IMG/VR virus record: IMGVR_UViG_3300037422_000484
Coordinates: 1-24,413 of that record
Source: a virus
Lineage: Duplodnaviria; Caudoviricetes
Reading direction: 5' to 3' (one strand)
Length of the DNA: 24,413 nt
Below, in pieces: positions 1 to 24,413 of the stretch. How positions within the stretch are numbered: the stretch's first letter is position 1; each line of letters starts with the position of its first letter. The notes under the pieces are model-generated. The model searched no databases. It saw only the letters and a list, made by a program, of their open reading frames with translations, and had not been told where the DNA came from. A program made the translations under genes and the position numbers.

Positions 1-2
1 CC

Positions 3-395
3 ACTAAATCGCAGCAAGAAGCGAAAGATCCTAAGGTGGAAAAACTGAAAGTTCTCTGGGTGCAGGCCGACAAACAGTTCTGGTCCAGTGATGATGTTCA
101 TTCCTATGTCCGGCATGAATTCAAAAAGGAATCGACGAATGATCTGACTGAGGAGGAATACACGAAGATCCGATCAGTTATAGCCGCAAACAGCAAGGCC
201 GCAGAGCCCATCACCAGCGAACAGATGGCCAAGCTCGTGGCACGGGCCGAGAAGAACGGGTGGGAGCAGGATCAATTCAACGCCATCTTCCCGATCGATT
301 ATCCAGGAAAGACGATCGGACGTCAGCAGCTCAAAACAATCTGGAATAAGGTCGGTATCGTCCAAAAGAAAGAGACATCTGGTGAGCAAAACTAA
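3..395 (+). CDS. 5'-truncated phage protein, possibly the C-terminal helical tail of a recombination/single-strand annealing protein
   Basis: Frame is open back to the window edge (TKSQQEAKDPKVEKL...). STNDLTEEEY and ITSEQMAKL resemble helical motifs in tails of phage ERF/Sak-type proteins; no catalytic domain is visible. Confidence 0.45.
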   Translation, partial: TKSQQEAKDPKVEKLKVLWVQADKQFWSSDDVHSYVRHEFKKESTNDLTEEEYTKIRSVIAANSKAAEPITSEQMAKLVARAEKNGWEQDQFNAIFPIDYPGKTIGRQQLKTIWNKVGIVQKKETSGEQN

Positions 396-422
396 TGGAT
401 TTATGGAAGCACAGGAGGAACA

Positions 423-941
423 ATGATGATGGATATGAATGACGTGAAAACCAAAGGCGGGGATGAGATTTTCGAGCTCATCCATGACGAAGTCACGAAA
501 GGATCCGCTATTAAACCAACCTGCGAATCGGTAGGGGTGAATTTCTCATCCTATTATGACTGGCTCCGCAGAACAGGAAGGTACCAATCGACGAAGGGTC
601 TCATATGCCAAAACAAGCTGGCCAAAAAAATAAAAGTATCCAACACTACCCTTCGACGTCTGCGCCTTAATCAGGAAGGACCTCCGTTTAAGCAGATAGG
701 GAAACGGTTTTATTATTCGATGAAGGAACTGAAGGAGTCTGGCTGGCTGGCAAAGCTATCGGGTCGCCCAGAGCAATCGGCGCCAACACCAAAACCTTCT
801 GTAAAAAGAACAAAGGCAGATCCCACCCCACAAATGCCACGAATAGCGCCATCAAGGGAGGTGGTTGTACAGATGAACGGGATCACGTTTACAGGTCGCC
901 TGAAAAAGATCGCGCAATTTCTGGTGGATCAAAATGGCTAA
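423..941 (+). CDS. DNA-binding protein with two HTH units (excisionase/AlpA/MerR-like winged HTH)
   Basis: SD AGGAGG upstream. N-terminal IKPTCESVGVNFSSYYDWLRR and central QNKLAKKIKVSNTTLRRLRLNQEGPPFKQIGKRFYY (Xis-like HTH plus wing), then a Pro-rich linker. Confidence 0.75.
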   Translation: MMMDMNDVKTKGGDEIFELIHDEVTKGSAIKPTCESVGVNFSSYYDWLRRTGRYQSTKGLICQNKLAKKIKVSNTTLRRLRLNQEGPPFKQIGKRFYYSMKELKESGWLAKLSGRPEQSAPTPKPSVKRTKADPTPQMPRIAPSREVVVQMNGITFTGRLKKIAQFLVDQNG

Positions 942-1227
942 GATTAAACAATGGGAATACGATCACCCATCCGAAGACATCCGGGAATCAGAGCGGCTCA
1001 CCGAGATCGTCCTCTCACGCTCGTGCGATCTGGCAGAAGCCAAAAAGAATCTGGACAGCATTGAGTCATGTATCCGGCAAATTATTCACCTCCGAAAAGA
1101 GCCCCGTCTGGATCGCGCATTTCGGACGAATAGAGTGTCGTTCGATATCTTCTTTAACGGTTTGACCAGAAGCCTCAGAAAGGCGCAGGAAACACTGGTA
1201 TGGCTCGAAAACGAGGCGCGCCCGTGA
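934..1227 (+). CDS. hypothetical helical protein
   Basis: Overlaps the previous stop; 97-aa ORF in an operon-like chain. Confidence 0.6.
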   Translation: MAKIKQWEYDHPSEDIRESERLTEIVLSRSCDLAEAKKNLDSIESCIRQIIHLRKEPRLDRAFRTNRVSFDIFFNGLTRSLRKAQETLVWLENEARP

Positions 1228-1340
1228 AGGGGCGTGACATTAAAATCAATGTACCTGTGATCGCCAGGCGGGACTGGGCCCGCCTGGCGTATCCGGGTAA
1301 GGCGGAGAGAAAGTCACCGAAATTCGGAGGAGGAAAAACG

Positions 1341-1559
1341 ATGTGGGCGATATTGGCAATTGCAATGATACTCGGGACCGATCTTAGGGTGGCCGATGGT
1401 GAGGAGTTGGGCTCCGTCGATTACGGCGAGAACTATCTGACCGTCACGACCCCGGACGTTCCGGAGGCGAACATCGATACCGAGAACAATGAGATCGTTT
1501 TTGAGAACAAGCCAACCGAAGAGACGGAGCAGTCCGATGAGCTTCCTGAAACGCCCTGA
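1341..1559 (+). CDS. small acidic protein with N-terminal hydrophobic segment
   Basis: Strong SD GGAGGAGG before ATG 1341 (in frame with track ORF 1200..1559). MWAILAIAMILG is followed by a D/E-rich body. Alternative start GTG 1224. Confidence 0.6.
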   Translation: MWAILAIAMILGTDLRVADGEELGSVDYGENYLTVTTPDVPEANIDTENNEIVFENKPTEETEQSDELPETP

Positions 1560-1845
1560 GCTCTCAATTTTAGTCATATTAATGGTCGCGTTGCTTTCTG
1601 TTTTGTATAGCCAAAAGACACCCGAGGACTTATTGCAGGAGTGTATGGATTCGCTCAACTCTTTGGGAGGCGCCACTTTCATTGGGCGTGATGTCGGGAG
1701 GGACGTAACTGACATGGAACCATGGAGGGGTGTTTATTGCTTTAGGAATACGGTTGATGTTTTAGAAGTGTGTAGGCAACTCAAAAATAATCCGTCCAGA
1801 AAAGTCGATTTGGATTTGATATTTCCAGGTGAAAAAAACAAGTGA
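1537..1845 (+). CDS. membrane-anchored hypothetical protein
   Basis: GGAG before ATG 1537; TM segment LSILVILMVALLSVLY. Confidence 0.6.
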   Translation: MSFLKRPELSILVILMVALLSVLYSQKTPEDLLQECMDSLNSLGGATFIGRDVGRDVTDMEPWRGVYCFRNTVDVLEVCRQLKNNPSRKVDLDLIFPGEKNK

Positions 1846-2111
1846 TCGGAGCAGGAAACGATATGGAAAAAGTGAAGTTAGGCCAGAAAGTAAGGGACAA
1901 AATCAGCGGGTTTTCCGGGATCGTCACATCCTACGCAAAGCATCTGAACGGCTGTGATCGTGCCTGGATTTCGCCTCCGGTAGACAAAGACGGAAAGCTG
2001 ATGGATGGATCTTGGTTTGACGTGGTTCAGCTTGAGGCCATCGAAGAAGCCGCACTGGTTACACAGCAGACAAACGAAAAGCTGGGCGGTCCGGTATCGA
2101 AGATCAAATGA
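1842..2111 (+). CDS. conserved phage hypothetical protein (small SH3-like beta fold)
   Basis: LGQKVRDKISGFSGIV...LNGC...DGK...WFD pattern recurrent in phages; GTGA overlap. Confidence 0.75.
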   Translation: MIGAGNDMEKVKLGQKVRDKISGFSGIVTSYAKHLNGCDRAWISPPVDKDGKLMDGSWFDVVQLEAIEEAALVTQQTNEKLGGPVSKIK

Positions 2112-2139
2112 TTTTCGGAAATCCAGGAGAAAAGAAATT

Positions 2140-2550
2140 ATGAGCAGAAGCGGATATTGTGAGGATGGCGACTACTTAGATCTATATAGGGCTTCGGTGG
2201 ACAGAGCTATCGACGGAAAAAGAGGGCAGGCTTTTTTGAAGGATCTTGCTTCAGCCATGGATGCGATGCCGGTAAAGCGACTCATAGCAAATGAACTTGA
2301 AAACGAAGTCGGTGAAATCTGTGCAATCGGCGCGGTTTGCAGGGCGCGCGGGCTCGATATCTCTAAAATCGACTATGAAGAGCCAGAGAAGGTCGGTAAA
2401 GCGGTGGGAATCGCAAGGTCTATGGCCGCTGAAATCGAATATGAAAATGATGAGGGTGGTCCTCCAGCTTGGCAGACAGGAAAGCGAGAAACTCCGGAAG
2501 AGCGCTGGATGAGGATGCGCAGGTGGGTCGAGGAGAATATCAAAAAGTGA
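2140..2550 (+). CDS. conserved phage hypothetical protein
   Basis: SD AGGAG. MSRSGY...AIDGKRGQAFLKDL...DAMPVKRLI...CAIGA...AEIEYEND...ETPEERW is a recurrent phage family of unknown function. Confidence 0.8.
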   Translation: MSRSGYCEDGDYLDLYRASVDRAIDGKRGQAFLKDLASAMDAMPVKRLIANELENEVGEICAIGAVCRARGLDISKIDYEEPEKVGKAVGIARSMAAEIEYENDEGGPPAWQTGKRETPEERWMRMRRWVEENIKK

Positions 2551-2765
2551 GTTGGGTTCATCTTAATGATGGGTTCGGGCGCGAGATCTATCTGCTCAAA
2601 TCATCGGTCCGCGCTGTCGAAGTCCTGAATGATATCCAAGTAATGGTAATCACCAATGCAGCCCAGTATCAATTTGGTATCGAGCAGAAGGGGGAAATCC
2701 TTCACAAATTGACAGATATCGTCGTCCCAAAGCCCGCCCCAATCGACGACGATATTCCGTTTTAG
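2547..2765 (+). CDS. 72-aa protein ending in SSB-type acidic tip DDDIPF
   Basis: GTGA overlap with the previous stop; C-terminus PKPAPIDDDIPF. Confidence 0.7.
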   Translation: MSWVHLNDGFGREIYLLKSSVRAVEVLNDIQVMVITNAAQYQFGIEQKGEILHKLTDIVVPKPAPIDDDIPF

Positions 2766-2996
2766 GAGTGTGAAAAAAATGAAGATGCGACAGGAATTCA
2801 TACAAGACGCGAAGATCGTCGTTGGAATTATAACCAAATGGGATTTGCGGCTTGGGTCAGTAGATAATATGCGTGATCAATTGAAACCAAACAGCCTGCT
2901 TAACTACGCAGAATCGTGCAGTGCCGGTTTGTTTTTAGAAATAATGCACTGGGCTGTTTCAACCGGTTGGCCGGGCGCCGTGATACACTTGCTTCT

Positions 2997-3242
2997 ATGC
3001 ACACCACAGAAACAAACATCTACGGCCCACACCTCGGTGGCTGCAAAGAAGCGGAAGCGAAATGGCCGGGGCTCCGGTTCACGCACTGCTGCCAAGGCTG
3101 CCACTCGGCGGTCCAGGCCCAAGCGGGCGCGGAGTTTGTAGAGGTCATCGTTGAGAACGAGGGATATTATACGGTCTGCTGCACAATCGCGAACACGATA
3201 GGGAAGATCATGGGTGGACTCAGGGATTTGAAGGATAAATGA
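2997..3242 (+). CDS. Cys-rich putative Zn-binding protein
   Basis: GC...HCCQGCH...VCC; ATGA overlap with the next gene. Start uncertain (track gives 2916). Confidence 0.55.
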   Translation: MHTTETNIYGPHLGGCKEAEAKWPGLRFTHCCQGCHSAVQAQAGAEFVEVIVENEGYYTVCCTIANTIGKIMGGLRDLKDK

Positions 3243-3499
3243 GCTTCGAATGTGAAGACGTGACGCTCATCTTTGGGGAATATAAGGGGGCGACTTTGGC
3301 CGAGGTCTATAAAGACAACCCCGGATATGTTCTCTGGCTCAGGGAGAATGCCACGAATGAATGGCTCAAATCCCGAGTTGAACGATATCTCTCGGCAGTT
3401 GAGGCAGATCGGAAACGAAGAATTGGAGGCAAAAATGACAACGCAAGAACTGGAAAATCGGATCGAGACGCTCCGTCTCGTTCTATCAAAGGCACATGA
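3239..3499 (+). CDS. small FG(K/E)YKG-motif domain protein (DUF3820/ExoX C-terminal-like)
   Basis: LIFGEYKGATLAEV..DNPGYVLWL matches the FGKYKG...P.Y..W module. Confidence 0.7.
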   Translation: MSFECEDVTLIFGEYKGATLAEVYKDNPGYVLWLRENATNEWLKSRVERYLSAVEADRKRRIGGKNDNARTGKSDRDAPSRSIKGT

Positions 3500-3776
3500 G
3501 GCAATGGAGGGAATTGATGGCGCGATGAACATGCTCTCGCGCGACGCCTTCGAGGAGATCAAAGAGGGTGTGGATCAGGCCGCGATGGCGATATCCTGGT
3601 CGTGGGCCAAGGAGCAGATCAGGTTCACATTGATCGAGGACAATCTGGAGGCCAAAGATGATGGACAGAAAGCCGTTCACGTACAGGGGCAAGAAGAGGG
3701 CGATAGAGGCCAGGATCACGATACCGGCCCACATAATGGCACGCATCCTATCGCAGGGGTGCCTGCCTCATGTTGA
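3435..3776 (+). CDS. hypothetical coiled-coil protein
   Basis: SD GGAGG before ATG 3435; heptad pattern ELENRIETLRLVL. Confidence 0.6.
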   Translation: MTTQELENRIETLRLVLSKAHEAMEGIDGAMNMLSRDAFEEIKEGVDQAAMAISWSWAKEQIRFTLIEDNLEAKDDGQKAVHVQGQEEGDRGQDHDTGPHNGTHPIAGVPASC

Positions 3777-4005
3777 GCTCGACGCTGTCACGAGAGATAT
3801 CCTGATCTGGTCCGTTGAAGTGGATGCCGAGACCATGAGATCATTCCGATCCGGAACCAGTCCGGGGGTGGTCATTGCGTCTACATACGACGGAGAGGGA
3901 CGTCCTATCGGCAGTCGTGGCATACTTGACGCTGCTCTCCCAGAACAAGAAACTCATCTTTCGCAGAGTCAACGTAAGCCCGACCCTCCATGGCGGGACC
4001 AGTAA
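3658..4005 (+). CDS. hypothetical protein
   Basis: SD GGAGG upstream; long overlaps with both neighbours reduce certainty. Confidence 0.45.
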   Translation: MMDRKPFTYRGKKRAIEARITIPAHIMARILSQGCLPHVELDAVTRDILIWSVEVDAETMRSFRSGTSPGVVIASTYDGEGRPIGSRGILDAALPEQETHLSQSQRKPDPPWRDQ

Positions 4006-4228
4006 GAAGGCCAGATTCGCGCCCAATCCGAATAAGGGACGGGCAGATATCGATATCTGGGTGAAGAACGGGCCATATATCGCCCTTGAATTGAAGGCTC
4101 CAGGCGGAAAGCTCAGCGAGGCACAGATGGCCTTTCGGGATGAAATTCAAGCCGTAGGTCATCGATATGAAATCGCAGATTCATTGGATCGTGTCATCGA
4201 ATTAATGCATGAAGTCGGTGTGGCTTAG
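3875..4228 (+). CDS. VRR-NUC domain nuclease (putative Holliday junction resolvase)
   Basis: TERDV...GRADI...ALELKAPGGKLSEAQ..F is a PD-(D/E)xK VRR-NUC signature. Confidence 0.88.
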   Translation: MRLHTTERDVLSAVVAYLTLLSQNKKLIFRRVNVSPTLHGGTSKKARFAPNPNKGRADIDIWVKNGPYIALELKAPGGKLSEAQMAFRDEIQAVGHRYEIADSLDRVIELMHEVGVA

Positions 4229-4242
4229 GGTACACTTTCGCT

Positions 4243-4509
4243 ATGGACACAGCCCTATATTTCGTTTTCGGATACAACTTCGTCCTTTGGCTCATGATCT
4301 CGGTCCAAATCGCGGCAACGGATGAATGGTCGCGCGCGAAGGCCATTGTCTTTGGCATGTGCACATCATTCACTCTTCTCTACTTCCTGCTCCCGACCGA
4401 TCTCGATTCCATAGCCTTTCTCTTCTTCCTCGCTCCCCATACCGTATTCTCAACTTTCATATTCTGGAGCGTCTGGCGCTCGGAGAGGAGCTGTTATGGA
4501 GATCGTTGA
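4243..4509 (+). CDS. small membrane protein with three predicted TM helices (possible holin)
   Basis: Three hydrophobic stretches in 88 aa and a charged C-terminal tail. Confidence 0.6.
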   Translation: MDTALYFVFGYNFVLWLMISVQIAATDEWSRAKAIVFGMCTSFTLLYFLLPTDLDSIAFLFFLAPHTVFSTFIFWSVWRSERSCYGDR

Positions 4510-4792
4510 TTTCATCAGGCAGAACGGGGATAAGGTTTCGCTCTCGGTCCTGATGTCGGCCCTTCTTATCGCCACCCGATGGTTCTGGACCGAATACAGA
4601 AAGCAGCACGAGGACCACAAACGGGAGATGCGAGAGATTACCGACGGATGTGAGACTCGGCTCACGGGACTGACTCAACAGCTCTTCGATGTCATCGACA
4701 AGAACACGGAGGCCTTCACCCGGCACACGGAATCGGTCAACCGCAACACCGACGTCGCCTCCCAGCTGAAGGAAAGGTTGAGCCAGAAATGA
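4496..4792 (+). CDS. single-TM plus coiled-coil protein (BhlA-like holin architecture)
   Basis: SD GAGGAG; VSLSVLMSALLIATRWFW followed by a long charged helix. Confidence 0.6.
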   Translation: MEIVDFIRQNGDKVSLSVLMSALLIATRWFWTEYRKQHEDHKREMREITDGCETRLTGLTQQLFDVIDKNTEAFTRHTESVNRNTDVASQLKERLSQK

Positions 4793-4881
4793 CGACGGAA
4801 CGGTTATTCACCATGTTCTGGGCCGCCATTGCAATCCATCTCTCCATGATCGTGGGATACTGGATCATCCTCTTCTACTGA
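4789..4881 (+). CDS. 30-aa single-TM peptide (not in ORF track)
   Basis: ATGA overlap; MTTERLFTMFWAAIAIHLSMIVGYWIILFY*. Confidence 0.55.
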   Translation: MTTERLFTMFWAAIAIHLSMIVGYWIILFY

Positions 4882-5099
4882 ACCGCGAACAGCCAATCGA
4901 GTCCGCGGTAACAGACGTACATTAGGCCCCAGAGAATCGACAGCGCCCCAAGATCTGACGCCAGTCCGCTGAGTCGGATCTCGATCCGCTGCGTACGGGA
5001 CTCACGGCGCAGGATATCCACAGACTGCTCGAGATCCTCCAGCTTGTCGCAGAGCTGATCCAGTCTTTTCGAAATATAATTCGCGTCTTCCATGCGCAC
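4875..5099 (-). CDS. coiled-coil protein with C-terminal TM segment
   Basis: ISKRLDQLCDKLEDLEQSV heptads then LGALSILWGLMYVCY; fills the gap on the opposite strand. Confidence 0.6.
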   Translation of the reverse strand: MRMEDANYISKRLDQLCDKLEDLEQSVDILRRESRTQRIEIRLSGLASDLGALSILWGLMYVCYRGLDWLFAVQ

Positions 5100-5121
5100 C
5101 GATATATCACATCATGCGCTG

Positions 5122-5130
5122 TGTTAGAAT
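5122..5130 (+). promoter_or_regulatory. candidate extended -10 promoter element
   Basis: TG-T-TAGAAT in the divergent intergenic region, about 70 bp upstream of the phosphoesterase. Confidence 0.35.
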
Positions 5131-5196
5131 GGAAATCGAGGCCACAGGGCGCCGGAAACCGACAAACCCCCAAATCATTCATCGCCAGGAGCCAGG

Positions 5197-5925
5197 ATGC
5201 CGGATCCCAATGAAATCGTGCTCGTGATCCCGGATCTCCAATCCCCGTTCGAGCACCCTGATGCGCTTGAATTCTGCGTCGAGGTCAAAAAGCGCTTCCG
5301 CCCGACCCGCATCGTCTGCGTGGGTGATGAGGCCGATAAGCATGGGCTCTCGGACTACGATAAGGATCCGGACGGGCTCTCGCCCGGCCACGAGCTGGAA
5401 AAGTGCATTGAGCACCTCCAGGGCTGGTATAAGGCCTTCCCAAAGGTCAGCGTCTGCACATCGAACCACACCGATCGTATCTTTAGAAAAGCATATCGCT
5501 ACGGCATACCGGTCGCTTACCTCAAGACATACCGCGAATTTCTCGGGGCGCCGAAGGGCTGGCAGTGGCGAGACGATTGGTTCATCGACGGCGTTCGGTA
5601 TGAGCATGGGCACGCCCTCTCGTCATCTGGGAGTGGGAGGAGTGCGTCCTTCCATCTCCCTCTCCTCAACAGGCAGTCGACCGTCTTCGGTCACTTCCAC
5701 TCGTACGCCGGCATCCAGTACGTTTTCACGGAGAACGGGCTGATGATGTTCGGTTTCAATGTGGGCTGCCTCATCGACAAGGAACAATACGCGTTCCAGT
5801 ACGGAAAGAAGTACAAGCAAAAGCCCGTCTTAGGCTGCGGGATCCTCATCAGGGGCGTGCCCATGTTCATTCCATTAATGCTCGACCGCTATGGGCGGTG
5901 GATCGGAGATCTGCCGAGGTTCTAG
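5197..5925 (+). CDS. calcineurin-like metallophosphoesterase
   Basis: Motifs IPDLQ, GDEAD, SNH, HGH, GHFH and NVGCL in canonical order. Confidence 0.9.
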   Translation: MPDPNEIVLVIPDLQSPFEHPDALEFCVEVKKRFRPTRIVCVGDEADKHGLSDYDKDPDGLSPGHELEKCIEHLQGWYKAFPKVSVCTSNHTDRIFRKAYRYGIPVAYLKTYREFLGAPKGWQWRDDWFIDGVRYEHGHALSSSGSGRSASFHLPLLNRQSTVFGHFHSYAGIQYVFTENGLMMFGFNVGCLIDKEQYAFQYGKKYKQKPVLGCGILIRGVPMFIPLMLDRYGRWIGDLPRF

Positions 5926-5938
5926 GAGGAGAAATCGC

Positions 5939-6223
5939 ATGAGATATCCGAAAGCCTTTACGGTTGGCGCCTACATTTACCGAGTAGTTTGGGTGCGCGC
6001 ATTCGATGACATCGATACGATGGGCGAATGCGATCCGGTTAGGCTTGAGATCCGGATCCGAAAGAACCTCTCCAAGAAGAAAAAAGCAGAGACGTTTCTC
6101 CACGAGTGCCTTCACGCGATTGCGTTCGCATATGGGATAGAGGAACTGACCGAGGAGGTCATAGAGGCGATTGATCGGCCGATCTATATGGCACTCAAGG
6201 CAAACAAACTGATTCCGAAGTAG
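5939..6223 (+). CDS. small zincin-like HExxH protein
   Basis: SD AGGAGG; MGEC...IRI...ETFLHECLHAI...EE. Confidence 0.8.
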   Translation: MRYPKAFTVGAYIYRVVWVRAFDDIDTMGECDPVRLEIRIRKNLSKKKKAETFLHECLHAIAFAYGIEELTEEVIEAIDRPIYMALKANKLIPK

Positions 6224-6225
6224 CT

Positions 6226-6501
6226 CTATTCAGAATCTTTCTTGGGCTTCTTAGGCTTCTCGGCTGCGGGCTTTTCTGACCTGGGCGCCTTCGGAGCCTC
6301 TGCGGGCTCAGATCGCTTGGCCTTCGCTGGGGGATGGTATTTCTCTACGTGCTGGTGGGGGAGCTCGTGTGTCTCGCCGTTCTCGAGTTCACAGATATAG
6401 GAGACCCCCTTGGTGCCGCGGCCCTTGTACTGGCCAACCAGCCCCTGAAACCGGCCCCTCTGCACCTTCACAAGCCCCGTGTAGTCTTTAGCGATGATCA
6501 T
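6226..6501 (-). CDS. hypothetical protein, KOW/SH3-like core with Lys/Pro/Ala-rich tail
   Basis: VKVQRGRFQGLVG motif; low-complexity C-terminus; ATGA overlap. Confidence 0.6.
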   Translation of the reverse strand: MIIAKDYTGLVKVQRGRFQGLVGQYKGRGTKGVSYICELENGETHELPHQHVEKYHPPAKAKRSEPAEAPKAPRSEKPAAEKPKKPKKDSE

Positions 6502-6770
6502 TTCGACGCCCTCCTCATGTCGTTGGGTCGAGTCACTATCCTATCCTCTGCCGCACCCTCGAGCAGCTCAATTTTTCGACGCAGGTACCAGACGGCCTTC
6601 TCTAGATCTTGGATCTCGTTCCCTTTGTGCCGGGCGCGCGCGATATACTTCACCGCATTCGCCTCGTGGAGACCAAGGGACCAGTCCTCCAGGGCCTCGA
6701 TGACCTCGATCTTTCCTTGGTTATAGTGTGCGGGGTGATTTATTGCGTCACGCTTCAGCTTGTGCTTCAC
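6498..6770 (-). CDS. DUF3310 protein (T7 gp1.7 nucleotide kinase-related)
   Basis: DAINHPAHY..GKIEVIE...NAVKYIARA.HKG...DLEKAVWYL. Confidence 0.92.
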   Translation of the reverse strand: MKHKLKRDAINHPAHYNQGKIEVIEALEDWSLGLHEANAVKYIARARHKGNEIQDLEKAVWYLRRKIELLEGAAEDRIVTRPNDMRRASK

Positions 6771-6973
6771 GGCAACCCCAGCTCTTTTTTCAGCTCCTGC
6801 ACCGCGAGGTCTAGTGTGTTCCCAATCGGAGCATCAGGAATCATGGCCTGGGTAATCTCATGCCGTGATACCATCTTTGTGTTGATCAAAGAGTTCGTTT
6901 CCACCCCGTTCTCAACCCATGCCACGCGAACCAATATCCTCATTCCGGTAAAGCCTTCATCTCGCTCAGTCAT
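6767..6973 (-). CDS. hypothetical protein
   Basis: 4-bp overlaps at both ends. Confidence 0.6.
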   Translation of the reverse strand: MTERDEGFTGMRILVRVAWVENGVETNSLINTKMVSRHEITQAMIPDAPIGNTLDLAVQELKKELGLP

Positions 6974-7374
6974 ATTCCACTCCCTAACATCAGCGGCATG
7001 TTCCCGCTCTTATAAGCCTCATCGATCTGCGGAGCCATCCATTGGCTCACAGTAGACCCGTCTGGCAATAGAATGTGTGCCATAAACTCCTCCTCAAACG
7101 TCGCGATCCCACTAGCCACAACTTCAAGTTTTGCCTTAATGGCGAGTAGCAAACACCGCCAGAGCCGCCGTTTCTCGGAATCGTTAGCCTCGCCCAGATC
7201 CAGATCAAATTTCACTCGGCGACCGTGCGCCTGAAACACCAGGACGGCGACGGTTCCTTTCCAACCAGACACAAAGGAGTCAGCTCCATATCGAGATAAG
7301 AGACCCTCAATCTCCATCCGAGATTTCTCCGGCGGCACAACTGTGCCGTAAGCATATTTCTTTGATCTGTTCAT
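6970..7374 (-). CDS. conserved phage hypothetical protein
   Basis: YA.GT.V..EKSR.EIE.LL.RYGA...WR.LLL.IKAKLE.V.SGI.TFEEEF.AHI.LPDG.TV is a recurrent phage family. Confidence 0.8.
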   Translation of the reverse strand: MNRSKKYAYGTVVPPEKSRMEIEGLLSRYGADSFVSGWKGTVAVLVFQAHGRRVKFDLDLGEANDSEKRRLWRCLLLAIKAKLEVVASGIATFEEEFMAHILLPDGSTVSQWMAPQIDEAYKSGNMPLMLGSGI

Positions 7375-7724
7375 TCTGGCGACATCTTTATTTTCTCGAA
7401 ATGGGAGCGGGCTTTTAGTCCGTGATCCGCTCGTAATCGACCTGTGGGATGAAAGGAAATTCCCAGAGACTTCCCTCTTTCGATCACTATGGCATGCGAC
7501 TCACCAAACTCATCAATTCGGTGCCCGATTTCCCCGCCCTCAGCAATGACCTGGCGCTCAATCCATCTTTCTTTGTCTGCATAAAATCTCAACGCATCCT
7601 CCGCAGATTTGATGCGCAACACGAGGCGACGAACGTCTTCATAGATATCACTCGCCGGACCCACCGAAAGAGTTAGCCGAATCTCCTCGTCGGATATCAA
7701 CTTCTCTTCCGTCATCTCATTCAT
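7371..7724 (-). CDS. hypothetical protein, paralog of 10931..11170
   Basis: ISDEEI...RIKSAEDALRFYAD...ARSHF; coupled overlaps. Confidence 0.7.
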   Translation of the reverse strand: MNEMTEEKLISDEEIRLTLSVGPASDIYEDVRRLVLRIKSAEDALRFYADKERWIERQVIAEGGEIGHRIDEFGESHAIVIERGKSLGISFHPTGRLRADHGLKARSHFEKIKMSPE

Positions 7725-7897
7725 CGTCGCCGCTCCATCCGCTTTCGAAGCTGGTTTCTAGATAGGCCCAGCTTTTTCTGTACTTTTTTCTCTCCAAATT
7801 TCTCCACGAAGATACGAAGAACCTCAGCATCGTAGGCGCGAAGCTCGTCCGGAGACATTCTTGAAAAGCAGATTTCGCTGTACGTCTTCTGTGTCAT
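7721..7897 (-). CDS. small HTH-like protein
   Basis: ATGA overlap at 7894-7897; EKKVQKKLGLSRNQLRKRM resembles a Fis-type HTH. Confidence 0.6.
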   Translation of the reverse strand: MTQKTYSEICFSRMSPDELRAYDAEVLRIFVEKFGEKKVQKKLGLSRNQLRKRMERRR

Positions 7898-8106
7898 TGC
7901 TTTGTTTTCATGGGCCAAAACAGGTGTCCGGAAACCGCGCCAAACGTAAAGGCAACAATCGGTGAAACCTGAGCCACGTTCGTCAGCCAATTTGAGACCG
8001 AGCTGCCCACGCCGCCGAAAGTGACTGATCCGAGGTCATATAGCGCGAAACCTATTAAAACAATAAACGTAATGAGAGAGGTACGATTCATTGTGTATTC
8101 TTTCAT
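7894..8106 (-). CDS. small two-TM membrane protein
   Basis: GGAG before ATG 8106; two hydrophobic segments ending GHLFWP. Confidence 0.65.
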   Translation of the reverse strand: MKEYTMNRTSLITFIVLIGFALYDLGSVTFGGVGSSVSNWLTNVAQVSPIVAFTFGAVSGHLFWPMKTKQ

Positions 8107-8129
8107 TGAGGCTCTCCACAGGAACGGAA

Positions 8130-8339
8130 TCATCCGTTTTCCCTCCACCACTTTCGACAGGACGCGATCAACTCGGCCGGCATCCTCTGCCCGTTTCTCT
8201 CACAAAGAGAGATCTGAAGCTTTAAATTATCGGGCAGCATCTCCATGTGTCGCCAGCAACATAGGTCGGACTGATCTTTCGGGACTCGACACTTCGTCGC
8301 CCTTCCTTCTATTCCACATTCAATCGGTCTAGGTCGCAT
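8130..8339 (-). CDS. putative Zn-binding protein
   Basis: C...C...CCWRH..MLP..L pattern. Confidence 0.6.
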   Translation of the reverse strand: MRPRPIECGIEGRATKCRVPKDQSDLCCWRHMEMLPDNLKLQISLCERNGQRMPAELIASCRKWWRENG

Positions 8340-8550
8340 GGGAGATCTCCATTACGATCTGTGGATCGGGCCGACGCTCATCCGGGCCACGAAGCACCCT
8401 CGAGCAATGCTCGCAGGTCACCTCGAAGTTCAGATCCGTCACAAAATCCACCCAAATTCGTCCACAGATCGTGGCGGCCGTCGAGAACTCCCGCCCGCTC
8501 TCATCAGTCCACCTGACATATTTAGACGCCTTGTGTACTTTAGCCGTCAT
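8329..8550 (-). CDS. putative Zn-finger protein
   Basis: VH...TICG...VTCEHC. Confidence 0.65.
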   Translation of the reverse strand: MTAKVHKASKYVRWTDESGREFSTAATICGRIWVDFVTDLNFEVTCEHCSRVLRGPDERRPDPQIVMEISHAT

Positions 8551-8858
8551 GCTTCCATCATCAGACTAAAGAGCCGATCGATCACCTTGCGGGTATCGAA
8601 TTCCTTTGTCTTTGAACAATCCTCTTTGTCGAGATAAATCACGACGCGCTCCCAGCCAAACACCATGACCGGGCATTGAAACCACGAGGGCATAGCGTCT
8701 TCTGATTCGATAAGCCCATCTGCCGCCATCTCCTCTTTGACTGCGCCCAGGTATTCGTCGCGCTCCTTATCGACATTGGCCGCGACGCATTTGCCGACTA
8801 CGAAACAGATCGCGATCACAGACCACGCAATGATCGTGACCCGGAAGAATCGGATCAT
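8547..8858 (-). CDS. membrane-anchored or exported hypothetical protein
   Basis: MIRFFRVTIIAWSVIAICFVVG N-terminus; Cys pair in the soluble part. Confidence 0.6.
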   Translation of the reverse strand: MIRFFRVTIIAWSVIAICFVVGKCVAANVDKERDEYLGAVKEEMAADGLIESEDAMPSWFQCPVMVFGWERVVIYLDKEDCSKTKEFDTRKVIDRLFSLMMEA

Positions 8859-9133
8859 ATGCAGCCACCGGAATGAATGTGGTTTGGCTCACGAGCCTTC
8901 TCGAGCTCATCGATGCATCCTCGTAGCCTAAACAGGCTACTGTGCATGGACTGCATCAAGAAGTGGATTCGGCGGTCTTCGAGGTTCTTTTCGGAGAGAT
9001 AGCTGGCGAGTCGATTGAAATTCTTCAGCGTATCGAAGAAATGGATATCGGAATCCCTCTTGGTGGCGATGCGTGCCAACACAGACTCATCATCGATCGG
9101 TTCCGTATGCGAGAACCCCATCTTATCGGACAT
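8855..9133 (-). CDS. hypothetical protein
   Basis: GGGGG SD-like; ATGA overlap with the next gene. Confidence 0.6.
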   Translation of the reverse strand: MSDKMGFSHTEPIDDESVLARIATKRDSDIHFFDTLKNFNRLASYLSEKNLEDRRIHFLMQSMHSSLFRLRGCIDELEKAREPNHIHSGGCI

Positions 9134-9163
9134 CGATAAACCCCCATAAGAATGCTATAAGTC

Positions 9164-9181
9164 GTGTCACGGATGTATCAC
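9164..9181 (-). promoter_or_regulatory. tandem heptamer site GTGATAC-ATCC-GTGACAC
   Basis: One of three GTGAYAC-N4-GTGAYAC copies; 30 bp upstream of the ATG at 9133. Confidence 0.5.
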
Positions 9182-9670
9182 AGATCGCGATCTTTTGAAA
9201 AGCTGAAACCCACCTACACCTAGATAGGCATCCATTACAACGGCTATGGTCGCGAACTTCGCCCCATTTGATGCGCCAACGAATCGAACACGGGTACCGA
9301 GCTCCTGAATCAGGCAACAGTCCCGGGCCCGTAGGCATTCTTCATACCAGCGCGTGGAGGAGTCATGTGGCAGGAGCAAAACGATCCGTCGCCAGGGAAA
9401 GAGGCGAGCCTGCTCGAGAGACTTCATGACGAATTTCGATATCCAGGGTTGGCTATAGGGCGGATTGATGAATATCCGATGATGGCCCCAATCGAAGACG
9501 GTGGTCGCATCTTCTCCTAGGGGAGAACCGGGCCCAAGCCATGCTCCGCACTTCTTGTTTGACTCGTTCGCAGCACCGTCCAGCGTGAAGGGTCCCCATA
9601 GACCGTTCAGCCATTCAAAGATATCGTCTGGGGTCCCGTACAGGTTGCTCTTCGCATTCGGATCTGTCAT
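9167..9670 (-). CDS. phage DNA N6-adenine methyltransferase (phage Dam family)
   Basis: YGTP..IF..L...FTLD.AA...N.KC, FINPPYS, VLLLP...ST.WY, RVRF. Confidence 0.9.
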   Translation of the reverse strand: MTDPNAKSNLYGTPDDIFEWLNGLWGPFTLDGAANESNKKCGAWLGPGSPLGEDATTVFDWGHHRIFINPPYSQPWISKFVMKSLEQARLFPWRRIVLLLPHDSSTRWYEECLRARDCCLIQELGTRVRFVGASNGAKFATIAVVMDAYLGVGGFQLFKRSRSVIHP

Positions 9671-9676
9671 GGCGGC

Positions 9677-9934
9677 TCATTTGAAGTGCTGGTTGAGCGC
9701 GTAATACTCGGGCCACTCCCCTTGATACCAAGTTTTCACGGTCTGCCAGAGGTTCCCATTTGGATCGTCGGGCACGTGCTTTTGGAATTTGATCCGCCGC
9801 GCATGGGCCGGATCGGCCGGTGTGATTTGTACCAACCGGAACTCGTTACTAAGGTTCACGGTCTTTTTTTCAGTTTGTGCTGCCATAAGTGCTCCTCCAA
9901 GGAAAAGGGCTATAGCCAAACAGAACGCTTTCAT
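9677..9934 (-). CDS. small secreted protein
   Basis: SD GGAGG; Sec-type signal MKAFCLAIALFLGGALMA. Confidence 0.7.
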   Translation of the reverse strand: MKAFCLAIALFLGGALMAAQTEKKTVNLSNEFRLVQITPADPAHARRIKFQKHVPDDPNGNLWQTVKTWYQGEWPEYYALNQHFK

Positions 9935-10058
9935 TTTGCCTCCGGTCCTGAAATTTATTATCCGATTCTTGGGCCGATAGGATCATAAAGCTGATCGGAA
10001 GTAAAGCATGGACAGTGCTCGCACAGAACGGACACGCGACCAATTTAGTTTTTTTCAC

Positions 10059-10292
10059 TCATGGTCCCGTCCACATGTCGTGAGTATCGGCCTGCATTCC
10101 GCAAGTGCTACAGGTTACAGTTCCACCATCCGAAAGCTCTTTCCAAGGCCCGTCCCATTTGTGGTCGCAGTCTTTTTTGAAATGCTCGTCGATACATTTC
10201 ATCATGTCGGGCTCTGTGCACCGTCCAGGTCCGCCGCAGGTATAGCCGCATTCGCATCGGCATCTTGAAATTGAAACGGTGATCGGACTCAC
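10059..10292 (-). CDS. Cys-rich Zn-binding phage protein
   Basis: GTG start with GTGA overlap (track start 10388 is likely too long); CRCEC...CDHKWDGPW...TCSTCG...HDMW. Confidence 0.65.
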   Translation of the reverse strand: MSPITVSISRCRCECGYTCGGPGRCTEPDMMKCIDEHFKKDCDHKWDGPWKELSDGGTVTCSTCGMQADTHDMWTGP

Positions 10293-10409
10293 TTCATCCC
10301 TCGAATCCTTCGCTCTTGGCGATACGACAAGTAGGCCGGTACCAAGAGCAACGTTATTCCACCCAAAAAGCCGCCCAGAAAGCTCCACAGAAAGGCACTC
10401 ACTTCATCC
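10287..10409. repeat. 13-bp direct repeat ACTCACTTCATCC at 10287-10299 and 10397-10409
   Basis: Exact match; each copy spans a stop/start junction flanking the 37-aa gene. Confidence 0.75.
10289..10402 (-). CDS. 37-aa single-TM peptide (not in ORF track)
   Basis: MSAFLWSFLGGFLGGITLLLVPAYLSYRQERRIRGMK*; GTGA overlaps at both ends. Confidence 0.6.
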   Translation of the reverse strand: MSAFLWSFLGGFLGGITLLLVPAYLSYRQERRIRGMK

Positions 10410-10725
10410 ACCTACTTTCCAGGGCTTCGATAGCAAGCCTAACCTCGGTCCCGATACAGCCTTCTTGCTCGTCCACACTCATTCTCCACAACCTCACAAC
10501 CTCCTCTACGTCGGAGACGAACTGGAGGAGGGAGGGGAGGGTGTTGCGGGACTGGCAGACAAATGCTTGGTTTTCTCGGTGATGGACAATAGCAACCTGC
10601 TCGCCGGTTGGTGCGTCGATATCAACCGCGTCACTGTTCGGACTCATCCAACCTATATGCCACGGCCCCGGCGTCGCCTTCTTCTCCAGCTCTTCCAGGC
10701 GCTTGATTTTCTCAAGGAAGGTCAT
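10399..10725 (-). CDS. Ead/Ea22-like protein
   Basis: LEELEKKATPGPW...NQAFV..SRN.LP.LL signature. Confidence 0.75.
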   Translation of the reverse strand: MTFLEKIKRLEELEKKATPGPWHIGWMSPNSDAVDIDAPTGEQVAIVHHRENQAFVCQSRNTLPSLLQFVSDVEEVVRLWRMSVDEQEGCIGTEVRLAIEALESRWMK

Positions 10726-10934
10726 TTGAGGTAGTCCCCACTCATTTTTTCAACTTCGATGAGGTCGAGAAGTTTATGCGCAAGAGCCACGGTCCCGTCT
10801 TTTCGTTTATGCCAAACCTTTTTACCGCAGTCTGAAATGTACATGGTTTCCCCCTTGCGGTTTTCGTTCCCGTGGTTGACCGCACCTCTTGCGAGTATCG
10901 GCTTTCCGTTTATCATGATCGCTACCGTGATCAC
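10722..10934 (-). CDS. phage hypothetical protein
   Basis: GGGGAG SD and GTGA overlap; ITVAIMING...H.R.DG...LA. Confidence 0.65.
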   Translation of the reverse strand: MITVAIMINGKPILARGAVNHGNENRKGETMYISDCGKKVWHKRKDGTVALAHKLLDLIEVEKMSGDYLK

Positions 10935-11170
10935 TTCTCCCCCAATCTCTGGAAATGCGAGTTCGCCAAATCCCAACACTCTTTGTGAAGAATGTCCGAC
11001 TCCTGCGCGGCTACATAACCAAGTCTTTCTGGTTGGGTGCGAATTGTGTTTAGCGCTTCCTCGGCTGAGCGCAGGCGATGCAGCACCGCCAATGTAAAGT
11101 CATTAGTGTGTTGTCTTTCGCCGTGAATCAGCCGCTCTTCTGATTTATTTATTTCATCGTCAGATATCAT
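10931..11170 (-). CDS. hypothetical protein, paralog of 7371..7724
   Basis: SD AGGAG; MISDDEI...RLRSAEEAL...ANSHF. Confidence 0.65.
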   Translation of the reverse strand: MISDDEINKSEERLIHGERQHTNDFTLAVLHRLRSAEEALNTIRTQPERLGYVAAQESDILHKECWDLANSHFQRLGEK

Positions 11171-11357
11171 CACCACTCCTAAAATCAATTGGAATAACTG
11201 AAGCAAAGCTGTTTTGTTTCTCGCATTTTGGGCACTTAAGCTTAAATATCGAACACCCGTCCGGCACAGTTGCGACCCACCTAGTTTGGCACTCAAGACA
11301 AAGAGCCCAGAAATTTGAGTGCGGTCTTTTGTCGCTCAAGTCTGTAATTGTTCCCAT
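11160..11357 (-). CDS. Zn-ribbon protein
   Basis: SD GAGGAG; CLEC...CPKC. Confidence 0.75.
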   Translation of the reverse strand: MGTITDLSDKRPHSNFWALCLECQTRWVATVPDGCSIFKLKCPKCEKQNSFASVIPIDFRSGDDI

Positions 11358-11450
11358 ATTCTCCTCTCAAAATCGGGGTGGGGCCGGGCTGTTACACCCT
11401 GATTAGGCGTTCGTAGACGCCGCCCTCCCTTTCATCCGCTCGAACGGAAT

Positions 11451-11696
11451 TCAATGACTTCTCGAAACTGCTTTCGTCGCCCACATAACGGATTCTTCAA
11501 GCGCCGTTTTTGCGAGTGAAACAAGTCGCCCCGCTTCAGTGTTGCCTGGAGGAATCGGAATACTGTCGATCTCCCAGAAGAGAGTTGAAGCCGCTCGCTT
11601 CACACCATCAACAAGGTGTTCCTGTCCGTTGAGACCGCGCGATTCGAATACTTTCGTTGCACGGCTCAGGTCTCTTTGTGCTGCTTGTTCTTCCAT
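11451..11696 (-). CDS. Acb2/Tad1-like helical hairpin protein (candidate nucleotide-signal sponge)
   Basis: SD AGGAG; GRLVSLAKTALEESVMWATKAV fits the R..S.A.T.LEE..MW..KA pattern of this hairpin family. Confidence 0.7.
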   Translation of the reverse strand: MEEQAAQRDLSRATKVFESRGLNGQEHLVDGVKRAASTLFWEIDSIPIPPGNTEAGRLVSLAKTALEESVMWATKAVSRSH

Positions 11697-11705
11697 TGTT
11701 TTCTC

Positions 11706-11861
11706 CTATTTCAATAGCGCCCGAAGCGCGGCCATTCCAGCAAACTCACTTTTCAAAGTAGCGCGTAGGATTTTCAAAATCTCCCGCACATCACCAATAG
11801 AAGCTTGGTGTTTTTTCCCCTCTGCGTTCGCGATTAGGGAGGCTAGTTCGTTGAGGGTCAT
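11706..11861 (-). CDS. 51-aa HU N-terminal-like peptide (not in ORF track)
   Basis: Strong SD AGGAGGAG; MTLNELASLIANAEGKKHQASIGDVREILKILRATLKSEFAGMAALRALLK*. Confidence 0.65.
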   Translation of the reverse strand: MTLNELASLIANAEGKKHQASIGDVREILKILRATLKSEFAGMAALRALLK

Positions 11862-12054
11862 TTCTCCTCCTGGGTAGGTTGTTTTTCAAATAAATCATTC
11901 ATGTAGTTCGTCACCTTGCGGTCCACACACTTAGGACACGAGGACTTCCTTGAGCGCAGCTTCAAGGCCCAAACTCGAATCAACGTATCCGGCTTTCACG
12001 GTCCGTGAGTCACCACAAACCCCACAGTCGGGAACTATTTTTTTCTCAGCCCAT
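11858..12054 (-). pseudogene. apparently frameshifted Zn-finger gene
   Basis: CGVCGD in one frame and SCPKC...EEK* in the +1 frame; the latter ends in an ATGA overlap with the next gene. Confidence 0.4.
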
Positions 12055-12114
12055 TGTCCGTCTGCCAGTTTGCCGATTTTTACTCCACCCGAGATCGTAG
12101 TGTCAAACCACGGT

Positions 12115-12132
12115 GTATCACTTCCGTGTCAC
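12115..12132 (-). promoter_or_regulatory. tandem heptamer site GTGACAC-GGAA-GTGATAC in the divergent control region
   Basis: Lies 8 bp upstream of a minus-strand TTGACA (12106-12101); further half-sites at 12100-12106 and 12142-12148. Confidence 0.6.
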
Positions 12133-12201
12133 CGATTTATGGTATCATAGGCTGTGCATGCGTAACTTGACGCGAATGCGCAAGGTTTTCAGGAGAGTTT
12201 T

Positions 12202-12699
12202 ATGGCAGAGGGCAGAAAAACGGGCGGACGGGATTTCCAGCCCGGCAACACGTTCAGCAAAGGGCGGGAGCGCATTCCCGATGATCTAAAGATGGCGCGG
12301 GCATTCAATAAGACTGAATTCGAGCGAATCGCGAATAAATTCCTCTATATGCATCCAAATACGCTGAAGGAATATCTTGCGTCGCAGCAGATATCTCCGG
12401 AGGCGAACATGGCGGAGATGATGACGGCATCCGTCATGATTAATTGCATGAATCTAGGATGCTATAAACGACTCAATGCCATCTTGGATCGGGTAATCGG
12501 TCCGGTACCTCGGCAGATCTCGGGCCCGCAGGGCGGTCCAATCCCGTTCTCCATGTCTTTGGGTAGATTGACCGACGAGGAGGCCCAGGAGCAGATCGAG
12601 GATATTTTGGAGCATCTCGATCGATACTCGAAGCGGAAGGCCTTCATTGATAGAGCACGCCGAACAACTCGCGGAAATCGAGAAACTAAGGCAGTCTAG
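12202..12699 (+). CDS. terS: terminase small subunit
   Basis: GRKTGGR.FQPGN...GR N-terminus and ISGPQGGPI motif; directly upstream of TerL. Confidence 0.75.
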   Translation: MAEGRKTGGRDFQPGNTFSKGRERIPDDLKMARAFNKTEFERIANKFLYMHPNTLKEYLASQQISPEANMAEMMTASVMINCMNLGCYKRLNAILDRVIGPVPRQISGPQGGPIPFSMSLGRLTDEEAQEQIEDILEHLDRYSKRKAFIDRARRTTRGNRETKAV

Positions 12700-14167
12700 G
12701 CCAGCCCTCGTTCAGCTTGAGCAGTTGATCCATCTCCGGGACGCCACGACGACGGATCTGTTGGCGAGTTTTGTGGAAGTCGCATGGAGGATTATTGAGC
12801 CCTCCACGAAGCTGCTCTGGAACTGGCACCATGAACTGATCTGCGAATATCTGACCGCAGTTTATGAGGGACAGATCCGTCGCCTTATTATCAATATGCC
12901 GCCCAGATACATGAAGTCGATTCTGGCTACGATTACATTCCCGGTGTGGTGTTGGACCAAAAAGCCCTCGATGCGATTCATATTCGCATCGTACTCCCAG
13001 TCCCTCTCTACAAGGCATTCGGTCGATAGGCGTCGACTCATTGAGTCGGCATGGTATCAGACCGCCTATGGCGATAAGGTATGTCTGGCCTCAGATCAGA
13101 ACTTGAAAATGGAGTTCGAGAACACTAAGCGCGGGCATATGATTGCCACCTCAATGGGCGGAACCGTTACCGGAAAGGGCTGTGACGTGCTCGTGGTGGA
13201 TGACGCCCATAATCCAAAACTGGCTCAATCAGAGAAACAAAGACAGTCTGCTATTGACGCATTCGATAAGACGTTTAGCTCGCGACTCGATGATAAGCGG
13301 GAAGGACGTATGATCATCGTGATGCAGCGTCTCCATGAGAAGGATCTCTCCGGACACCTTCTAGCCAAGGATGCGGACTGGGAGCACCTCATGATCCAAG
13401 GCATTAATGAGACGAAACGGGCGATCGTCTTTCCGATCTCGAAACGCAGAAAGACCCTACCGGTTGGCCATATTCTCCATCCCGAGCGAGAAAGCGCGAC
13501 TGAGCTCCAAAGACAGAAGGAGACCATGGGCTCCTATGAATTCTCGGGCCAGTATCAGCAGCGGCCCACTCCCGGAGAGGGCGGCATCATCAAGAACCAT
13601 TGGTGGCGATATTGGCGGCCTGAGACGCTCCCGGACACTTGGCACCAGACGATTCTGACCATGGATGCGAATTTCAAGGAGACAAAGAAGGGGTCCTTCG
13701 TTGTGATTCAGGTGTGGGGGCGCCACAAAGCGGATAAGTATCTGCTCGATCAAGTCAGGGGCCGATGGGACTTCCCCCGATCGGTGAAAGAACTGAAGAA
13801 TCTCATCCTCAAATGGCCTCGCGCGCACTCACGCTATATAGAAGAGAAAGCGAATGGGCCCGCCATCATCGCGTCGCTGAGAACCGAGATTCCGGGCATC
13901 ATTCCGCTGAAAGCAGATGTCAGCAAGGAAGCGCGGGCGAGCGCGGCCTCGCCACAGGTCGAATCCGGAAACTGTTATCTACCGGATCCGTCGCTTTATC
14001 CGTGGGTGAAAGACTTCCTACTCGAGTTCGAATTCTTCCCGGTCGGCGAAAACGACGATCAGGTCGACGCCGCAGTATATGGAATCCTAAAGCTCTCAAA
14101 CATCAGCATCACCGCCTCGAAGGGCGTGGTGCTTCCTCAAATGGGCAAGACAAGCAATTGGAGGTAG
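12647..14167 (+). CDS. terL: terminase large subunit
   Basis: LIINMPPRYMKS (Walker A), TGKGCDVLVVDD (Walker B), MQRLH, IEEKANG, DDQVDA nuclease motif. Confidence 0.96.
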   Translation: MIEHAEQLAEIEKLRQSRPALVQLEQLIHLRDATTTDLLASFVEVAWRIIEPSTKLLWNWHHELICEYLTAVYEGQIRRLIINMPPRYMKSILATITFPVWCWTKKPSMRFIFASYSQSLSTRHSVDRRRLIESAWYQTAYGDKVCLASDQNLKMEFENTKRGHMIATSMGGTVTGKGCDVLVVDDAHNPKLAQSEKQRQSAIDAFDKTFSSRLDDKREGRMIIVMQRLHEKDLSGHLLAKDADWEHLMIQGINETKRAIVFPISKRRKTLPVGHILHPERESATELQRQKETMGSYEFSGQYQQRPTPGEGGIIKNHWWRYWRPETLPDTWHQTILTMDANFKETKKGSFVVIQVWGRHKADKYLLDQVRGRWDFPRSVKELKNLILKWPRAHSRYIEEKANGPAIIASLRTEIPGIIPLKADVSKEARASAASPQVESGNCYLPDPSLYPWVKDFLLEFEFFPVGENDDQVDAAVYGILKLSNISITASKGVVLPQMGKTSNWR

Positions 14168-14198
14168 ACTATATTGAATTGTCTTTAGCCTCACTCCC

Positions 14199-14216
14199 GT
14201 GACACGAAGGTGATAC
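14199..14216 (+). promoter_or_regulatory. tandem heptamer site GTGACAC-GAAG-GTGATAC
   Basis: Overlaps the portal RBS and abuts ATG 14217; 17/19 identical to the 12114-12132 minus-strand copy. Confidence 0.6.
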
Positions 14217-15533
14217 ATGCCGAAAAAGAGCCAAGTTGAGAAACAGGCATCGTTGGATCTGCGCGAGCTGGGCATCACCGGTCTCAAGAGATTCGGTGGC
14301 CAGATATTCGAGGAGTTCCTGAAGGAGCTCCACGGTACACGAGGGCTCTGCATCTATAGGGAGATGCGCTACAACGAACCAATCATAGGCGGCATGCTTT
14401 TCGTCATCGAGATGATGATCCGCCAAACAGAGTTTCATATCGTGGCCGCCGACCAGAGCAACGAGGGCATGCAGGCGAAGCTATTCGTTGAGTCCGTTCT
14501 AGACGATATGTCGATGAGCTGGAACGACACGATGTCTGAGATCCTCTCGATGCTCCCATACGGATTCGCGCCGCATGAAATGATCTGGAAGCGAAGAAAC
14601 GGCGAATCGCGTAATCCAGTCGAACATTCAAAATTCTCCGACGGCATGATCGGCTGGGCGAAGCTCCCGATTCGGGCCCAGGAGAGCGTCTTCGAGTGGA
14701 TCTATAACGAGGAAATCGATGAGCCTGTAGGCTATGTCCAGGTCGCGGAGACGGATGGAAAGCGACGTGAGATCCCGATGGAGAAGACGTTGCTCTTCCG
14801 CACGACCTCGAACAAGAATTCGCCAGAGGGTATGTCGGTCCTTCGAAACGTCTATCGTCCTTGGTACTTCAAAAAGCTGATTGAGAATCTAAGAGGAATC
14901 GGTATTGAGCGAAACTTGGCGGGACTTCCTGTTGCTTGGGTACCGGCACGACTTCTCTCTACCGACGCGTCCCCGGAGGATAAGGCTGCGATTCAAAATA
15001 TCGAAAAGATCGTGAAGAACATCAAGACCGATGAGCAGATGGGGCTGGTCCTTCCTCTCGAATATGATGAGCATGGCAACAAGCTTTGGGACTTTCAGTT
15101 ACTCTCCGCAGGTGGTGGACAGTCCGGCAAATCGATGGACATCAACGAGACCATCAACAGTTACGATCAGCGGATGGCCCTCACCCTCCTGACCGACTTC
15201 ATACTTCTGGGGCATGAAAAAGTGGGAAGCTTCGCGCTGGCGAGCTCAAAGACCCGATTATTCTCCGCAGCCATCGGGGCCTGGATGGACGCCATCGCTT
15301 CCGTGTTTAACCGGACCGGAATTCCAAAGCTGTGTAAGCTGAATGGAATCCCTCCGGAGCTCTATCCCAGGATGAATCATGGGGATATCGAGACCGTCGA
15401 TCTCGTCGAGCTGGGAGACTACATCTCTAAGCTGGCGGGCGTCGGAATGCCGCTCTTCCCGGATGACAAGGTTGAGGCATATCTCAAATCTCAGGCAGGA
15501 ATTCCCATCTCCCAGGAGACTGATGAGCTGTGA
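14217..15533 (+). CDS. portal protein (DUF935 / Mu gp29-like)
   Basis: YGFA.HE..W, SPEG.SVLR.VYRPWYFKK, IER..AGLP, GSFALA; follows TerL. Confidence 0.92.
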   Translation: MPKKSQVEKQASLDLRELGITGLKRFGGQIFEEFLKELHGTRGLCIYREMRYNEPIIGGMLFVIEMMIRQTEFHIVAADQSNEGMQAKLFVESVLDDMSMSWNDTMSEILSMLPYGFAPHEMIWKRRNGESRNPVEHSKFSDGMIGWAKLPIRAQESVFEWIYNEEIDEPVGYVQVAETDGKRREIPMEKTLLFRTTSNKNSPEGMSVLRNVYRPWYFKKLIENLRGIGIERNLAGLPVAWVPARLLSTDASPEDKAAIQNIEKIVKNIKTDEQMGLVLPLEYDEHGNKLWDFQLLSAGGGQSGKSMDINETINSYDQRMALTLLTDFILLGHEKVGSFALASSKTRLFSAAIGAWMDAIASVFNRTGIPKLCKLNGIPPELYPRMNHGDIETVDLVELGDYISKLAGVGMPLFPDDKVEAYLKSQAGIPISQETDEL

Positions 15534-16549
15534 TTCATCTGATATCCAAAGCGAAGCGTAAGCAGGAACGGCAATTCGACGCCGCGAATGGGCGCGCGGC
15601 AATCATGTCGCGGGCCGTATCGGCCTCTCTGACGAAGGGGCTCATCACCTTCAAAAACAAGGTTGAAGTCGAGCGTCTATCGGAATTTCTAGCGAAACAG
15701 GATCTCGAAGGGACGGTCGAATCTATTCCATGGCAGATTCTGCCTGATCGGCTTAACTTATTGGGCCCGTCCGTATTGGCCGGAATTACTGACGGCGGTG
15801 ATATCGCGCATCAGTTTCTCCCTCAGCACATGCAGCCCGATATCCGGTTCGATAGCAGAAACCCCAGGATCGACAAAATCCTCCAGCGCAGGGTCGGAAC
15901 CCTCATCGGAGATATCACCGAGGAATCCCGGGCGGAGGTTAGATCAGTGGTTCGGCAGGTTATCGATACCGGCATGCCGCTCTCGGCCGCCTCAAATAGG
16001 ATCCGAGATGTGGTTGGACTGACCGAACAGCAATCAATCGCCATTATGAACTTCCGAAATGCATTGGAATCCGGTGCTTATAGTGCCCTCACCCAAAATC
16101 AGAGATCGGTCGTGGCTCCTAGGATGTTCTTCGAGGAAGGGAAAAAGATAAATCTGCAGGATCGGGCTGTCCGAGCGCGGTTCAATCGCATAGTGGGACA
16201 GAAGGATATGGATAGACTAGTGGATGCCTACGCTGAACGATTGCTGCGGCACCGGTCCGAGAATATCGCCCGCACGGAATCGTTCCAGGCCATAAATGAA
16301 GGGCAGCGCGAATTCTGGAGCCAAGCTGATGAGCAGGGCATCCTCGGGGATAACGTGCGTAAGGAATGGATCATTGATCCTGTGACCGCGTGCGAGCTCT
16401 GTCGCCCTGTGAACGGGCAACGAGTGCGGCTAAATGAGATGTATCAGACACCCATTGGGCCGGTGATAGGCCCCACCCTCCATCCCAGCTGTAATTGCAT
16501 GGAGGCTTTAGTCTTTGTGAATTCCAGAAATCAGGAGGAGGCAGCATGA
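15530..16549 (+). CDS. minor head protein (Mu gpF / SPP1 gp7-like)
   Basis: RSENIARTE...KEW...CELC..VNG...PTLHPSCNC. Confidence 0.9.
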   Translation: MIHLISKAKRKQERQFDAANGRAAIMSRAVSASLTKGLITFKNKVEVERLSEFLAKQDLEGTVESIPWQILPDRLNLLGPSVLAGITDGGDIAHQFLPQHMQPDIRFDSRNPRIDKILQRRVGTLIGDITEESRAEVRSVVRQVIDTGMPLSAASNRIRDVVGLTEQQSIAIMNFRNALESGAYSALTQNQRSVVAPRMFFEEGKKINLQDRAVRARFNRIVGQKDMDRLVDAYAERLLRHRSENIARTESFQAINEGQREFWSQADEQGILGDNVRKEWIIDPVTACELCRPVNGQRVRLNEMYQTPIGPVIGPTLHPSCNCMEALVFVNSRNQEEAA

Positions 16550-17889
16550 GCGAGTCGGTGGTGAAGCAAGCGAAGGCCACAACGGATATTCAAACTCTCA
16601 TTTTTGATAAGGACATCTTCACCCGTGATGGGGCGACCCGGTGGGCGGAGGATCACGATTTCAGATTCGACAAGATTGATGAGACCGAGGACAGCTATCG
16701 GTTGAGGCAAAAGGATCCCGGGAGGTTCAAGACTTTTAGGACCATCTCTCTACGCGATGGCATCAAGGCCGTAGTCGCGAAGGACGGATCGGAGGTTGTC
16801 GAAAAAGGTTTTCTGAACGGAAATCCTGAGGGCGGCATGCACGCCCACGTTCTTGACCGAAACGCGAAGAGGACGCTCCGGGATGGCGCCCATAGGCACG
16901 CGTTTCTCCTTCCGGATGGGGGAATCATTGTCACCGAAGAGAATGGCGAGCATGTCCATGATCTCGAATCCGTGGATGATGACTATAGTCTCGGATTCGA
17001 TCCTGGAAGCCGCGCAGAGCACTCCCATAAGGTCATGATGAACATCGAGGGCGAGACGATCGAGACCGAGGCGGGCGGAAACCATGAGCATGAGCTTATG
17101 GCGGAGACGTCTGGGTTTGATGGGCTCCACACGCACGAGCTCGTGCTCGAGGACGGCACTCGCCTCATATCCTTGACCCCTGGAGATTGGGTTAAGCATC
17201 GCGGCGCTCCTGCGTTTGATTTGCCGCCATCTCCACCGGCTAGCGGATACACCAGCGTAATGGCTCAGGCCATCGCGCAGGCCCTCATGCTCGTCGGCAA
17301 AGAAAGGGAAGGTGTCGAAATGGCTGAGGTCAGCGACGCTGATGCCGTCGCGCTCGCAGCACTTGGCATTTCGGTAGCCAAGGAGGGATATGGAAGCCCT
17401 CCCCATGAGCAATCCGAGGAAAAGAAGAAAAAAAAGAAGCGCAAGAAACGCGCAGACATGGTGCGTTCTGAGATCGAAAAAGAGTGGGAGCACGAGGATG
17501 CACCTACTGAATCGAAACTGCTCTCACGGGTTCGCATTCTCAAGAAACGAAAGCGTGATCAGGTCATCTATGGTGTTGTTTTGGAACCGGAAACGGTCGA
17601 TGCACAGGGAGACATTATCTCGAAAGAGGAGATAGGTCGGGCGATGCATTTCTATATGAAGAACTCTCGCGTCGTTGGGATGCGCCACAAGGATGTTGCG
17701 AACGGCACCACCGTTGTGGAATGCTTCCAGGCGCCACACGACATCATCGTGGGAAGTCAGGTCGTCAAAGACGGATCATGGGTTCTCGGCGTCCACGTGG
17801 AGGACAAAAAAACATGGGGACACATCGAGAGCGGAGCCCTCAACGCGTTCAGCGTCGGAGGATGGGCGTTGCGAAGACCTGAAAGATAG
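16546..17889 (+). CDS. XkdF-like prohead serine protease with N-terminal accessory and His-repeat domains
   Basis: SD AGGAGG and ATGA overlap; C-terminal VIYGVVLEP..VDAQGD...H...VE...GSWV...W..I..G.LNAFSVGG. Confidence 0.88.
   Translation: MSESVVKQAKATTDIQTLIFDKDIFTRDGATRWAEDHDFRFDKIDETEDSYRLRQKDPGRFKTFRTISLRDGIKAVVAKDGSEVVEKGFLNGNPEGGMHAHVLDRNAKRTLRDGAHRHAFLLPDGGIIVTEENGEHVHDLESVDDDYSLGFDPGSRAEHSHKVMMNIEGETIETEAGGNHEHELMAETSGFDGLHTHELVLEDGTRLISLTPGDWVKHRGAPAFDLPPSPPASGYTSVMAQAIAQALMLVGKEREGVEMAEVSDADAVALAALGISVAKEGYGSPPHEQSEEKKKKKKRKKRADMVRSEIEKEWEHEDAPTESKLLSRVRILKKRKRDQVIYGVVLEPETVDAQGDIISKEEIGRAMHFYMKNSRVVGMRHKDVANGTTVVECFQAPHDIIVGSQVVKDGSWVLGVHVEDKKTWGHIESGALNAFSVGGWALRRPER
16831..17145 (+). 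repeat. six HxH peptide repeats within the protease gene
   Basis: GMHAH, GAHRH, GEHVH, AEHSH, GNHEH, GLHTH. Confidence 0.8.
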
Positions 17890-18025
17890 GTGACAATATA
17901 TCGGAGGGGGAGTTACCATTCCTAAGCGACTCTTCAATCTAGAAGCCCTCGAGGTAAGCCTAGTACCCGAAGGCGCGAATGAGAAGAGATTCCTTCTCTT
18001 AAAACAGAAAAACGGGGGCGATCAA

Positions 18026-18796
18026 ATGCCGAACAAAGCAAACCTCGAGGAAGTTGTTAAGGGACTCCTCAGCACCGACATTGACGACGCGAAAGTCGAA
18101 GAGGTGCTCAAGGCAAAAGGGTATTCCGAGAAACAGATCCAGGTTTTGAAGGCCAAACTCAAACTTTTGGCCTCGGTGAAGGACGAGCTCCCCGCGGGCG
18201 TGAATGTCCTCAAAGATCTGGCCGAACTCTCCGGCCTCGAGTTGCCAGAAGTTGAGGTCGAAAAGAGCAAAAAAGAGCCGGCCGCAGAAACGGATCCGGC
18301 GCTCATCGATCTCGCGAAAGTCTCGAAGGAGCTCCAGCCTCAGGTTGCTGCTCTTATCCAGAAGAACAAAGAACTCGCCGAACAGGCGTCGCGAACCTCA
18401 GGCACTCTCGCCGAGGAAATCAGCCGCCGAATCACAAAAGAATTCATTCAAAAAGCCAAAACCGAACTTCCCGATGTCGCTCCCGATGCCGATGCATTCG
18501 GCCCGGTGATGAAGGAAGCCAAGGAGAAGCTAAGCGAAGCGCACTATACGCTTCTTGAGGCGGTTCTGAAGGCTGCGAACGCGAAAATCGCGGAAGGCGC
18601 TCTTTATGAGAATTTTGGAACCGGCCGAGCCGTCTCTGCCGGCACCGCAATGGGCAAGATTCAAGTCCTTGCCGAGAAGGTGGCGAAGGAAAAGAACATT
18701 TCTTACGCGTTGGCGGAGGTAGAGATCATCACGAAGACCGCGGAAGGTCAGAAACTCTACGAAGAATATCGCACTGAGAAAGAAGGAGCACGCTAA
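18026..18796 (+). CDS. capsid scaffolding protein (longer form may start at ATT 17918)
   Basis: K/E/A-rich helical protein between protease and capsid genes; GGGGG SD. Confidence 0.75.
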   Translation: MPNKANLEEVVKGLLSTDIDDAKVEEVLKAKGYSEKQIQVLKAKLKLLASVKDELPAGVNVLKDLAELSGLELPEVEVEKSKKEPAAETDPALIDLAKVSKELQPQVAALIQKNKELAEQASRTSGTLAEEISRRITKEFIQKAKTELPDVAPDADAFGPVMKEAKEKLSEAHYTLLEAVLKAANAKIAEGALYENFGTGRAVSAGTAMGKIQVLAEKVAKEKNISYALAEVEIITKTAEGQKLYEEYRTEKEGAR

Positions 18797-19170
18797 TGGC
18801 ATTCGAAGGACATGGAGTAAAATTGGTCGGCGGTGTTGCTGGTGCGGATCTTTCTGCCAAGCAATATTACGCGGTGAAACACAGCTCCAGCGGATTGGTG
18901 CTTGCCGGATCGGGCGAACAAATCGCCGGCATTCTTCAAGACAAGCCGGTCTTAGGCGATCCCGCTGAGGTCGCCAAGGGCGGTTGCGGGGTTTCGAAGG
19001 CGGTTGTTGGGGCTGCGGTTCTAAAGGGAGCCGAGCTCATGTCTAATGCGAGCGGAAAGCTCGTGACCGCAACTTCCACCAACAGGATTGTCGCCTACGC
19101 GATGGAAGCGGGCGGCGCCGATGGCGATATCATCACCGTTGACCTCGTCAACGCGGGAACCAAAGCATAA
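18796..19170 (+). CDS. capsid decoration/cement protein (DUF2190-like)
   Basis: AGADLS..QY.AVK...GILQDKP..G..A.V...G.SK...G....A.EA....GDII.V; precedes the major capsid gene. Confidence 0.82.
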   Translation: MAFEGHGVKLVGGVAGADLSAKQYYAVKHSSSGLVLAGSGEQIAGILQDKPVLGDPAEVAKGGCGVSKAVVGAAVLKGAELMSNASGKLVTATSTNRIVAYAMEAGGADGDIITVDLVNAGTKA

Positions 19171-19184
19171 TTTAGGGGGATCAA

Positions 19185-20138
19185 ATGCCGCAACCTACCA
19201 AGAGTGATGTTCATGTTGACCGGCCGCTAACCAACATGTCCGTTGCGTTCCTTCAGGACCAACGGGATTTTGTGGCGTCACGGGTCTTCCCGATGCTTCC
19301 GGTGGCGAAGCAGTCGGATCAGTTCTTCGTCTACGATAAAAAGCAATGGTTCCGTTCGGACTCGCAGAAGCGGGCCCCCGGAACCCCGTCTGCGGGCAGC
19401 GGCTACACGCTGAGCACGGATTCGTACCGTGCCGACGTGTGGGCGGTGCACAAGGATGTGGACGATCAGACTCGAGCTAACGCGGATGTTCCGATCAACG
19501 TCGACCGCGAAGCCGTGGACTTCGTGATGCAGCAGCAGCTCATCCGCAAGGAAAAGGAATGGATGGCCGCGTACTTCACGACCGGCATCTGGTCCTCGGA
19601 CTTTACACCAGGTACCCTGTGGAGTGCAGCTTCGAGCGATCCGATCAAGGATGTTCGAGCCCAGAAGCGGGTGATTTTTCGTCAAACTGGACGCATGCCG
19701 AACAAGCTTGTGGTTTCGCCGGACGTCGATGACATCCTGAAAGATCATCCGACCATCGTTGAGCGCATCAAATACACCCAGTTCGCGGACGTCGATAATC
19801 AAATCCTCGCGCGTCTGCTCGGCCTGGAAGAGTATTTGGTCGCGAACGCCATCGAGGACATGGAGCCCGAGAGCGAGGGCGGAGTGGAAGATCTTCAGCA
19901 TCTCGCTAGCAAGGACGCTCTCTTGGTATATGCGGCGCCTCGGCCCGGAATCATGACACCATCAGCCGGATACACGTTCGCGTGGACCGGACTCTTCGGC
20001 GCCAGTGAGCAAGGCAACCGAATCAAGCGCTTCCGCATGGAAGAGCTCGCCTCGGATCGCGTCGAGAGCGAAATGGCGTGGGACCTCAAGCTCGTATCTC
20101 CTGAACTCGGGATCTTTTTCAACAACGCCATCGCGTAA
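19185..20138 (+). CDS. major capsid protein (HK97 fold, lambda gpE-like group)
   Basis: VHVD.PLTN.SVA......FVA..VFP..PV.KQS, WS...SDPI.D, PSAGYTF; size and position fit. Confidence 0.9.
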   Translation: MPQPTKSDVHVDRPLTNMSVAFLQDQRDFVASRVFPMLPVAKQSDQFFVYDKKQWFRSDSQKRAPGTPSAGSGYTLSTDSYRADVWAVHKDVDDQTRANADVPINVDREAVDFVMQQQLIRKEKEWMAAYFTTGIWSSDFTPGTLWSAASSDPIKDVRAQKRVIFRQTGRMPNKLVVSPDVDDILKDHPTIVERIKYTQFADVDNQILARLLGLEEYLVANAIEDMEPESEGGVEDLQHLASKDALLVYAAPRPGIMTPSAGYTFAWTGLFGASEQGNRIKRFRMEELASDRVESEMAWDLKLVSPELGIFFNNAIA

Positions 20139-20147
20139 TGGTGATTG

Positions 20148-20420
20148 ATGCTTGTTGCACAAAAGATGCTGCAGTTCACTGATCGAGTCATCCAGAAGGG
20201 TGAGTCGGTGCCGGAGTCGTACTTTAAGGGTGCGAATCGCGTGCTTCGGTCTCACCTGAATCTCGGATGGATCAAGAGGGTCGAGGGGAACGCGGCGACC
20301 CAGAAGCACCCGTCGACTTCGTCAACCAAGGGGAAGAAGTCAGATGGGATGGTCCTACAGCAACAGCCCGCAAAAAAGCGACAGAGACGCCGTCAGGCTG
20401 CTCGTCGGAGACACGGATAG
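20148..20420 (+). CDS. small post-capsid protein (possible head packaging/completion accessory)
   Basis: KGESVP....L.LGWI pattern common in genes just after capsid genes; basic tail. Confidence 0.55.
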   Translation: MLVAQKMLQFTDRVIQKGESVPESYFKGANRVLRSHLNLGWIKRVEGNAATQKHPSTSSTKGKKSDGMVLQQQPAKKRQRRRQAARRRHG

Positions 20421-21045
20421 CGCCGACAAGCTATTGAGCAACGAGGAGATCGAGTATTTCCTCGCCCAGGAAGGCTCCGTCTCGCGTGCGGCCAGGCTTG
20501 CCGTCACAACCCTCATCGCTAAATTCTCACGCTTAGCTGACGAGTCAGTCGGCCAAGTCAAAGTCAATTTTTCAAAGCGCGTCGAAAACCTCATGTCGCT
20601 CTCGAAGGAACTCGAGAAGCGGGCCGCTGTCGTAGGCGTGGAGTGGATAGCCGGAGGCATCACCCACACCGACAAAGCGAAGTCCGCCGACGATCCTGAT
20701 ATCGTACAGCCATTCTTCGACCGCGAGCTTCACAATAAGCGTAGCCCGACCGGAGGGGAATCCGGGGGCGATCCAAAATTCATCGAGAAGGAGTCTACCG
20801 TGGAGGCGAACACGATTTCGGTACCCTCTGGCGCCACCCAGATCGAGGTGCTCCTCGCATTCCCGCAGGTCAGCGCCGACTACATCATCCATGCGCAGTG
20901 GGAAAACTCGGTCGACCCGAGTCCGCAGTTCCAGAACATCGTCGTCATCGACAAGCAAAATGACAGGTTCACGCTGGCGTGGAACTCTGAGCTTCTGACC
21001 TCTAACTACAAGATCTCGTATTCGATCGAGGAGAAGAGGGTGTGA
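20344..21045 (+). CDS. head-tail adaptor fused to a C-terminal beta-rich (H-type-lectin-like) domain
   Basis: WSY...DAVRLLVGDTD....LSNEEI adaptor-type N-terminus; GGESGG linker; about 80-aa beta domain. Confidence 0.72.
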   Translation: MGWSYSNSPQKSDRDAVRLLVGDTDSADKLLSNEEIEYFLAQEGSVSRAARLAVTTLIAKFSRLADESVGQVKVNFSKRVENLMSLSKELEKRAAVVGVEWIAGGITHTDKAKSADDPDIVQPFFDRELHNKRSPTGGESGGDPKFIEKESTVEANTISVPSGATQIEVLLAFPQVSADYIIHAQWENSVDPSPQFQNIVVIDKQNDRFTLAWNSELLTSNYKISYSIEEKRV

Positions 21046-24000
21046 TGCTGAAGATCCTTTTATTCATACTCACCGCAATAGCCATCGGATTCCCCCGGCA
21101 GGCCTTGCCGGGGGACTTCTTCCAGCAGGGAGCGCTCATCCAGCAGGCCGCGGTGATAACGACCAGCGGCGGCAACACCACGCTGAGCTCGGTATCCCGG
21201 ACGAACCAAGTCTTCGTCGGATCCATGAACCACACGGTGACGCTACCGAACGCCACGAATCTCGTCGAATTCCGATCTTTCAAGATACACAATCGCTCGA
21301 CCGGAACCGTGACGGTAAACTTTTCGGACGCATCCTTGGCTCAGACGCTCTCTCCCGGGACCGACGCCGAGTTTCTGGCCACCAATATCGGGACCCCCGT
21401 TGGAGTCTGGTCAGGTGATTTGCCAACCCCAGATCTGGAAGCGATCGGATCCGATCTTCTTTTCGTCCCTGACGATACATTTGATATTGGCGCCACAACA
21501 TCTGGGCGGCCGAGCATTGTCTACTCTGGTACTGGGTGGAATATCGCGAACAGTGGGCTTTCTGCGGATTCCGAGGGCCTGACCTTCACAACCCAGGCAG
21601 GAGTCCCAGCTACTCCGGCGGCGGGGAAGCTGAAAGTCGGAGCAAAGACGAGTGGGCACTTGTCTCTCGTGAATAGCTCTGGAGATGAGCGGCTGACCGC
21701 GATCTATGAGACCGCCGGAACCGATAACCGGATCGTTAGGTGGAGCACCGGAGGAGAGATCCAGGATAGCCTCATCGAGGTACCCGACACCGGAAGTCTC
21801 CTCCAGGTCGTGAACCTGCCAGTCGCTTCGCTCTTCCATCAGGTGGAGAACACTTCCATTGTCTCGGGATCGGACGCCTACGTGCGCGCGGCCGCGGCCG
21901 CGGGAGATGCCTATATCGATATCGATGGCGGTGGCCAATATCAACTGGGCTCCCCTGAGGGGCTCGACGTCTTCGATCTCCGCCACGGGACCCTCACGGG
22001 AGGCACTAAATTTCTCCGTGTGGATGGGCCAGCCGACAATATCCAAGTCGGAAACACAGCTGGTGGATACGCAGTCTTCTATGGACCACTCAGCGGATCC
22101 CAGCCATCAGATATCGAGTTTAGGAGCGCCGTCTCCGATGTGAACGTATCGATTGAGGACACCGGCGAGGTTGATATTCTCCGCGGCGTTCTCGATATGA
22201 ACGTCCACAAGGTGGTCAATGTCGTTGATCCCACTTCCGCACAGGACGCCTCCACGAAGGCATATTCGGATGCGGGGGATGCGGCAGTATCGCTCTCAGC
22301 GATACTCCGAAACGGTACTCAGGCTCCAACCGCGAACATTTCTTGGGGAGGTTTCCGGATCACGAGTTTAGCCGATCCGGTGGGCGCACAGGATGCGGCC
22401 ACGAAATTCTACACGGACGTCGAAATCTCGACTCTTTCCGCAGCCTCTATGCTTCTTAATGGCAGCCAAGCCATGACCGGAAACATGAATCTTGGTGGGA
22501 ATTTGATCACTAGCGTGGCGGATCCCTTGGCCGCGCAGGATGCGTCCACAAAGGCCTATACCGATGCCGGAGATGCTACGGTTTCGCTTTCAGCCATCCT
22601 TCGGAACGGCACACAGGCCCCGACGGCAGATATCCCACTTGGAGGATTCAAGATCACGGGGCTCGCAATCCCAACACTCGCAACCGATGGAGCCAATAAA
22701 GGCTATGTCGATGGAGAAGTCGCAACGCTTTCCGCCGCATCGATGCTTTTAGATGGAAGCCAGGCCATGACGGCCGCCATGAATCTTGGTGGAAATCTCA
22801 TCACAAACGTCGCGGATCCGCTGGCGGCCCAGGACGCATCGACGAAGGCATACACAGATGCAGGAGATGCGGCCGTATCGCTTTCCGCGATCCTAAGAGA
22901 CGGATTACAGGCCCCCACCGCGAATATTCCTTGGGGCGGATTCAAAATCACAGGTTATGGCACCCCGACTGCGGCGGACGACGTCACAGATAAGGCTTAC
23001 GTGGATGCCGGGGATGCCGCTGGATCATCGGCTGCGATTCTTCGGGACGGAACACAACCGCCTACGGCAGATATTTCGTGGGGGAACTTCCGGATTACAT
23101 CATTGGCGGATCCTACGGCCGCCCAGGACGCGGTAACCCGCAGCTATGCGGATACCAATTATCTGCAGGTCGACGGCGGCAACTCAATGCTAGCGACCCT
23201 CAATGTCGTTACATCCGCTGGCCCCCATCTCGTGCTCGAGGACGGCGGGACCTTTGGAACCAACGCAGACCCATATCTGTCGCTTCAGGATAACCTCTCT
23301 GAGGGCGCTCGGATTGGGTTCACAAGCCCGACATCTCTAAATCTGGGAATCACGAATCTGCTCGCGGGCTCTATTGTTCTCAACACTAACTCAATTCAGA
23401 TCGCAGATTTCACATCCACGGCGCTGAACATGGCGACGCCGGTTAATATCACCCTCGGCGACGATCTGCTCGCGGTCACCGATCCCATGACTAAATTCAT
23501 GATTCTCGAGGATGACGTCGGATCCTATGTCGCCTTCCGAAGGCCAGATAGCATTTCATCTGGATTTATCTGGAACGAGGGAACAGATGGAGACGGGGCC
23601 CAGCTCCGATATACGTGGACCGGGACCCCATCGACGTCCCAATTCGAGTTTCGATCAAACGCGGCCTCGCTCGCAGCTTTCGCTGGTGATGGAGCGTTCA
23701 CATTTGGCACTGGATCCAAAGCAGAGATGATCCTCTCCTCTGGAGCCACAAACACATCTGTTGTCCGGATGGGGAATAATGATGGCGCTCTCTCGCTGTC
23801 TGGGGATTTGAGCAGCATCCTGGGAGGTAACGCACTCCTCTTTGGGTCCGCGCATTTGACCCGCGCCGGGGACATCGCCCTTCGTAACGCCACGACAGAA
23901 ATTCTGACCTATGACCACTCAGCGCTCAGCCTGACGTTCGGATCCACGGCCACAGACGATTACTATTTCTCATCGGCTGGTGCTGTATCGGCAAACATCT

Positions 24001-24413
24001 TTCACTCCCAGAACGACGCTCGGCTGGCAATACACGGTGGAAGCGTAGCGGGATCAGGGATCCGATTGTTCCTATATGGGGGAGCGCACGCAACGCAAGC
24101 AAATGATTTCAGCTTTGAATCGGGATCGCAAATCGTTCTGTCTTGGGACGACAGCGCGTCCACTATCCAGTATGGACACAACTCAAGCTATATTCACAAC
24201 TTCAATGGCGCGGTATCTCTGACCGGACGTTTAGGCATCGCGGACGGTACGGAGGCTTTGCCGGGACTCTATTGGACCGCGGACACTGATACAGGGCTTT
24301 ACCGATCCGGCGCGAACGCATTTTCCGCTGTGTCGGGTGGAGCCGCAAAGTTTCAAGTCACGGCAACAGGGCTCCGTCTTCTGGGAAATGCCATAAACAA
24401 GGTGCAGATTTTC
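21045..24413 (+). CDS. large trimeric fibre/adhesin-like protein, 3'-truncated (>=1123 aa, not in ORF track)
   Basis: TGATG coupling; open to the window end; YadA-stalk-like repeats; GTEALPGLYW..DTDTGLYR fibre motif; signal-peptide-like N-terminus. Confidence 0.88.
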   Translation, partial: MLKILLFILTAIAIGFPRQALPGDFFQQGALIQQAAVITTSGGNTTLSSVSRTNQVFVGSMNHTVTLPNATNLVEFRSFKIHNRSTGTVTVNFSDASLAQTLSPGTDAEFLATNIGTPVGVWSGDLPTPDLEAIGSDLLFVPDDTFDIGATTSGRPSIVYSGTGWNIANSGLSADSEGLTFTTQAGVPATPAAGKLKVGAKTSGHLSLVNSSGDERLTAIYETAGTDNRIVRWSTGGEIQDSLIEVPDTGSLLQVVNLPVASLFHQVENTSIVSGSDAYVRAAAAAGDAYIDIDGGGQYQLGSPEGLDVFDLRHGTLTGGTKFLRVDGPADNIQVGNTAGGYAVFYGPLSGSQPSDIEFRSAVSDVNVSIEDTGEVDILRGVLDMNVHKVVNVVDPTSAQDASTKAYSDAGDAAVSLSAILRNGTQAPTANISWGGFRITSLADPVGAQDAATKFYTDVEISTLSAASMLLNGSQAMTGNMNLGGNLITSVADPLAAQDASTKAYTDAGDATVSLSAILRNGTQAPTADIPLGGFKITGLAIPTLATDGANKGYVDGEVATLSAASMLLDGSQAMTAAMNLGGNLITNVADPLAAQDASTKAYTDAGDAAVSLSAILRDGLQAPTANIPWGGFKITGYGTPTAADDVTDKAYVDAGDAAGSSAAILRDGTQPPTADISWGNFRITSLADPTAAQDAVTRSYADTNYLQVDGGNSMLATLNVVTSAGPHLVLEDGGTFGTNADPYLSLQDNLSEGARIGFTSPTSLNLGITNLLAGSIVLNTNSIQIADFTSTALNMATPVNITLGDDLLAVTDPMTKFMILEDDVGSYVAFRRPDSISSGFIWNEGTDGDGAQLRYTWTGTPSTSQFEFRSNAASLAAFAGDGAFTFGTGSKAEMILSSGATNTSVVRMGNNDGALSLSGDLSSILGGNALLFGSAHLTRAGDIALRNATTEILTYDHSALSLTFGSTATDDYYFSSAGAVSANIFHSQNDARLAIHGGSVAGSGIRLFLYGGAHATQANDFSFESGSQIVLSWDDSASTIQYGHNSSYIHNFNGAVSLTGRLGIADGTEALPGLYWTADTDTGLYRSGANAFSAVSGGAAKFQVTATGLRLLGNAINKVQIF
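22191..23190 (+). repeat. seven 147-nt (49-aa) coding repeats
   Basis: IT..ADP..AQDA.TK.Y.D core; QD codons at 22242, 22389, 22536, 22830 and 23124, with diverged units between. Confidence 0.9.

Follow-up and report, generated by a model that had tools for sequence, protein, structure and literature searches.

We uncovered a probable, naturally split head-maturation protease of the XkdF type in the stretch of viral DNA analyzed here (hereinafter the window), a linear record of 24,413 bases from an uncultivated phage that is about 40% complete. The gene for the protease core stops shortly after the presumed catalytic Ser, and a module predicted to complete this core is encoded in the frame of the downstream scaffold gene. 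The long form of the scaffold that carries the module likely starts at the ATT codon at 17918, and the bulk scaffold likely starts in the same frame at ATG 18026. We place the probability of this reading as a whole at roughly 70%.

The split falls within a head module whose genes, all on the plus strand, follow the order terminase, portal, MuF-like protein, protease, scaffold, cement and major capsid protein. The neighbors coding for the terminase large subunit, the portal and the MuF-like head protein (12647..16549) lead into the protease-core gene (16546..17889), which codes for 447 aa from ATG 16546, preceded by the Shine-Dalgarno sequence (SD) GGAGGAGG (an ORF finder opens it at TTG 16495 instead), and combines an N-terminal cargo of ~325 aa with a C-terminal XkdF core. 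The latter (17524..17886; PF14550, Peptidase_S78_2) is recognized by a Pfam match of 83.1 bits (E 2e-23) against a curated cut-off of 24, by its modelled fold and by four residues, Asp26, His55, Trp86 and Ser110, that are invariant across 101 aligned cores. The His (17686-88) and the Ser (17851-53) are the presumed catalytic pair, and the core ends just 11 residues downstream of the Ser, with the C-terminus FSVGGWALRRPER followed by TAG (17887-17889). An earlier note on this DNA had this stop right but described it as lying just after FSVGG, from which it is 8 residues removed; its assignment of the core to the HK97-type (S78) proteases likewise gives way to the XkdF type, the core matching PF14550 and having no match to PF04586. 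A sequence search of solved structures found none matching the core or an S78 relative. Recoding of the TAG was considered and rejected: TAG ends 4 of 10 late genes and is an ordinary stop here. Downstream, the scaffold body (256 aa; 18026..18796) is assigned by its position and relatives, with no family found in Pfam or PHROG, and is followed by the genes for a capsid cement protein (PF09956) and the major capsid protein (PHROG 1005) at 18796..20138. Farther along, an ORF of at least 1,124 aa (21042-24413) leaves the window; it displays repeated DP..AQDA.TK.Y.D units and probably codes for a fibre-like virion protein.

The module was found in the apparent gap between the protease and scaffold genes. 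After TGA 17891-17893, which closes it upstream, the scaffold frame reads QYIGGGVT-IPKRLFNLEALEVSLVPEGANEKRFLLLKQKNGGDQ-M(18026) and contains no ATG, GTG or TTG from 17894 to 18025. The 36-aa extension preceding the Met (17918..18025) comprises a strand LFNLEALEVSLV (with its E at 17951), the loop PEGAN and a further strand RFLLLK, and corresponds to a module with the consensus EVSLV-x-x-G-A-N-x-x-x-F, which is absent from the ORF of the protease core. A profile of this module, built from 100 relatives with the window excluded, scored the extension at 49.6 bits (E 7e-15), against 4.1 bits for the next best of 706 six-frame segments; the match is thus not a chance one. In a natural XkdF single chain, residues 157-189 likewise align with the extension (hhalign P 96.4), and the 292-aa long form has 18 protein relatives, mostly of 261-312 aa, all of which open with the module under an M or a V. 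The long scaffold alone, used as a query, recovered no relatives in viral contigs or among cultured phages. In the relative L001, a further domain is inserted into the long scaffold form (L001:4415-5650), behind the module and ahead of the body. The split layout would explain how gene callers come to miss the long scaffold here, this contig being represented in the protein collection by the 256-aa form only.

Several claims of the earlier note are borne out by these results: that the missing strand is encoded in the apparent gap, in frame with the scaffold ATG; and that this frame has a stop at 17891 and no canonical start before 18026. The peptide is conserved too, the module being present across the clade in an ORF separate from that of the core. 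The note had also placed the EVS motif after the Ser in HK97-type proteases, and indeed EVSLV..GAN..F occurs after the Ser, inside the PF04586 match, in 5/5 single-chain proteases of this type scanned; among the module rows, 3/101 match PF04586, weakly (best E 0.095). The Glu of EVSLV is kept in 98/101 rows, a figure that is partly circular because most of the loci were fetched using the motif. In 9 of 10 isolates the position is instead occupied by H, F, Y, T, I or R, so Glu is not universal as a third triad residue.

The same module is seen in three natural topologies: strand-first in cis, core-first in cis and split. Cultured or annotated phage records matching the core number 127, of which 10 were examined. 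The strand-first form, with the module N-terminal in a protease-scaffold chain, is found in PBP180, Lactococcus phage 28201, Bacillus phage 0105phi7-2 and Dulem 37, and the core-first form in psiM2 ORF12. In five of the ten the module is on the next gene, with clear profile scores, as in the window, in Roseobacter phage CRP-6, Rhizobium phage RHph_TM16 and R21Y, and with weak scores and recognition by eye in Sonali and SM1. The core-first form further typifies a metagenomic clade (41 rows, L222 plus 40 aligned relatives; L222:103-1164 and P0140-P0180), which keeps a Met just after the module and constitutes a natural control for the split form. The profile of this clade matches the split core with P 99.7 and, further on, the split module with P 96.4. 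An alignment mixing a single-chain protein with split halves was discarded, the core's last strand having fallen on the module.

Both parts were present in 167 of the 188 loci examined, always on separate ORFs (167/167); in 17 of the remaining loci the core lay outside the available DNA, and in 4 a module match was absent. This count is biased towards the split, as 176 loci were fetched with the motif. Eleven others were fetched by the core or the capsid protein, one of them truncated, and the module is on the next gene in 9 of the 10 complete ones (two by eye); it was not seen in the exception (L088), which was likewise fetched without the motif. Moreover, among the long core relatives listed (120 of 651) none has the module in cis, and 119/120 end no more than 60 aa after the core. 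Among relatives, the core gene and the module ORF are 8 to 740 nt apart, and each of the three frame offsets occurs. By these comparisons, the two-gene split is the norm in the clade. We found no description of a split XkdF protease in the literature surveyed (mostly open-access papers); the 0105phi7-2 paper regards gp5 solely as a protease whose tail may be a scaffold (PMC10219371).

The predicted structures are in keeping with a fold distributed over two chains. The core-alone model (pLDDT 84) presents the assemblin/T4 gp21 barrel at moderate Z values: its best fold match is T4 gp21 (5JBL; Z 8.1, rmsd 3.8, 107 aligned) over 10..149 of that chain, and it aligns with the VZV protease only over 11..124. 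For the natural single chain L222 (pLDDT 79), the top three fold matches are the gp21, VZV (11..158) and HCMV (12..176) proteases, with that to gp21 (Z 8.8, rmsd 3.4, 120 aligned) covering 34..172. With Foldseek, neither model gave a match at E<=0.001, and gp21 ranked only 35th for that of L222. Given that L222 reaches position 172 of gp21 and the core only 149, the module appears to account for the part of the fold absent from the core. By the aligned ranges its position fits the strand of the third triad residue and the oxyanion loop, although the acid varies among isolates. We take the corresponding acid of T4 gp21 to be Asp168 and the third residues of the VZV and HCMV enzymes to be His139 and His157. 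In the assemblin of pseudorabies virus, the third triad His is reported on the strand after the catalytic Ser, with the next loop forming the oxyanion hole (PMC4498786); in gp245 of phage SPN3US the reported catalytic residues are H77, S153 and D178 (PMC5694885), and a form cut at residue 155, two past the Ser, is stated to be expected to be inactive (PMC7411985). The comparative and modelling evidence together support the proposal of the earlier note that the extension supplies the end that the protease fold lacks, borne by a long form of the scaffold, and we regard physical completion of the core by the module in trans as very probable.

Covariation across the two genes points in the same direction. 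Over 101 paired rows, the strongest signal between the genes joins the residue before His55 (17683-17688) to the residue after EVSLV (17966-17968); its MI z of 8.6 exceeds the highest value of 20 shuffles, 6.1. The pair follows a simple rule, Q/M going with D and other residues with P/K, which fits 94/101 rows (80 for the next-best column); the single-chain clade has M-D in 41/41, and 9/10 isolates conform by eye, the exception being psiM2. On the tree, one trait changes 12 times and the other 14 times, and an underpowered test on this tree yields 5 independent pairs on supported branches, of which ~4 are concordant and 0 opposite (p 0.125). The covarying pair is hence suggestive of a contact near the active site.

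The scaffold seems to have two starts. The downstream one, ATG 18026 with the internal SD GGGGG at 18014-18018 (18014..18028 in all), is the likely start of the bulk scaffold, and its context, GGGGG..ATCAA-ATG-CCG, resembles that of the major capsid gene. We grouped 183 motif loci into 71 clusters at 60% identity, 70 of them with enough sequence, and scored an internal start wherever a canonical start with an SD of -5 kcal/mol or better lay 20-38 codons after the motif. Such a start is kept in 61/70 clusters, against 8-18/70 in five equal control windows (p 1e-13 versus the best of these), which lends comparative support to the suggestion of the earlier note that this second SD and ATG make the bulk scaffold. 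No unusual mRNA fold was detected at either start (z 0.3-0.8).

The candidate start of the long form is ATT 17918..17920. It is preceded by the SD GGAGGGGGAG (17903..17912), whose duplex with the anti-SD, at -11.2 kcal/mol, is strong, as the earlier note had held, this SD being as good as that of the scaffold, and whose GGGGG run stands 7 nt before the ATT, a spacing identical to that before ATG 18026. The codon thus has what is looked for in an AUU-initiated gene, namely an SD at the proper spacing and no canonical in-frame start. An ATG occupies the equivalent position in four relatives (L092, L095, L021 and L022), and the best of these, L092 (37% identity), begins there with MPKRL, its ATG CCC AAG CGA CTG standing against ATT CCT AAG CGA CTC in the window. 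As far as the sequence can indicate, ATT 17918 is likely the best start candidate for the long form, and we think there is a good chance, about three in four, that it is used as such. The ATT is nevertheless private to the window: in all the other loci of the 183 a canonical start is present, mostly ATG, or else GTG or TTG. An ATT start was also absent from a further 106 distinct loci with the motif (of which 23 are split XkdF loci and some overlap the earlier ones), and neither a second copy of the start region in viral contigs nor a near-identical phage was found. In another relative (L015:3484-3510), a candidate ATA start with a strong SD is seen where close kin have GTG, with an in-frame GTG 6 codons upstream. 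The idea of IF3-sensitive control through ATT as a general mechanism is therefore not supported, such control being at most a lineage-specific setting.

Across the family, the long form lacks an ATG start in 18/70 clusters and has one available in 52/70. By a stricter start-codon count (in the initial one, 2 of 3 rows scored as having no start were narrow-window artefacts), non-ATG starts of the long form are seen in 17/69 of the other clusters versus 2/92 capsid and cement starts (p 2e-5) and 7/68 internal starts (p 0.04). The SDs of the long and internal starts do not differ in strength (Wilcoxon p 0.12). With ATG available in most clusters and no difference in SD strength, a weak start is not a family rule; weak long-form starts are, by these counts, enriched rather than required, with the ATT an extreme, private case. 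Initiation from AUU is reported to be 6-8 times weaker than from AUG in one E. coli reporter (PMC3592434) and to reach 5% of AUG in another case (PMC5499595); yields of this order would be right for a long form made in the minority. For comparison, the scaffold part made from the internal start in HFTV1 is reported as 7.8 times more abundant (bioRxiv 10.64898/2026.09.13.751334), and T4 proheads as having 72 copies of the protease to 576 of the scaffold (PMC9026906). That the ATT was selected to set the ratio is something we hold only tentatively, at somewhat less than even odds.

Split XkdF cores frequently sit at the C-terminus of much larger proteins, of up to 1,610 aa (P0020-P0139, the long relatives listed), whose cargo includes uracil-DNA glycosylase, ATP-dependent ligase, methyltransferase, Nudix, 2H phosphoesterase, ParB and ChaB domains; the median N-terminal cargo is ~440 aa among the 120 long relatives listed (of 651), a set selected on length. 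The cargo of the window (16546-17523) has His-rich repeats and a poly-Lys run, and its N-terminal domain looks similar, on visual comparison, to a section of the L001 scaffold ORF; searches of Pfam, PHROGs and the ESM Atlas yielded nothing useful, and no family was assigned to it. Such cargo-bearing split cores suggest that the XkdF core may serve as a head-loading tag, and, large cargo being common on them, cargo loading is possibly a second benefit of the split.

We envisage that the module would insert into the His/Ser core, thereby completing the barrel and the active site, and that the long scaffold form would co-assemble with the bulk scaffold, by which the core and its N-terminal cargo would be brought into the prohead and tethered there. 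As activity would need both chains, the enzyme would be switched on at the sites of scaffold accumulation. Owing to the weakness of the ATT, the long form would stay in the minority, with ATG 18026 making the bulk scaffold.

One alternative accepts the split but holds that the ATT was never selected to set a ratio, being either a recent change from ATG in this strain, whether neutral or harmful, or an error of assembly. The codon is unique among the 183 loci, a single substitution would turn it into the ATG that the best relative has, and the sole supporting contig, from the only public run with this DNA (X1), has a depth of ~8. No RNA run was listed as containing this DNA, which is no indication of its expression either way. 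This contig was assembled separately, differs in length and is identical to the window over 16500-19500, including the ATT, which argues against an assembler slip; it is not independent, however, being possibly the source of the window itself. On the other side, the SD, its spacing and all the conserved residues of the module are intact, the family as a whole has an excess of non-ATG starts here, and the candidate ATA of L015 may be a comparable case, albeit with its upstream GTG. On balance, we consider this account unlikely, at perhaps a fifth of the overall weight. A different objection concerns the module, which might be a docking hook only, loading the core and its cargo into the prohead, with the core active alone as a His/Ser dyad. 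The variable acid position among isolates, the good model of the core alone and the large, variable cargo, which makes loading a benefit in itself, are all compatible with this. Yet in assemblins the strand and loop to which the module maps bear the third triad residue and form the oxyanion hole, the covarying pair adjoins the His, and gp245 of SPN3US cut two residues after its Ser is stated as expected to be inactive (PMC7411985); we therefore deem a mere hook rather improbable beside completion of the core in trans.

Least plausible is a single-chain product, which would take read-through of the TAG together with +1 frameshifting on the G run, or else an initiation of the long form elsewhere, at ATC 17900 or at GTG 17890 with a +1 slip. 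Core-first single-chain relatives do exist, ATC 17900 has an SD of -6.9 kcal/mol, and GTG 17890 opens an 11-codon frame across the GGGGG run. However, with stops in both frames (TAG 17887 and TGA 17891) two rare events would be required, the variable length and frame offset of the intervening gaps speak against it, and where the window has its ATT the proteins of relatives begin with MP, making this route very improbable in comparison with two chains from two starts.

If the split operates as proposed, it would bear on a broader question. The off-state of head proteases before the prohead and their route of entry into it are only partly known, and a fold finished by the scaffold would offer one simple answer to both; it would also explain truncated-looking XkdF genes and their tolerance of large enzyme cargo. 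One may go further and conceive of a widespread two-gene protease class, in which the active site would form only once a minority weak-start isoform donates the last strand and oxyanion loop, acting as an assembly-gated switch and a cargo-loading beta-strand tag, with the start codon (ATG, GTG, TTG or ATT) as a selected dose dial; this generalization is speculative, and we would not yet bet on it. The ATT start of the window makes the two-isoform model unusually easy to see.

Among known systems, E. coli infC and pcnB illustrate that AUU behind a good SD is a usable, if weaker, start (PMC3592434, PMC5499595). For infC, feedback by IF3 has been demonstrated, whereas the ATT of the window is not conserved among relatives and its use as a start is predicted from sequence. 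T4 gp21 (5JBL), the herpesvirus assemblins and the S78 proteases (PF04586) share the predicted fold, the last of these also the motif after the Ser, but all are single chains where the window's enzyme is split. Closer are the single-chain XkdF protease-scaffolds (PBSX-like PBP180 ORF10, 28201 gp33, 0105phi7-2 gp5 and psiM2 ORF12), which have the same core, an EVS/HVS-x-V-x-x-A-A-N module, a scaffold-like tail downstream and a location between the portal/MuF and capsid genes. In these, core and module share a chain, the module leading except in psiM2, where it follows; in the window they are set apart by a stop codon and a fresh SD and start. Finally, in the nested genes lambda C/Nu3, HSV-1 UL26/UL26.5 and HFTV1 gp17/gp17.5, a protease-bearing long form is reported to be accompanied by an in-frame internal start that yields excess scaffold (bioRxiv 10.64898/2026.09.13.751334). 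The window shares with them, by its sequence, an in-frame internal start with its own SD (ATG 18026). Unlike them, its long form would contribute only the last ~30 residues of the protease, with the His and Ser on a separate gene, and would begin at an ATT. Judged from these comparisons, the locus is a variant of the nested protease/scaffold genes in which the split is family-wide and the ATT private.
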